DNA of 64,000 bases from Candidatus Izemoplasmatales bacterium (lineage in GTDB: Bacteria > Bacillota_I > Bacilli_A > Izemoplasmatales > Hujiaoplasmataceae): assembly GCA_050177605.1 (NCBI GenBank), contig JBFXGX010000008.1:1-64000 (forward strand), given 5' to 3'. The notes below the pieces were generated by a model. It was not told where the DNA came from, searched no databases, and saw nothing but the letters and a program-made list of their open reading frames with translations. The translations under genes and the position numbers were made by a program. Shown piece by piece: positions 1-64,000 of the stretch; within the stretch, counting starts at the first letter, position 1; the number at the start of each line of letters is the position of its first letter.

Positions 1-30
1 ATTTGTCTTACTCTTTTTGTCAAAAAAAGC

Positions 31-121
31 AACTCCGTCCGAAAAAAAACAAAACTCCGTTGGAAATAGAGTAAAACTCCGTCGAACGCGAGCAGTTTTA
101 GAGTAAAACTCCGTAATGACA
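31..121 (-). mobile_element. Probable end of an IS21/Tn7-like DDE transposon extending left of the window
   Basis: Minus strand from 121 reads TGTCATT then ACGGAGTT x4 (plus strand AACTCCGT at 31, 53, 75, 107; spacing 22, 22, 32). TAGAGTAAAACTCCGT is exact at 67-82 and 99-114. No transposase in the window. Confidence 0.5.
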
Positions 122-228
122 AGACATATTGAAATGAAGTAGCTTCCAAAAGTTGGAGATTTGGTATACAAAAATACCACTCTAATGAAGGGAGCTATTT
201 TTATCTTAAAACATAGCGTCATTCAGTT

Positions 229-323
229 ATTGTAAATAAATTTGTAAACAACAAATTTACATATTGTAAATAATATCGTAAACAATATTGTTGACATGTT
301 GTAAACGATATTGTAAACTATTG
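229..323 (+). repeat. Periodic (T/C)GTAAA(C/T) array upstream of fic, probable operator region
   Basis: GTAAA at 232, 244, 266, 278, 301, 313 (spacing 12, 22, 12, 23, 12); inverted AAATTTGT/ACAAATTT at 238-245 and 251-258. Confidence 0.7.
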
Positions 324-336
324 TTGAGGTGAAAAA

Positions 337-1563
337 ATGATAACTTATCAGAAATTTAAAGAAATATGTAATAATATTGATCATTATCCTACGGATTCAG
401 AATTAATTTATAAATATGGTTTCACACAAAATGATATAAATGAAATTCGGCAAGGAAAACAAAATGATAACGAATATATTAAATTGAAATTGAATGATCA
501 ATATGATAATCAATTACTGTATTGGAACAACGAGAAGATTGTCATGAATTTCTTAGGGAGCCAAGATTTAATCAGAAATTCGACAATGAATAAATTTTCC
601 GATTTTCGAGATTCTGAAATAATAAATGGCTTTGTATTCTCTGAAATCGAATCTAGTTTAGCAATAGAAGGCGTAAGAAGCACAAGAGCAAAAATCGAAC
701 AATTGAATAAACAAGACTACGGGAATCTGACTGATATTAATGACATCATCGTTAAGAATATGTTGCTGGGATATGAGTTTGTTAAAAACAATGAAATCAA
801 CCAAGATAACATATTCAAATTGTACAGTATATTATCAAAAAAATGTCTTGAAAATCATGAAAAATTATTGCAGGGAAACTATTATCGTCACGATGAAGTA
901 AATATAGTTGATTCTTCGAACGCGGTAGTAGATAAGGGTGTTGACTGGCAAAAGTTGCCCAAATTAATGAATCAATTAATTGATTACATAAACAAAGATA
1001 AAACATATGAAGAACATCTTATTGCTTCACATGTGATTCATTTCTATCTGATATATCTGCATCCATATTTTGATTATAATGGTAGAATGGCTAGGGTGCT
1101 ATCATTCTGGTATAATTACAAGAATGCACCGTCACTGAGTTTGTTGTTGGTTAGTGAAGCGATCAATAATAAATACCATAAAGGCAAATATTATAATGCG
1201 ATTATTAATTCAAGGAGATCAGGCAATGATATATCTTATTTTCTAGAATATATGGGAAATATAGTATTAAAGTATTCAAAAATATATATAAACTTTTATA
1301 CATTAGAGACAAAATTAAAAGGGAAGGGATATACACTAAATCGTGCATCAGAAATTGCTTTGAAATATGTATTGGCAATTCCGGTAACCGAAGATGGATA
1401 TTTTGATTGGAAGGACTACAGAGACTTCTCACACGATGAGTTTTCAAAGCAATATTACTTAAAATTACTAAACACCTTAGCTGAACTGGAAATATTGACT
1501 GTGAAAGAACATAAAAAAGCTAAGTTATTCAAACTAAATTCAGAAAAATGGGATTTGCTATAA
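337..1563 (+). CDS. Fic-domain protein (class II-like) with probable C-terminal winged helix
   Basis: Fic motif HPYFDYNGRMAR; N-terminal inhibitory-type motif SLAIEG; RBS GAGGTG. Confidence 0.9.
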   Translation: MITYQKFKEICNNIDHYPTDSELIYKYGFTQNDINEIRQGKQNDNEYIKLKLNDQYDNQLLYWNNEKIVMNFLGSQDLIRNSTMNKFSDFRDSEIINGFVFSEIESSLAIEGVRSTRAKIEQLNKQDYGNLTDINDIIVKNMLLGYEFVKNNEINQDNIFKLYSILSKKCLENHEKLLQGNYYRHDEVNIVDSSNAVVDKGVDWQKLPKLMNQLIDYINKDKTYEEHLIASHVIHFYLIYLHPYFDYNGRMARVLSFWYNYKNAPSLSLLLVSEAINNKYHKGKYYNAIINSRRSGNDISYFLEYMGNIVLKYSKIYINFYTLETKLKGKGYTLNRASEIALKYVLAIPVTEDGYFDWKDYRDFSHDEFSKQYYLKLLNTLAELEILTVKEHKKAKLFKLNSEKWDLL

Positions 1564-1717
1564 GAGGTAGTGTAATAAATGTTGTGTATAATAGAAAAGG
1601 ATATCATTAAGAAATAGAAACTCTTGGTCCTTGGACTGAGTTGGTTTTTAGGGTGCGTAAAATCATCCAAGGGTGCACTATTGTATCAAAACAGGTCATT
1701 CAACCCATATTGAAAGT

Positions 1718-1750
1718 AAAGGATTGATACAATTATCAGTCCTTTTTTTT
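1718..1750 (+). terminator. Rho-independent terminator
   Basis: AAAGGATTGATA-CAAT-TATCAGTCCTTT followed by a T run. Confidence 0.75.
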
Positions 1751-2096
1751 ATGGTTTAATAAAGCACTTTTTCTAAACTTTAACCATGCATAGAAGTTAG
1801 AATTAAGAGGTGAAAATAGGGTTAAAAATCTTGAATAATGAACTCTATCAGTCAAGTACAAATAAATTGTAAAATGCAGTAAATTTTTATTATAATTAGT
1901 ACAATCGCCTAGGGGTTTCAGAATTTGATTATTAATTGACTGATAGAACTGATTTGGTGAAAGTGTATAAAGATTCCAAACTCCATCATATAATTTTGAT
2001 ATTGATATTTAATACATCTTTCAGTGAGTTCACCGTAAATAATTAATGAGTAAGTAAAATAGAACACGATGTAGGCGTAATCATAACGTTTTTTTA

Positions 2097-2125
2097 TTGA
2101 CAAATCACGACGAATCTTATAAACT
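2097..2125 (+). promoter_or_regulatory. Sigma70/A promoter of the ABC-F gene
   Basis: TTGACA-17bp-TAAACT. Confidence 0.6.
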
Positions 2126-2151
2126 TAACAAGGATTAATGTGAGGTATAAA

Positions 2152-3783
2152 ATGATTACAGTTTCTAACCTAAGTTTGGTATTCCCAGACAAAAAATTAT
2201 TTGAAGATGTTAATATAAAATTCATTGAAGGTAACTGCTATGGAATTATCGGTGCGAATGGTGCTGGGAAGTCCACTTTTTTGAAGATATTAACAGGAGA
2301 AAAAGAATCAACGAAAGGTGACGTCTTCATCGAAAAAAATAAACGTTTAGCTACCCTAAACCAAAATCAGCATGCTTTTGATGATTTAACTGTCATCGAA
2401 ACAGTGATTCACGGACATAAAGAATTATTTGACATTATGAAACAAAAAGAGATGTATTACAATAAGCCTGAACTCACCGAGGAAGAAGGATATAAATTGG
2501 CTGATCTTGAATTTCATTTTGCTGAAATGGATGGATGGGACGCAGAGTACGCGGCTGAAAAATTACTCAATGGATTAAATGTTCCAGCAGAAAATTTTTA
2601 TTTAAAAATGAAAGATGTATTACCAAAACATAAAGTAAAGGTCTTGCTTGCGCAGGCGCTGTTTGGCAATCCTGATATCTTAATTCTAGATGAGCCAACG
2701 AATCATTTGGATTTTGAAGCGATTGCATGGCTAGAAAACTTCTTAATCGATTATGACCATTTAATTATTACAGTGAGCCATGACAGACACTTTCTAAATC
2801 AAGTATGTACCCATATGGTTGACATCGATTACAATCAAGCAAAACTATATGCTGGAAATTATGACTTTTGGCTAGAATCTTCTCAACTTATTCAAAAGTT
2901 AATGGCAGATAGAAACAAGAAAAAAGAAGAAAAAATTGAGGAACTAAAGGCTTTTATTGCTAGATTTAGTGCAAACCTAAGTAAATCTAGACAAGCAACT
3001 TCAAGAAAGAAATCCTTAGAAAAAATAGAACTTGAAACGATTGTTCCTTCATCAAGAAAATATCCTTTTATCAATTTTGAATTTGAAAGACAACTTGGAA
3101 AAGATGTTGTTGAAGTTGAAAACTTAAGTTATATCCTAAATGGAAAACCATTATTTCAAAACGTAAACTTTTCAATGATTCGTGGTGATAAGGTTGCGTT
3201 GCTAGGGAAAAATGATTTGGCAAAAACCTATTTACTTAAAATACTTGCTGGAGAAATTGAACCTACTACAGGGACGATCAAATGGGGCCAAACGATTAAG
3301 ACTGGATATTTTCCAAGTGATCATGAACATTTCTTTACAAGCAAGAGTCTAAACCTTATCGAGTGGTTAAGACAATTCTCGAAAGAACAAGCAGAATCTT
3401 ATATTCGAGGATTTTTAGGAAGAATGTTATTTTCTGGAGATCAACCTCTGAAAGAAGTGAAATATCTTTCAGGAGGAGAGAAGATGCGTTGCATGTATTC
3501 AAAACTAATGCTTAGTGATGCGAATATGCTTCTTATTGATTCACCTACGATTCACCTTGACCTAGAAGCCATTCAATCCGTCAATAATGGATTAACTGAT
3601 TTCAAAGGGGCAATCATCGTTTCGTCTCATGACCATAAATTACTAGATACTGTGTGTAATAAGATGGTTGAGATTGCTGATCTAGGATCCTATCAATATC
3701 AAGGAACATTAGATGAATATATGGAAAATGAGAATATCAAAGAAAGAGTATTAAAACTATATATTGATCCACTAAATGAGTAA
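2152..3783 (+). CDS. ABC-F family ribosome-associated ATPase (YbiT/YkpA-like)
   Basis: Two NBDs, [18 protein letters not shown], no TM segments; ATG 2152 follows GAGGT. Confidence 0.9.
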   Translation: MITVSNLSLVFPDKKLFEDVNIKFIEGNCYGIIGANGAGKSTFLKILTGEKESTKGDVFIEKNKRLATLNQNQHAFDDLTVIETVIHGHKELFDIMKQKEMYYNKPELTEEEGYKLADLEFHFAEMDGWDAEYAAEKLLNGLNVPAENFYLKMKDVLPKHKVKVLLAQALFGNPDILILDEPTNHLDFEAIAWLENFLIDYDHLIITVSHDRHFLNQVCTHMVDIDYNQAKLYAGNYDFWLESSQLIQKLMADRNKKKEEKIEELKAFIARFSANLSKSRQATSRKKSLEKIELETIVPSSRKYPFINFEFERQLGKDVVEVENLSYILNGKPLFQNVNFSMIRGDKVALLGKNDLAKTYLLKILAGEIEPTTGTIKWGQTIKTGYFPSDHEHFFTSKSLNLIEWLRQFSKEQAESYIRGFLGRMLFSGDQPLKEVKYLSGGEKMRCMYSKLMLSDANMLLIDSPTIHLDLEAIQSVNNGLTDFKGAIIVSSHDHKLLDTVCNKMVEIADLGSYQYQGTLDEYMENENIKERVLKLYIDPLNE

Positions 3784-3787
3784 ACTA

Positions 3788-3817
3788 AAAAACTGGAGAG
3801 TTAAATCTCCAGTTTTT
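3788..3817 (+). terminator. Rho-independent terminator
   Basis: AAAAACTGGAGA-GTTAAA-TCTCCAGTTTTT. Confidence 0.75.
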
Positions 3818-3944
3818 ATATTTCGATAATGTTTTACGCTGATTGGTGAATATATTTATTTGTGATGTATATTATTTAATTGAATATAAACAGAATCTAT
3901 GTTATTCTTTAACTAATAAAATAATATTTTTATAGGAGAAAAAG

Positions 3945-4433
3945 ATGAAAAAAATAGCTCTATTGACAATTTTTATGCTTTCCTTGTTTGCGCTCTCTGG
4001 TTGTTCACTTTTTGCACCATCAGAGAAAGAATTTTCTGGTTCAGGAATTACAATAACACTCGATGATAGTTTCGCAGTACAAGAAACCGATTCTTGGCCG
4101 TTGTTCTTATCTTCAATTGACCATGTGTTTATGGGCCTACGCGAATCTAAGTCTGATGCAGTGTCCGTCGGAATAAATACGTTAGCAGAATATATGGACC
4201 TAGTTCTATATAATGGTGGTGAGGAAAATTCCACAGTTTATGAATCTGATAATGGTGAATATCTCTATGCTTATTATACTGCGCAAGTAGATGGTGAAGA
4301 ATTTGGTTATATGCTTGTTTGTATGCAAGGAGCAAACTATTACTATTTGATGAATTTTGGTTGTTACAGTGATGAACTTGATGATAACAAGGATCAATAT
4401 ATTGCTTGGGCCAACACGATCATCGTGGAATAA
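3945..4433 (+). CDS. Lipoprotein, unknown function
   Basis: Signal peptide with lipobox LSGC; acidic mature domain. Confidence 0.8.
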   Translation: MKKIALLTIFMLSLFALSGCSLFAPSEKEFSGSGITITLDDSFAVQETDSWPLFLSSIDHVFMGLRESKSDAVSVGINTLAEYMDLVLYNGGEENSTVYESDNGEYLYAYYTAQVDGEEFGYMLVCMQGANYYYLMNFGCYSDELDDNKDQYIAWANTIIVE

Positions 4434-4608
4434 TGTTTTTAGTGAAAGAATTAGTAGAACGAGTAAATATCGTTCTATTTTTTTATGGATATTTATGTTA
4501 TGTACACTTTCATATGATAGCAAAGTCAGTAAAACATAATGATTAATATAGTTCGTTGTGATAAAATAGTATATGTATTTATAGTCTTTATTAAAGGGAG
4601 TATCGAAA

Positions 4609-5532
4609 ATGAAACCATATGAATCTTATTTGGATATCAATGAAGAAGTAAAAGAAGCATTACAAAAAAACTTGCCAGTAGTTGCATTAGAATCGACAAT
4701 CATCTCTCATGGGATGCCCTATCCAGAAAATGTTGAGATGGCTAAAAAAGTAGAAAATATCATTCGTCTTGAAGGTGCTGTTCCAGCCACAATCGCAATC
4801 ATGAATGGAAAAATTAAAATAGGTTTAAATAATGAAGATTTAGAAACTTTAGCAAAAGCTCCTCACGTTGAAAAAGTTTCAAGAAGAGATATGGCAAAAG
4901 TCATTGCTAGTAAAGCAATTGGAGCGACAACTGTTGCTTCAACCATGATCTGCGCAGAAATGGCCGGCATTAAATTCTTTGTTACAGGTGGAATCGGTGG
5001 AGTTCATCGAGGTTACGAAACAACACTTGATGTTTCTGCGGATTTAGAAGAATTGTCAATGACAAACGTTAATGTTATCTGTGCTGGCGCTAAAGCAATC
5101 CTTGACTTACCTAGAACAATGGAATATCTAGAAACCAAAGGTGTGAGTGTCGTGGGGTACCTTACGAAAGTATTACCAGCTTTTTATACGAGAGAAACCA
5201 ATATTGAACTACAATCCTCAGTAGAAAGCGCAAAGGAATTAGCAGAAATGGTTTTTGTCAAAGAACAACTAGGATTAAAAGGTGGAATTTTAATTGTTAA
5301 TCCAATTCCAAAAGAGGATTCACTTGATAGTCATTACATCAATCATATTATTGATGAGGCAATCGCTCAAAGTATCAAAGATGGAATTGAAGGGAAAGAT
5401 GTTACACCGTACTTATTAAAGAAAATCGTCGAAAAAACAGATGGGAAGAGCTTAGCTGCAAATCTTGCTCTTGTATATAATAATGCAAAAGTAGGAGCTC
5501 AGTTAGCCAAAGAATATACACGATTAATCTAA
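4609..5532 (+). CDS. psuG: Pseudouridine-5'-phosphate glycosidase
   Basis: VVALESTIISHGMPYP, TGGIGGVHRG, DVSADL, GKDVTPYLL motifs. Confidence 0.93.
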   Translation: MKPYESYLDINEEVKEALQKNLPVVALESTIISHGMPYPENVEMAKKVENIIRLEGAVPATIAIMNGKIKIGLNNEDLETLAKAPHVEKVSRRDMAKVIASKAIGATTVASTMICAEMAGIKFFVTGGIGGVHRGYETTLDVSADLEELSMTNVNVICAGAKAILDLPRTMEYLETKGVSVVGYLTKVLPAFYTRETNIELQSSVESAKELAEMVFVKEQLGLKGGILIVNPIPKEDSLDSHYINHIIDEAIAQSIKDGIEGKDVTPYLLKKIVEKTDGKSLAANLALVYNNAKVGAQLAKEYTRLI

Positions 5533-5571
5533 ATCGAAGTATGAGAATCGATCAAGCCAGGAGGAAAGTAA

Positions 5572-6567
5572 ATGCCCATTAGAAAACAAGATAAGCCTTC
5601 AAAAACAGTTCAATCGATTCGCATGTTAAAAATACTCAAAGCGAAGCAATTCACAAAAAAAGAAGAACTTGCAAATCTACTTGGTGAAACCACCACAAGA
5701 AATATTAATAACTATAAAAATGCACTATATGATGCTGGATACTATATTGATTTTCAACCTGGAAAAGAGGGCGGATACTATCTAGTTCATGACCATATTA
5801 TCCCTTCTTCAGCAGTACAAAAAGAACAAATCGACGCTTTGTCCCAAATCTATGATTATGTATTGGAAGACAAAAATTTTGTAAATCGCCAATTATTTCT
5901 CGAATTTATATCCAATATTTTAGGTTCATCCGATACGAGCAAAAAACCATTTAATAAGTTTTTGTTTGGTCATTTTCCTCTTTCAATGAGCGACATAGAT
6001 ATCCAAAATCGTTACTACTTATTACAGACCGCGATCGATTCAGGGCGAATGGTAAAAATCAATTATAAGGGATATTACTCCGATAATATTCATATCATTC
6101 ATCCAATCCGTTTATTTAAGTTTCAAAACTGGCATATCTATGCGATGGATACAAGAGAAACAAGAGTTGGAAAGAATAGGTACACGGCTTTTAAATTACA
6201 TCGTATCATTGATATAGAATTGCTTTCAGACCATTTTGAAAAAGATAAACAATATGAAGAATCAGAACACTTCTCAAATAGGGGACTCATCGCTGATCAA
6301 CCTATCGACGTGAAATTATTGATTTATGGTCCGATTGGTAGAACAATGGATGAAAAAATCTATGGTGAAAATCAAAAGGTAGAATTATTAAATAATAATC
6401 GAATGAATTATTCCTTTGAAGCACGAATGTATGATTCGATGGTTGTCCTCAAATTTGTTTTATCGCTTGGATCCAATTGCAAAGTGATAGAACCACTCTG
6501 GTTAAAGAAAGCAGTCTATGAAAATTCGAAACGAATTATAGAATTTTATAAAAGAGATGATTTGTAA
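5572..6567 (+). CDS. WYL-domain transcriptional regulator (wHTH-WYL-WCX, YafY/PafC-like)
   Basis: N-terminal HTH ending GKEGGYYL; WYL core IHPIRL..WHIYA..FKLHRI; C-terminal LSLGSNCKVIEPLWLK. Confidence 0.88.
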   Translation: MPIRKQDKPSKTVQSIRMLKILKAKQFTKKEELANLLGETTTRNINNYKNALYDAGYYIDFQPGKEGGYYLVHDHIIPSSAVQKEQIDALSQIYDYVLEDKNFVNRQLFLEFISNILGSSDTSKKPFNKFLFGHFPLSMSDIDIQNRYYLLQTAIDSGRMVKINYKGYYSDNIHIIHPIRLFKFQNWHIYAMDTRETRVGKNRYTAFKLHRIIDIELLSDHFEKDKQYEESEHFSNRGLIADQPIDVKLLIYGPIGRTMDEKIYGENQKVELLNNNRMNYSFEARMYDSMVVLKFVLSLGSNCKVIEPLWLKKAVYENSKRIIEFYKRDDL

Positions 6568-6656
6568 AAAAAATCTCTTTTTTTATTTACTGGACATTCT
6601 TTGTGTATACTAAAGTGATACAATGAGGCTAACTTAATGAAAAAGCAGGTGAAGCA

Positions 6657-7877
6657 ATGATAATTAAAGGAAAATTTAATGAAGCAATTGTCTATACAGA
6701 CAAAATAGAGGACGTAGCTGTTGAACAAATAAAGGAGATACTAGACCAAGAAGCGTTCAGAGATGCTAAAATTAGAATTATGCCTGACGTCCATACTGGC
6801 GCTGGATGTGTCATTGGGTTCACGGCAAATTTAGGTGACAAAGTTATACCAAATATCGTCGGTGTCGACATCGGATGTGGCATGTTAACAGTTGAACTTG
6901 GTTATGAAGAGATTTCGTTAGAAGAACTAGATAATTTTATTCATCAATCTATTCCCTCCGGAAGAGAAATCTATATGCATAAAGTTTATGACTACATTGA
7001 TGAAATAGAGAATTTGAAGTGTATTCGTGAATTAAAGGGATCCGCAAAAGAATGGACGAGAGGGATTGGAACGCTTGGCGGCGGGAATCATTTTATCGAA
7101 ATAAATGTAGCTAGCGACGGGAAGAAGTATTTAGTGATACATTCTGGTTCAAGAAATCTTGGACACCGAGTTGCTAGTTACTATCAAAAAGTTGCAGTTG
7201 AATATAATAGTGGACTCGATGAGTGCTATTACGCTGAACGTAATCGAATCATCTCTAGCTATAAACAAGAAGGTAAGAGAAAAGAAATTGAGCCCGCATT
7301 AAATGAATTAAGAAAAAATCGGTTAGTTGAACCAAAATTACCACCAGATTTGTGCTTTATCGAAGGTTCAAAGCGAGATGAATATTTGTTTGATATGAGA
7401 ATTTGCCAAGAATACGCTTGCTTAAACAGAGAAGTAATGGCAAAGAAAATCCTTGAGTTTTTGTTTCATAGAACAAATTTTGAAATGTTTCACACGATTC
7501 ATAATTATATTGACTTCGAAGACTCTATTGTTAGGAAAGGTTCCATCAAAGCTAGCCTTGGGACCAAGTTGTTAATTCCAATTAATATGAGAGATGGATC
7601 CATCCTTGCGAAAGGACTAGGGAATGAGGAGTGGAACTGGTCTGCTCCTCATGGCGCTGGGAGAATTTTATCGAGAACAATGGCAAAAGAGCGTATCTCT
7701 TTAGAAGACTATCAAAAATCCATGACTGGAATTTACACTACAAGTATCAATGAGCAGACAATCGATGAATCTCCTATGGCCTATAAGTCTATTGATGACA
7801 TTATCATTAACATCCAAGATAGTGTAGAAATCATTGAGGTATTAAAACCAATCTATAATTTCAAAGCATCAAACTAA
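6657..7877 (+). CDS. rtcB: RtcB RNA ligase (3'-phosphate or 2',3'-cyclic phosphate to 5'-OH)
   Basis: MPDVH, VGVDIGCGM, GTLGGGNHFIE, HSGSR, HNY, SAPHGAGR, DESPMAYK. Confidence 0.95.
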   Translation: MIIKGKFNEAIVYTDKIEDVAVEQIKEILDQEAFRDAKIRIMPDVHTGAGCVIGFTANLGDKVIPNIVGVDIGCGMLTVELGYEEISLEELDNFIHQSIPSGREIYMHKVYDYIDEIENLKCIRELKGSAKEWTRGIGTLGGGNHFIEINVASDGKKYLVIHSGSRNLGHRVASYYQKVAVEYNSGLDECYYAERNRIISSYKQEGKRKEIEPALNELRKNRLVEPKLPPDLCFIEGSKRDEYLFDMRICQEYACLNREVMAKKILEFLFHRTNFEMFHTIHNYIDFEDSIVRKGSIKASLGTKLLIPINMRDGSILAKGLGNEEWNWSAPHGAGRILSRTMAKERISLEDYQKSMTGIYTTSINEQTIDESPMAYKSIDDIIINIQDSVEIIEVLKPIYNFKASN

Positions 7878-7881
7878 AATG

Positions 7882-7924
7882 AAAACATCCTTTGGATTAA
7901 CTTGCATTCCAAAGGATGTTTTTT
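7882..7924. terminator. Bidirectional terminator
   Basis: AAAACATCCTTTGGA...TCCAAAGGATGTTTT between convergent genes. Confidence 0.8.
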
Positions 7925-7925
7925 C

Positions 7926-8489
7926 TTATTCGTCCAAAAAGTCTTTCGTAACACCGACAATGGTGATTGCTAGACCGCCTAAAAATACATAGATACTAAT
8001 TCCAGCAACAGTTCCTCCACCAATAAATAATAGCAAATAGGGTAATGGATTAAACGTCTCTCCAAAAGGACTAAAATTATTCACTGCATTCATGCTACCT
8101 TGTGCAAAACCAACAAAACCAGAAATAACCATGATCATTCCGATAATGAATCCAATCCCTCCGATGAACATTAACATCTTCTTAATTCGTCTTGCCTCAT
8201 TACTATTGGTTGTCGTTTGCGCTTTTTTTAGAAGACGCTTTAAATAATTTTTGCTTTCTTTAGAGGTTTCCTGATTGGAGTTACGCTCGGTACCTTCCAT
8301 AAGTTCATCTATAGAAACATCAAGAGCCTTTGCAAGTTCTCTCAAATTATAGAGGTCTGGAAGACCCTCTCCTCTTTCCCATTTGGAGATTGCTTGTCTT
8401 GATACGCCAACTTTTTCAGCTAGCTGATCTTGTGTCATATTCATCATATTACGTAATTTTGTAATTCGTTGTCCTAACTCATTGTTCAT
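7926..8489 (-). CDS. XRE-family HTH regulator with two C-terminal TM helices
   Basis: MTQDQLAEKVGVSRQAISKWERGEGLPD; hydrophobic C-terminus. Confidence 0.88.
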   Translation of the reverse strand: MNNELGQRITKLRNMMNMTQDQLAEKVGVSRQAISKWERGEGLPDLYNLRELAKALDVSIDELMEGTERNSNQETSKESKNYLKRLLKKAQTTTNSNEARRIKKMLMFIGGIGFIIGMIMVISGFVGFAQGSMNAVNNFSPFGETFNPLPYLLLFIGGGTVAGISIYVFLGGLAITIVGVTKDFLDE

Positions 8490-8562
8490 TCACTTTAATC
8501 CTCCCTGTACTATTTAAGTATAGCTTTTTATGCAAAGAAATTCAATGATTGATTTGTTTACA

Positions 8563-8587
8563 ATTAAGCAACGAAACGTTGCTTAAT
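8563..8587. promoter_or_regulatory. Perfect 11-3-11 palindrome, probable XRE operator
   Basis: ATTAAGCAACG-AAA-CGTTGCTTAAT. Confidence 0.6.
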
Positions 8588-8616
8588 ATGAAACATGATT
8601 TATAAGTAGTGAAAAG

Positions 8617-8679
8617 TTGACTGTAGAATAAGAATGTGATACAATATTGATAGTTATCAATATAGATAAATATCTATAT
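8617..8679 (+). promoter_or_regulatory. arsR promoter with tandem 9-2-9 operators
   Basis: TTGACT-17-TACAAT (extended TG); ATATTGATA-GT-TATCAATAT at 8644-8663 and ATATAGATA-AA-TATCTATAT at 8660-8679. Confidence 0.75.
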
Positions 8680-8693
8680 AGAAAGGATTTTAT

Positions 8694-8987
8694 ATGGAGA
8701 AAAAAATAGTAGATTCATTTAAAGCATTATCAGATGCAAATCGATTAGCGATTGTAGAACTGCTACTTCAAGGAGAAACTTGTGGATGTACAATGATTGA
8801 TAAATTACCAATCTCACAACCAACTTTATCGTATCACTTAAAAACATTGACCGAAGCTGGTTTAGCGATAGCAAAAAGAGAAGGTAATTGGATTAAACAT
8901 CAAATCAATAAGGAAAGACTTTCTGAAATGATTACTTATTTAGAATATTTACGAGATTTAGAAGGGAAGAAGTGTAGAACAAAATGA
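8694..8987 (+). CDS. ArsR/SmtB family repressor
   Basis: FKALSDANRL, GETCGC, ISQPTLSYHLKTL. Confidence 0.9.
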   Translation: MEKKIVDSFKALSDANRLAIVELLLQGETCGCTMIDKLPISQPTLSYHLKTLTEAGLAIAKREGNWIKHQINKERLSEMITYLEYLRDLEGKKCRTK

Positions 8988-9229
8988 TAATAAAAGTATT
9001 AGGAAGTGGTTGTCCGAAATGTCAACGACTCGAACAAAATGTAAAAGAAGCATTGGTTTTATTAAACATCGAAGCGGAAGTTATAAAGGTAACGGACTAT
9101 ATTGGGATTACATCCTATGGCGTGATGAGTACTCCTGCGCTGGTTGTCGATGAAAAAGTTTTATTTAGCGCTAGAGTTCCTAGTCCAGAAACATTAGCAG
9201 AATTACTCAAGAATGTAACGTTGGAATAG
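8984..9229 (+). CDS. Small thioredoxin-like protein (MTH895/redox-active disulfide protein 2)
   Basis: IKVLGSGCPKC, YGVMSTPAL; ATGA overlap with arsR. Confidence 0.88.
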   Translation: MIIKVLGSGCPKCQRLEQNVKEALVLLNIEAEVIKVTDYIGITSYGVMSTPALVVDEKVLFSARVPSPETLAELLKNVTLE

Positions 9230-9240
9230 GAGATTATGAA

Positions 9241-10317
9241 ATGAAAAACAATCAATTAGTCAAACAATTTTCACCAATGTGGTTTGCGGTATCCATGGGA
9301 ATCGGTGGATTTACATTGGTCATCTATCAAATGAGTTCGATGATTTCATTTTTCAAAATCATCGCTATTATTTTGGCAGTATTTAATTTACTCGTGTTCA
9401 TCACAATGCTTATTCCTTGGACAATACGCTGGTTTAGTCATAAAGAATCCGTCAATCAAGATATTAAACATCCAGTCTCCTCGAATTTCTTCATTACAAT
9501 GCCTGTTGGGCTCATGCTCATTGGACTTCAAATGGTGATGATTGGTAGTCCTTATTTTGGTATGATTATATCAATGAATATCGCCTTAATCATATGGTTT
9601 TTTGGCGTCATACTTGCATTAATCTTTAGTGTTGCGACAACTTTTAATATGATGAGAAATGATTCAATAAGTCCAGAACTAACAAATTTTTCATGGTTTA
9701 TTTCACCTGTTGCGACGATTGTTGTTCCACTACTTGGTAATAATCTTGTGAAGTATTTTTTTGCTAACAATATCGCTTTAGCAACATTTATTAACCTCAT
9801 CGACATCTCATTCTTTGGCATTGGAATCATTCTTTTTATGGTTTTAATCTCCATTGTTATGAATCGTTTTCTTCTCCATAAAATGCCTGGAAGTATGATA
9901 CTTCCATCCTTTTGGATCTTGCTTGGTCCGGTTGGTGTTGGAACAGTCAGTCTACTAGGTCTTGCAGAAACTAATACACTTCTCGGATGGATTAGTTCGA
10001 GTGAAGGACTGAATATTCTTGCTTATATCTTATGGGGATTTGGAATATGGGCATTTTCGTTATTAATTGTTGTGTCTATTTATTATATTAAATCAGGAAA
10101 AATTCCCTTTTCACTTTCATGGTGGGCATTTATCTTTCCGCTATCAGCCTATAGTTTATCTACCTTAAATTTATTTCATATGACTCAAGTGATTGTCATT
10201 AAATATTATCTCTTTTTGTTAGTATTCATTCTCATCATTTTATTTATAGTGACAATAAGTTTAACGATAAAAGGCGTCATAAATAAGAAATTACTATACC
10301 CAAATAGAAATAACTAA
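9241..10317 (+). CDS. TDT/SLAC1 (TehA-like) anion transporter
   Basis: FSPMWFAVSMG, FSLSWWAFIFP; about 10 TM segments. Confidence 0.85.
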   Translation: MKNNQLVKQFSPMWFAVSMGIGGFTLVIYQMSSMISFFKIIAIILAVFNLLVFITMLIPWTIRWFSHKESVNQDIKHPVSSNFFITMPVGLMLIGLQMVMIGSPYFGMIISMNIALIIWFFGVILALIFSVATTFNMMRNDSISPELTNFSWFISPVATIVVPLLGNNLVKYFFANNIALATFINLIDISFFGIGIILFMVLISIVMNRFLLHKMPGSMILPSFWILLGPVGVGTVSLLGLAETNTLLGWISSSEGLNILAYILWGFGIWAFSLLIVVSIYYIKSGKIPFSLSWWAFIFPLSAYSLSTLNLFHMTQVIVIKYYLFLLVFILIILFIVTISLTIKGVINKKLLYPNRNN

Positions 10318-10319
10318 TG

Positions 10320-10352
10320 AAAAACAGTTCAGCGAATGAACTGTTTTTTTTT
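10320..10352. terminator. Bidirectional terminator
   Basis: AAAAACAGTTCA-GCGAA-TGAACTGTTTTT. Confidence 0.75.
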
Positions 10353-11433
10353 ATGCCATTTCGTATTCTCTAAATAGATTTTGAAAAACTTCTTTAATAG
10401 AAGTAATTTTAGTGGCTAAATAAGCATTGCTTCCTGCGAAAGCAAAACCATTCTTCAATTTTCCTCGTTGAGCGCTAACGAGTGCTAATGTTATACAATA
10501 AGGTGACTGTTCTTTCTTACAAGTACTTATACAGTGATAAGGGCAAGTAAATGGATGTTTATTATCTTGGTTCACTTGATCGATAAAATCGTTTTTTATC
10601 GCTCTTCCAGGGAGACCAACGGGACTTTTAATAATTGTAATATCCTCTTTTGTTGCGTTTATATAGGTTTGTTTAAATTCATCACTTGCATCACACTCAT
10701 AGGTCGTCACAAACCTTGTGGCCATTTGAACACCGGAGGCACCAAGTTCAAGAAATTTTTTAATATCTCCCCCGGTATAGATTCCACCACCGACGATCAA
10801 GGGAATCTTTTTATTGTATTCTTGTTCAAAGGGGAGAAGTGCTTCTTGTACTTGAGGTAATAGATTTTCTAAGGCAAAACGAGGATCCACTAATTCCAAG
10901 GCACTAAATCCAAGGTGTCCGCCTGCCTTCGGGCCTTCGATGACAAAGGCATCTGGTAAATATTGATATTTTTTTAGCCAGTGTTTTGTAATTAAAGATG
11001 CAGCGCGTCCCGAAGAAACAATCGGAACTAACAATGTTTCAGAACCTTCTGTTTTATATTCAGGAAGTCGAAGGGGTAGTCCAGCACCTGCAAAAATGAA
11101 ATCTGCTTTTTCTTCAATTGCTGCTTTACATAATGACTCAAAATCACTTAGCGCTACCATAATATTGACACCAATTAGGCCATCTGTTTTTTCTCTAGCT
11201 TCCCTTATCTGTTTTTTCAATGCTGCGCTGTTGTTTTCAAAGAAGTGCGATTTAATCTTTTCAAAGAATCCAACGCCTGCAGCGCTGATCACACCAATGC
11301 CACCTTGATTAGCGACCGCACTAGCGAGTCCTGCTAAGGAGATTCCAATTCCCATTCCACCTTGAACGATAGGAACTTTAGCTACTTTATTCCCAATCTT
11401 TAATTCTTTCATGTTCATCCCTACTTTCTTCAT
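10351..11433 (-). CDS. Nitronate monooxygenase/FabK/FabX-family flavoprotein
   Basis: PIVQGGMGIGIS, EGPKAGGHLG, GVQMATRF, Cys cluster CPYHCISTC..YC. Confidence 0.85.
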   Translation of the reverse strand: MKKVGMNMKELKIGNKVAKVPIVQGGMGIGISLAGLASAVANQGGIGVISAAGVGFFEKIKSHFFENNSAALKKQIREAREKTDGLIGVNIMVALSDFESLCKAAIEEKADFIFAGAGLPLRLPEYKTEGSETLLVPIVSSGRAASLITKHWLKKYQYLPDAFVIEGPKAGGHLGFSALELVDPRFALENLLPQVQEALLPFEQEYNKKIPLIVGGGIYTGGDIKKFLELGASGVQMATRFVTTYECDASDEFKQTYINATKEDITIIKSPVGLPGRAIKNDFIDQVNQDNKHPFTCPYHCISTCKKEQSPYCITLALVSAQRGKLKNGFAFAGSNAYLATKITSIKEVFQNLFREYEMA

Positions 11434-11752
11434 ATCGAAATTACTATATCACACATAGTACTTTCTGTACAAGTATAAATTTTGTATAATTTTGGAGGAT
11501 AGCGTTGATTGAAAATAAAAAATAGGACACTTGTATTATCAGATTCTTTTTAGATTAGATATTATTTCTTTAATGATATGCATCTTTTGTCTTTATATTT
11601 TTAAATAATCATCGGTTTCTTTTGTCATTTCGTAGAAATTTAGTAAAACAGTGGCTATTATCGCGATTATTTCATATAATGTAAGATAACATAACCTAGA
11701 AAAGAACCGATGACTGTTTGCATTTTATCGCGGGAGAAAGTAGAGGTATAGT

Positions 11753-13108
11753 ATGAAGAAAGTTTCTTTATTAGCAGCCATATCTTTGGGTATCGGAGGA
11801 ATGGTCGGCGGAGGAATATTCGCCGTATTAGGACTTGCGGTATCTGTAGCAGGAGGTGCGACACCGATTGCATTCATCATTGCTGGGGTGATTGCAATCA
11901 TCACTGCCTATACATACGCAGAATTTGCAAAGAAAGTACCAGATAAAGGTGGGACGAGTGCCTATCTTAATAATGCATTCGGGAAAAATGTATTCACTGG
12001 GGGAATCAATAACTTTCTTTGGATAAGTTATGTTGTGATGCTTGCATTATACGCATCGGCTTTTGGCTCATATGCGCCAACACTGTTTCCGCTTTTTTCT
12101 AGCGCATCACTAAACTACCATCTATTTCTATCCTTTGTCATTATCCTTTCAACTGCAGTGAACTATTTAAGTGTAAAAATGGTTACTGGGATTGAAAAGT
12201 GGGCCGTAGTATTTAAAATGATTATTTTAATCTTTTTTATTCTTATCGGTATCTATGGGATGAGTTCATCACCGAATCTATCCCAATTAAGTGTATCGGG
12301 ATATCCAACAGCATTTTCAATGATTGCCGGTGGAATGTTAATTTTCGTTGCCTATGAAGGCTTTGAATTGATTGCGAATGTTACTCCTGATATGGCAAAA
12401 GAAAAGGATATTAAAAAAGCGTTTCTATACTCGACTGGATTTGTCGTTTTCTTATATGTGCTAATTGCAATTGTTACTGTTGGAAGTGTTGCCTTTCAGA
12501 CAGTACAGACAGCACAGGATTATGTTTTAGCCGAAGCGGCTAGACCTGTTCTTGGTCAATTTGGATTTGTACTCATTGTAATCGCTGCACTCATATCAAC
12601 CTTTTCAGCAATTAATGCAACATTATATGGTAGTTCAAGAATTAACTATGAATTAGCAGAAGATGATGAACTTCCTCATGAGTTTACGGTAATCATTAAA
12701 AATGAGCCCATTGGATTAATCATTACCGCGGTTTTAAGTCTTGTAATTGGAAACCTTATTCCACTAGCTTCGATTTCAGGAATGGGAAGTATTGGATTTC
12801 TATTTATCTTTTTAATGATTAATTTAGGTGCGTATTTAAAAAGAAAAGAGTTGGGGGGAAAAGCTCTGATTTACTTGCTTGGTGTACTTCTCAATCTTTT
12901 TGCTTTGGTTGTTCTAGTTGTCAATCAAATACAAACTAGTTTGATGACGGTTTTATATACCGCCCTACTTTTGTTTTTATGTTTCGCATTTGAATACTTC
13001 TTTAAAAAGTACGGTCATTTGCCAAGAAAAGAAAAAATGATTAGAAGAGTAAAACCCGTGCATTCCAGTAAAAAAATAAAAGCATCCAATGAGGAGACAA
13101 AAGAATGA
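11753..13108 (+). CDS. APC-family amino acid permease
   Basis: GGMVGGGIF, FVAYEGFE; about 12 TM segments. Confidence 0.88.
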   Translation: MKKVSLLAAISLGIGGMVGGGIFAVLGLAVSVAGGATPIAFIIAGVIAIITAYTYAEFAKKVPDKGGTSAYLNNAFGKNVFTGGINNFLWISYVVMLALYASAFGSYAPTLFPLFSSASLNYHLFLSFVIILSTAVNYLSVKMVTGIEKWAVVFKMIILIFFILIGIYGMSSSPNLSQLSVSGYPTAFSMIAGGMLIFVAYEGFELIANVTPDMAKEKDIKKAFLYSTGFVVFLYVLIAIVTVGSVAFQTVQTAQDYVLAEAARPVLGQFGFVLIVIAALISTFSAINATLYGSSRINYELAEDDELPHEFTVIIKNEPIGLIITAVLSLVIGNLIPLASISGMGSIGFLFIFLMINLGAYLKRKELGGKALIYLLGVLLNLFALVVLVVNQIQTSLMTVLYTALLLFLCFAFEYFFKKYGHLPRKEKMIRRVKPVHSSKKIKASNEETKE

Positions 13109-13764
13109 AATTATTATTAACTTCAGGTGGAATTAAGAATAAGACTATTTATGAAGGCCTTGTTAATCTACTCCAAAAACCAATTGAGCAGTGTCGTGCA
13201 CTTTGTATTTCCACTGCTCTTTATCCGATGAGCATTGCACCAACACAAACGATGAAGTTCTATCAAGGAACTTGTGAAACACCAATGTGTGAACTTGGAT
13301 GGGCAAGTGTAGGTGTACTTGAATTAACAGCATTACCAAGCATTGAAAAAGATACTTGGGTAAAATGGCTTGAAAACACAGATGTTTTACTAGTCAATGG
13401 TGGGGATCCTCTTTACTTATCGTATTGGATGAAGCAATCTGGGATTGCGGATATCCTACCTAGTTTAAATATCGTTTACGTAGGGCTAAGTGCAGGCAGT
13501 ATGATTATGTCACCATGTGTAGGAGAAGAATTTGTTCACTGGAAAAAATATGTGGAAAATGATGAAACATTAGGCTATGTCGAGTTTTCAATCTTTCCTC
13601 ATCTCGATCACATTGCACTTCCTGAAAACACAATGGAAAATGCATTAAAGTGGAGTGAAAAGTTATCTCACTCTTGTTATGTCATTGATGATGAAACAGC
13701 AATTATGGTTAACGGGGATAAAACCATCGTTCTCTCAGAAGGTAAGTGGAAGAAACTTAAGTGA
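13105..13764 (+). CDS. Peptidase S51 (dipeptidase E-like)
   Basis: MKLLLTSGG, VNGGD, YVGLSAGS, FPHLD. Confidence 0.85.
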   Translation: MKLLLTSGGIKNKTIYEGLVNLLQKPIEQCRALCISTALYPMSIAPTQTMKFYQGTCETPMCELGWASVGVLELTALPSIEKDTWVKWLENTDVLLVNGGDPLYLSYWMKQSGIADILPSLNIVYVGLSAGSMIMSPCVGEEFVHWKKYVENDETLGYVEFSIFPHLDHIALPENTMENALKWSEKLSHSCYVIDDETAIMVNGDKTIVLSEGKWKKLK

Positions 13765-13818
13765 TAAAAACACGAGAAATCGTGTTTTTTTTATGGAAAA
13801 GAAAGAAAATAATGAGGT

Positions 13819-13870
13819 TTTTGTGAAGTTTTCCCTCACATACAGAAACTTCACAAAAGACAAATATAAT
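13819..13870 (+). promoter_or_regulatory. 13-bp inverted repeat over the -35 region of the ABC exporter promoter
   Basis: TTTTGTGAAGTTT (13819-13831) / AAACTTCACAAAA (13846-13858); TATAAT at 13865. Confidence 0.55.
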
Positions 13871-13902
13871 GAATCATATATATATTAATAAGGGAGAGAT
13901 TT

Positions 13903-15777
13903 ATGGCATCGTTACTGCGCTTAGCAAACATTAAAAAAAGTTATAACATTACCAAGAGTCAGCAACAAGTCGTATTGAAAGGAGTAGATATTGAATTTAG
14001 TCGAGGAGAACTTGTCGCATTAGTCGGAGAAAGTGGTTGTGGGAAATCAACACTCATTAATATTTTAGGTGGACTTGACACCGAATATACAGGCAGTGTT
14101 GTTGTGCGAGATCAATTCATTCGTGATTTTACTGAAAAACAGATGGATGACTATCGAAAACAACGCGTTGGCATGATTTTTCAAAACTATAATCTCATTT
14201 CTCATTTAACTTTAGCAGAGAACATTGAGATATCGATGAGAATGAGTGATATCGATTACAAAACAAGGCATCAAAGAGCAATGGATCTTTTAACCATGAT
14301 TGGCCTACATGAATATGCCAATAAGTTTCCTTCACAATTATCTGGAGGACAACAACAACGTGTAGCGATTGCTAGGGCACTAGCGAATAATCCGTCAATC
14401 ATTTTGGCAGATGAACCAACGGGAGCGCTTGATAAAGAATCTGAAGATATCATTTTGAATATTCTAAAAAAAATTGTTGAAACCGGAAAGTTAGTCATTA
14501 TTGTTACACATAGTGAAGTCGTAGCGAGCAAATGTAGTCGGATCGTCAGACTTGACGAAGGCGTGATTATTTCTGATGAAACTAAATATAATATTAATGA
14601 TAAATCAAAGTTTGAAAAAACGATTATGCCAAAACCGATTAAGACAAAAGATATCATTAAGATATCCCTCAACAATCTATATCAAAAATTAAGTCGAAGC
14701 ATTCTTGTCTCCGTCGGACTTTCTTTGGGGATTGCGGCACTCATCTTAATCTTAAATCTTGGGAAAGGATTAACCAATTATGTAAATGAAGTCTATTCAG
14801 ATAATCTTCAAACGACTCAAATTACATTAACCAACAACAACTTTACAACCTTTAGTGATACTCAAATAGAACAAATTCTTTCAGTGGATGGGTTAGCTAC
14901 GGTGCACCAAACGAATACATTAACAAATATAGATTATTCATACGGGGACGTTTCTGGAATACTAGGAACAGTTTCTACTTACTACAGTGATTATTATCCG
15001 AGTATTTTATATGGTAGTCTACCAGAAGACACTTCTGGAATTGTAATTAATGAGGCTTTAGCTGCGGCAATAGGACCTGATGGAATCATTTCATCGATTG
15101 GCACAACGCTTGAAATCACAGTAGATGATTCAGTGTATTCCTATACGATTACTGGGATTTATGACGATATTTCTTCTAGCAGTGATCTCTATAACATTTA
15201 TTTTGATTACACAAATTTAACAACTCTTCTTGGTAGTGATTATGAGGCTAATACATTATTAGTAATCTTGGAAAGTGTTGAATATACAACCAATGCCCTT
15301 GATGAATTTGAAGCACTTCATGTGAATGCACTTCAAGCGGATAATAGTGCTAATAGTGTTCTTTCCTATATTGATACAGGGACACAAGTATTAACAGGTG
15401 TCAGTGCAATTTCAATGGTTGTCGCTGCAATTATGATCTTTGTTGTTTTATATATTACAATCGTTGAAAGAACCAAAGAAATCGGAATATTAAGAGCCAT
15501 TGGTTCTAGAAAAAAAGATATATCCAAAATGTTTATCGTCGAAGCAGGTATTATTGGAATTGCAGGAGGAATATTTGGTGTCTTGTTTTCATTTCTGGTT
15601 ACTTTATTCACCAATACAATTACGAGTATTACACTAGATACAACATTAATTAGTTATCATATTGGCTATTATGCATTTGGAATTATCATGAGTTTTATTG
15701 TTAGTGTTATTGCAGGAATTGCACCAGCAGTAAAAGCAGCCGATCTTGATCCAGCTGTCGCTTTACGCTATGAGTAG
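13903..15777 (+). CDS. MacB-like fused ABC ATPase/FtsX permease
   Basis: GESGCGKST, LSGGQQQR, ADEPTG; ERTKEIGILRAIG; DPAVALRYE. Confidence 0.9.
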   Translation: MASLLRLANIKKSYNITKSQQQVVLKGVDIEFSRGELVALVGESGCGKSTLINILGGLDTEYTGSVVVRDQFIRDFTEKQMDDYRKQRVGMIFQNYNLISHLTLAENIEISMRMSDIDYKTRHQRAMDLLTMIGLHEYANKFPSQLSGGQQQRVAIARALANNPSIILADEPTGALDKESEDIILNILKKIVETGKLVIIVTHSEVVASKCSRIVRLDEGVIISDETKYNINDKSKFEKTIMPKPIKTKDIIKISLNNLYQKLSRSILVSVGLSLGIAALILILNLGKGLTNYVNEVYSDNLQTTQITLTNNNFTTFSDTQIEQILSVDGLATVHQTNTLTNIDYSYGDVSGILGTVSTYYSDYYPSILYGSLPEDTSGIVINEALAAAIGPDGIISSIGTTLEITVDDSVYSYTITGIYDDISSSSDLYNIYFDYTNLTTLLGSDYEANTLLVILESVEYTTNALDEFEALHVNALQADNSANSVLSYIDTGTQVLTGVSAISMVVAAIMIFVVLYITIVERTKEIGILRAIGSRKKDISKMFIVEAGIIGIAGGIFGVLFSFLVTLFTNTITSITLDTTLISYHIGYYAFGIIMSFIVSVIAGIAPAVKAADLDPAVALRYE

Positions 15778-15785
15778 GTGAAGGT

Positions 15786-16643
15786 ATGGGAAGAAGATTA
15801 TCAAAGAAAGAAAGGGCACAAATTAAAGAGAAGCATCGTCTAAGAAAGATAAGTCGACTTGAATCTGAAGATGCGAAGGGTATTAGCCGGAAAAGATATA
15901 AGCTGGTAATGAGCCCTAAAACTTTCTTTATTATGAAAGGCATCGGTATTGTTTTAATTCCTCTTGTATATTTTGCTTATTCCCCATTTTTAATCCTTGT
16001 TATGTTTTATTTTGTTGGATTATTTTTCGCTGGTATTGGACTAGAGCATTATCTAAATAAAAGTGTAATCAAGAGCAACCATATTCATATTCCAAAGTAT
16101 GATAGTGCCATCGCTTTATTACTGATTAGTATTGGAATTTTTGGCTCCTCCTTTAGTGCAGCAAGAGGAAAAGTTGGAATGTTTGCCAACACAATATGGT
16201 TCAAAATAACGCAGGCATTTAATAATATGGGATCTTTACTAACGGGAGTAAGAAATATATTTTCTACACAACCAACATTTGGTTTTGGAGCGATGGATAA
16301 GCCTGACAATTTTATACCTAATGAAGCTGCTTTCCTAGAAAGAATGGATGGAATGGCTCCTCCTGGTGGAGGAGGAGCTTTCGGAGGAAGACCACAATTT
16401 GAGTTATCGATGGATGACATTCCAGTCGAATTTATGTTTTCTCAAGTTCTCTCGACTGTCACCACGGTATTAATTATCGCTGTGGGTGTTTTTGGTGCCC
16501 TATCACTATACTACACGTTTAAGAAAATAAAAAATTTCAATATCGAGCAAAATGAAGTCATTGTGGATAATGAAATTAAGATTCTTGAAGATGATGAGAT
16601 CAGAAAAATACTCGATTTTGGAGATATTGTTGAGGAGATATAA
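15786..16643 (+). CDS. Hypothetical membrane protein, probable partner of the MacB-like exporter
   Basis: 8 bp after the ABC gene; 4 TM segments; Gly/Pro-rich PPGGGGAFGGRP loop. Confidence 0.7.
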   Translation: MGRRLSKKERAQIKEKHRLRKISRLESEDAKGISRKRYKLVMSPKTFFIMKGIGIVLIPLVYFAYSPFLILVMFYFVGLFFAGIGLEHYLNKSVIKSNHIHIPKYDSAIALLLISIGIFGSSFSAARGKVGMFANTIWFKITQAFNNMGSLLTGVRNIFSTQPTFGFGAMDKPDNFIPNEAAFLERMDGMAPPGGGGAFGGRPQFELSMDDIPVEFMFSQVLSTVTTVLIIAVGVFGALSLYYTFKKIKNFNIEQNEVIVDNEIKILEDDEIRKILDFGDIVEEI

Positions 16644-16669
16644 AAAAAAGAGGAGCAATCCTCTTTTTT
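16642..16669. terminator. Bidirectional terminator
   Basis: AAAAAAGAGGA-GCAA-TCCTCTTTTTT. Confidence 0.75.
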
Positions 16670-17300
16670 ATTTCACAGTATCCATTTTTGGCATTGGTTT
16701 CAATTTGATTGATTGATCCTCTTGCCTGACATATAAATCTTCTTGGTTGCTTAGTGACCATTCTTTGAATAGTTCTACTTCATTTTTGTTTAAACGAAAA
16801 TTATACCATTTTTCATATAATCGAAGTAATGGGTAGTTGATTTTAAGTTCTTTTGTTTGGTATTGATAGACATATGGATTATTACAAAAGATAAAAAATT
16901 TATTCGCAAATATTGAATCAATCATTTGTAAGGTGACTAATCCTTCGGACAAAAGATATTCTAAAATCATGAAGAACATGACATAGTTGCCCATCAATCT
17001 ACCATCGGCAGGAGTGAATTCTACAGATTTGTCATCACGGTATTCTTTCAGTTTCATATAAATCTGATGAATATCACCATCATCCGAAAAATTCTCATTC
17101 AGATTATAAATAAATTCAGCTTTTTTAATTTTATGGTCCCTGTTTAATTGAACCAAGATGATTAAGAAACCAAGAATCGCAGTAGCAATTGTAATCATAT
17201 CACTTACTGCAGGAGTAGCTGTCCAACTCACAACAATGATTATCACCATTACGACAACAACAAGTAATATTTGAAAGTATCGGTTGTTAAGTATTTTCAA
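16668..17300 (-). CDS. Hypothetical protein, two N-terminal TM helices
   Basis: 210-aa ORF, TTG start with AGGGG RBS. Confidence 0.7.
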   Translation of the reverse strand: MKILNNRYFQILLVVVVMVIIIVVSWTATPAVSDMITIATAILGFLIILVQLNRDHKIKKAEFIYNLNENFSDDGDIHQIYMKLKEYRDDKSVEFTPADGRLMGNYVMFFMILEYLLSEGLVTLQMIDSIFANKFFIFCNNPYVYQYQTKELKINYPLLRLYEKWYNFRLNKNEVELFKEWSLSNQEDLYVRQEDQSIKLKPMPKMDTVK

Positions 17301-17478
17301 TTTTTGTCCCCCTATTTTCTATTATTTTTCTATTTTCTTCATTATATCATATTTGATGAGGTAAATTAGCATCATCTTAGTTTATAAATATAAATTATTG
17401 AAGTGAATTTACTTTTTCGATAAATGATGTATAATAGATATATTGAAATATTTGTTTTTTATCAAAGGGGGAAAACTG

Positions 17479-17805
17479 ATGAATTACAAATGGTTAATGT
17501 ATGCTAGAATCAATACGATTATTTATTCTGTGGCTGGCGTATTGATGCTTTTAGTGATTTGGTTAACAGGTGAGTTTCGTGAAAACTTATATAGCAACGT
17601 TATAGATTTAGTTCTCTTTTTTGGAATAGCATCACTCAATGTTTTTGCTTCCATAGTGATTATATACCGAACGAAGAGGAAACAGTCTGAGGGGCTCCTA
17701 GCCAAATTAGTGATTTCTTTCTCTTTTATCGGCGTTCTTATTGGCAATATTTATTACGCGTGTCCAACGTATCTGATTGCTAAAAACAATTTCAATCGTA
17801 AGTAA
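17479..17805 (+). CDS. Hypothetical membrane protein
   Basis: ATG after AGGGGG; 3 TM segments. Confidence 0.65.
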   Translation: MNYKWLMYARINTIIYSVAGVLMLLVIWLTGEFRENLYSNVIDLVLFFGIASLNVFASIVIIYRTKRKQSEGLLAKLVISFSFIGVLIGNIYYACPTYLIAKNNFNRK

Positions 17806-17813
17806 GTAATCAA

Positions 17814-18381
17814 ATGAAAAAAAAGCATTTGATTCTCCTATATTCAATTTCATTCATCTTTTTTGTGTTCGTACCGGTCTTTTTCTTTTATGAAATGACT
17901 CAAATGCAATTCTCGTATCTTGGCTATTCCACCAGCTTTTACTCAGTTTACAAATTGTCTCGTTCTAGTTGGGATATCGTTGATATTGGACTGATGATTA
18001 TCATGGTGGTTGTCCTCGCTAGTAATTTGATTTTTAAAATCAAGAAGAATGTTCTATGGCCATTACGCTATTCATTTCTTTTGTTAACATGGATAGCGAG
18101 AAGTATGTTTGTGATGCCATTTCTTTTCATATATTATCAGATTAAAGATAGTTATTACTATTACTGGTCAATTGGATTTGAACGATACGTTATATAACGC
18201 AATCGCCACTAGCAACACAGAGATGAATGAACTATACTTGCAAATTGGTCATGATAGTGTCATAGATCCTCAATTTATGAGTTTGGTCTATGGAGAGACG
18301 GTATACTATGTCATTGCTCTAGCAATATTGATTGCACTTCCAATTCTTTCCTTTGTCAAAGGTCGAAAACAACTCAGTTAA
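17814..18381 (+). pseudogene. Membrane protein probably split by a frameshift (ORFs 17814-18197 and 18172-18381)
   Basis: The ORFs overlap in different frames; the second has no RBS; a terminator follows the second. Confidence 0.45.
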
Positions 18382-18472
18382 TCAAAACTGAGTTTTTATT
18401 TTGTTTAGCTAAATGAAATGACATTTTGAAAAGTTTGTGGTAAACTAGTAGAAAATATTTTTAGGTGATTAT

Positions 18473-19009
18473 ATGAGAAAACACATTAAAGAACTATCAC
18501 TTGTTGGAATTTTTCCAGCGTTAATGGCTGCGACTGCAGGTTTTTATATCCCTTTAGGGACATTACCCAGTATCACTTTTCAGACTTTTTTTGTTTTCTT
18601 AGCTGGACTCTTGCTTGGCTCAAGAAAGGGAAGTTTAGCGATATTGATTTATGTCTTAATCGGAGCGATTGGACTTCCTGTATTTAGCGGATTTCAAGGT
18701 GGGCTAGGAGTCTTGTTTGGTTATAGCGGTGGATTCATTTTATCCTTTATTCCTTCCGCGTTTATTGTAGGGCTTTTGAAGGAGAAACTTCCACCTACGA
18801 ATCATAATTTTCTTGGATATTTAATGATTCTATTGATTGGAAATGTTGTGATTTATCTTGGAGGAAGTATTTATTTAGCAATTCTTACTAAAACCTCATT
18901 TTATTTAATCATTACAAGTTTTATAATTTATACCCCAGGTGATTTAGTCAAAATAGTCGCATCCATTTTAATTTATCAAAGACTGAATAAAATATTACTA
19001 AATAGGTGA
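18473..19009 (+). CDS. bioY: Biotin ECF S-component
   Basis: ITFQTFFVFLAGLLLG, GAIGLPVFSG, PGDLVK. Confidence 0.9.
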   Translation: MRKHIKELSLVGIFPALMAATAGFYIPLGTLPSITFQTFFVFLAGLLLGSRKGSLAILIYVLIGAIGLPVFSGFQGGLGVLFGYSGGFILSFIPSAFIVGLLKEKLPPTNHNFLGYLMILLIGNVVIYLGGSIYLAILTKTSFYLIITSFIIYTPGDLVKIVASILIYQRLNKILLNR

Positions 19010-19013
19010 TAGA

Positions 19014-19493
19014 ATGAGCATTGAGAGAGTTAGACAATATTTTCAAAAATACCAAATGGAGGATCGAATTCTAGAATTTGAAGAATCTAGCGCAACAGTT
19101 GAACTTGCCGCAATTGCTTTGGGATGTGAAGGGAAAAGAATCGCAAAAACACTTTCGTTTCATGTTTTTGATGAAGTCGTTTTGATTGTGACTGCAGGAG
19201 ATCAAAAAGTAGATAATCAAAAATATAAAAGTTATTTTAATACAAAAGCAAAGATGTTGTCTTTTGAAGAGGCAGAACCACTGATTGGACATAGTGTTGG
19301 TGGTGTTTGCCCGTTTGGAGTGAATCCAGGAGTCAAAGTATATCTAGATATTTCATTAAAAAGATTTGATACGGTCTTTCCAGCTTGTGGAAGTAGTAAT
19401 AGTGCTATCGAATTATCGATCAGTGAACTTGATAACTATTCAAATAATCTTGCGTGGATTGATGTTTGTAAAACAATAGAAACAACTTTTTAG
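19014..19493 (+). CDS. YbaK/EbsC aminoacyl-tRNA deacylase family protein
   Basis: SSATVELAA, IAKTLSF, GHSVGGVCPFG, PACGS. Confidence 0.9.
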   Translation: MSIERVRQYFQKYQMEDRILEFEESSATVELAAIALGCEGKRIAKTLSFHVFDEVVLIVTAGDQKVDNQKYKSYFNTKAKMLSFEEAEPLIGHSVGGVCPFGVNPGVKVYLDISLKRFDTVFPACGSSNSAIELSISELDNYSNNLAWIDVCKTIETTF

Positions 19494-19532
19494 AAGGTTC
19501 GATAGAAAGAGCCTTCTTTTTTATGACGAATA

Positions 19533-19574
19533 TGTAACCGTTTTCTTGACAAATGATGTTATCATAGTTATAAT
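19533..19574 (+). promoter_or_regulatory. Consensus promoter with adjacent cre/LacI-type site
   Basis: TGTAACCGTTTTCT at 19533-19546; TTGACA-17-TATAAT. Confidence 0.7.
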
Positions 19575-19606
19575 GAATTTAAATTGCATTCATTAAAGGA
19601 GAAATT

Positions 19607-21094
19607 ATGAGAAAAAGTGGATTGATTATCTTATTGTTTGTTTTTAGTTTTGTACTTATTGCTTGTGGAAGCGGCACTTCGAGTACCTCGTCTTTCACAA
19701 CAGAAGAACCATGTGTATTTTCGGATGTATCGTTTACAGATGGCACACTTCACTACACTACAAATAACGTTTGTGAAATTGTGACGGTAGATATCTATGA
19801 TACAAGTATGAACCTTTTAGGAACCTATCCAGATACTTCTGTTAATTTTAACTATCTATTAGACAATGGTTCTTATACCTTTGTTTTGAATGGTTACCTT
19901 ATGGTTTCTGAAGTTCAAACACTGAAAGGGACTTATTCAGGAGGACAAATGATGATTGAAAATTCACTCAAGACGAATCTACTCGAAAGTGAAGAACTTA
20001 ATAACGAAGCATTCATTCGCTATTTAGGGAGAACTAGTTATGATGATGCGTTAAAAACAAGGACGATGTACTTTTCTGGTTCAGGGTTTGAGGTTGGATT
20101 TTATGGCACTGAACTTTCAGTAACATTGGTTGCTTCAAATACTGCTTTACAAGATCAACCTTATTTTGTTGTCTTTTTAGATGGAGAAACAAATCCTAAT
20201 CAAGGTGAAACATGGTTCTTATTCCAAACAGAATCAACCTATCAATTAGTCTCTGGACTTGAGGAAGGATACCATACACTCCGTATCGTAAAACGTAATG
20301 AAGCGATTGATTCAACGATGGCAGTAAAACAATTAACTACTGATGGATTCTTTATGAATCCAACTGAGGAAAAGTCATTGAAAATAGAGTTTATTGGTGC
20401 CTCGACAATGACAGGATATGGAAATCTAGCATCAAAGGCAAGTGAAACGAAAACTTCAGAGAATTCAAATGTACTCTTTGCTTATACGTATTTAAGTGCT
20501 TATTATTTAGACGCTGAATATTCAATCATCGCTGCTTCTGGATGGGGCGTTTCAAGAGGATATAATACTGGAGGAGTACTTGATGAAGTAAGGAATATTC
20601 CAAATGCCTATAACTATACAGGAATCACTGATCAAGGTTTAGTCACAGAAGCATTGCCTTGGGACCAAGAGAGTTATGAACCAGATATTATCGTTATCGC
20701 ACTAGGATCCAACGACTTAAATTCATCAGGATATAGTTCGATGACTTCAGAAAATCAGGCTGCTTTTGATTTTCAGTTTAAAACAGATTTCTTAGCATTT
20801 TTAGATCATATTCATGCGTTGCATCCTGATGCGATCATCATTTTAGCTTATGGGATTTTAAGCGAAAATACCGTCTTAGAAGCGATAACGCTAGATATCA
20901 TTAACAGTGTTACTGATGAAACTATGGTTATTTATGGATGTAAATTAACTCCTGCTGGAACCAATGATATTCCTTATGGCAGTGATTATCATCCAAGTGT
21001 CGGAACGCATTTAATTGCCGCAAAGGAATTGGCAGATTTCATCGTAGAGGTTACGAATTTTGAAATTGTTCATGGTGTGATTACCAAAGAATAA
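19607..21094 (+). CDS. Lipoprotein SGNH/GDSL esterase (CE2-like)
   Basis: Lipobox LIAC; IEFIGASTMTGYG, ASGWG, ALGSND, DYHPS. Confidence 0.8.
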   Translation: MRKSGLIILLFVFSFVLIACGSGTSSTSSFTTEEPCVFSDVSFTDGTLHYTTNNVCEIVTVDIYDTSMNLLGTYPDTSVNFNYLLDNGSYTFVLNGYLMVSEVQTLKGTYSGGQMMIENSLKTNLLESEELNNEAFIRYLGRTSYDDALKTRTMYFSGSGFEVGFYGTELSVTLVASNTALQDQPYFVVFLDGETNPNQGETWFLFQTESTYQLVSGLEEGYHTLRIVKRNEAIDSTMAVKQLTTDGFFMNPTEEKSLKIEFIGASTMTGYGNLASKASETKTSENSNVLFAYTYLSAYYLDAEYSIIAASGWGVSRGYNTGGVLDEVRNIPNAYNYTGITDQGLVTEALPWDQESYEPDIIVIALGSNDLNSSGYSSMTSENQAAFDFQFKTDFLAFLDHIHALHPDAIIILAYGILSENTVLEAITLDIINSVTDETMVIYGCKLTPAGTNDIPYGSDYHPSVGTHLIAAKELADFIVEVTNFEIVHGVITKE

Positions 21095-21206
21095 ATCGAT
21101 AAGCGAAGACATCTTCGCTTTTCTTTTTTTCCTTATAGTATTAATTTACAAACTGTGTAAAAAATGGTATGATATCGGTAATGATTTACAAAGGAAGTGA
21201 CTCGCA

Positions 21207-22481
21207 ATGCTTGCTAACCATTTTATTATTGGCATCTTAATCTTTGTGATTGCCTACGCAGCCATCGTTTCAGAAAAAATACATCGAATGGTCGTTGCAG
21301 TGTTTGGGGCAGGACTTATGATTTTGTTCCAAGTGCTATCGCAAGAAGAAGCCCTAGCAACCATTGATTTTAATACTTTAGGATTGCTTATTGGCATGAT
21401 GGTACTAGTGATTATTATTAGACAAACTGGATTATTTCAATATTTAGCGATTAAATCCGCAAAACTAGCAAAAGGTAGTCCGACGAAAATACTCATCTAT
21501 TTTTCAGTCATTACTGCAGTCGCTTCAGGACTTTTAGATAATGTCACGACTGTATTGTTAATTGTACCAGTTACACTGGTTATTTGTGACACATTAAAGA
21601 TTAATCCGATTCCCTATGTTGTCGCAGAGATTATGAGTTCAAATATTGGAGGGGCAGCGACACTGATTGGTGACCCACCAAATATTATGATTGGTGGAGC
21701 GACTGGTTTTGGGTTTATTGACTTTATGGTGAACTTATTTCCATTAATGGTTGTTAACCTTGTTGTAGTGATTTTTCTACTTAAAATACTCTTTAAAAAA
21801 TCCTTTATCGTTGAAGAAGAAAGAAAACAAGAATTACTGTCTTTCGATGAGAAAAAAGCAATTACAAATAAACCTTTATTAATCAAAAGCCTGATTGTTC
21901 TGGGGCTTACAATATTTGGATTCATTGTCGCTGAGATGGTTCAGATTGAAACCGCTAGTATCGCTTTATTTGGCGCTTCCCTGCTACTATTAATCGGTAA
22001 TGTAGAACCCGAAGACATTCTTGAAAAGGTTGAATGGACTACAATTTTCTTCTTTGGCGGACTCTTTATCTTAGTAGGAGCTCTAGAAGAAATAGGCGTC
22101 ATCACATTGCTTGCTGAGAAGGTATTAATTATTACCGAAGGAAGCATAGCAAAAACAACAGGCATTGTTCTTTGGATGTCTGCTATCCTATCTTCATTCC
22201 TTGATAATATTCCTTATGTTGCGACGATGATCCCACTTGTGGATACCATTAGTAATGGATCAGTAGAGGCATTTGCTCCAGTGTGGTGGGCACTTTCAAT
22301 TGGTGCTTGTCTTGGCGGAAATGGAACGATCATAGGAGCTTCTGCCAATGTTGTTTCAAGAGGAATTTTAGAAAAAAATGGACATGAATTATCATTCCTG
22401 AAATATATGAAAGTAGCTTTTCCACTTACGATACTGACAATCATCATTTCAACAATATATCTTTTTATATTTTATCTATAA
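21207..22481 (+). CDS. ArsB/NhaD (P-protein/CitMHS-like) transporter
   Basis: LDNVTTVLL, NIGGAATLIGDPPN, LGGNGTIIGASAN. Confidence 0.88.
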   Translation: MLANHFIIGILIFVIAYAAIVSEKIHRMVVAVFGAGLMILFQVLSQEEALATIDFNTLGLLIGMMVLVIIIRQTGLFQYLAIKSAKLAKGSPTKILIYFSVITAVASGLLDNVTTVLLIVPVTLVICDTLKINPIPYVVAEIMSSNIGGAATLIGDPPNIMIGGATGFGFIDFMVNLFPLMVVNLVVVIFLLKILFKKSFIVEEERKQELLSFDEKKAITNKPLLIKSLIVLGLTIFGFIVAEMVQIETASIALFGASLLLLIGNVEPEDILEKVEWTTIFFFGGLFILVGALEEIGVITLLAEKVLIITEGSIAKTTGIVLWMSAILSSFLDNIPYVATMIPLVDTISNGSVEAFAPVWWALSIGACLGGNGTIIGASANVVSRGILEKNGHELSFLKYMKVAFPLTILTIIISTIYLFIFYL

Positions 22482-22496
22482 TGGAGGAAGTAAATT

Positions 22497-22994
22497 ATGC
22501 TGAACCGATATGTAGAATCAGAAACAAATCAACATGTGATGAAATTGATCCAAATGGGCGCCGATGTAAAAGTAGTGTCTGGCCAACTAGTTTATGTAGC
22601 ATTTGATATTACAGATGAAGTAAAAGTATCTTATGTTTATAATATAAACAAGAAAAACAGATACTTTTTAGAGCGGATTAAACCCTATCCGATTGCGGTA
22701 AAGGAGTTTAATACTGCTGAAGATATTATTAATATTATTAAAATTGATGTTGAACAGTTTAAAAATGCTGCGAAAAGTCATAACATCCAAGATTTTATTC
22801 AGACAAATTATGATTTTCATAATGTGATTTTAACTTTTGAAGATTTATTTCTCTATTACAATGTTGACCGAGAAACCTTTATCGATATTAAGCAACATAT
22901 CAATGAAATTTATCAAACCATTAATAAAGCAAAAATCAAATCTCCAAGAGTCTATTTTGGTAAAAACCCAGATCATTTATCGGAAGAAGACTAA
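22497..22994 (+). CDS. Hypothetical protein
   Basis: 165-aa ORF with GGAGG RBS, 15 bp after the transporter. Confidence 0.75.
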   Translation: MLNRYVESETNQHVMKLIQMGADVKVVSGQLVYVAFDITDEVKVSYVYNINKKNRYFLERIKPYPIAVKEFNTAEDIINIIKIDVEQFKNAAKSHNIQDFIQTNYDFHNVILTFEDLFLYYNVDRETFIDIKQHINEIYQTINKAKIKSPRVYFGKNPDHLSEED

Positions 22995-23103
22995 CACACT
23001 ATCTTAGTGTGTTTTTTTTATGTAAAATTAGTGATTTTATTGTTTATGATTGAAAATGTATAGTATAATAGAAGTAATCAATTACTGCAAGGAGGAAAGT
23101 TGC

Positions 23104-23808
23104 ATGTCTGAAATGGTAAAACTCGAATATTTGAACAAAGATTATTCGGGATTCCAAGCATTAAGAAACGTGAACTTATCGCTAGATAAGGGCAAAATTA
23201 TTGGACTATTAGGTCCGAATGGTAGCGGAAAAACAACGCTCATTAAAATTTTAACTGGAATGACACTTCAGTATACGGGAAGTGTATCTGTAAACGGAAG
23301 AAAACTAGATAATGATTCGAAAGCAGTCATCGCTTATTTGCCTGATCAACTTTATTTCGATCGTTGGATGAGAATTAAAGATTTAGAAAAATATTATGAA
23401 GATATGTTTTCTAATTTTAACAAAAGAAAATTCCGTGAACTCATTCAAAAATTTAGAATTGAAGACCGTGTCTTTGTAAGAAAACTATCCAAAGGTAATC
23501 AAGAAAAACTTCAACTAGCTTTAGTACTAGCAAGAGAAGCACAACTCTATATTTTTGATGAACCGATTGGTGGTGTCGATCCAGCGTTAAGACAAATCAT
23601 TCTTGATACAATTATGGAATATCGAAACACGGATGCTACAGTGATTTTATCTACTCATCAAATTTATGATGTTGAGGATTTATTTGATGAAGTCATTTTC
23701 TTAAAGGATGGAGAAGTATATTTGCATCGAAATACAAAAGAACTTCTTGAAGAAAAACAAACAACGCTCTTAGAATTATTCAAGGAGGTGTTCAAATATG
23801 CTCATTAA
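23104..23808 (+). CDS. ABC-2 type exporter ATP-binding protein
   Basis: GPNGSGKTT, LSKGN, DEPIGGVDP; ATG 23104 after AGGAGG. Confidence 0.9.
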   Translation: MSEMVKLEYLNKDYSGFQALRNVNLSLDKGKIIGLLGPNGSGKTTLIKILTGMTLQYTGSVSVNGRKLDNDSKAVIAYLPDQLYFDRWMRIKDLEKYYEDMFSNFNKRKFRELIQKFRIEDRVFVRKLSKGNQEKLQLALVLAREAQLYIFDEPIGGVDPALRQIILDTIMEYRNTDATVILSTHQIYDVEDLFDEVIFLKDGEVYLHRNTKELLEEKQTTLLELFKEVFKYAH

Positions 23809-24541
23809 GTTAATCAAACACGAACTTATCGCAAGTTATCGTACCTATGTTCCGATTTACGTTGCTCTATATGGGTTAGCATTGATGATGTTTGTGACCT
23901 ATAAAGCAAATACGGACTCATTATTTGCTATATTACTTGGTGTTTTTATGTTATTACTTGGAGCGATGTCTATTTTTATTATCTATAATCTAGTCATCTC
24001 ATTGGGTTCAAGAGTGTATGGCAAACCTGGATACTTACTCTTTTCAGTACCAGCGAAAACCTGGGAAATTATGCTTGCGAAATTTCTTGTGAATTATATG
24101 TGGGTTATTGTTTCCATTTTTGTCACTGCTAGTTCATTCTATTTAGCCTTTGGATTACTCGGTGTTTGGGATGAGTTTGCTTCTACATTCCAATATCTAT
24201 GGGATATGATAGGATTTACTTCAAACGAATTATGGGGGATGGTATTTTATGCCATTACTTATGTCGCTTATCTCATTTTCTTTTTTATGTTCTTATTTAG
24301 TTTACTCAATGTTATTTATAAAGGCGAAAAGAAGATTTTCTTTGGTGTTCTTTTATATCTAGCGATGAATTTCGTGACAAACTTAATTAATCAGGCGGTA
24401 ATCAATTCATTTGATACTTCATCTCTTTCTGAAGGTGTGATGAATTACATGTTCTATTTGACTTTTTATTACCTTATTCTCGCACTAATTTTTGGTGGAT
24501 TAAATTATTATTTGATGAATAAAAAATTAGAATTACAATAA
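23798..24541 (+). CDS. ABC-2 type permease
   Basis: 6 TM segments, GYLLFSVP..AK motif, overlaps the ATPase gene. Confidence 0.8.
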   Translation: MLIKLIKHELIASYRTYVPIYVALYGLALMMFVTYKANTDSLFAILLGVFMLLLGAMSIFIIYNLVISLGSRVYGKPGYLLFSVPAKTWEIMLAKFLVNYMWVIVSIFVTASSFYLAFGLLGVWDEFASTFQYLWDMIGFTSNELWGMVFYAITYVAYLIFFFMFLFSLLNVIYKGEKKIFFGVLLYLAMNFVTNLINQAVINSFDTSSLSEGVMNYMFYLTFYYLILALIFGGLNYYLMNKKLELQ

Positions 24542-24551
24542 CAAATAAATG

Positions 24552-24581
24552 AAAAAGCAGTTCAAGCGAACTGCTTTTTTT
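24552..24581. terminator. Bidirectional terminator
   Basis: AAAAAGCAGTTC-AAGC-GAACTGCTTTTT. Confidence 0.75.
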
Positions 24582-24616
24582 GTTGTATAAGATAAGAAAT
24601 CAAATAGGAGGATTTA

Positions 24617-25834
24617 TTATCTTTTAACGATATATTTTCTTGCGTCTAGTGCAACTGCTGCGACGATAATAACGCCTTTAATAATGTATTGATAGAATAC
24701 ATCAAGTCCTAAGAAGTTCATACCGTAGGAGATAATGGTAAACATCAATACACCAGTAACTGCCCCACTTACACGACCGATACCACCACTAAATGAAATA
24801 CCTCCAACAACACAGGCTGCAATGGCATCTAGTTCATAGTTGACCCCAGTACCATTCGAGGCACTACCAATACGAGCGGCTTCTAAGAATCCACCGAGAC
24901 CGTATAAAACGCCAGCAAGGATATAAACTAAAATGGTTGTTTTTACAATGTTTACTCCTGAAATTTTCGCTGCTTCTGGATTACCACCTACAGCAAACAT
25001 ATTCTTACCGAAGGAAGTTTTATTCCAGACAACCCAAATGACGATTGTTACAAGGAGCGCATAGACGATTAGTTTAGGAATTTCAAATCCAAATAGATAA
25101 AATCTACCTACAACGAATTCGGTATATCTTGGATCAAACCCACCAATTGGTTGAGGGCCTGGGTCCCCACTTGCAAAATACATCGATAGGATTCCGTACA
25201 ATGCAACGGAAGTACCTAGGGTTGCTAAGAATGGATGGATTTTGAAAACTGAAACGACAAATCCATTGATTGCACTAAAGAACGAGGTGACGAGGATTGC
25301 AATAATTAGTGGAACAATCAAAGGTAGTTCAGGTAAGTTCGTATAGAATCTACTACCATAAGTAACTGCTTGTAATAGTGATGCTGAGATAATCGCCGCA
25401 AAACCGACCATTCGACCTAATGAAAGGTCAGTACCTTGTAAAATGATGATCCCGCCAACACCAAAGGCTAGAATTAATCGAACTGAGGATTGCGTTAAGA
25501 TGTTCTTAATAACGGTTGGACTCAAAAAATTTGGAGCACTAATAATAACATAAATGATGAAAGCTAAGATAACAAAGTAAATCGCGTTATTCACCATAAA
25601 ATTAGAAGTATCTTTTTCATTCCAATTTAAATGTTTATCAATCTTGCGTTGGTAATTTACTTTGAAATTCTCCCAAATACGTTCATACCATTTATAAACA
25701 ATTTCCTCTTCAGCACTTACAAGTACTTCTTTTTCAGAGGATTTTTTCCAAAATGCGATAGCATTTAAGAATTTTCCATATAATCTAAATATTTTCGTGA
25801 TTCCTTTACCAATCACACCAAAGAATTTTTTCAT
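24617..25834 (-). CDS. mglC: Galactose/methyl-galactoside ABC permease
   Basis: GTDLSLGR, FGKNMFAVGGNPEAA, YELDAIAACVVGGISF. Confidence 0.88.
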   Translation of the reverse strand: MKKFFGVIGKGITKIFRLYGKFLNAIAFWKKSSEKEVLVSAEEEIVYKWYERIWENFKVNYQRKIDKHLNWNEKDTSNFMVNNAIYFVILAFIIYVIISAPNFLSPTVIKNILTQSSVRLILAFGVGGIIILQGTDLSLGRMVGFAAIISASLLQAVTYGSRFYTNLPELPLIVPLIIAILVTSFFSAINGFVVSVFKIHPFLATLGTSVALYGILSMYFASGDPGPQPIGGFDPRYTEFVVGRFYLFGFEIPKLIVYALLVTIVIWVVWNKTSFGKNMFAVGGNPEAAKISGVNIVKTTILVYILAGVLYGLGGFLEAARIGSASNGTGVNYELDAIAACVVGGISFSGGIGRVSGAVTGVLMFTIISYGMNFLGLDVFYQYIIKGVIIVAAVALDARKYIVKR

Positions 25835-25845
25835 GTTTTATCCTC

Positions 25846-27342
25846 CTAAAGGTATTTCGCAGATAATTTAAAGATTTCTTCTTGCGATGTTTCTTTCGAA
25901 TTGACAATCCCTGCAAGTCTTCCATTACTCATTACTGCGATACGATGTGTTACACCAAGTAATTCAGGCATTTCTGAAGAAACCATGATAATTGATTTTC
26001 CTGCTTCAACAAGTTGAATCATCAATTGATAGATTTCAAATTTAGCTCCAACATCAATTCCTCTCGTTGGTTCATCCATCAGTAGTACATCTGGATCCTT
26101 TAATAGCCAACGTCCAATAATGACTTTTTGTTGGTTACCACCAGAAAGAGAACGAATTAATTCTTGTTGGGAAGGTGTTTTTACACGCATGTTTTTGATT
26201 TGTTGATCTGTATCAGAAATCATTCCTTTTTCTGAAAGAAGTCCAATTTTGTTTTTGTAACTTTCGATGTTTGCAATTGTCATATTAAACCGAATGTTGG
26301 ACATCGGATAAATTCCAGTCACACGACGTTCTTCAGTAACAAGTGCAAAACCGTATTTGATTGCATCTTCAGGAGAATGAATATGAATCTTTTTCCCATT
26401 CAGAAGAATTTCACCGCTTTCTATATGTCTTGCACCAAAAATGGCTTCGACTAGTTCGGTTCTTCTTGAACCAACTAATCCTCCAATACCTAAAATCTCA
26501 CCTTTTCTTAATGTAAGTGAAACATGATGTACTTTTGGAGGATAGGTTGTTGATAAATCTTTTACTTCAAGTAATGGACCTTTACAACTATCAGGAACTT
26601 CAGGGAAACGTTGACTTAATGTACGGCCAACCATCATTCGAATGATTTTATCCATATTGAGATTTTTTGTAAAATCTGTTCCGACCATTTGACCATCTCG
26701 TAGAATCGTCACTTCATCGGTGATTTCAAAGACCTCTTCCATTTTATGGGAGATATAAATGATGCCGACACCATGTTCTTTAAGATGTCGCATAATTTCA
26801 AATAGTTTGTCTACTTCATTTTCGGTTAAAGAAGAAGTAGGTTCATCAAGAACGATAATTTTTGCATCGTAGCTTACTGCTTTTGCAATTTCAACCATTT
26901 GACGCTGTGATACACTGAGTTCATGCATTTTTTTACGTGGATCGATTTCGATATGTAATGAATGGAATAAATCTAACGTATCTTTCAACATTTTCTTTTC
27001 ATTAACGAAACCACGTTTACGTGGATATCTACCTAACCAAATATTATCTAACACGGAGCGTTGTAATACTTGATTTAATTCTTGATGCACCATCGATATT
27101 CCATTCTCTAGTGCATGTTTTGGATCATTAAAATTGAAGGGAACATCATTTAAAAAGAATTCCCCTTCATCTTGAATATAAATTCCGAAGAGACATTTCA
27201 TTAAGGTTGATTTACCAGCACCGTTCTCACCCATTAGGGCATGAATGGATCCAGGACGTATTAATAAATTTACTTTATTCAATACCGTAATGCCTGAAAA
27301 CGACTTAGAGACGTTTTGTATTCTTAACAAATATTCACTCAT
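25846..27342 (-). CDS. mglA: Galactose/methyl-galactoside ABC ATPase
   Basis: [38 protein letters not shown]. Confidence 0.9.
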
Positions 27343-27430
27343 GGCTTTTCACCTCTTTACATAGTTAAGCAAACTAGATGGAAGCACATTGCGTGCTTCC
27401 ATCTTTTGTCTGCAAATTAATCTTTAATTT

Positions 27431-28435
27431 TTATTGGAAATCTTGATAGTTTTCTTTTGTTACAGCAACATAAGCAACACGAACAGCTTTTGTTCCATCG
27501 TCTCTAACAACCCAAGTAGTTCCTTCAGTTACAGGTAAACCTTGAGCAGCATTGATTGCTAAGTCGATTGTAGCACGAGCTTGGTTAACACCGTCATTTA
27601 AGACAGTACCATTCATTTGGTCAGCACCAATCATTTCTAATGCTTGAGCTAATGCATCTACACCATAAAGTGGATAGAATTTATTTGCTTCTTCCATTGA
27701 AGTATAAGCACCAAAAGCCATACCATCATTGTTAGAAATAACTAATTCGATTTGATCACCAAAAGAAGTAATCCATGCATCCATTGTGTTTTTAGCTTCA
27801 GCTGTATTCCAAGTAGTAGAAGCTTGGATAGCTAATTGTTCAACAGCGATTCCAGCGTCTGTGAAAGCTTTAACAGCTTCTAAAGTTCTTGCTTCTGCAT
27901 CTGGATGTCCTGGTTCACCTTTTAGTAAAACATATTGAACCTTACCATCATTGTTTTTGTCCCAAGAAGGATTAGCTTGCCAGTCCGCAACCATCATTTG
28001 TCCTTGGATAACGCCTGCTTCTGCAGAGTCAGTTCCAACGTACCAAACTTTGTCATAAATATCCATAACGCCGTCTTCAGTAGCTTCTTTATTGAAAAGG
28101 ATTAGAGGGATACCAGCAGCTTGAGCTTTTTCAATAATAGTTCTAGCAGCAGCTGGGTCAACAAGGTTAATTGCTAGTACATCAACGCCTCTTGAGATGA
28201 AAACGTCAACTTGGTCATTTAATTTAGCTTGATCGTTTTCTGAGTCAACGATATCAAGAGTAACGCCTTTTTCTTGAGCATAAGCTTCTAATTCTGGACG
28301 AACAACACCATTCATGAAGTTATCTCCATAAGTATAGATGTTAGCGCCAATTACGATTGTGTCTTCTTCAGCTTGGCATCCTATAAAAGTGACTCCAAGA
28401 AGAAGAATTGCGATTGATAATAATAATTTTTTCAT
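27431..28435 (-). CDS. mglB: Galactose/glucose-binding lipoprotein
   Basis: Lipobox FIGC; LAINLVDP, DKNNDGKVQY Ca loop, KGEPGHPDA, NNDGMA. Confidence 0.88.
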   Translation of the reverse strand: MKKLLLSIAILLLGVTFIGCQAEEDTIVIGANIYTYGDNFMNGVVRPELEAYAQEKGVTLDIVDSENDQAKLNDQVDVFISRGVDVLAINLVDPAAARTIIEKAQAAGIPLILFNKEATEDGVMDIYDKVWYVGTDSAEAGVIQGQMMVADWQANPSWDKNNDGKVQYVLLKGEPGHPDAEARTLEAVKAFTDAGIAVEQLAIQASTTWNTAEAKNTMDAWITSFGDQIELVISNNDGMAFGAYTSMEEANKFYPLYGVDALAQALEMIGADQMNGTVLNDGVNQARATIDLAINAAQGLPVTEGTTWVVRDDGTKAVRVAYVAVTKENYQDFQ

Positions 28436-28456
28436 TTTTTTCTCCTCATTTTTTAT

Positions 28457-28470
28457 TTAAAGCGCTTTCA
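28457..28470 (-). promoter_or_regulatory. cre/LacI-family operator upstream of mglB
   Basis: TGAAAGCGCTTTAA on the minus strand. Confidence 0.65.
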
Positions 28471-28558
28471 TAATATCACTTTCATAAAGAGAAAAAAATG
28501 CAATATCTTACACAAAATTTTAAAATTTCACTAAAATATCACATTTCTTATATTAATT

Positions 28559-29578
28559 TTATGATTCAGTTAAAGTATATACTTCATAGTCAACCCATAC
28601 ATAATGGGTATTTTCTAATGAAATATCAAAGGTGCTTAAATCGGTTCCAAAGAGGATATACTGGGCCAAATCTACGGTTGCGCTTGCTTGTCCCAGAGCA
28701 TCATTTAAGACAGTTGCATATAGATATCCTCGTTGCATCCAGCTCACTGCTTCACTTATTCCATCAATTCCAATCACTGGAAGCCAAGGTTCACTGTCAC
28801 GTTCGATGATAGAGTTTTCATTGGTATCGACAAATATTCCGAGTTCAATCATTGCCTCGATTGCCCCGATTGCCATGGCATCATTATTTGATATGATGAC
28901 TTCTACTTCAGGGTAGTTTGGAAGAATTGTTAACGCCCTATCACGAGCAATATCTTCATTCCAATCACAGATTTCTGTTGTGAGCACATCGAGTGAAAAG
29001 CCACTGCCTTCAAGTTCAGATTCAATGTACTCCGTTCGAAGTTCTGCATCCTGATGACCTTGTTCGCCTTTAAAGATGATGGCTTGAATAATATTATCAT
29101 TATTTTTGTCGAATTCGTTTAGTGAAAGTGGATTTCCACCAAATAGCGAAGCGACTATTTCAGCCTGTAAAATACCAGATTGTTCTGCCTTCGCGCCGAC
29201 GTAATAGGCTTGGTCATAGATATCAAGATCTTTTTCAAGGGGTTCACGGTTGATAAAGATGACTGGAATATCCATCTCTTTTGCTTTTTCAATAATTGGA
29301 TAGACGCCAAGTCGATCGACAGGGTTAATAATCAACAAACTTGGATTGAGTTTTAAGACTTCTTCAATTCGTTCATTTTGAATGATTTGTGAGTTTTGAG
29401 CATCATGAACTTCTATATCAAAGTAGTTCTTACCTGCGCTAACGATATTTTCACTTAACTGTTCGATATAAGGATCGTTCATATCGTAGATAAACAAATA
29501 CACTTTTGAACTATCCGCTTGACAGGATACCAATGGGAAAAGCAATAGAAGAAGAAATAGATTAACGATTTTTTTCAT
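28559..29578 (-). CDS. Second MglB-like sugar-binding lipoprotein, probably a sensor accessory
   Basis: Lipobox LVSC; INPVDR, DKNNDN, KGEQGHQDA, NNDAMA; overlaps the HK stop. Confidence 0.85.
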   Translation of the reverse strand: MKKIVNLFLLLLLFPLVSCQADSSKVYLFIYDMNDPYIEQLSENIVSAGKNYFDIEVHDAQNSQIIQNERIEEVLKLNPSLLIINPVDRLGVYPIIEKAKEMDIPVIFINREPLEKDLDIYDQAYYVGAKAEQSGILQAEIVASLFGGNPLSLNEFDKNNDNIIQAIIFKGEQGHQDAELRTEYIESELEGSGFSLDVLTTEICDWNEDIARDRALTILPNYPEVEVIISNNDAMAIGAIEAMIELGIFVDTNENSIIERDSEPWLPVIGIDGISEAVSWMQRGYLYATVLNDALGQASATVDLAQYILFGTDLSTFDISLENTHYVWVDYEVYTLTES

Positions 29579-31295
29579 CTTGGAGATCCTTTCTAAGTGG
29601 AAGTATTAGTTTTACATTTGTCATTTGATCGAGAATAGAAGTGATAATGATATCGGCTTCTTCACCATAATAAAGTTTTAATCGTTGATAAACGTTTCTT
29701 AAGCCAACACTATTTGCTTTATCTTCGTTTCTCATTGATTGATATAAACTTTCAATTTTTTCGTCAGTAATACCGTACCCATTGTTCTCAACTTCAAATT
29801 TTAGTTTTTGATTGTGAATATAGGCTTTAATCGTTATGTGCCCTGTACCAAATTCGGTATTGATTCCATGCGAAATTGCATTTTCAATAATCGGTTGTAA
29901 AATCAATTTCACGGTTGTGAATTCATAGACCTCTGGATCAATAAAGAACTCGAAGTCAAACTTCTTGTTATACCTGATTTTTTGGATGAGTAAATATTGA
30001 CGTGCATGTTCAAGTTCATCTTTCGCGGAGATGGTGTTTTTACCTCGTGAAATAGAGATTCTAAAAAATCTTGATAGGGCAATGACCATTTCGATAACTT
30101 CTTTGTTTTGGTTATTTTCAGCTAACCACACAATTGAATCTAATGTGTTATATAAAAAATGAGGATTAATTTGCGTTTGTAAGGCTAAAAACTCAGATTT
30201 TCTCTTTTCCTTTTGCTCTGTGACAAGTCGGTTAAGAAGTTGATTGATTTCTATAATCATATGATTAAAAGTTTCGGATAGACTGACCACTTCTTTTTGG
30301 CCAGTGATATAGATTTCTTCCATCAAGCCTTCTTTTTCCATTTTTGCCATGTGATCTTGTAATTTGACCAGCGGATTGGATATTCGCTTGGCTAAAAACA
30401 TCGAGAAGAAAAGACTTAATAAAAGTGCTCCACCAAAAACCGCTGACTCAAGAAGATACATTGTTTGCCTAGTTTCATAGATCGTGTTCATATTGATGAA
30501 TGTCGCAATGCGCCATCTTGTGTTTTTTAATGTGTTGATGTTAACATACATATGATCACCGTTTAATATAACGGACTGTCCACCAAGGATAATCTCATCG
30601 ACAACTTGTTTACTATCACATGTGATGTCTGTACAACTAGAAAGAGAAGAATAAACAAAATCAGATTCATCATTTAAGATCAATATATGGCCGTTGATAC
30701 CTAAATTTGTTTTCTGTGCTAAATCAATCAAGTTTTCAGTATTTAAGTCGATCATTAAGATGCCTTCATGGAGTTCTCCAGCATCGTAATACTTAATTGA
30801 TTTCGTTACGGTAATCACTTCACTTGGTGAATCACCGAAAATAACTTCTTGATGAGGTGAAGAGAAATGGAATATATCTTTATCGTGTACCGCTGCGACA
30901 AACCAAGGTTCATCGAGGACATTAATCGTGACGTCACGATCATCCCCAAGAATAAAAACATCTCCATTATCATCAAAAAGAATGATAGATACAATATCTT
31001 TTGACATCTGTGATGCTTGAATATAAATGCTTTCTAAATTCATTACTTGATCACTTACGGTTAATTCAATGGTTTGGCGATTAAGATAGTTGCTGGTCTC
31101 AATCACTTGATCAATGTAGTTTTCATAGTTCATGATAACTTGTTTGTTGATTTCTCTTGAACTGGTACTGATGACTTCTGCAGTAGAAGAATTAAATAAC
31201 ATATAATGCATGACGTTTGCGACAATCAGAGCGAATGTGACGATTGCCATCATCACAAAAACAATTCCTTGTGAAATAGAGAGTCTCTTAAACAT
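29562..31295 (-). CDS. YesM/LytS-type sensor histidine kinase (Cache, HAMP)
   Basis: ALQTQINPHFLYNTL, LQPIIENAISHG, VGLRNV; ATG 31295 after GGAGG. Confidence 0.9.
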   Translation of the reverse strand: MFKRLSISQGIVFVMMAIVTFALIVANVMHYMLFNSSTAEVISTSSREINKQVIMNYENYIDQVIETSNYLNRQTIELTVSDQVMNLESIYIQASQMSKDIVSIILFDDNGDVFILGDDRDVTINVLDEPWFVAAVHDKDIFHFSSPHQEVIFGDSPSEVITVTKSIKYYDAGELHEGILMIDLNTENLIDLAQKTNLGINGHILILNDESDFVYSSLSSCTDITCDSKQVVDEIILGGQSVILNGDHMYVNINTLKNTRWRIATFINMNTIYETRQTMYLLESAVFGGALLLSLFFSMFLAKRISNPLVKLQDHMAKMEKEGLMEEIYITGQKEVVSLSETFNHMIIEINQLLNRLVTEQKEKRKSEFLALQTQINPHFLYNTLDSIVWLAENNQNKEVIEMVIALSRFFRISISRGKNTISAKDELEHARQYLLIQKIRYNKKFDFEFFIDPEVYEFTTVKLILQPIIENAISHGINTEFGTGHITIKAYIHNQKLKFEVENNGYGITDEKIESLYQSMRNEDKANSVGLRNVYQRLKLYYGEEADIIITSILDQMTNVKLILPLRKDLQDEKNR

Positions 31296-32883
31296 ATAGT
31301 TCCTCCCTAAATTGTTTTGGTGACATTCCTGTATATTTCTTAAAACTATGACTGAAGTAGTACACTTCATTGTATCCAGTCATCAGGGATATATCAATGA
31401 TTTTATGGTTTGTCGTCCGAAGTAACTCTTTTGCTTTTTCCATTCTTACTTGAATGACATATTTATTAAAAGTAATATTCTTTTCGCGCTTGAGTAACAT
31501 ACTTAAATAAGAAATAGAGATGTTTAAATAATCACATACCATATTGAGGGAAAGGAGTGGATCGTCATAATGCTTATCGACAAAAGCGATAGCATCATTT
31601 AAGACTTCGTCTACCCATGTTTTTGAACTATCAATATAACGTTTTCTTAACTCGAATATCGTTGTCTCAATCCATGTAAATAAATCGTCGATACGCGCAA
31701 ATGACTGAAGAATCTGTAACATCGATCCATCGATTAAATCATCTGTATCTGCACTGATTGTTTGAGAAAAATTGAGAATGATATTGGCAAAGCTGATTAA
31801 GTATAAATCATGGGCTAAATGATAGTTTTTTTGTGCATTGAAAGCTAACTTCTGAGCTTCTAAAACATCATGTAATTCTTGGTTCGTTCCAAACCGAACG
31901 ATATTGTCAATCTCATGGATTTCTTCAGGACTTAACATAATATGTTTGATTTCTTTGTTTTCAACATCGGTAATATACACAATTCTACCTGTGTTTAAGA
32001 ATTTTCCATATTGGATGGCTTGCCTAGATTCTCTAAAAGCAATGGAGAGTTTGCTGATATGATTAAAAATGGAAGAGACTCCGACGCGGATTCTGATTCG
32101 CATGTATTGTTCTGCAGATTAAAGTAATTCATATAAAAAAGCGTCAATTGTTGGGATTAATGGTCGATGGTCTTGCTTAATATAAATGAAGATTCCATCT
32201 TGAATACTCATTGCATAACTTGATTCTTTCTCTGGAAAAGAAGAAGTCATCATTTCTGATAATAAGATTTGTAGTTTTTCAAGAGCGATTAAGCGATCCT
32301 TATCTTCACAAGATTCGATTTCAACCCATGAGGCGATGAATGAACCTTGGATGCTTGTAAAACCGAGTTTTTTTAAGTTATCAATATCTTCACTTCGATT
32401 GTCATAAGATATTACCAAGTTACTTAGGAATTGCTTTATCATGATGGGAATACTATCCTGATAGTTTCTAAGTGCGACCTCGACATTATATTTCCGTGAG
32501 TATTCATCATCGAGTCTCGTTTTCAAATCGGCTAAAAATTGATTAATATCTTCAAGCGTAATTGGCTTCATCAAATAACTAATGACATTCAGATTGATCG
32601 CTTCTTGTGCATACTTAAATTCATCATAGCCTGAAATAAAAGCGACCTTTACAGTTGGGAAGTCTCGCTTTAACATTTTAGCTAATTCGATTCCATCAAT
32701 AAAAGGCATTTTAATATCGGTTAAGACAACATCGGGTCTTAATTCTTCGACAAGTTCATAAGCATCATGACCATTACCTGCTTTTCCAACAACTTGAAAT
32801 CCTTTATCGTTCTCAATTAAAGATGAAATTCGACCACGAATTTCATCCTCATCATCCACAAGTAATATTTTATAGTTATTCAT
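31288..32883 (-). pseudogene. YesN-like REC-AraC response regulator interrupted by an in-frame TAA
   Basis: REC (LVDDE, TDIKMP, YLMKP) and AraC HTH (YFSHSFKKYTGMSP) share one frame: CTT TAA TCT GCA GAA CAA TAC ATG, stop at 32119-32121. Confidence 0.85.
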
Positions 32884-32989
32884 CATTACCTCCAAAGAAA
32901 GCGCTTAATTTTATTGTATCATAGGATATCTTTTAAAAGCAAAAAAAGTTTTATCCTTCAAACAATAAAAAAACACGGCATTCACCGTG

Positions 32990-33871
32990 TTACTTTTTGA
33001 ATATTGTAAGTTTCACAAAAAAATGAGCTTGTTCTGAAAATGGCCATATCAACCATTGATGAGTGACTGGATTTAAATATTCTTCTAAGTTTTCTACGCC
33101 GAAATCTCCTGCACCATAGCCAAATTTATTTTGGTATTCTTTTAAGTGCGCATCCATTTTCGAAGGATGATGGATGTCTTTTGATAGTTTCAGATAAAAT
33201 GGTGAAGTAATATCCGCTTCAAAGATGTCAGATATAGAAATCATCGTTCCGTTATCTTTTAATTGGTTTATTAAAGACTTATTCAGATAATCGATGGATT
33301 TTGAAGCGACCACCATCATTTCTTCGAAGGCATAATTGAGCAAATGAATATCGATTCCTTTTTCTTTTAAAGCTTGGTAACTTTGATGAAAAATTGGGAT
33401 TAACATCTGGGTGTAGATTGGAAGAAGAATGATGACATCATATTCAAGTGTAGACTTGGATTTTTCAATAGATGTAAACACCTCTTCAAATTTTTCCATA
33501 TAAATATCAATATCTGTTTTTGATTTCGCTAAAATGAGCGTTGTATAAAGTTCTTCCAGCAAGTCTGTTTGTGACAGGTTGGTAAAATCAGTCTGAAGAG
33601 TCTTTACTTCACCGTCAAGATGGTATTTTTGAACTCCTCGGTTGATCGCATCTTCATCAATGTCTGCTAAAGTTAAATTTGAAGTAGCTTTATTCAATTG
33701 TTCTAAATCAATATCATCGGCATTTCCAACAGCCCCAACAAAACAAGAATCAGAAGATGTTAGATAAGGAAGAATCATTGAAGTTAAGGCAAGACGATAT
33801 TCTTTCCAGCGTGCAAATCGGTCATTCTCACTTTGATTAAGTTGTTCATAAAAATCTCGTAAATAATTCAA
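32990..33871 (-). CDS. Hypothetical protein, possible class I SAM-methyltransferase-like fold
   Basis: VGAVGNADDIDL..LADID..TDFT pattern. Confidence 0.6.
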   Translation of the reverse strand: MNYLRDFYEQLNQSENDRFARWKEYRLALTSMILPYLTSSDSCFVGAVGNADDIDLEQLNKATSNLTLADIDEDAINRGVQKYHLDGEVKTLQTDFTNLSQTDLLEELYTTLILAKSKTDIDIYMEKFEEVFTSIEKSKSTLEYDVIILLPIYTQMLIPIFHQSYQALKEKGIDIHLLNYAFEEMMVVASKSIDYLNKSLINQLKDNGTMISISDIFEADITSPFYLKLSKDIHHPSKMDAHLKEYQNKFGYGAGDFGVENLEEYLNPVTHQWLIWPFSEQAHFFVKLTIFKK

Positions 33872-33886
33872 TCAAATCACCTTTTT

Positions 33887-34285
33887 CTATTGAAGTTGTA
33901 AGGAATCCTTGGTATATTGCATAATTTCGATTGGATTGCCATCAGGATCGTTCATCCAACATTGATAATTATTGTCTTTTCCAAGAATAACCGGCTTATC
34001 AAGAGTAAGTCCTATACGAGCAATGTGTTTCTCGAACTCAAAGATGTCCTCGACTTCAAGACACAAGTGTTGATAACTCATCGCCTCTTTACGAGGGAAG
34101 TTAAGTGATGAATAGAATAACTCAATAAACTGTGATTTCGAAACTTCAAGATAGACAATCCACGGTTGATTCATGTCATCTTCCAATGTAAATTTCTTTT
34201 TGAAACCAAATGCTTTGTTATAAAAAGAAATGGAATTTTCCATATTTGAAACTTGAAATGCTAAATGTGCAATACCTTTAATCAT
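33887..34285 (-). CDS. VOC/glyoxalase family protein
   Basis: HLAFQV, FIELF, HLCLEV, DPDGNPIE. Confidence 0.88.
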   Translation of the reverse strand: MIKGIAHLAFQVSNMENSISFYNKAFGFKKKFTLEDDMNQPWIVYLEVSKSQFIELFYSSLNFPRKEAMSYQHLCLEVEDIFEFEKHIARIGLTLDKPVILGKDNNYQCWMNDPDGNPIEIMQYTKDSLQLQ

Positions 34286-34447
34286 AATTTCACCCCATCA
34301 ATATTATATCGCATTCTCATGTGATATTTATTTCTATTTCTTTATAAAGTTGTAAAGACTTTGTGAAGAAGCACAAATTCAGTAGTTCATTTGATACAAT
34401 AATATCACAAAGTAAAATTTGTTTATTTGTGAAAGGAGGTTGCGTTC

Positions 34448-35098
34448 ATGTTTCAAAAATTAATCGACCGTTTTATGGCATTTGATAAACTACGTTTCGT
34501 ACTCTATTTGACAATCATCGTGACGTTATTCATCGGTCTAGTCAACGCCTATCAAATCGGCGTGAACATTGAAGATTTTTACGCATTAATCCTTTATTTT
34601 TCACTACTTTTTATCTTTGATTTATTTTATACTAAATGGATTAGTATTTTTATCTTCCTAGCATACACCCTTGGTCTATATTACATTTTTTATAATTCTA
34701 TGGTAATGTTTTATCGATTTTTTCAATGTCGAGGTACCTATTTCTATGTGGATAACTTAGGTAGTTTATTTTCTCTTGTTTTTGTATTCTTCCTGCTTAT
34801 TGTATTTGTCGGAATGAAATTGATAACTGAACGAAAGAAGTATTTCCAAGTAGCGTTTATTGTCATGTTCACAATGTTTAGTGTATCCTTCATCGTCTTT
34901 CAACTCGATGTATTCTTCGATATCTTACCGAATTGTTTTGTCGCACTGAGTGATATTTATAATCCACCTGTATTTCCATATGGTATCTATGAATATTCAT
35001 CGATTCAAAATATACAATTTTTGATATTTGGAATTAAAGATGTTATGTTTCTTCTTTTATTTTATACAATGGGATCCAGAAAACAAATCATGGAATAA
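34448..35098 (+). CDS. Hypothetical membrane protein
   Basis: AGGAGG RBS; 5-6 TM segments. Confidence 0.7.
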   Translation: MFQKLIDRFMAFDKLRFVLYLTIIVTLFIGLVNAYQIGVNIEDFYALILYFSLLFIFDLFYTKWISIFIFLAYTLGLYYIFYNSMVMFYRFFQCRGTYFYVDNLGSLFSLVFVFFLLIVFVGMKLITERKKYFQVAFIVMFTMFSVSFIVFQLDVFFDILPNCFVALSDIYNPPVFPYGIYEYSSIQNIQFLIFGIKDVMFLLLFYTMGSRKQIME

Positions 35099-35105
35099 GC
35101 CACGC

Positions 35106-35789
35106 TTATTCCATTTTTTTTATACATTCAGCGGATTCATGAAGGCTTGAGTTCACAAAATTGGATACAGGATAATATTCCATGAATGTATCATCATAAG
35201 GAATTAAATATTGTTTTAATAATTTCGTGTCGTGAATCGTGGGATCCAACCAAATTTTTATCTTGTCATGATCTAAAATCACTGGCATCCGGTCATGAAG
35301 GTCCTTCATTAATGGATTGGCCTCAGTCGTAATAATGACTGTGGAGTGATATTTTGTCCCATCACTTTTTGTGAATGTAGTATAAAGACCAGCAAGTGCA
35401 AAGATTTCTTGATTCTTTTTTTGGATTCGGTAAGGTTGTTTCTGTGATTCATTCCTTTTCCACTCATAAAAACTATCTGCGAAGATTACACATCGCTTTT
35501 TCTCAAAAGACGGAAGATAAGAAACCTTTTCTTCTAGCGTTTCTGATTTTGCGTTAATCATCGTATAACCAGTACTGACCTCTTTTGCAAAAGGAGGAAC
35601 AAAACCCCAGTGTAAAGGACCCACGCGGTAACGTGCTCCATCACTAATCATACTAAGAACTTCTTGACCTGGAGAAATATTATATCTAGGTAATCCAAGT
35701 TTTTGATTGGTAATGGATATTTCGAATTGATCGCCAATGTATTTGATGAAAGCTTGATCTGTTACGGCTAATGTAAAACGCCCACACAT
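35106..35789 (-). CDS. SRAP family abasic-site protection protein (YedK/HMCES-like)
   Basis: MCGRF, RYNISP, INAKSET, FYEW, HDRMPVIL. Confidence 0.93.
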   Translation of the reverse strand: MCGRFTLAVTDQAFIKYIGDQFEISITNQKLGLPRYNISPGQEVLSMISDGARYRVGPLHWGFVPPFAKEVSTGYTMINAKSETLEEKVSYLPSFEKKRCVIFADSFYEWKRNESQKQPYRIQKKNQEIFALAGLYTTFTKSDGTKYHSTVIITTEANPLMKDLHDRMPVILDHDKIKIWLDPTIHDTKLLKQYLIPYDDTFMEYYPVSNFVNSSLHESAECIKKME

Positions 35790-35954
35790 AGTATCACCTC
35801 AAATCAATTATATCATAGAAAAAAAGAAAATGAAGAAATCTGATTTTTTCTCTAATTCTGGAGAAAATTTCACCTAAGCATTTTTAAGCAAATGATTTGC
35901 TTTTTTAGAGGATTATTGCGATAATGTTAGGGTAATTTATTGGAGGTATTAACG

Positions 35955-36656
35955 ATGAAAATTGAAATTTGGTCAGATTTCGCTTGCCCATTTTGTTACA
36001 TTGGGAAGAAGAGATTTGAAAATGCATTACAAAAATTTGCACATAAGGATCAAGTTGAAGTGATTTATAAAGCTTATCAATTAAACCCAAATGCGCCAAA
36101 AGTGATGAAGGGAACAGCCTATGAAAGTTTCGCAGAAGGTCATCACACAACCGTAGAACAAGCAAAACAACGTTTTAACATGTTTACTGAAAATGCAAAA
36201 ACTGTAGGGCTCACCTACAACTATGATATTATTCAAATGACGAATACAGTGGATGCACATCGCATTGCTAAATGGGCAAACCAATTTGGCAAAGAACCAG
36301 CAGTGACTGATCGTTTTATGAAAGCTTATTTTACAGAAGGATACAATCTAGCAGACTTTGATACATTAGTAAAACTAGTAGGTGAAGTTGGCCTTGATCA
36401 AAACGAAGCGAGAAATGTACTTGAAAAGAATGACTTCCTAGATAAAGTCTTATCTGAGCAACAAGAAGCAAGACAAATTGGTGTTCAAGGTGTACCTTTC
36501 TTCGTGATTAACCGAAAATATGGTGTATCCGGTGCCCAACAAGAAGAGTACTTCAGCGCAGCGCTAGAACAAATTTGGCAAGAAGAAAATCCACTCGTCT
36601 CACTTGAAGACGCAGATGAAGAGAGTGCTTGTACAGACGAATCTTGTTCTTTATAA
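35955..36656 (+). CDS. FrnE/DsbA-family dithiol-disulfide oxidoreductase
   Basis: WSDFACPFCYIG, GVQGVPFF, SGAQ, C-terminal CTDESC. Confidence 0.9.
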   Translation: MKIEIWSDFACPFCYIGKKRFENALQKFAHKDQVEVIYKAYQLNPNAPKVMKGTAYESFAEGHHTTVEQAKQRFNMFTENAKTVGLTYNYDIIQMTNTVDAHRIAKWANQFGKEPAVTDRFMKAYFTEGYNLADFDTLVKLVGEVGLDQNEARNVLEKNDFLDKVLSEQQEARQIGVQGVPFFVINRKYGVSGAQQEEYFSAALEQIWQEENPLVSLEDADEESACTDESCSL

Positions 36657-36750
36657 GAAATAAAGCCATGAATTTGGCTTTTTCTTTTGAAAAGAAATGG
36701 CAAGTTCATAAAAATTAATGTATAATAGTTTTTGAATTAAGGAGGGAATC

Positions 36751-37080
36751 ATGGCCGTATATCTAACTGAATTAGAAACATTAAAACAAAGAAAGAAAAT
36801 GAGAGTTCCTTATCTCAACCGGTTTTTGTTATTAGCTTATCACGAGGAGAAAGTATATTGTATCCATGATAAGTGTCCTCATATGGGTTCGACGCTTTCA
36901 AACGGTATTTTAGAAGGAGAAGTGATCACTTGTAAAGATCATGGCTTACCGATCTCTTTAGTTACCGGTGAAGTCACTGATGCTAGCAAAGCTGAGTTCT
37001 TAAAAATCGACGAGTATAGTCGTAGTGTCAGAGCCTATAAAACATTCATTCAAAATGGGAAAGTCTACTTGGACCTATAA
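36751..37080 (+). CDS. Rieske [2Fe-2S] ferredoxin-like protein
   Basis: CPH..CKDH ligand pairs. Confidence 0.8.
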   Translation: MAVYLTELETLKQRKKMRVPYLNRFLLLAYHEEKVYCIHDKCPHMGSTLSNGILEGEVITCKDHGLPISLVTGEVTDASKAEFLKIDEYSRSVRAYKTFIQNGKVYLDL

Positions 37081-37151
37081 GCAAAGCAATGGTTTTTTTG
37101 CATCATTTGAGGTATAATAGAAGTAGATAAAATGAAGTAGGAGGTCTAAAT

Positions 37152-38060
37152 ATGGACAAAATATATGATTTAGTAATTATTGGCGCTGGTCCAGCTGGAC
37201 TTGGTGCTTCCATTTATGCTAGTCGCGCAATGCTTGACTTTGTATTCTTAGAAAAATGGCTACCTGGTGGAGAAATTGCGAACACATATGAAGTTGAAAA
37301 TTATCCAGGAATCAATCATGTGAGCGGCGCAGAATTATCGGATTTAATGATTAAACACGCAGAAGAACTTGGCGCAAAAATACAAAATGAAGGTGTAACT
37401 GATGTTGATTTCACAGGGGAAATCAAGAAAGTTGTTACACGTAAAAACACCTATTATACAAAAACAGTGATTATCGCGACAGGGGCATCCTCTCGTCGAC
37501 TTGGTGTACCAGGAGAAGATCAGTTTTATGGTATGGGTGTATCTTACTGTGCAACCTGTGATGGTGCGTTATATAAAGATAAAGTAGTCGCAGTTGTCGG
37601 AGGTGGAGACGTCGCTGTCGAAGATGCAATCTATTTATCACGTATGGCAAAAAAAGTGTACTTGGTTCACCGTAGAAATGAACTTCGTGCAGTGAAAACA
37701 TTACAAGAAAAAATGTTTCCTCTTCCAAATGTTGAAGTGATTTGGGATAGTGTTATTACCCGAGTAAATGGGGACCAATATGTAGCGAGCGTTCATATTC
37801 AAAATAAATTAACTGGTGAAGAAAAAGAACTTACGGTTGATGGCTTGTTCGTCGCAGTCGGAATGGATCCAAATAGTGAATTTCTCAAAGGAAAAGTTGA
37901 AATGGACAGTGGAAACTGGATTCTCACTGATGAAAATTGTGAGACGAGTGTCAAAGGCGTCTTTGCGGCAGGAGATGTAAGAAAAAAATTATTACGTCAA
38001 GTAATCACAGGGGTTGCGGATGGAGCCATTTCAGTATTTGCACTAGAAAAATATTTATAA
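37152..38060 (+). CDS. trxB: Thioredoxin reductase
   Basis: IIGAGPAG, SYCATCDG, VGGGD, FAAGD. Confidence 0.93.
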   Translation: MDKIYDLVIIGAGPAGLGASIYASRAMLDFVFLEKWLPGGEIANTYEVENYPGINHVSGAELSDLMIKHAEELGAKIQNEGVTDVDFTGEIKKVVTRKNTYYTKTVIIATGASSRRLGVPGEDQFYGMGVSYCATCDGALYKDKVVAVVGGGDVAVEDAIYLSRMAKKVYLVHRRNELRAVKTLQEKMFPLPNVEVIWDSVITRVNGDQYVASVHIQNKLTGEEKELTVDGLFVAVGMDPNSEFLKGKVEMDSGNWILTDENCETSVKGVFAAGDVRKKLLRQVITGVADGAISVFALEKYL

Positions 38061-38061
38061 T

Positions 38062-38090
38062 AAAAAAAGGAGCCTCGGCTCCTTATTTTT
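38062..38090. terminator. Bidirectional terminator
   Basis: AAGGAGCC-TC-GGCTCCTT flanked by A and T runs. Confidence 0.65.
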
Positions 38091-38697
38091 TTAAGATGGC
38101 ACGGACAGGTAAGGCTTCCGTGTTTTCAATTTTTAAAGGTAAGCATATCATGTCATAACTTCCTGCTTCGACGTCTTTGAGACGTAAGCCTTCCATAATA
38201 ATGATATCATTTTCTAATAATAAATGGTGTGTTGGGTGTCCTTCTTGAGCACGTTCAATCCCAAGACCATCCGTTCCGACGCCACTTATATTTCGACTAA
38301 CTAGATAATCGGCAGCACAGGAATCTAAATAGATAAAATCAAAGTCGAATTCTTCACTAAAACTGTTTTTCGTTTTGAATAACAAGAAGTCTCCTTCATC
38401 AATCACATATGCAAACAAATCATCTTTCGTGATTTTATCAGTTAAATGGGTAAAATCTAGCACCTTCACTTTCGTGAGCAATCGATCCAAATCGAATCCA
38501 GTCGAGTCTTTTCCATCCTTGATGATATGAAGTGGAAAATCGATATGTGTTCCCGTGTGAAGATTCATTTCAATATCCGTTTCATAAACAGAAGAAGTTT
38601 GAAAATTAGAATGATTTTTGATTTTCATCATTTTGTCTGGTTTGTTTTTGTATACTTGCACATTTTCAGATAACGTCATAGAAATATCATAATACAT
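38083..38697 (-). CDS. Cyclase-family (KynB-like) metal-dependent hydrolase
   Basis: HTGTHIDFPLH, VGTDGLG, IMEGL, PLKI..PVRA; ATG 38697 overlaps the zwf end. Confidence 0.88.
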   Translation of the reverse strand: MYYDISMTLSENVQVYKNKPDKMMKIKNHSNFQTSSVYETDIEMNLHTGTHIDFPLHIIKDGKDSTGFDLDRLLTKVKVLDFTHLTDKITKDDLFAYVIDEGDFLLFKTKNSFSEEFDFDFIYLDSCAADYLVSRNISGVGTDGLGIERAQEGHPTHHLLLENDIIIMEGLRLKDVEAGSYDMICLPLKIENTEALPVRAILKK

Positions 38698-40051
38698 GGG
38701 TCTCACCTCGAATTTGATTGATAACTTCATCGAAGTCATCAATAGAATCATACTTCATTAATTGATAATGACTTTGTTTCAGTGGATCGACAATATTCCA
38801 AGATGCTTCGATTTCAGACCAGCTTGTGAAAAGAGTTTGATTATGATTTATAAACTCATTTAATAGTTTTTCATAAGCTTCTGGATTATTTCCAATCTTT
38901 TGACAACTATGGCAATAGTCTAGAAGAGCATCGGTTACGCTTCCTTCAAGGCCTGGTTTCTTTACATTCATTTTCACAGAGATACCTTCATAATCAGATA
39001 CCCCAATCACGAGTTGATTAGACTCATGTTCACGTTCTGGCCATAATCTGCTTTGGCTAGAATGTGCTTTGAAATGCACCACAATCTCAGCCTTTTTTTC
39101 ATCGAGTTTTTTCCCAGTTAACAAATAGATAGGAACCCCATTCCATCTAGGTGTATCGACCCGTGCTTCTAAGAATGCAAAGGTCTCTGTCGTTGAATCT
39201 TCAGGTACATTATGTTCACTTGTATATCCTGTGTATTGGCCGAAAACAGCGTTTTTACGGTCAATGGAAGTATGTCTTAATGCTTCGATTTTAGCTTTTC
39301 GAATATCATCAGAAGAGAGTGTCTCCGGTTCGTCCATTGTGACGAGCGCAAGCATTTGTAATAGATGACTTTGTACCATATCTTTCAGCGCACCGGTTTG
39401 ATTATAATATTCGCCACGATTCATAATTGTTTCTGTTTCTTTGACATAAATATCAATGCTTTGAATAGCGTCATGCGACCAGTTGTTCTCAAGCAGTTTA
39501 TTCGCAAAGCGAAGTACTAAGATATTTTGAATCATATCTTTTCCTAAATAGTGATCAATTCTGTAGATTTGGGATTCGCTAAAGAATTCTTTTAAGTCAT
39601 GATTAATCTGTTTCGCAGATGCGAAATCCTCACCAAATGGTTTTTCAAACACAACCCTCGTGTTGGTATCTCCAAAGTTAGATAGATGACTGTTAGCGAT
39701 ACCTCTTGCGATTGTAACGAAGAATTCAGGCGCAACGGCTAAATAAAATAATCGTTCGACAGGTTCCTCCGTCCAAGCGTCCATTTGAACTTTCAATGCT
39801 TTGTAGTCTTCGATATTTTGAATGTCCATTTTTACATAGTTAATCATCGGTTTCAAATCTGAAAAATCAGATTTAACAAAAGTTTCTAAATGTTCGATGT
39901 ATTGTAGATTCGTGTAATCTCTACGTGAAACACAATATATTTTTGTATTTTCGGTAATGATTTTTTTAGCTACGAGTTGATTTAATGCAGGAACGAGTTT
40001 TTTATGCATTAAATTCCCTGTGGCTCCAAAAATAGTTAAAACTTGTTTCAT
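38687..40051 (-). CDS. zwf: Glucose-6-phosphate 1-dehydrogenase
   Basis: IFGATGNL, EKPFG, RIDHYLGK, DMVQSHLLQ. Confidence 0.95.
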   Translation of the reverse strand: MKQVLTIFGATGNLMHKKLVPALNQLVAKKIITENTKIYCVSRRDYTNLQYIEHLETFVKSDFSDLKPMINYVKMDIQNIEDYKALKVQMDAWTEEPVERLFYLAVAPEFFVTIARGIANSHLSNFGDTNTRVVFEKPFGEDFASAKQINHDLKEFFSESQIYRIDHYLGKDMIQNILVLRFANKLLENNWSHDAIQSIDIYVKETETIMNRGEYYNQTGALKDMVQSHLLQMLALVTMDEPETLSSDDIRKAKIEALRHTSIDRKNAVFGQYTGYTSEHNVPEDSTTETFAFLEARVDTPRWNGVPIYLLTGKKLDEKKAEIVVHFKAHSSQSRLWPEREHESNQLVIGVSDYEGISVKMNVKKPGLEGSVTDALLDYCHSCQKIGNNPEAYEKLLNEFINHNQTLFTSWSEIEASWNIVDPLKQSHYQLMKYDSIDDFDEVINQIRGETHVL

Positions 40052-40944
40052 TTTTTATACACCTTATGGCCACCAAACTCATTCCGCATCGCTGAAACGA
40101 CCTTTTCAGAGAAATGATTCACATCCTTTGATTTATAACGAGCAAACAAGGACCCTGCAATGACAGGAATCGATACTTTTTTCTTTAAGGCTTCTTCAAT
40201 CGTCCATTGTCCTTCGCCAGAGTCATCAACGATTCCTTCAAGCGATTCTAATTTACTTTCTTTTTGGAAAGCATGATGGATGCTTCGTAGTAATAATCCT
40301 TCAATAATCGATCCATTGGCCCATACTCGTGATACTTTTTCGTAATCATATTGGTAATCAGAAGATTCTAGTAAATCAAAACCTTCACCAATGGCTTGCA
40401 TCATTCCATATTCAATTCCGTTATGAACCATTTTTGCAAAATGCCCAGCACCAGATTCTCCTAAATAGGCATATCCATTTGTCGTCGCGACAGCTAAAAA
40501 GATTTCTTCAATAGAAGGGATGACTTCCTTATCTCCTCCGACCATTAACGATGCGCCGTTACGAGCACCATCCATTCCGCCAGATGTTCCACAATCGACA
40601 AAATAGATTTGACTAGATTTCAGTAAAGCATGACGACGTACTGTATCATGGAAGTTTGAATTTCCACCATCGATGACGATGTCATCTTTCTTTAATAATG
40701 TCAATAATTCATGTAATACACTTTCCGTGATTTTTCCTGATGGAACCATCAGCCATACAACTTTTCTTTCGGGTAATTTTCCAAGTAATTCTTGATAGCT
40801 AGAAGCGACCTCAATGCCAGCCTTCTTCGCTGTATTTCTCGCCTCCTCAGTCACATCGTATGCGACTACTTCAATGCCATGATCTTTCATATTAAGGGCT
40901 AAATGATAGCCCATTTTTCCAAGTCCGATTAGTCCTAATTTCAT
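40048..40944 (-). CDS. gnd: 6-phosphogluconate dehydrogenase (short decarboxylating type)
   Basis: GLGKMG, DGGNS, DCGTSGG, KMVHNGIEYG, RNEFGGH. Confidence 0.95.
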   Translation of the reverse strand: MKLGLIGLGKMGYHLALNMKDHGIEVVAYDVTEEARNTAKKAGIEVASSYQELLGKLPERKVVWLMVPSGKITESVLHELLTLLKKDDIVIDGGNSNFHDTVRRHALLKSSQIYFVDCGTSGGMDGARNGASLMVGGDKEVIPSIEEIFLAVATTNGYAYLGESGAGHFAKMVHNGIEYGMMQAIGEGFDLLESSDYQYDYEKVSRVWANGSIIEGLLLRSIHHAFQKESKLESLEGIVDDSGEGQWTIEEALKKKVSIPVIAGSLFARYKSKDVNHFSEKVVSAMRNEFGGHKVYKK

Positions 40945-41045
40945 GATTAATTCCTCCTATACAGTACTATTATACTAAAATGAAACTAAGAATTGTGTTT
41001 GTTTGCTTAAATTTGCTTAAAAAAAATACCTCTTTCTTTGAGGTA

Positions 41046-41450
41046 TTATTCGCCAGTAACGGTTTCGTATGGCCAGTCGATGATTCCACCCATATCATAA
41101 ACAAATGGATAACCCATTAATGAGAGAATCGATGAGGCAGTTGCACTTCGATTTCCACTATTGCAATAGATAATGTAAATCTTCGATTTGTCAGGTAGAA
41201 CTGTACTTGCGTCCACACTTACATTATCGACAGGTAGAAGAATTGCATTTGGAATATGATAGGTAGTATATTCTGATAATGTACGCACATCGACCAAGAC
41301 AATATCTGGATTATTATCCATCATTGATTTTCCAACTTCAGCACTAATCACTGTTGGCGAATATGTGAGTGAAGTGGTCGCGCTATTTCCTGAACAGGAT
41401 ACTAAAAATAAAGACACGATGAGGGTGAAAAGTAAAAATATTTTTTTCAT
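41046..41450 (-). CDS. Rhodanese-like lipoprotein
   Basis: Lipobox LVSC; DVRT..EY..HIP, YCNSGNRS. Confidence 0.88.
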   Translation of the reverse strand: MKKIFLLFTLIVSLFLVSCSGNSATTSLTYSPTVISAEVGKSMMDNNPDIVLVDVRTLSEYTTYHIPNAILLPVDNVSVDASTVLPDKSKIYIIYCNSGNRSATASSILSLMGYPFVYDMGGIIDWPYETVTGE

Positions 41451-41591
41451 AGATTTTCTCCTTCTTTAGGTTAAAACTATTATAACATAAGAATCAAAGA
41501 CATTTGTCAAACAATGCTCGCTATAGTTTACAAATATCGCCAGATTGTATATAATGGATTTATCAAGATTTAAAATAGGCAGGGGATTATA

Positions 41592-42308
41592 ATGAATCAA
41601 CTTGGTAGTACTTTAAACGAAATTAAACACGACAAAATCCTTGATATTGGGACAGGCGTCGGTAATTTTATTATGACAATCGATGAAGTGGTTCCAGACT
41701 ATCAAGAAATTGTTGGAATTGATCTATCAAAAAGGTTATTAGACCGTGCTGCGACGTTTTTTGAAGCGAATCCAAGAATTCGTTTTCTAGAAATGGATGC
41801 ATCAAAGATGTCCTTTGAAGATAATGTATTTGATATCGTCACTTTCTCAAATTCACTTCATCATATCAAAAATCACCAAGAGGTTTTTCAAGAAGTTGAA
41901 AGGGTATTAAAACCTGGTGGTTATTTTTTAGTGAATGAAATGTTAAGTGACTCACTGAATGAAGCCCAAATGTCTCACCTTTTCATCCATCATTTCGCTG
42001 CAGAGATTGATCGTATCCGTGGGTTTATTCATGATGAGACTTTTACGAAAGAAGAAATTATCGCTTTAATAAAAAAGGCATCTCATTTCAAAATTGTATC
42101 TTCTTGGGAAATGCAACTTGAAGGGCAGATGAATCCTTTTGAAGGAATTGACGGAATGAAAAAGACTGTTGATCAACTCCTTAAACAAGTGGAGAATCAT
42201 AATGAATATCCTCGTCTTTATGCAGAAGGAGAAAGAATGAAAAAATATTTTGATCAGTATGGGGTACTCGCTGCCACCCAATTTTTAATCCTTCTTGAAA
42301 AAGAATAA
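41592..42308 (+). CDS. Class I SAM-dependent methyltransferase
   Basis: ILDIGTGVG, GIDLS, RVLKPGG. Confidence 0.88.
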   Translation: MNQLGSTLNEIKHDKILDIGTGVGNFIMTIDEVVPDYQEIVGIDLSKRLLDRAATFFEANPRIRFLEMDASKMSFEDNVFDIVTFSNSLHHIKNHQEVFQEVERVLKPGGYFLVNEMLSDSLNEAQMSHLFIHHFAAEIDRIRGFIHDETFTKEEIIALIKKASHFKIVSSWEMQLEGQMNPFEGIDGMKKTVDQLLKQVENHNEYPRLYAEGERMKKYFDQYGVLAATQFLILLEKE

Positions 42309-42319
42309 GAGGTGAAGGT

Positions 42320-43030
42320 ATGAACTTAAATCAATTGTTATTACTTGGGATTGTAACCTTTTTAATTTACTTTATTTTTATTGAGATTTTTACTGTTTTG
42401 TTTCGCTTAACAGGGATGTCTAAAAACAAGTCAAGATTTCAAGTGATTTCGCTCTTCACAAATAGTGGGTACACGACACAAGAAGCAGAACTCATTGTGA
42501 ATCATCAAATGAGAAGAAGACTCGCGACAACAACCATGCTTTTAGGGTATGCGTTAAATGTAACTGTTATTAGTGTGCTCATCAATATTATTATGACACT
42601 AGGATCATCTTCAAGTACGAAAGATGTCTGGATGTTTTTGATTTACTTTGGTGGATTTATTTTGCTTGTTTATCTTTTAGCGAAAGTGAAAATTTTTGAT
42701 AACTTTATTCAAAAGATGATTCGTGCAGTGGCTATTTCCTTGATGTACAAAAGGAATGAAAATATTATTGAAGTCATCGATCACTATAGCGATTTTACAA
42801 TCGCCGAAATTAGTATTAAAAAATTACCGGAACAATGTAGAGGTATTCCGCTAAAGGAAAATGGAATGAAAAGTAACTATGGTCTTCAAGTTTTGGCAAT
42901 CAAAAGAAAGTCTCTCGTGCTTGATGAAGTGGATGGAGACACGATTATCAATGAAGATGACATTATCATCGTATCGGGGAAATTAGCCAAAATGAAAGAG
43001 TTATTTATATCGCTTGCAGACGAATCGTGA
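42320..43030 (+). CDS. Membrane protein with C-terminal TrkA-C/RCK domain
   Basis: FRLTG..ARFQ-like SRFQVISLFTNSGYTTQEAE; VLAIKR..DIIIVSG. Confidence 0.8.
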   Translation: MNLNQLLLLGIVTFLIYFIFIEIFTVLFRLTGMSKNKSRFQVISLFTNSGYTTQEAELIVNHQMRRRLATTTMLLGYALNVTVISVLINIIMTLGSSSSTKDVWMFLIYFGGFILLVYLLAKVKIFDNFIQKMIRAVAISLMYKRNENIIEVIDHYSDFTIAEISIKKLPEQCRGIPLKENGMKSNYGLQVLAIKRKSLVLDEVDGDTIINEDDIIIVSGKLAKMKELFISLADES

Positions 43031-43109
43031 GGAACGATTCGTTTTTTCTTTGCAGATTTGAAACGAAATGAAAGTCGTGATATAATGGGTAAGACGAGGT
43101 GCAATATAT

Positions 43110-43703
43110 ATGAAAAGATCAATAAAGAAAAATCTAAAATTAAGCCAAATCTACCAGTATTCAGAAGAAAGACAAAGTTTTTTAGTTCCGATTTCACTTG
43201 AAACTTATGATGAATTGTTTAACGCGTGGGATGCAGCACCCATTAAAAGACGAGATATTGAACCTGACTTGCTTCACTATTTAGAACAAGTCGCTTTTGA
43301 AATTCCACTCAGTGAAAATATTATTCTCGTATTTCAATTACCTGAAGACATTCGAGATAATCGAAAAGAACAAATCGCCAAAGAGGCAGTCTATCATAAT
43401 TTTACGATGATTCGCCACTTTATTAACCAAGAGACGAAAAGAAATAACCGAAAAATGGTTTCTTATTTTATTATTGGTATCATCTTTCTTTCCGCTTCAT
43501 ATTTATTCCAAAATTTACTAAATCCAATCTTCCCGTTTTCTATTTTAGTGGATGGGTTTTTCATTGGTGGCTGGGTGATGTTTTGGGAAGCATTCTCACT
43601 ATTCTTCTTTTCTGGAAACGAACTTCGATCCAGAAGACAACGATATATTCGCTATAGCGACTCGATTATCGAGTTTAACTATCAAGCATTACAAGCATCC
43701 TAA
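43110..43703 (+). CDS. Conserved hypothetical membrane protein
   Basis: FNAWDAAP..RDI, IGGWVMFWEA. Confidence 0.7.
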   Translation: MKRSIKKNLKLSQIYQYSEERQSFLVPISLETYDELFNAWDAAPIKRRDIEPDLLHYLEQVAFEIPLSENIILVFQLPEDIRDNRKEQIAKEAVYHNFTMIRHFINQETKRNNRKMVSYFIIGIIFLSASYLFQNLLNPIFPFSILVDGFFIGGWVMFWEAFSLFFFSGNELRSRRQRYIRYSDSIIEFNYQALQAS

Positions 43704-43760
43704 ATAGATTTTTCTTTTTCCTATGCTATAATTATTTTGGGAAAGAAAGAAGGTGTTTTT

Positions 43761-44798
43761 ATGCATACAATAGCATTTTTTGATACAAAACCTTATGATA
43801 AGACCTATTTTAACGAATATAATAAAAACTATAAAATTAAATACTTTGAAAGCAAACTTCATGAAAATTCGTATACATTAGCGAAAGGTGCAGATGTTGT
43901 TTGTGCTTTTGTCAATGATACACTGAGCGAGACAGTAATTCAGGGACTTTATGAACTTGGCGTTAAAGTGATAGCGATGAGATCGAGTGGATACAATAAC
44001 GTCGATGTGAAAAGTGCGTATGGTAAAATCACCATCGTTCGTGTTCCTGCGTATTCACCAAATGCGGTTGCGGAACTCGCCATGACACTCTTACTTACAA
44101 TTAACCGAAAAGTACATCGTGCTTATAACCGTACTAGAGATTTTAATTTCAGTTTAGCTGGGCTCGTAGGCTTTGATATGGTTGGTAAAACCGTTGGCGT
44201 GATTGGTACTGGACGAATTGGACAGGTATTCATCCAAATTGCAAGAGGATTTGGAATGAATGTGATTGCCTATGATCCATTCCCAAATCAAAACCTAGAC
44301 GTGAAATACGCTTCTCTTGATGATCTATTCAAACAAAGTGACATCATTTCCTTGCATTGTCCACTTACCGAAGATACCAAACATATCATTAATGAGAAAT
44401 CTATCCAGTTAATGAAGAATGGTGTTGTAATTATTAATACTTCCCGAGGAGGATTAATTGAAAGTAATTCCTTACTAAAGGGATTAAAAGAAGGAAAGAT
44501 TAGAGCTGCAGGTCTGGATGTTTATGAGGAAGAAGCGGATATCTTCTTTGAAGATAATTCAAACACGATTATGCAAGATGATGTTTTAAGCCTTCTTGTA
44601 TCACTACCAAATGTTATTATCACTTCGCATCAAGGATTTTTAACAGAAGAAGCTTTATCGAATATTGCTGAAACAACCTTAAAAAATCTTGATCAGTATT
44701 TTGGTGATGAATTACTTGAAAATGAAATCTGTTATTTATGTAAAGATGGAAGGGCAGCGTATGAATGCCGTCACCATCAAAAGAAGAGATGTTTTTAG
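43761..44798 (+). CDS. ldhA: D-lactate (D-2-hydroxyacid) dehydrogenase
   Basis: [42 protein letters not shown]. Confidence 0.9.
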
Positions 44799-44812
44799 AA
44801 CGGGAGAATACG

Positions 44813-45499
44813 ATGATTAAATTAGTACTTGTAAGACACGGAGAAAGTGTCTGGAATTTAGAAAACAAATTTACTGGATGGACAAATGTTGAACTATCCG
44901 AAAATGGTGTCAAGGAAGCGAAAAAAGCAGGACTAGAATTAAAGGAGAAAGGATATACATTTGATGTTGCTTTCTCGAGCGTTTTAAAAAGAGCAAATAA
45001 GACACTTGATTATATTTTAGAAGAACTAGAGTTATCTGTACCAATCTATTATTCTTGGAGGCTAAATGAAAGACATTATGGGGCTCTCCAAGGATTAAAT
45101 AAACAAGAAACAGCGGATATCTATGGCGCAGACCAAGTGAAGTTATGGCGTCGTAGTTTAACAACAAGGCCACCAAAACTTGAAGAAAATGATCCTCGTT
45201 ATCCTGGCAATGATCCAGTTTATAAAGATTTATCAAAAGATGAATTACCACTAACTGAAAACTTACTGGATACGGTAGACCGTGTCGTAGATTATTGGAA
45301 TTCTGATATTGCTCCTCAAATATTAGCTGGGAAAAAAGTGCTTATCGTCGCACATGGAAATAGTTTACGCGCATTAATCAAATTCCTTGATGAAGTCAGT
45401 GATGATGATATTATGGGAATTGAACTTCCTACAGGAAAACCACTGGTTTATGAACTAGATGAGAAGTCATTGAAACCAATCAAGCACTATTATTTATAA
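44813..45499 (+). CDS. gpmA: 2,3-BPG-dependent phosphoglycerate mutase
   Basis: [25 protein letters not shown]. Confidence 0.95.
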
Positions 45500-45506
45500 T
45501 CAAAAG

Positions 45507-45532
45507 AAAAAGCACAGAATCTGTGCTTTTTT
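45507..45532. terminator. Bidirectional terminator
   Basis: AAAAAGCACAG-AAT-CTGTGCTTTTT. Confidence 0.75.
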
Positions 45533-45534
45533 TG

Positions 45535-47142
45535 TTAGTATGAAGCGATTGAACCATCGCATCGCGGTTCTGTACCAGCAATGTAATGTCCATTTTCTGT
45601 TTTGATGATGATTTCACCACGACCAAAGCTTGCGAGTTCAGGCTCTACTTTAATCAGATGTCCTCGATTTCTTAATTTGTCGATGAACACAGGATCAAGT
45701 GATGGCTCCACTGTGACAGTTTCATTTTCCATCCATTGAAAACGAGGTGCATCAAGTGCAGACTGTGGATTCATTCCCCAATCAATCATATTCATGACCA
45801 CTTGTAAATGTCCTTGTGGCTGCATGAATCCACCCATCACACCGAAAGGTCCGATGGCTTTCCCATCTTTCATTAAAAATCCAGGAATGATTGTATGATA
45901 ACTTCGTTTATGAGGACCAAGTTCATTTGGATGACCGCTTTCTAAGCTGAAATTATGACCACGATTTTGAAGCGCAATGCCAGTATGAGGTACAACGAGT
46001 CCTGAACCAAATCCCATATAATTACTTTGAATGTAGGAAACCATATTTCCGTCTTTATCTGCCGTTGCTAAATAAACAGTACCACTTCCAAACGGTTTTA
46101 AATCAGAATAAGTACTTGCCTTATCAGTGATTTGATTGAAGCAAGAACGGGTATATGATTCCGATAATAACTGTTCATAATCAAATTGTTGATTCGAGGA
46201 ATCACTTACATAAGTTGACGCATCTTTAAATGATTGTTTAATTGCTTCAATTTGAACATGTAAAATTTCATCTCTTGTTTTGTCTTTCAAATCATAATGG
46301 GACATGATTTTGAGTGCTTCGAGAGCAACAATTCCTTGTCCGTTTGGTGGAATCTCACAAACATCATATCCTTTATAATTCACAGATAGCGGTTTTACCC
46401 AAGAAGGTTGATAGTCTTCTAAGTCTTTTTTCCTCAAAAACCCATTGTATTTTCTCGAATAGGCATCTATTTTATCAGCAAGTTCTCCATGATAAAACGA
46501 ATGAGCATTCGTAGTGCCAATTTCAAAAAGCGTTTTTGCATGATCAGGAAGATAAAATATCTCACCTTCGCTTGGGGCAATATCACTGTTAGTGAATGTA
46601 TCAAAGAAGGAAACGTACTCTTCTCCTTTTAATACTTTTTTATACCCTTTGGCAGCATTTTGCCAATGCCTCGATACTTCATGTGTTACTGGAAAGCCAT
46701 ATTTTGCATACTCAATCGCTGGCGTTAAACATTCAAGTAAACTGAGTTTTCCAAAGCGCTTGTTTAAGCTAGCCCAAGCCGAAGGAACCCCAGGAACCAT
46801 TACGGGAATAAATCCAAAGCGAGGAATCTCAGTGATTCCTCTTTCTTCTAATGCCTCTTTGGTGAGGAGATAGGGGCTATAACCGCTACTATTCAGACCG
46901 TATAGTTCTTGATTCATATAACAGATTGCGAAGGCATCTCCTCCAATTCCATTGGACGTAGGCTCGACAACAGTAAGACAAGCAGCGGTTGCAATCGCTG
47001 CATCGACAGCATTTCCTCCAGCGAGCAATATCCGTAATCCCGCTGAAGCTGCAAGTGGATGAGAAGTCGCTACAACACCATTATTAGCATGAACAACATT
47101 TCTCTTTGAGGAAAAGGGATAATGGTTCAAATTCATATTCAT
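45535..47142 (-). CDS. Gamma-glutamyltransferase family protein (YwrD-like, no signal peptide)
   Basis: GGNAVDAAIA, GTVYLATAD (catalytic Thr), HTIIPG, GVMGGFMQPQG. Confidence 0.9.
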   Translation of the reverse strand: MNMNLNHYPFSSKRNVVHANNGVVATSHPLAASAGLRILLAGGNAVDAAIATAACLTVVEPTSNGIGGDAFAICYMNQELYGLNSSGYSPYLLTKEALEERGITEIPRFGFIPVMVPGVPSAWASLNKRFGKLSLLECLTPAIEYAKYGFPVTHEVSRHWQNAAKGYKKVLKGEEYVSFFDTFTNSDIAPSEGEIFYLPDHAKTLFEIGTTNAHSFYHGELADKIDAYSRKYNGFLRKKDLEDYQPSWVKPLSVNYKGYDVCEIPPNGQGIVALEALKIMSHYDLKDKTRDEILHVQIEAIKQSFKDASTYVSDSSNQQFDYEQLLSESYTRSCFNQITDKASTYSDLKPFGSGTVYLATADKDGNMVSYIQSNYMGFGSGLVVPHTGIALQNRGHNFSLESGHPNELGPHKRSYHTIIPGFLMKDGKAIGPFGVMGGFMQPQGHLQVVMNMIDWGMNPQSALDAPRFQWMENETVTVEPSLDPVFIDKLRNRGHLIKVEPELASFGRGEIIIKTENGHYIAGTEPRCDGSIASY

Positions 47143-47153
47143 ATGTTCACCAC

Positions 47154-47690
47154 CTAAAGAAAGATCATTCCAAGGATACCACCAATAATAATGACAATCC
47201 ATGGTTTTTTACGTAAGAAATAAAAGATAACTGATAAGGCGACTAAGAAGAGAATATCCTTGTAGTCGACAAACATTTGACCATCATTATGAAAGATAAT
47301 TTTTAAAGTCATTGCGACCAAAGTATACCCAATGAGTCCAATAATAGCTGCTTTAATGTAGAGGAACCAATTTTGAACAAGTGGCGCGTTTCGATATTTT
47401 CTCAGTAAGCCAGCGAGAAAACTGACAATGACAAAACTAGGTGTCACAAATCCAATCGTGGCGATCAGGGATCCAACAACACCAAACATTTCATAACCAA
47501 CGTAGGTCGCTACATTGATTCCAACTGGCCCAGGTGTAGATTGCGCAATCGCAACCATTGAGTAAAAATCAGCTTCAGATAACCAGTGATGCGTATGAAC
47601 GACTTGTTGCAAGATAAGCGGAATGGCCACCATTCCTCCTCCGATTGTAAAGAGTCCTACATAGAAGAAGACAAAAAATAATAAAATCAT
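47154..47690 (-). CDS. Short-chain chromate transporter subunit
   Basis: GLFTIGGG, AQSTPGP, NVATYVG. Confidence 0.88.
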   Translation of the reverse strand: MILLFFVFFYVGLFTIGGGMVAIPLILQQVVHTHHWLSEADFYSMVAIAQSTPGPVGINVATYVGYEMFGVVGSLIATIGFVTPSFVIVSFLAGLLRKYRNAPLVQNWFLYIKAAIIGLIGYTLVAMTLKIIFHNDGQMFVDYKDILFLVALSVIFYFLRKKPWIVIIIGGILGMIFL

Positions 47691-48232
47691 TTTTTCACCT
47701 TCTTTACAAATAGATAGGTATGGAGCGTGCCAAGTACAAACGACATTAAGATAATTAACGATGTCGGTACATTTAAGAAATAGATTAGACCAAATGAAAG
47801 AAGAGCATAAAGCAATAAGTAGATATTCTTAATCGCTTTTTTTCCTAAATTAAAAAGAGCAAAGGCAAGTAAAATAATCACGACAATCATAATTCCTCTT
47901 AATGCACTTTGGACAAGTGGAATTTGATCAAATTCGCGTAAAAACATTGCGATAAAAATAATGGCGATAAAGGAAGGAAGAACAACGCCTAGCACAGCCA
48001 TCAGCGCGCCAATTCGTTTTCTTAAATGAATTCCAACGAGTGTTGCAATATTCACCGCAATCATTCCTGGTGCACTTTGACTCACAGCGATATAATCGTT
48101 TAGTTCGTCCTCGCTTATCCATCCCTTGAGGACAATTTCGCGTTCGATGACTGGAATCATCGCGAGTCCACCACCGAAAGTTAGGGCACCAATTTTAAAG
48201 AAAGTAAAAAATATTTGAAATAAACTAATCAT
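47687..48232 (-). CDS. Short-chain chromate transporter subunit
   Basis: FFKIGALTFGGG, SQSAPG, LPSF. Confidence 0.88.
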   Translation of the reverse strand: MISLFQIFFTFFKIGALTFGGGLAMIPVIEREIVLKGWISEDELNDYIAVSQSAPGMIAVNIATLVGIHLRKRIGALMAVLGVVLPSFIAIIFIAMFLREFDQIPLVQSALRGIMIVVIILLAFALFNLGKKAIKNIYLLLYALLSFGLIYFLNVPTSLIILMSFVLGTLHTYLFVKKVKK

Positions 48233-48403
48233 AGATTTCCCCATTTTCTGTAAATTCTATCAAAAACATTATAACACCATTTTGTGATTTCTTATGTTTT
48301 TTAAGCATATTTATTAAAAATTAATAAATTTAGAGAAATGATGTTAAGAATCAAAGTGATTATGATATAATTTGTAACAATATCTTTTGAAAGGAGAATT
48401 GCA

Positions 48404-49084
48404 ATGGCATTTAGAAAGGCGTTCATTGACTCAACACCAGTACTTTTTGCATATCTTTTTTTAGGAATTGGCTATGGTATGTTAATGGAACAAAATGGCT
48501 ATTCTTTCGTCTACTCGTTCTTTGTCAGTCTTTTTACTTTTGCAGGTTCAGCTCAATTTGCAATGATTCCTTTGATGGTTGAGGGAATGAACTCTATTTA
48601 TGTGTTTATATTGATTTTCGTGATCAATGCGCGTCATATTTTTTACGGAATATCGATGAATAAAAAATATATGAACACGAATATGATGAAATATTATCTT
48701 TATTTTGGATTAACAGATGAGACGTTCACGGTGATTAATGCTCATGAGGAAGATCCTTGTGAAGATCCAAAAAAATACTATTTCTATCTTACCTTACTTC
48801 ATCAGTTATACTGGGTGACAGGGAGTGTACTTGGCGGAATCCTAGGTAGTTTACTTCCTTTTGAGATTATTGGGCTTGATTTTATCTTGTTTGCATTATT
48901 TTTAAGTGTTTATACATCTCAAATGAAAAAAGCAAAAGACAAACTTCCTGGCTTATTTGGGCTTGGTATTACCCTACTCGCCTTGATTCTGGTACGTTCT
49001 CAGTTTGTAATTGTATCGATGGTTCTAATTCTTATTTCTTTAGTGATTTATGAGAAAGAACATCTGAGGAGGGTATCCTCATGA
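48404..49084 (+). CDS. azlC: AzlC-family branched-chain amino acid exporter
   Basis: FAGSAQF, NARHIFYG, LTDETF. Confidence 0.9.
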   Translation: MAFRKAFIDSTPVLFAYLFLGIGYGMLMEQNGYSFVYSFFVSLFTFAGSAQFAMIPLMVEGMNSIYVFILIFVINARHIFYGISMNKKYMNTNMMKYYLYFGLTDETFTVINAHEEDPCEDPKKYYFYLTLLHQLYWVTGSVLGGILGSLLPFEIIGLDFILFALFLSVYTSQMKKAKDKLPGLFGLGITLLALILVRSQFVIVSMVLILISLVIYEKEHLRRVSS

Positions 49085-49392
49085 GAACAACCTTTATCAT
49101 CATCGCCGCAACCCTCGCAACACTATTTACTAGGTTTATTCCTCTATTTATCGACAAATATTTTAAAGATCATCCTTTTTTGAGTTATTTATCAAAGGTA
49201 CTTCCTACCGCTTCATTTGGATTGCTTGTAATCTATTCAATCAAAGATGTGTCCTTTGAACAATCTTCGACTTATTTACTTTTTGGTTGTGCATTATTGG
49301 TTGTATTTCTTGAATATAGATTTAATAAAATTTTATTAAGTATTTTCCTGCCAACGATCATCTATGTTATTTTCATGAATTTTATTCTATAA
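49081..49392 (+). CDS. azlD: AzlD-family small subunit
   Basis: TRFIP, YLSKVLP; ATGA overlap with azlC. Confidence 0.85.
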   Translation: MRTTFIIIAATLATLFTRFIPLFIDKYFKDHPFLSYLSKVLPTASFGLLVIYSIKDVSFEQSSTYLLFGCALLVVFLEYRFNKILLSIFLPTIIYVIFMNFIL

Positions 49393-49420
49393 AAAAAAGC
49401 ACTTTTTGAGTGCTTTTTTT
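49391..49420. terminator. Bidirectional terminator
   Basis: AAAAAAAGCACT-TTTTG-AGTGCTTTTTTT. Confidence 0.75.
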
Positions 49421-50375
49421 ATGCGTTTTTAATGATTGCTACGACAGGTATTAACAGAAATGCAATCCAGGAAAATGCCCACCAGGATAAGAAATATCCT
49501 AAACTGTAGAATATGATGACACTGATAAATGGCATTAAGGCAACAATCTTGTTACGATCTTTCACATTTAATAAAATAGCCATCACTGGAATGCCAAGAT
49601 AAATCATCCAAATCCAAGCCCAAGCATTGAAGAAGTAACCTACAGTGAAAAAGATCACCAGTGCTGCAATGACTGTAAGAGCCATCTTTTTCCCCATTTT
49701 ACTATGAGCAAAACTGATACGGATTTCACCAGTCATAACGCCATAGGCAATCGGCAATAAGAATACAAATCCACTGTAATTCCATTCGTTATAAGTATAT
49801 CCAAGGAATAAATATAATGCGATTGATACAAGCATGACTCCAATAAATCCATAAGCTTGTAATTTGTTTTTTCCACCAAGTGCGCCAATCATTGGCACAA
49901 TCAAGAAAATTAACCAACTAGGATGATAAATCCCCCAAATATAACCGATGATGAAAAAGGTAATCGTTGCGATGAATGGTGATAATGCTGTCAGCATGCT
50001 AACCAAACTCGTTTTTGATTCTAAAAGAATTGCTACCATCGGAATGAGTAAGAACACTAACCAACCAGGGTGCCATAAATTGAAGCCCATTCCGAGGATG
50101 AAGAAGAGGATAACGGAAATAAAAGGCATTAAAGCAATGAGCTTCGAGTTATGTCTTTTCACTTTCACTCCAACATAGGAGTAGCTATCTTTCATATCAT
50201 CGACGACTTTTTCAGGTGAACCTAGAAAAGCGTAGATTTCTTCATGGGTTAAGCCTCTGCTTAGTCCATCTTCATACATTTGATCGTAATCATTAATGAT
50301 ATCTTTCAGTTCATCGCTTTGGATATCATATCTTGTCATTAAAACTCGAAGTTGCTCTAAATATTGTTGTTTCAT
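49419..50375 (-). CDS. DUF1700/HAAS-like N-terminus fused to a repeat membrane domain
   Basis: YLEQL..DIINDY..LGSPE; five ~45-aa hairpin repeats; ATGA overlap with padR. Confidence 0.8.
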   Translation of the reverse strand: MKQQYLEQLRVLMTRYDIQSDELKDIINDYDQMYEDGLSRGLTHEEIYAFLGSPEKVVDDMKDSYSYVGVKVKRHNSKLIALMPFISVILFFILGMGFNLWHPGWLVFLLIPMVAILLESKTSLVSMLTALSPFIATITFFIIGYIWGIYHPSWLIFLIVPMIGALGGKNKLQAYGFIGVMLVSIALYLFLGYTYNEWNYSGFVFLLPIAYGVMTGEIRISFAHSKMGKKMALTVIAALVIFFTVGYFFNAWAWIWMIYLGIPVMAILLNVKDRNKIVALMPFISVIIFYSLGYFLSWWAFSWIAFLLIPVVAIIKNA

Positions 50376-50686
50376 AACGTACCCCCTAAGATTTGATGGA
50401 CACCTTCCAAAAAAGTGGACCATTCATTATGATATTCTTTTAATTTCGATTTGCCAACACTTGTAATTTGGTAATACTTTCTTGGAGCTGCAATTCCTGT
50501 GGATTCTGTATAAGTTGTGAAGTATCCACTTGTTGTTAAACGTCTTAAGATCGGATATATTGTATTCTCATTCACATCGATTTGATGTGCTAAGGTTTCG
50601 ATGACTTCAAAACCATACATATCTTTTTTATCGATGACACTAAGAACACACATTTCGATGATCCCTTTTTTAAATTGTGAGTTCAT
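50372..50686 (-). CDS. PadR family regulator
   Basis: QFKKGIIEMCVL, YGFE, TIYPILRRL, RKYY. Confidence 0.92.
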   Translation of the reverse strand: MNSQFKKGIIEMCVLSVIDKKDMYGFEVIETLAHQIDVNENTIYPILRRLTTSGYFTTYTESTGIAAPRKYYQITSVGKSKLKEYHNEWSTFLEGVHQILGGTL

Positions 50687-50696
50687 AGTTTCTCCT

Positions 50697-50748
50697 TACT
50701 GTGCAATGCACAATAATAGAGTAACACAATACTGTGTAAAACACAATA
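50697..50748. promoter_or_regulatory. Two imperfect palindromes, probable PadR operators
   Basis: TACTGTGCAATGCACAATA (50697-50715) and TACTGTGTAAAACACAATA (50730-50748). Confidence 0.7.
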
Positions 50749-50839
50749 TATAAATTAATCTTTTTTTCTTTACGAATGTAAAGGAGTCCTTTATAATAAA
50801 AATGGGGTAGAACTTCAAAACTTCGTAGGGGGATATCAA

Positions 50840-51595
50840 GTGGAAAAGCTCACCAAAGAGGATTTGTTAAAAGCGAAAGCCATCCTCATTGAAAAAAATC
50901 TGTTTACATTACAAAAACAACTAACAAGACAAAGACAAATACGTACGTTTGTGATGAGCGTTTTAGTCCTTGCACTGATTGTAACCACAATCTATGGAAC
51001 GTTAGAAAATCCGTTATCGTATACATTAAGTAATATTGGTAATTTTTTTGATTATCGTGTCTTTTTCATCGTTTGGGCGATTCTAACTGGTCTTGCGATT
51101 CAGTCGAGTATACTTGCCTTATTTCGACTCGAAAAGTATCATAAAAAAGCAAAATATACCTTTGTCTTAATTTCAGTTATTTTCTTAGTGCTGACAGCAC
51201 TTACACCTGCTTTAAAAGATGTTTATCCATTTTGGCATTTGCTACATACGCTGTTTGCTGGACTTCACGCATTATTTTTACTTCTTAGTGTAGTTCCATT
51301 TACGAATTATGTTGCCAGAGAAAATCCAAGATTAAGGCAAACCTTATATACTTGGGAAGTGATCATTTGGGGCGGAGCAATCCTTACACTCCTCATTATT
51401 GGTAAAAGTGCGATTTTTGAACTTTGGTTTTTTGTATCAATGATTTTGTTTTTACTGTATTTATCGCTTGTTCTTTTTGAAGAACAAATCGTCAAGACAA
51501 GCGTTGGATTCTTGAAAGATGAAAGTGATTTAAATGATGCTATCGAAACTTTATTTATTGATTACGATAGAACTGAAAAAAAACTGAAAGATTAA
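50840..51595 (+). CDS. Hypothetical membrane protein
   Basis: GTG start with GGGGG RBS; about 6 TM segments; TLSNIG and HLLH motifs. Confidence 0.7.
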   Translation: MEKLTKEDLLKAKAILIEKNLFTLQKQLTRQRQIRTFVMSVLVLALIVTTIYGTLENPLSYTLSNIGNFFDYRVFFIVWAILTGLAIQSSILALFRLEKYHKKAKYTFVLISVIFLVLTALTPALKDVYPFWHLLHTLFAGLHALFLLLSVVPFTNYVARENPRLRQTLYTWEVIIWGGAILTLLIIGKSAIFELWFFVSMILFLLYLSLVLFEEQIVKTSVGFLKDESDLNDAIETLFIDYDRTEKKLKD

Positions 51596-51607
51596 GAAAG
51601 GAATACC

Positions 51608-52462
51608 ATGAGAAAAATTGAAATCAATGAAAGAAATGATTTTAAGATTTTGCAGTTAACAGATTTACACTTGATGAATCTTCCTGCGGACAACATCACA
51701 TTCGATTTGATTCAAAAATTAGTAAAGAAGACAGACCCAGATTTAATTATCATTACTGGAGATATGACGATGTGCCAACATCAAGACATATTAGATCGTT
51801 ATTTACAAGTTCTCATGGACAAAATGAATAAACCTTGGACCTTCGTCTTTGGTAACCATGATGAAGAAGGGCCACTTACAAAAGAAGAACTTGCTGCTAT
51901 ATTATCCGTAGGTCCACAGTGTATGTATGAAAATACCCCAGGATTATCAGGGGTTGGTAATCATTTGATTGTCATCGAAAAAAACGGTACACCGATATAT
52001 AAACTATTTATGCTCGATTCATTAAGAGACAGAATCGATACAGTGAGTGACCAAAAAATCTGGAGTTACGACTTTATTAAGGATGACCAAATTGATTGGG
52101 TTATGAATCAAACAAATCAAGTTCATTCATTGTTATTTTTTCATATTCCACTTCCTGAATTCAAAGAAGCCAAACTCTTTCCTAGTTTTAAAGGCGAATT
52201 TAATGAAGGCGTTTGTTCCTCAAATTATCAAACTAATTTATTTGAAAAAGCAGTAGAGTCTGGCGTCATTCAAGGAATCTTTGTTGGACATGATCATGTG
52301 AATGATTTCTCTTTTGAAAAAGAAGGAATCTTATTAGCGTATGGCAGGTGCACGGGACATTATGATTACACGCTCCCTTCATTTATCAAGGGAGGAAGAT
52401 TGATTACAATTAATACTTTAGGTGAAATGAATACAGAAGTCATTTTAGAAACAGAAATTTAA
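51608..52462 (+). CDS. Calcineurin-like metallophosphoesterase (Dcr2-like)
   Basis: QLTDLH, TGD, FGNHD, FFHIP, GHDHVND. Confidence 0.88.
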   Translation: MRKIEINERNDFKILQLTDLHLMNLPADNITFDLIQKLVKKTDPDLIIITGDMTMCQHQDILDRYLQVLMDKMNKPWTFVFGNHDEEGPLTKEELAAILSVGPQCMYENTPGLSGVGNHLIVIEKNGTPIYKLFMLDSLRDRIDTVSDQKIWSYDFIKDDQIDWVMNQTNQVHSLLFFHIPLPEFKEAKLFPSFKGEFNEGVCSSNYQTNLFEKAVESGVIQGIFVGHDHVNDFSFEKEGILLAYGRCTGHYDYTLPSFIKGGRLITINTLGEMNTEVILETEI

Positions 52463-52550
52463 GCACATTATGTGCTTTTTTTTATTTGTTATAGTATCTT
52501 TTTAAAGGGAAGTGAAGTATACTAGTTTTATTATCTTTTTGGAGACCATT

Positions 52551-53759
52551 ATGAAAAAGCAAATCATCATAGTTTTAATCTTAACAGCGTTTCAAGCAAC
52601 CATCCATAATTTAGGACATCCAGTGACACCAGATTTGGTGCACAGTTTAGACATCCCAGATTATATGTTTGGTGTCTTTTTTGCGATGATGGCACTTGGG
52701 ATGATGATCGCAAGTCCTTTCTTTGGACTCCTCGGAGATCATCACAAAAAGAATCGTTTGATTTTTTTTGGACTGTTAATCTATAGTATCGGACAAATCG
52801 GATTTGGATTTGGAACGAATTCAATCATCATGGTATTATTTAGACTAATGTCTGGTCTTGGTGTCGCTGGGATTGTGACATTATTTGTCAGTTATATTAT
52901 AGAAAATTCAAGTCCAGAACATAAGACTAGGAACCTAGCTTATTATAGCGCATTACTAACTTTCTTTGCAGGTCTTGGTTATAAACTTGGAGGATTTCTA
53001 AATCATTATGAACCGCTCTTTCCGTATCTACATCTTGATCAGTATAGAAATATTTTCTTGCTTCAAGGAATCCTGAATTGTTTTTTTGCAGTCGCTGTTC
53101 TTTTCTTTTTGAAAGAAGATCATATCGAGGAAGTTACCAAAGAAAAAGTAGGCTTTTTTGCTTCATTCAAACATATGAAGGAACTCGATAGATCCTTTTT
53201 TCTTTTCTTGATTGCGGTTACTCTAGCTTCGATGGCTTCGATTAATATCTCAAAATACTTGGATGTCTATTTTATTGATCGAGGATATACTTCAGACAAT
53301 CTTGGCTCTTTTGTTTTTGTGACAGGCATCGTTAGTTTAATATCATCTACCATCATTGTTCCTATCATAAAGAAGCTAAACCGAGATTTAGCAGTCATCA
53401 TATTGATTCAACTTGTTTCAGGATTGATTATTTTATTTGTGTTTAGACAAAATCAGTTTTTGCTCTTTATGTATAGCCTATTTAATATTTATGTTTTATT
53501 AAAAGCAATCTATACTCCTTTCGAACAAAGTTATTTGTCAACGTATGCAAAAGGAAATACTTTAGGTTTGTTAATGGGTGTGAGACAATCGTTTGTTTCT
53601 ATCGGTATGATTGTTGGACCCATTGTCGGTGGTTTTTTATACGACAGAGCGCCATTACTCGTATTTGATGTGTCTGCGATACTACTGTTTATCTCTTTTA
53701 TATTTTTAGTCCTTGTCTATCAAGTCAATAAAAAAAAGAAGGCGCAACTAGAAAACTAG
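52551..53759 (+). CDS. MFS transporter
   Basis: 12 TM segments; GLLGD, GPIVGGFLYD. Confidence 0.85.
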   Translation: MKKQIIIVLILTAFQATIHNLGHPVTPDLVHSLDIPDYMFGVFFAMMALGMMIASPFFGLLGDHHKKNRLIFFGLLIYSIGQIGFGFGTNSIIMVLFRLMSGLGVAGIVTLFVSYIIENSSPEHKTRNLAYYSALLTFFAGLGYKLGGFLNHYEPLFPYLHLDQYRNIFLLQGILNCFFAVAVLFFLKEDHIEEVTKEKVGFFASFKHMKELDRSFFLFLIAVTLASMASINISKYLDVYFIDRGYTSDNLGSFVFVTGIVSLISSTIIVPIIKKLNRDLAVIILIQLVSGLIILFVFRQNQFLLFMYSLFNIYVLLKAIYTPFEQSYLSTYAKGNTLGLLMGVRQSFVSIGMIVGPIVGGFLYDRAPLLVFDVSAILLFISFIFLVLVYQVNKKKKAQLEN

Positions 53760-53773
53760 TTCGCCTTTTTTGT

Positions 53774-55717
53774 TTAAAAATATTTCTTTTCTTCTGTGAT
53801 AAAGAAGACACCAACTTCTTGTCTATAGAAGTAGTCATTCTCTAAAATCATATTACTGATGAGTTTTTTATGAATCATGTAATTATTCATTATATAAGCA
53901 TCTTCTAGATAAGAATCATCTTCAGTCCAGTAGGTATCTGTTTCAATATTATAAGAATAATGATCGCTAATAATCGAACCATTGGATAGTAATACAACAT
54001 TTGGTAATTGATCTAATGCATCTTGTCCCATCACTTTTTGGTAATCTAGTCCAAGACCAAATAAATTCGAAATGGTAGGCATAATGTCAATCGAAGACAT
54101 TGTATTTGTGATTGTTTGTTTTTCAAGAGTTGGATTATAGATTATCATTGGAACATTGTGAATATCGAGCGTAGAAAAATCTTCTTTGACAGTATCATAT
54201 TCCCAAATATCTTCCATATCGAGACCATAGGCATAGTGATCACCATAAATCATAATGACCGTATTATCAAGTTGGTTTGACTCTGCTAATCCAGAAAGAA
54301 GGATTCCAAGAGATTGATCAAATTCATACTGTGCGGCTAAATAATAGAGGATTGACTCTGTTGGTAATTCCCTATCATTGTCTAAGAATAAATTGGTAAT
54401 GGTTTCTAAATTGGCAACGGCAATTTCATGTGTATCATCATAAGGTAAATGCCCTGATACCGTAAGAATATAGGTGAAGAAGGATTCTTGACCTTCTAAA
54501 TGTGATAAAACTTGATCCATCATTAACGTATCGCTTGGCCAATTATGGTCACTAATATATCCCTCTGGTTCTTCGAGTAATCCCATGTCAACAGCGCCAT
54601 AATAAGACTCATATCCTAGTGTATTAGGATCAAAATTACTGCGAGGATAGAAATAGTCGGTATAATCATGAAAAGCCATGGTTGTATAATCAAGGTCCGC
54701 AAACATTCTTGGAAGCGTATATTGGAAAGTATTATCCTTAAAGGCTTCCATGGATAACTCAACACCACTATGCGGATAAAAAGAGGTTTGTGTCATAAAT
54801 TCTGTATCTGCGGTATTACGATAATAAAGTGGAGAATAATAATTCTCGAAATACCACGCGTTATTCAGCATGCCATAAAGATTAGGCATTACGAGAGGGT
54901 CAACAGCGTAAGTATCTAAACTCTCAGCCATAATTAAAATCAAGTTTTTACCCTCAAAATAGCCAGTATAATCATTGATTTCGTGTTCAGGAAAAGCTGA
55001 TATGAAATCCGCGATTTCATCTCTTGCTTCATCAACTTCTGTTTCATCACCTAAATTGTTTTCTAAATCAATGCGAATATAAGTGAATAATCCAAATTTC
55101 TTTATCGCTAAATAAGGACTATAGGGTTCTTGATATAAATCGAAATCGGAATAGTTATACTCTGATTCATCATCAATGAGTGTTGTTTTTGGAATTGTAA
55201 TTCTGGAAATCATCATCACAAGCATTCCAAGACCAATCATCATCACAGGTTGAAGAATCGATTTGTATCTGATCCGAGATATTTGTTTGAAAGTATGTGG
55301 TTTAATCAGTGATAAGATTATCGTGGATACAAACGGAATAAGATAGAACAAATGAATCCATGTAATCTTGTGAATAAATCTTCCAAGGAAGGTTACGCCA
55401 AGAAGTGCGTCGCCTGTAATGGCGAAGGAGAAGAAACTATTAAAGATTCTAAAATACATATCTTGAGCGAAATAAAGAAGTGATAATAAAAACAATATCA
55501 AAATGAAGAATACACGAATGTATTTCGATTTTAAGAATCGCAAGATAAACAGCGTAAAGAAGGAATAACCTAAACTAAATAAAAAGATACGAAGTAAATT
55601 AAGATCGATTTGAAAATGCATAATCGAGATGCGAAGAAGTATTTCTAAAAAGAAAATCATGAGTAACAAATAAGCAAGTAAATATAAACTATTTTTTCTT
55701 GAGATATTTTTCATCAA
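53774..55717 (-). CDS. LTA synthase/phosphoglycerol transferase (sulfatase superfamily)
   Basis: 5 N-terminal TM segments; ILIMAES, NTADTEF, SGHLPY, YGDH, DIMPT. Confidence 0.85.
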   Translation of the reverse strand: MMKNISRKNSLYLLAYLLLMIFFLEILLRISIMHFQIDLNLLRIFLFSLGYSFFTLFILRFLKSKYIRVFFILILFLLSLLYFAQDMYFRIFNSFFSFAITGDALLGVTFLGRFIHKITWIHLFYLIPFVSTIILSLIKPHTFKQISRIRYKSILQPVMMIGLGMLVMMISRITIPKTTLIDDESEYNYSDFDLYQEPYSPYLAIKKFGLFTYIRIDLENNLGDETEVDEARDEIADFISAFPEHEINDYTGYFEGKNLILIMAESLDTYAVDPLVMPNLYGMLNNAWYFENYYSPLYYRNTADTEFMTQTSFYPHSGVELSMEAFKDNTFQYTLPRMFADLDYTTMAFHDYTDYFYPRSNFDPNTLGYESYYGAVDMGLLEEPEGYISDHNWPSDTLMMDQVLSHLEGQESFFTYILTVSGHLPYDDTHEIAVANLETITNLFLDNDRELPTESILYYLAAQYEFDQSLGILLSGLAESNQLDNTVIMIYGDHYAYGLDMEDIWEYDTVKEDFSTLDIHNVPMIIYNPTLEKQTITNTMSSIDIMPTISNLFGLGLDYQKVMGQDALDQLPNVVLLSNGSIISDHYSYNIETDTYWTEDDSYLEDAYIMNNYMIHKKLISNMILENDYFYRQEVGVFFITEEKKYF

Positions 55718-55928
55718 CCTTCTCTCCTTTCTAAACTATTATTATACCTTTTTTAATCTCTTTAATAAAGAGATTTTTTTGTTTGATGTAAAAATAATGG
55801 ATATTTTGTTCTTTGATGAACATCAAATTGATAATTGTGAAATGTTTGTAAAATGAGTTGGAATGTTGTAAAATAGCCTAAATTCTGTTAAAATACGGGT
55901 GACAACTTGTATAAATGGAAGTGAAAAA

Positions 55929-57026
55929 ATGATAAAATATGTCATAACCAAAAAAGATTTAAAACAATTCATCTTTTTTGTAAAAAAACATTATCAAAAT
56001 GATCCGTATTTTGTACCACCAATCTATAACGTTCTTACGAAAGAACTTAAAAGAGAAGTGCTGAAGACAAAAAAATATACAGCCATTCTTGCGCTTAAGA
56101 ATGAGGAGATTGTTGGAAGATTATTATATACAATTGATGATTCAAAAATGAAGAATTCAAAAATAGGGTATTATTCTTTTTTTGAATCCATCAATGATGC
56201 TGACGTGGTGAAAGAATTATTTGATACCATGGAAAAAGATTTATTGTCAGAGGGGATGACTTACGCTGAAGGTACATTTACACCTTATGATCCAGATACT
56301 AGAAGAGGTGTTCTTGTCATGGGATTTGATAAGGATCCGACAATCATGACAAGTTATAATTATGCCTATTATGGCTCACTTTTAGAATCGATTGGTTATG
56401 TGAAGGCGCTGGATACGTTTAGTTTAAAAGCGGATATATGTGATGAAACAACCAGAAAATTAACGGTGATTGAAAAATATTTTGAAGCACGTCATGAAGT
56501 GCAAATTGATTCTCTCAATTTTAAAGACCTAGATAAAGATATCCAAGATGTTCATGAAATATTGAAAACTGCTTCCATTGAACTCAACTATCAAGAAGCG
56601 CCAAGTATTGATTTGATTCAAGAAGTTGCGAAGTCGATGAAGTTATTTATTCGACCTGAATTCATCAAAATTGCAAGAGAAAAAGAGACGCTGGAACCCG
56701 TTGGTTTTGCCTTAGTCTTACCTGATTTTAATCAAGTAATTAAAAAGGCAAAAGGGAAACTGAATTTGTATTATTTCCTTCGAAGCAAAAAATATATTAC
56801 ACGGGCAAGAGGGCTAATGCAATATGTTGTGCCGAAGTACCAAAATACAGGGTTAATTGGTGTCATGTTTAAAAAGGTATATGATCACTTCTTAAGTGAA
56901 GGCATTACGACATTTGAAGCTGGAACGATGGTCGAAGAGAATATGAAAGCCATGTCGACTTTTATGAAGTTTGGTGGAGAAATAACGAAAACATATCGAA
57001 TTTATGGGAAGGAACTATCACAATGA
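55929..57026 (+). CDS. YghO-like double-GNAT N-acyltransferase
   Basis: KKDLKQFI..YQNDPYFVPP, FFESIND, GVLVMGFD.DPTIMTSYN..YY, KTYRIY. Confidence 0.75.
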   Translation: MIKYVITKKDLKQFIFFVKKHYQNDPYFVPPIYNVLTKELKREVLKTKKYTAILALKNEEIVGRLLYTIDDSKMKNSKIGYYSFFESINDADVVKELFDTMEKDLLSEGMTYAEGTFTPYDPDTRRGVLVMGFDKDPTIMTSYNYAYYGSLLESIGYVKALDTFSLKADICDETTRKLTVIEKYFEARHEVQIDSLNFKDLDKDIQDVHEILKTASIELNYQEAPSIDLIQEVAKSMKLFIRPEFIKIAREKETLEPVGFALVLPDFNQVIKKAKGKLNLYYFLRSKKYITRARGLMQYVVPKYQNTGLIGVMFKKVYDHFLSEGITTFEAGTMVEENMKAMSTFMKFGGEITKTYRIYGKELSQ

Positions 57027-58210
57027 TCTATAGTATAATCCAAACAATCTCTGTCTTTTTAATTCCCTTATTAATCATCAAATATCATCGTTTTGTCCTT
57101 ACTAAACTCTTTGGAACGATTGGTATGGCCTACCTTTTAGGAATCCTCGTTTCCTTTATTGTCTATCTATTAAACCACCTCGGTCTGAATATTGTCCCTA
57201 ATGCAGATATTGGTCAAATAGGTGGCTATTTAGCGATTTCCATTGCAATTCCTTTACTCTTATTTAGTTCAAACTTAAAAGAAGTTAAGAAACTCTCAAA
57301 AACTGTTCTTGTCTCTTTTCTATCGGTGATTGTATCGGTTGTTATCGTGACGTCCATTACCTTTTATGTCTATGCTAGAACGATTAACCATGGTGGAGAA
57401 TTAAGTGCTATGGCTGTCGGCCTTTATACGGGTGGAACGCCAAACTTGAATGCTCTTGCCGCAATCTTCCATTTGAGTGTTGAAGAAATTGGAATCGCAA
57501 ATTTCTCAGATATGATTATTGGGGCTGTATTCTATGTTTTCTTGTTGGTGTTAAGTCAACCTTTACTAAAACGTATCTTAAAGAAATCAAGTAAACGAAT
57601 CTATCTAACAGAAGCTTCGAATGTTGAAAACACAGAAGCGATTCAATTTAATGAGTTTAAACACTCCAGCAGATTATATAAAACAGTACTGATTGCATTT
57701 GCAATCGTCGTCATCAGCGCACTCAGTGGTTTTGTTCTATGGATGATTTTAGGTAGTAAAGATGGAACGCTCCTAGATATCCTGGTTCCCACTTTAATGA
57801 TTGGTGTCACTGTGCTAGGGATCGCGGCTTCCTTTAACACAAAGATTCGTGAAACCAAAGGAACCAATGTGATTGGTCAGTATATGATCTTAGTCTTTAG
57901 TTTTGCGATTGCATCTTCCATTGATTTAAATCAATTATCCAGTTCATTTGGACAAGTGCTTCTTTTATATTCGATTATTACGATAGGGACATTTGCATTA
58001 CATACACTCTTCGCATATTTCTTGAAAATTGATGCGGATTGTACGATTGTCACTGCGACTGCAGGGATATATGGCCCTGCGTTTGTTCCCGCAGTGACCA
58101 ATCAACTCAAAAATGATTCACTGACTGTTCCTGGGCTAATTTGCGGATCTGTCGGTTATGCGCTTGGGACATTCTTAGGAATTTTGCTTGGATTACTCTT
58201 TATTTTATAA
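57023..58210 (+). CDS. DUF819-like membrane protein
   Basis: AIPLLLF, YTGGTPN, GIYGPAFVP, GYALG; ATGA overlap with the upstream gene. Confidence 0.75.
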   Translation: MIYSIIQTISVFLIPLLIIKYHRFVLTKLFGTIGMAYLLGILVSFIVYLLNHLGLNIVPNADIGQIGGYLAISIAIPLLLFSSNLKEVKKLSKTVLVSFLSVIVSVVIVTSITFYVYARTINHGGELSAMAVGLYTGGTPNLNALAAIFHLSVEEIGIANFSDMIIGAVFYVFLLVLSQPLLKRILKKSSKRIYLTEASNVENTEAIQFNEFKHSSRLYKTVLIAFAIVVISALSGFVLWMILGSKDGTLLDILVPTLMIGVTVLGIAASFNTKIRETKGTNVIGQYMILVFSFAIASSIDLNQLSSSFGQVLLLYSIITIGTFALHTLFAYFLKIDADCTIVTATAGIYGPAFVPAVTNQLKNDSLTVPGLICGSVGYALGTFLGILLGLLFIL

Positions 58211-58277
58211 CAGGGAATCTTCCCTGTTTTTATTTTCTTTTTTCAAGATGTAGTATAATAGAGAATGTGGTGATAAT

Positions 58278-59144
58278 TTGAACGTACTCGTTTTGGGCGG
58301 AGCGTCCTATGATGAATTGATTCATGTGGATGCGGATGCATTAGAAAAAACAACTTATTTTGCAAAAAAAACCTATTATGGATTAGGATCAACAGGAATT
58401 GGAAAAGCTATTCCGCTTTTTCAACTTGGCATCACGACAACCTTACATTACTGTATTGGAAGTGATGAAGCCGGGCGAAAGATTAAAGAAGAGCTAAGTC
58501 AATTTGATTTCAAACAGATTGTGGATACTTCTGAACGAAGTGAAACACATACCAATATAATGTACTCTAGCGGCGAAAGAACCTCGATATATACTTCGAC
58601 TCTTGGAAAGGTCAACCAACTCTCTTATGATCAAATCGAAGAGGCAATCAAGAACGCTGATATGATTTTCTTCAATATCATTCCGTATAATAAATCACTG
58701 ATACCACTTCTGAGAACGTATACAAAGAAAATATGGGTGGACCTTCATGATTATGATGGTTCAAATCCCTACCATCAAGATTTCATCGATATCGCGGATG
58801 CTTTATTTTTAAGCAAAGAAGCCTTGTCGCACCCTGAAGAATGGATCGAAACAATGAAAAATAAAAAAGATTTCATTGTCTTAACAAAAGGCCAAGATGG
58901 ATCCGAATATTATGACAAGGTTAAGTCTCTTCAGATACCTGCTTATTTATCTTCTCATGTGAAGGATACGAATGGGGCAGGAGATCATTTTATGGCCGGT
59001 TTCTTTTATGGCTATATGTTAGGTAGAAACGCTGAAACCTGTATGAAATTAGGAGCTTATACCGCCAAGTTATGCGTTGAAAGTGAAAACATTTATTCTA
59101 CTGCGTTATGTGAAGATGCGCTCGATTTTGTTTTTAGAAAGTAG
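58278..59144 (+). CDS. PfkB/ribokinase family kinase
   Basis: LTKGQDGS, DTNGAGDHF. Confidence 0.88.
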   Translation: MNVLVLGGASYDELIHVDADALEKTTYFAKKTYYGLGSTGIGKAIPLFQLGITTTLHYCIGSDEAGRKIKEELSQFDFKQIVDTSERSETHTNIMYSSGERTSIYTSTLGKVNQLSYDQIEEAIKNADMIFFNIIPYNKSLIPLLRTYTKKIWVDLHDYDGSNPYHQDFIDIADALFLSKEALSHPEEWIETMKNKKDFIVLTKGQDGSEYYDKVKSLQIPAYLSSHVKDTNGAGDHFMAGFFYGYMLGRNAETCMKLGAYTAKLCVESENIYSTALCEDALDFVFRK

Positions 59145-59155
59145 CGGGACAAAAG

Positions 59156-60709
59156 ATGAAAAAGGAACTGCATATTTTATCGTTTAGCGATAGCCACGGT
59201 TATTTAGTCAATCAAAATTATTCTCTTAACCAGACATCAGAAAATGGTGTTTCTTTGCTTGCGAGTCACATACAAAAATATAAAAAAGAGGATCGCATTG
59301 TCATTGATACTGGAGATACCATCCAAGGCAGCCCATTAATGTATTTTCATCAATTAAAACGGACTTTATATCCTCATCCTACTGCTTTAGTTTATAACTA
59401 TTTACATGTAGATTATTTCATACCTGGCAATCATGATTTTAATTACTGCTCGGATTACATGATGCAATTTGTAAATAGTTTCGAAGGAACCATGTTATGT
59501 GGAAATATCGTTTATCAAGAAAACAACCAACCAATCGGTCTTCCTTATGAAATTAAAGAGGTCGCTCCAGGCTTAAAAATAGCGATTATAGGATTAACAA
59601 CCGATTATATTCCGAACTGGGAACGGAGGGAATTTATCGAGCATTTGTCATTTCTCTCTCCACTGGAAGTGTTAGAGAAATCGCTCAATGAAATTAATCT
59701 TTTAGGCGTAAGTTATAAGATTGTAGTTTACCACGGTGGATTCGAACGAGATTTAAAAACCAATCTTCCTTATGTGGATGATACCTTAGAAAATGTTGGT
59801 TCTCGGATTTTAGCCGCTTTTCCAGAAATCAATCTATTTTTAACAGGACATCAACACCGGACAATCTGTGAAAAAGTTGGACAAACAATTGTGATTCAAC
59901 CTGCTTCGCACGGTAGAATAATCTCCGACATTTCTTTATCTTTCGAACAAGTAAATGGCGACTGGCAACTCATCGATGAAGAGATGCAACTCGTTCCTGC
60001 ATCCTCGTTAAAAAATGATGAAACTGTACGAGGTATTATGGATAAAATCAGTCATGATTTGAATGAATTTCTAGATATTCCGATTGGACATGTCGTCCAA
60101 AACGATTTAAAAATATCTAATCTGTTTGAGGCAAGACTACATAAACATAAAATCGTTACGTTTATTAACCAAATCCAATTAATCTATTCTGGCGCGATGA
60201 TTTCAGCCACTTCGCTTGGCAATGATATTACGGGTTTCAATGAAGAAATTTCAATCCGTAATGTCCTTTCTACCTATGTCTATCCTAATACGCTCACGGT
60301 GATTAAAATCAACGGTCGTACCTTAAAGGATGCACTAGAGAAAAACGCTGAATACTTTATTTATGAAGATCATATCTTTAAATTTCATCCTAAATTTTCG
60401 TATCCTAAACTGGAACATTATAACTATGATATGTTTGATGGTATTCACTATACGATTAAAGTAACAAATCCAGTAGGGAAAAGAATTGTATCATTAAAAT
60501 ACGCTGGCATACCAGTCGACGATGATCAAGAGTTTACCTTATGTTTAAATAACTACCGCGCGAGTGGTGGTGGTGAATTTGAAATGTACCGTGGACTAGA
60601 AATTGTACGAGAGATTAGTCTTGATATTGCTGAATTAATGATAAACTATATCCTAAAGAAACAAGAGATTATTGTGCCTCAAATTGACAACATTCGTGTC
60701 ATTCCTTAA
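59156..60709 (+). CDS. Bifunctional 2',3'-cyclic-nucleotide phosphodiesterase/5'-nucleotidase family, no signal peptide
   Basis: SDSHG, DTGDTIQGSP, GNHDFN, YHGGFE, TGHQH, YPNT, NNYRASGGG. Confidence 0.88.
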   Translation: MKKELHILSFSDSHGYLVNQNYSLNQTSENGVSLLASHIQKYKKEDRIVIDTGDTIQGSPLMYFHQLKRTLYPHPTALVYNYLHVDYFIPGNHDFNYCSDYMMQFVNSFEGTMLCGNIVYQENNQPIGLPYEIKEVAPGLKIAIIGLTTDYIPNWERREFIEHLSFLSPLEVLEKSLNEINLLGVSYKIVVYHGGFERDLKTNLPYVDDTLENVGSRILAAFPEINLFLTGHQHRTICEKVGQTIVIQPASHGRIISDISLSFEQVNGDWQLIDEEMQLVPASSLKNDETVRGIMDKISHDLNEFLDIPIGHVVQNDLKISNLFEARLHKHKIVTFINQIQLIYSGAMISATSLGNDITGFNEEISIRNVLSTYVYPNTLTVIKINGRTLKDALEKNAEYFIYEDHIFKFHPKFSYPKLEHYNYDMFDGIHYTIKVTNPVGKRIVSLKYAGIPVDDDQEFTLCLNNYRASGGGEFEMYRGLEIVREISLDIAELMINYILKKQEIIVPQIDNIRVIP

Positions 60710-60774
60710 GAGGTGGATTCCTTGACAATCAAAGGAAGAATTGATTTAATTAATACTAGATGAAGGAGGATTTT

Positions 60775-61527
60775 ATGAGATTAGTTACTTGGAATGTGAA
60801 TGGCCTCCGTGCCGCAATGAAAAAAGGTTTTGAGGACTTTTTTAAAGATGTTAACGCAGATATTTTTGCGATTCAAGAAACAAAGATGCATGAATCACAA
60901 AAAGATTTTGGTTTTCCATATTACAATGAATACTGGAACAATGCCGATAAAGCTGGATATTCAGGAACACTGATTTATACTTTAGAAAAACCTTTGAATG
61001 TTGTATATGGGATTGACGGTGAACTTTATAATGATGAGGGACGTGTCATTACACTTGAATTCGAGGATTTTTATTTTGTGAATGCCTACGTTCCTAATTC
61101 GAAAAGAGATTTATCTAGAATTCCATACCGAAAAGTGTTTGAAGACGATATGAGAGCTTATCTAAGCCGTTTAGATCAAACAAAACCTGTGATTTATACT
61201 GGAGACTTAAATGTAGCTCATCAAGAAATTGATTTAAAAAATCCTAGTACCAATCATCAAAATGCTGGATTTACTGACGATGAAAGAGAAAAGATGACAG
61301 CGTTACTGGCATCCGGATTTATTGATTCTTTCCGTATAAAATATCCTGATAAAATCCAGTATACATGGTGGTCTTATATGTTTAATTCAAGGATGAATAA
61401 TGCTGGATGGAGAATTGACTATTTTATTCTTTCTAAAAACCTAGAAGATAAAATTCAGGATGTCATTATTCGCGATGATGTCACCGGCAGTGACCACTGT
61501 CCAGTGGTATTAGAAATTGATGTTTAA
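60775..61527 (+). CDS. xth: Exodeoxyribonuclease III/AP endonuclease
   Basis: WNVNGLRA, QETK, YVPN, GDLNVAH, WRIDY, SDHCP. Confidence 0.95.
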   Translation: MRLVTWNVNGLRAAMKKGFEDFFKDVNADIFAIQETKMHESQKDFGFPYYNEYWNNADKAGYSGTLIYTLEKPLNVVYGIDGELYNDEGRVITLEFEDFYFVNAYVPNSKRDLSRIPYRKVFEDDMRAYLSRLDQTKPVIYTGDLNVAHQEIDLKNPSTNHQNAGFTDDEREKMTALLASGFIDSFRIKYPDKIQYTWWSYMFNSRMNNAGWRIDYFILSKNLEDKIQDVIIRDDVTGSDHCPVVLEIDV

Positions 61528-61629
61528 GGACGAATTTCGTCCTTTTTTTCTTTCAATAAAAAAAAAAGACAATCTCTTTTGACTTCACTTCATAAATAAG
61601 GTAGTATGGTGTAGAAGCGAGGTGAACCT

Positions 61630-62637
61630 ATGCAAGTTTTTAATTTTCTGAGTGATCAATTACTCAAGATGGTTTGGCTAGAACAAATCATCAATTGGCT
61701 TTTATTAAATGTCTTTGGGATGAACGGTGATAGTCTTCTTTTTAAAGCGGTGAGTTTCTTTTTATTTGATACAATTAAGATTTTTATTTTACTTTCAATC
61801 TTAATTTACTTATCGAGTTATATTCAATCCTATTTTTCACCTGAAAGAACCAAAAAAATCCTATCAAAGATAAAAGGATTTAAAGCGAATTTAGTGGGCG
61901 CCTTACTGGGAACCTTAACACCATTTTGTTCTTGTTCATCGATTCCGATTTTCATCGGTTTTACCAAAGCTGGTTTACCGATTGGCGTTACTTTCAGTTT
62001 CTTAATCTCTTCACCTTTAGTCGATTTAGCAAGTGTTATCTTAATCGCTAGTATCTTTGGTTGGACCGTCGCGCTGCTATACGTTCTTGTTGGAATTGTT
62101 CTTGCGGTCGTTGGTGGAACAATTATCAGTCTGATGAAAATGGAAAGATACGTCGAAGAGTTTGTCTTTACCCCAGTGAATATGACTGAAATCGAAGAAG
62201 CAGTGATGACAAGAAAAGACCGCCGTGTTTATGCCCGCGATCAAGTGAAAGAAATTATTCATCGTGTCTGGAAATATATTTTGATTGGCGTCGGAATTGG
62301 TGCGATTATTCATGGATTTATTCCACAGACGATTGTCGAAGCAGTGCTTGGTGAAAACAATCCATTTAGTGTCATACTCGCGACTCTTTTAGGAATTCCA
62401 ATGTATGCCGATATCTTCGGTACACTTCCTATCGCAAGTGCATTAGTATTAAAAGGTGTTGGACTAGGTACAGTACTTTCCTTTATGATGGCAGTGACTG
62501 CACTTTCCTTACCTTCGCTTATCTTACTTAAAAAAGTAGTTAAAACAAAGTTGTTAGTATTATTCGTTGTAATTATCACAGTTGGGATTATTTTTATTGG
62601 ATATTTATTTAATTATTTATTACCATTTTTGGTGTAG
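61630..62637 (+). CDS. ArsP/DUF318 permease
   Basis: TPFCSCSSIP, FLISSP, ALSLP. Confidence 0.88.
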   Translation: MQVFNFLSDQLLKMVWLEQIINWLLLNVFGMNGDSLLFKAVSFFLFDTIKIFILLSILIYLSSYIQSYFSPERTKKILSKIKGFKANLVGALLGTLTPFCSCSSIPIFIGFTKAGLPIGVTFSFLISSPLVDLASVILIASIFGWTVALLYVLVGIVLAVVGGTIISLMKMERYVEEFVFTPVNMTEIEEAVMTRKDRRVYARDQVKEIIHRVWKYILIGVGIGAIIHGFIPQTIVEAVLGENNPFSVILATLLGIPMYADIFGTLPIASALVLKGVGLGTVLSFMMAVTALSLPSLILLKKVVKTKLLVLFVVIITVGIIFIGYLFNYLLPFLV

Positions 62638-62646
62638 GAGGAAAGT

Positions 62647-62886
62647 ATGGAAATTAAAGTTTTAGGAACTGGATGTGCAAATTGTAAGCATTTATTACAA
62701 CTCGTAGAGTACGCTGTAAAGAAAAAAGAAGTGAATGCAAAAATCGAGTATATTACGGATATTGTGGAAATATCTAGTTACGCTTTGTTAAGAACACCAG
62801 GTCTCATTATCAATTCGAAAATCGTTTCGTATGGTAGGGTACCAAAACTCGATGAAATAGAGCAAATGATTGAGGAAAACCGGTAA
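62647..62886 (+). CDS. Small thioredoxin-like protein (MTH895 family)
   Basis: IKVLGTGCANC, TPGL. Confidence 0.85.
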   Translation: MEIKVLGTGCANCKHLLQLVEYAVKKKEVNAKIEYITDIVEISSYALLRTPGLIINSKIVSYGRVPKLDEIEQMIEENR

Positions 62887-63007
62887 TCTGCTTGATTCAA
62901 TGCAAGGTAGATGAAATATTTGTAAGATTATGACTTAGTTAAGAGGATACTCTTAACTTTTTCTTTTTATTTTGATATACTTAAAATAAGAAATTAGGTG
63001 AAAACAC

Positions 63008-63700
63008 GTGAATAGTACTTTTTTAAAATGGATTGCGATTATTACGATGACAATTGATCATATCGGTTTATACCTGATTGACCCAAGTGTTCATTTACTC
63101 ATGTATAATGTGCTCAGAAGTGTTGGAAGAATTGCTTTTCCACTTTTTGCCTTTTTTATTGCCCAGGGATTTATGCATACGAGGGATTTGAAAAAGTATT
63201 TTACAAGACTTTTCGTTTTTGCATTAGCAATTGAGTTTTTCTTGTTTATCTATTTCTTATTCACAAAGGAACTCTATATGGTCGTCGCTAATGTTTTTTG
63301 GCCACTGGTCTTTGGATTACTTGCGATTATATTCGTTTCTACAAAAAAGCCACTCTATATTGTTATAGGGCTTAGTTTGATCATCCTAGCTGATTTTCTC
63401 GGTTTTCCTTATGGCGGGTATGGGGTAGCAACGGTTTTAGTTTTTGCCTTTGTAAAACCATTTTATAAACAAGCTCTCTATTTTGTATTGATCAACTTAC
63501 TCTATATTGACTACCCACTGGTATACTTATTACCGAATTATCATTTGAAATATGATAATCCGATTCAATGGTTTGCGCTTCTTGCGCTGATTCCAATCTA
63601 TTTCTATAACGGTAAAAAAGGAAAGATGAATTCCTATTTCTTTTATATCTACTATCCACTTCACTTAGTGGTAATTTTAGGAATTGCGTTTTTAAGGTAG
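63008..63700 (+). CDS. TraX-family membrane acyltransferase
   Basis: LKWIAIITMTIDH, GRIAFPLF, YNGKKG, FYIYYPLHL. Confidence 0.88.
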   Translation: MNSTFLKWIAIITMTIDHIGLYLIDPSVHLLMYNVLRSVGRIAFPLFAFFIAQGFMHTRDLKKYFTRLFVFALAIEFFLFIYFLFTKELYMVVANVFWPLVFGLLAIIFVSTKKPLYIVIGLSLIILADFLGFPYGGYGVATVLVFAFVKPFYKQALYFVLINLLYIDYPLVYLLPNYHLKYDNPIQWFALLALIPIYFYNGKKGKMNSYFFYIYYPLHLVVILGIAFLR

Positions 63701-63711
63701 GAGGATATTTT

Positions 63712-64000
63712 ATGTTGAAAGTATTTTTCCCTGATGAGATCAAACAAATCGAAGCGCTAATGATGGAGCGTCACTGCTTATCTAGTAGCGATTTAGTGAT
63801 GAATGCGGTGGATAATCTATGTCAATATTTAACCAAAGAGAATCAAATCAAAAAAGAAGAACTAACCACGGTGATTATTGGACCAGGCAATAACGGAGAA
63901 GATGGACTTGGACTAGCAAAAGAATTAATTCGTCATGGCTATTTCGTCAAAATTTTATCGTGTGGTAGAAATGATTTCTTTGGTTCTATCAGTTATGAAC
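63712..64000 (+). CDS. NAD(P)HX epimerase (YjeF-N/NnrE), truncated by the window end
   Basis: Own translation from ATG 63712 after GGAGG: MLKVFFPDEIKQIE...IGPGNNGEDG. Confidence 0.8.
   Translation, partial: MLKVFFPDEIKQIEALMMERHCLSSSDLVMNAVDNLCQYLTKENQIKKEELTTVIIGPGNNGEDGLGLAKELIRHGYFVKILSCGRNDFFGSISYE

Follow-up and report, generated by a model that had tools for sequence, protein, structure and literature searches.

Organization of the gnd-zwf-cyclase locus

Within the 64,000-nt stretch of DNA that was analysed (hereafter the window), three minus-strand open reading frames code for a short 6-phosphogluconate dehydrogenase (gnd), a glucose-6-phosphate dehydrogenase (zwf) and a cyclase-family hydrolase (Table 1). 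Together they are a three-gene oxidative pentose-phosphate operon. The original prediction had recognized the unit by its overlapping genes and its single terminator, and both features are there: the stop codon of gnd and the start codon of zwf share the ATGA at 40051..40048 (4 bp), zwf runs 11 bp into the next gene (zwf stop TGA at 38689..38687, cyclase ATG at 38697), and a hairpin with a T-run stands right behind the cyclase stop codon. This hairpin is common to the operon and to the convergent trxB gene (37152..38060). A terminator scan found 7 such terminator-like sites, versus 1.6 expected. A consensus promoter scan, on the other hand, stayed at chance level (14 sites found versus 14.0 expected), and the TATAAT ahead of gnd is absent from its sites.

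The reading frame of the cyclase could also open at 38751. This longer form was rejected and the start placed at 38697, where GGTGAG precedes the ATG on inspection, because all 35 aligned orthologues (35/35) begin at the equivalent position.

Table 1. Features of the gnd-zwf-cyclase locus, in window positions.
Feature	Position	Strand	Family or sequence evidence
Rhodanese gene, upstream of the operon	41450..41046		PF00581
Terminator-like hairpin after the rhodanese gene, upstream edge of the unit	41025..41047	-	8-bp stem, T-run
gnd leader with putative promoter	40953..40974	-	TATAAT 40974..40969; AGGAGG ribosome-binding site 40958..40953
gnd, short-form decarboxylating 6-phosphogluconate dehydrogenase, 298 aa	40048..40944	-	TIGR00872, NF007161
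zwf, glucose-6-phosphate dehydrogenase, 454 aa	38687..40051	-	TIGR00871
Candidate 6-phosphogluconolactonase, cyclase-family binuclear-metal hydrolase, 204 aa	38083..38697	-	PF04199
Bidirectional intrinsic-terminator-like hairpin ending the operon	38067..38084	.	7-bp stem, 4 GC pairs, T-runs on both strands

The first two genes are assigned by profile scores: 381 bits on TIGR00872 (gnd_rel, cut-off 297) and 407 bits on NF007161 for gnd, and 425 bits on TIGR00871 (cut-off 400.6) for zwf. Dozens of other genomes and contigs show the same gnd-zwf-cyclase arrangement. Three DNA runs, all from one landfill-metagenome study, contain the stretch, and there is no RNA run among those listed.

Gene content of the source genome

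The zwf and gnd (6PGD) genes of the operon are the only ones in the assembly, which measures 1.94 Mb and is 89% complete, so that a pgl gene could sit on missing DNA of this one genome. The window had been described as free of pgl and of kynA and kynU, and this extends to the whole 89%-complete assembly, in which neither the YbhE nor the DevB type of Pgl is present. PF10282 (YbhE type) has 0 matches. The sole Glucosamine_iso protein scores 76.8 on TIGR01198 (DevB type), under the cut-off of 124.45; it is NagB (289 bits on TIGR00502) and its gene adjoins that of MurQ. As for the kynurenine pathway, PF03301 (tryptophan 2,3-dioxygenase, kynA) has 0 matches in the assembly, and for kynureninase the top score on TIGR01814 is 38 bits, versus a cut-off of 246.

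The cyclase protein and its active site

In Pfam the window cyclase matches PF04199 only, with 81 bits (cut-off 23.1) over profile positions 1-141 of 142, and in NCBIfam only TIGR03035, the KynB model; it belongs to neither the YbhE-type (PF10282) nor the DevB-type (TIGR01198) Pgl family. The HxGTHxD motif of the family, noticed from the start, reads H47-T-G-T-H51-I-D53 and is followed by H57. Residues H47, G49, T50, H51, D53, P55, H57, H157 and E169 are invariant in the 35 orthologues, and among them the predicted metal and base residues (H47, H51, D53, H57, H157, E169) retain all six KynB equivalents.

The closest solved structures are PDB 1R61 and 3KRV (Geobacillus stearothermophilus, P84132) and 8HMO, which match the window cyclase at E 4e-59 and 6e-59 over 201 of its 204 residues (residues 2-202 for 1R61, at E 4e-59). 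Their alignments contain the same metal ligands, the same Y-K-N-K-P-E-K motif near the N-terminus and the same E-R-x-Q loop. All three are deposited only as "metal-dependent hydrolase", and 3KRV is termed an "uncharacterized predicted hydrolase" in the available text of PMC5341072; in the literature searched, no paper on 8HMO was found and 1R61 was cited only as a molecular-replacement model. The window cyclase has the fold of the solved family members, as judged from the match to 1R61 and from its Atlas model (pTM 0.92), which aligns at TM 0.96 to a PF04199 cluster.

KynB (EC 3.5.1.9; PDB 4CZ1, 4CO9, 4COB, 4COG; TIGR03035) has the same fold and belongs to the same family. The residues that form the binuclear zinc site of BaKynB and its catalytic base (H50, H54, D56, H60, H161 and E173) are identical in the window cyclase (H47, H51, D53, H57, H157 and E169), and the aromatic W20 corresponds to Y16. 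According to the part of PMC4243253 that was available, the KynB pocket is lined by W20 with the P-G-D segment, by V40/V42 of the partner subunit and by L158, and P148/S149 hold waters. In the subfamily, these positions are replaced by invariant polar or charged residues: P21-G22-D23 becomes K-N-K with a two-residue insertion carrying the invariant K22, V42 becomes E39, P148-S149 becomes L-G, P152 becomes R149, and the L158 region holds H154. Of the hydrophobic pocket, the window cyclase retains only the aromatic (Y16) and V37. The signature residues were placed round the metal site by sequence alignment to KynB rather than from coordinates.

A delimited subfamily of cyclases

Outside the phylum of the window, E-value alone failed to separate orthologues from signature-negative homologues, which can be as much as 40-44% identical, and the subfamily, to which 1R61, 3KRV and 8HMO also belong, was therefore defined by two signatures, [VT]-[YW]-K-x-x-x-x-[KR]-x-P near residue 16 and L-G-[IV]-E-R-x-Q at 145-151. 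In residues, the signature corresponds to Y16-K17-N18-x-x-x-K22-x-P24, E39 and L145-G-I-E148-R149-x-Q151-x-x-H154. The window protein reads V-Y-K-N-K-P-D-K-M-M near residue 16, with M at the position of P24 of the consensus, and L-G-I-E-R-A-Q at 145-151. Of the 161 family rows, 107 have E-R-x-Q, and these group together on one branch of the tree (107 versus 54 rows, support 99), with some circularity since the signature columns were kept in the alignment. As judged from these sequences, the zwf-linked cyclases are one sharply delimited subfamily. Among the 120 listed of 1287 relatives, the names given by the sources are all "cyclase family protein" or "arylformamidase".

Linkage to zwf

In the order to which the window belongs, 15 of 41 genomes have zwf, and the same 15 carry a 48-59%-identical orthologue of the cyclase, always directly downstream of zwf; neither PF10282 nor an above-cut-off TIGR01198 match occurs in any of the 41. 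At the level of the class, 300 scored genomes gave 47 matches at E<=1e-25. One of them, 40% identical (G067), was rejected as an orthologue upon inspection, being signature-negative. The cyclase gene adjoins zwf in 44 of the 46 signature-bearing genomes, adjacency being judged from coordinates only in 8 of the 46. A further sample taken round the window genome covered the same class only, and its 15 matches in 149 scored genomes had all been counted already.

The linkage extends beyond the phylum. Among 141 genomes of a second phylum, 9 have a signature-bearing cyclase and all 9 have zwf, which adjoins the cyclase in 8; in the ninth (G423) the two genes are 14.5 kb apart. On metagenome contigs, the signature is present at 65 of 80 loci, and where at least 700 nt of upstream sequence could be read, zwf was found at 49 of 52 signature-positive loci versus 0 of 9 signature-negative ones. 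A single-protein scan of genome contigs returned only two distant Proteiniclasticum loci. Some copies of the gene are placed otherwise: one in a gnd-cyclase pair without zwf, its N-terminal motif being degenerate (G144), one alone on a 3.9-kb contig (G299), and one among unrelated neighbours (metagenome locus L126).

Complementarity with canonical pgl genes

The original prediction proposed to compare the distribution of zwf-linked cyclases with that of pgl. The two proved complementary, as that prediction expected, both in the phylum of the window and in the second phylum. The first sample contained 66 zwf-bearing genomes: 43 have the cyclase only and 22 have PF10282 only, a split much of which is due to shared ancestry, one (G161) has both, and none has neither. 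The 15 zwf-bearing genomes of the second phylum divide into 9 with the cyclase only, 4 with YbhE only, none with both, and 2 with neither (G375 and G493); these last two show that a lactonase gene is not obligatory. DevB-type genes scoring above the TIGR01198 cut-off were found in 0 of the 300 genomes of the first sample and in 0 of the 15 zwf-bearing genomes of the second phylum. Of the YbhE genomes, 7 have the same short gnd-zwf pair with no third gene and 5 have a pgl-gnd-zwf operon, pgl having been placed from coordinates in one of them (G227).

Three families (f6, f12 and f15) are mixed in this respect. On a Zwf tree of 58 rows, 5 switches were counted, 4 of which are forced by well-supported branches, against a mean of 18 when states were shuffled. 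Across independent pairs, pgl moved in the opposite direction in 3.8 of 4 and in the same direction in none. Only 4-5 contrasts are phylogenetically independent, too few for formal significance (sign test, p = 0.125).

Discussion

Linkage to zwf, complementarity with pgl and repeated switches support, by comparative genomics, what had been proposed from the locus alone: the cyclase likely is a 6-phosphogluconolactonase that replaces the unrelated YbhE and DevB types by non-orthologous displacement. As it occurs in related genomes exactly where the usual lactone-opening enzyme is absent, it probably represents a third type that has gone unrecognised. We also favour, with somewhat more reserve, the broader view that the 1R61-like subfamily makes up a third class of 6-phosphogluconolactonase, without structural relation to the other two, and would be the main lactonase of the oxidative pentose-phosphate pathway in many wall-less and low-G+C Gram-positive lineages. 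Our literature search, which left subscription journals outside its scope, found no link between PF04199 cyclases and the lactonase step.

The known lactonases would share their reaction with the cyclase. YbhE-type Pgl (PF10282; E. coli Pgl, B. subtilis YkgB) is a 7-bladed beta-propeller that has the pathway slot proposed for the cyclase, but its fold is unrelated and homology is not detectable. The propeller enzymes are not known to require a binuclear metal site. The DevB/PGLS type (TIGR01198) has the Glucosamine_iso fold, also unrelated. Precedents come rather from within PF04199, where the available text of PMC5341072 describes metal-dependent hydrolysis of esters, lactones and cyclic amides by the carboxylesterase MGS0169, the trans-dienelactone hydrolase of Pseudomonas reinekei MT1, named there as a family member, and isatin hydrolase; lactone chemistry is thus within reach of the family. 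In the same text, MGS0169 and dienelactone hydrolase are larger proteins with the motif in the altered form Q-x3-Q-x-D-x3-H, and MGS0169 is 17-22% identical to family members, 3KRV included. The substrates of all three differ from that proposed here in not being sugar phosphates.

In the proposed scheme, Zwf would oxidise glucose-6-phosphate to 6-phospho-D-glucono-1,5-lactone. The cyclase would hold one or two divalent cations by means of H47, H51, D53, H157 and E169, and H57 would take a proton from the metal-bound water; the resulting hydroxide would attack the C1 carbonyl and open the ring, giving 6-phosphogluconate, which Gnd would then decarboxylate. Residues K17, K22, R149, H154, N18, Q151 and E39 may hold the phosphate and hydroxyls, at the place where KynB has a hydrophobic pocket for its aromatic formamide. 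What the enzyme acts on, which metal it binds and what each residue does are inferred.

Other activities have to be weighed. The competitor named in the original prediction, kynurenine formamidase (KynB, arylformamidase), also gives relatives their name in the JGI annotation, sources calling them "arylformamidase", and the protein is a PF04199 member with all the KynB metal ligands. We nevertheless give this assignment hardly any credit. It is contradicted by a TIGR03035 score of 117.8 bits versus a cut-off of 223.05, by a genome without tryptophan 2,3-dioxygenase or kynureninase, and by the replaced pocket residues; in addition, the subfamily gene is linked to zwf and gnd and not, as for KynB, to kynA and kynU, the branch that delimits the subfamily separates it from true KynB-type sequences, and the match to a solved KynB reaches only E 1e-19, at low identity, versus 4e-59 for 1R61. 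It is almost as doubtful that the protein acts without catalysis, as a partner or regulator of Zwf. There is a precedent in OpcA, whose gene neighbours zwf in cyanobacteria and actinobacteria, and tight translational coupling to zwf and strict co-occurrence with it would suit such a role; however, the invariance of the six catalytic and metal residues across 35 orthologues argues for an active enzyme, and complementarity with pgl would be unexpected from a regulator.

Two further possibilities keep the enzyme catalytic and change its substrate. A hydrolase of broader or other specificity, acting on unphosphorylated gluconolactone, on other sugar lactones or as a general esterase, might simply ride in the operon. 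The gnd-cyclase pair without zwf would fit a gluconolactone to gluconate route, and PF04199 does include an esterase that accepts a broad range of esters (PMC5341072, available text). This seems improbable, given that Zwf, whose gene is linked in 44/46, 8/9 and 49/52 cases, makes a phosphorylated lactone, that the invariant residues specific to the subfamily include three or four cationic ones, suited to a phosphate, and that the copy in the pair without zwf lacks part of the motif. Alternatively, the cyclase could handle a side product of Zwf rather than the delta-lactone, repairing metabolites or proteins chiefly where Pgl is missing, an explanation we find unlikely. It might hydrolyse the dead-end gamma-6-phosphogluconolactone, or be an amidase removing 6-phosphogluconoyl adducts from amines acylated by the lactone. 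Anti-correlation with pgl would also be expected of a repair enzyme needed only in the absence of Pgl. Moreover, where the motif is classical and the member characterised, as in KynB and isatin hydrolase, the enzyme is an amidase (PMC4243253 and PMC5341072, as far as available), and the accessible part of bioRxiv 10.1101/2023.11.29.569206 describes the delta and gamma lactones as highly reactive and Pgl as an enzyme once thought to serve mainly against such reactions. Yet in the first sample a true Pgl accompanies zwf in 22/22 genomes without the cyclase, and none has neither, which fits one shared role better; position in the operon and translational coupling to zwf are typical of a pathway step, and adduct repair by the PF04199 family was not found in the literature searched.

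The lactonase is the one step of the oxidative pentose-phosphate pathway that is often reported missing from genomes and then assumed to be spontaneous. According to the available part of recent E. coli flux work (bioRxiv 10.1101/2023.11.29.569206), the lactone hydrolyses on its own at 3.97 per hour at 37 C, a slow rate that would not sustain normal flux, and a strain without pgl grows about 30% slower. If the cyclase is the lactonase, this gap in the reconstructed metabolism of many uncultured lineages would be closed, and thousands of "arylformamidase" and "cyclase family protein" annotations, a systematic misannotation, would be corrected. Three orphan crystal structures, 1R61, 3KRV and 8HMO, would receive a function, and central metabolism would offer a clean case of non-orthologous displacement with at least 4 independent switches.

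Fused proteins

By profile search, one 515-aa record (P0123) was found to fuse a short Gnd to a signature-positive cyclase domain; as the only such record, on a 2.9-kb contig, it may be an artefact of assembly. The search with the single protein turned up no fused forms of greater length. Several fusions without bearing on the question, also from the profile search, join signature-negative cyclase domains to HAD, glycosyltransferase, GFO/IDH/MocA and acetyltransferase domains.

Organization of the gnd-zwf-cyclase operon

The original prediction described a unit in which gnd overlaps zwf at an ATGA, zwf overlaps a cyclase-family gene by 11 bp, and a single terminator closes the whole. Every element was confirmed from the open reading frames, the sequence and the hairpin that follows the cyclase stop (see the table). 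The ATGA overlap was read from the window sequence, as were the zwf stop (38689..38687) and the cyclase ATG (38697, with GGTGAG ahead of it) that give the 11-bp overlap. A further ATG upstream, at 38751, was listed by the ORF finder but rejected as the cyclase start, because the start of each of the 35 aligned orthologues lines up with 38697. The TATAAT box is noted only, since the promoter scan of the window stayed at chance level.

Features of the operon and of its surroundings in the window
Feature	Position	Strand	Basis or remark
DsbA-like gene	35940-36656		beyond the trxB-like gene
Rieske gene	36751-37080		beyond the trxB-like gene
Thioredoxin-reductase-like gene (trxB-like)	37152-38060		convergent; terminator common with the operon
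Hairpin and T-run after the cyclase stop, acting on both strands	38084..38067	both	terminator scan
Cyclase protein	38697..38083	-	PF04199 81 bits (cut-off 23.1)
zwf, glucose-6-phosphate dehydrogenase	40051..38687	-	TIGR00871 425 bits (cut-off 400.6)
gnd, short-form 6-phosphogluconate dehydrogenase	40944..40048	-	TIGR00872 381 bits (cut-off 297.2), NF007161 407 bits
TATAAT box	40974..40969	-	sequence reading
Hairpin ending the upstream rhodanese gene	41047..41025	-	terminator scan
Rhodanese gene	41046-41450		upstream of the operon

Gene content of the host genome

The window's assembly (1.94 Mb, 66 contigs) is 89% complete, and absences hold for that much only. Within it, zwf and gnd of the operon are the only copies, and a profile search found no YbhE-type lactonase (PF10282). 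The sole Glucosamine_iso protein adjoins MurQ and is NagB by TIGR00502 (289 bits); it was rejected as a DevB-type lactonase, scoring 76.8 bits on TIGR01198 against a cut-off of 124.45. Neither tryptophan 2,3-dioxygenase nor phosphoketolase was found in the assembly, and no kynureninase exceeded its cut-off there (best 38 bits versus 246). The absence of pgl, kynA and kynU, noted for the window, holds for the whole of this 89%-complete assembly.

A second PF04199 gene lies on contig 2 of the same genome (153398-154015; fetched locus L003:1489-2127), where it and the stop codon of a lipoprotein gene overlap. Its product, 26% identical to the cyclase, belongs to the ordinary Y-P-G-D-P type; most relatives carry paralogues like it, with or without zwf.

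The active site sets the zwf-linked cyclases apart

The best solved relatives of the cyclase are 1R61/3KRV from Geobacillus stearothermophilus (E 4e-59) and 8HMO (E 6e-59), over 201 of 204 residues, all deposited under "metal-dependent hydrolase"; 3KRV appears as an uncharacterised predicted hydrolase in PMC5341072. Solved kynurenine formamidases match at E 1e-19 only, and the arylformamidase equivalog model TIGR03035 gives 117.8 bits, well under its cut-off of 223.05. In an alignment to B. anthracis KynB (4CZ1), numbered as in the KynB paper (PMC4243253), no metal ligand is lost and neither is the catalytic base: H50, H54, D56, H60, H161 and E173 of KynB are H47, H51, D53, H57, H157 and E169 of the cyclase. 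An aromatic residue is also retained at W20 (Y16), whereas P-G-D is replaced by K17-N18-K19, with a two-residue insertion bearing K22, V42 of the partner subunit by E39, P148-S149 by L145-G146, P152 by R149, and the L158 region brings H154.

Metal ligands are invariant both in 39 zwf-linked orthologues and in 17 same-genome paralogues, whereas full or near invariance of K17, N18, K22, E39, E148-R149, Q151, H154 and Y181 is confined to the zwf-linked group; the window protein has M at consensus P24. We use the N-terminal Y-K-N-type motif and the E-R-x-Q loop as the signature of this subfamily. A FastTree phylogeny was built from 161 family members, namely the window protein, 56 rows from its own phylum, 30 from a second phylum and 74 of 80 metagenome rows, leaving out six rows below 170 residues, two duplicates and one partial row. 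In this tree one branch, with support 99, separates all 107 signature-positive rows from the others; a caveat is that the signature columns stayed in the alignment. Source names of close relatives (among the matches listed, 120 of 1287) include Izemoplasmataceae, Acholeplasmataceae, Haloplasmataceae and Xianfuyuplasma, which indicate wall-less Bacillota-related lineages.

Several sugar-related contexts were seen among fusions in the wider PF04199 family. Signature-negative cyclase domains are fused to HAD-type hydrolase or GFO/IDH/MocA oxidoreductase domains (protein records P0125, P0126, P0129; P0136-P0139), and in some clusters of ESM Atlas structure neighbours the partner of PF04199 is a ribose-5-phosphate isomerase B domain (94 members, most often from Chloroflexota) or a class II aldolase domain (93 members, most often from Myxococcota). 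In a single record, P0123 (515 aa), short-form Gnd and a signature-positive cyclase domain make up one protein; as it comes from a single 2.9-kb contig, the fusion may be genuine or an artefact of assembly.

Linkage to zwf

Of the 41 genomes sampled from the window's order (3 families, 21 genera), zwf was present in 15, and exactly the same 15 carry an orthologue of the cyclase (48-59% identity). In all 14 other than the window's genome, zwf lies immediately upstream of it on the same strand. The class-level sample (300 scored genomes, 29 families, 180 genera) gave hits in 47 genomes at E<=1e-25, one of which (G067) was rejected as signature-negative by alignment and tree. In 44 of the remaining 46 the cyclase lies directly downstream of zwf, eight of these cases (G251, G134, G059, G292, G244, G265, G305, G201) being placed by match coordinates only. 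The first exception, G144, has gnd, a 133-bp gap and a cyclase whose N-terminal motif is degenerate, its lysines lost (L078, G144:C17, 8832-10515); zwf was not found in this 99%-complete genome, which may hold a decaying operon or a different lactone route. In the second, G299, a cyclase without zwf sits between a peptidase and a transporter on a 3.9-kb contig.

Scanning metagenome contigs with the orthologue profile yielded 80 loci, 65 with the E-R-x-Q signature. Where at least 700 nt of upstream sequence was available, zwf accompanied the signature cyclase in 49 of 52 loci, mostly upstream and twice downstream; it was found in none of the 15 signature-negative loci, nine of which had sufficient upstream sequence. 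The zwf-less signature loci are L159, a truncated fragment, L126, with unrelated neighbours, and L124, whose neighbours are a long-form gnd in convergent orientation and a fructose-bisphosphatase of class III. In L124 (935-4769) the cyclase stands between that Firmicute-type fructose-1,6-bisphosphatase and gnd, still among sugar-phosphate genes.

A sample of 141 second-phylum genomes, reached via a Proteiniclasticum genome and including B. cereus-like genomes with true KynB motifs, held nine signature-positive proteins, eight with zwf directly upstream. In the ninth genome, G423, both genes lie on one contig but 14.5 kb apart. There, a carbon-nitrogen hydrolase gene overlaps the zwf end in the cyclase's place (L226, G423:C35, 16092-18375), and the signature cyclase adjoins an amidohydrolase and an AIM24-family gene. 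In another genome the zwf match upstream of the cyclase (G435:C1:2315995-2316891) has one in-frame TAG, explicable by gene disruption, stop-codon recoding or an error in sequencing.

Complementarity with canonical lactonases

Neither PF10282 nor an above-cut-off TIGR01198 match occurred in the 41 order-level genomes. At class level, zwf was present in 66 genomes and PF10282 in 42 of 301; TIGR01198 exceeded its cut-off in none of 300. The 66 zwf-bearing genomes divide into 43 with the cyclase only, 22 with YbhE-type pgl only, one with both (G161) and none with neither. Both states are found within families f6, f12 and f15. Seven of the 22 YbhE genomes have the short gnd-zwf pair as in the window, the third gene being absent, and five have pgl-gnd-zwf operons (one from coordinates only). 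In several YbhE genomes a patatin-like phospholipase gene directly follows zwf, in the cyclase's slot (L167:5748-6635, L173:4169-5050, L179:5993-6949).

A quick IQ-TREE phylogeny of 58 Zwf proteins comprised the window's, 34 other cyclase-linked ones, that of G161 and 22 from YbhE genomes; it excluded L073, L076, the partial L019 and those cyclase genomes that lacked a fetched locus. It required five cyclase/YbhE changes, four of them imposed by well-supported branches; shuffling gave a mean of 18. Among four independent pairs, pgl changed in the opposite direction in 3.8 on average and in the same direction in none; the sign test gives only p = 0.125, because the pairs are so few.

In the second phylum, zwf occurred in 15 of 141 genomes: nine have the signature cyclase without PF10282, four PF10282 only, none both, and two neither. 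Of the last two, G375 lacks any PF04199 match, and the match in G493 is weak (E 5e-10, 40 bits), yet above the Pfam cut-off. TIGR01198 exceeded its cut-off in none of the 15. The anti-correlation with canonical pgl holds in both samples, over few independent contrasts.

A candidate third class of 6-phosphogluconolactonase

On the simplest reading, members of the cyclase subfamily act as the lactonase of the oxidative pentose-phosphate pathway. The catalytic residues expected in a binuclear-metal hydrolase are intact, and the hydrophobic pocket that takes an aromatic formamide in KynB has given way to invariant lysines, an arginine, a histidine, a glutamate and amides. Judging from the alignment to KynB, a pocket so polar and charged would suit a polyhydroxylated phosphate ester. 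Ester or lactone hydrolysis is within the range of PF04199, since PMC5341072 describes a metal-dependent carboxylesterase of the family and names trans-dienelactone hydrolase as a member. A lactonase is physiologically worthwhile: according to bioRxiv 10.1101/2023.11.29.569206, the constant for spontaneous hydrolysis at 37 °C is 3.97 per hour, and loss of pgl slows the growth of E. coli by about 30%. The E. coli strain BL21 is naturally devoid of pgl. Linkage to zwf and complementarity with pgl support the non-orthologous displacement originally proposed for this step, and the subfamily probably represents a third, non-homologous class of 6-phosphogluconolactonase. To our knowledge, only two KEGG orthology groups cover this activity. 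Neither Pfam nor NCBIfam classes the subfamily as a lactonase; its relatives are named "cyclase family protein" or "arylformamidase" (among the matches listed, 120 of 1287), and the literature searched for this family and the lactonase step yielded no link between them.

Against the lactonase reading stand the one genome with both enzymes and the two with neither, four subfamily members away from zwf (G144, G299, L126, G423), the few independent contrasts and the 89% completeness of the window's assembly. A true kynurenine formamidase, the alternative named originally, is contradicted by the TIGR03035 score, the missing kynurenine pathway, the replaced pocket residues and the position in the tree. 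A non-catalytic partner of Zwf is unlikely, because the catalytic residues are invariant. An enzyme repairing gamma-lactone or phosphogluconoyl adducts would likewise anti-correlate with pgl, but it explains the operon position and the lack of class-level genomes with neither enzyme less well than a lactonase does, and we consider it improbable. A broader sugar-lactonase or esterase is hinted at by G144 only, with its gnd-cyclase pair and no zwf found.

Redox genes around the operon

This NADPH-producing operon lies amid thiol-redox genes (35940-38060 and 41046-41450). The trxB-like gene adjoins the cyclase, at about 74% identity, in all three operon-bearing congeners (loci L007, L008 and L017).
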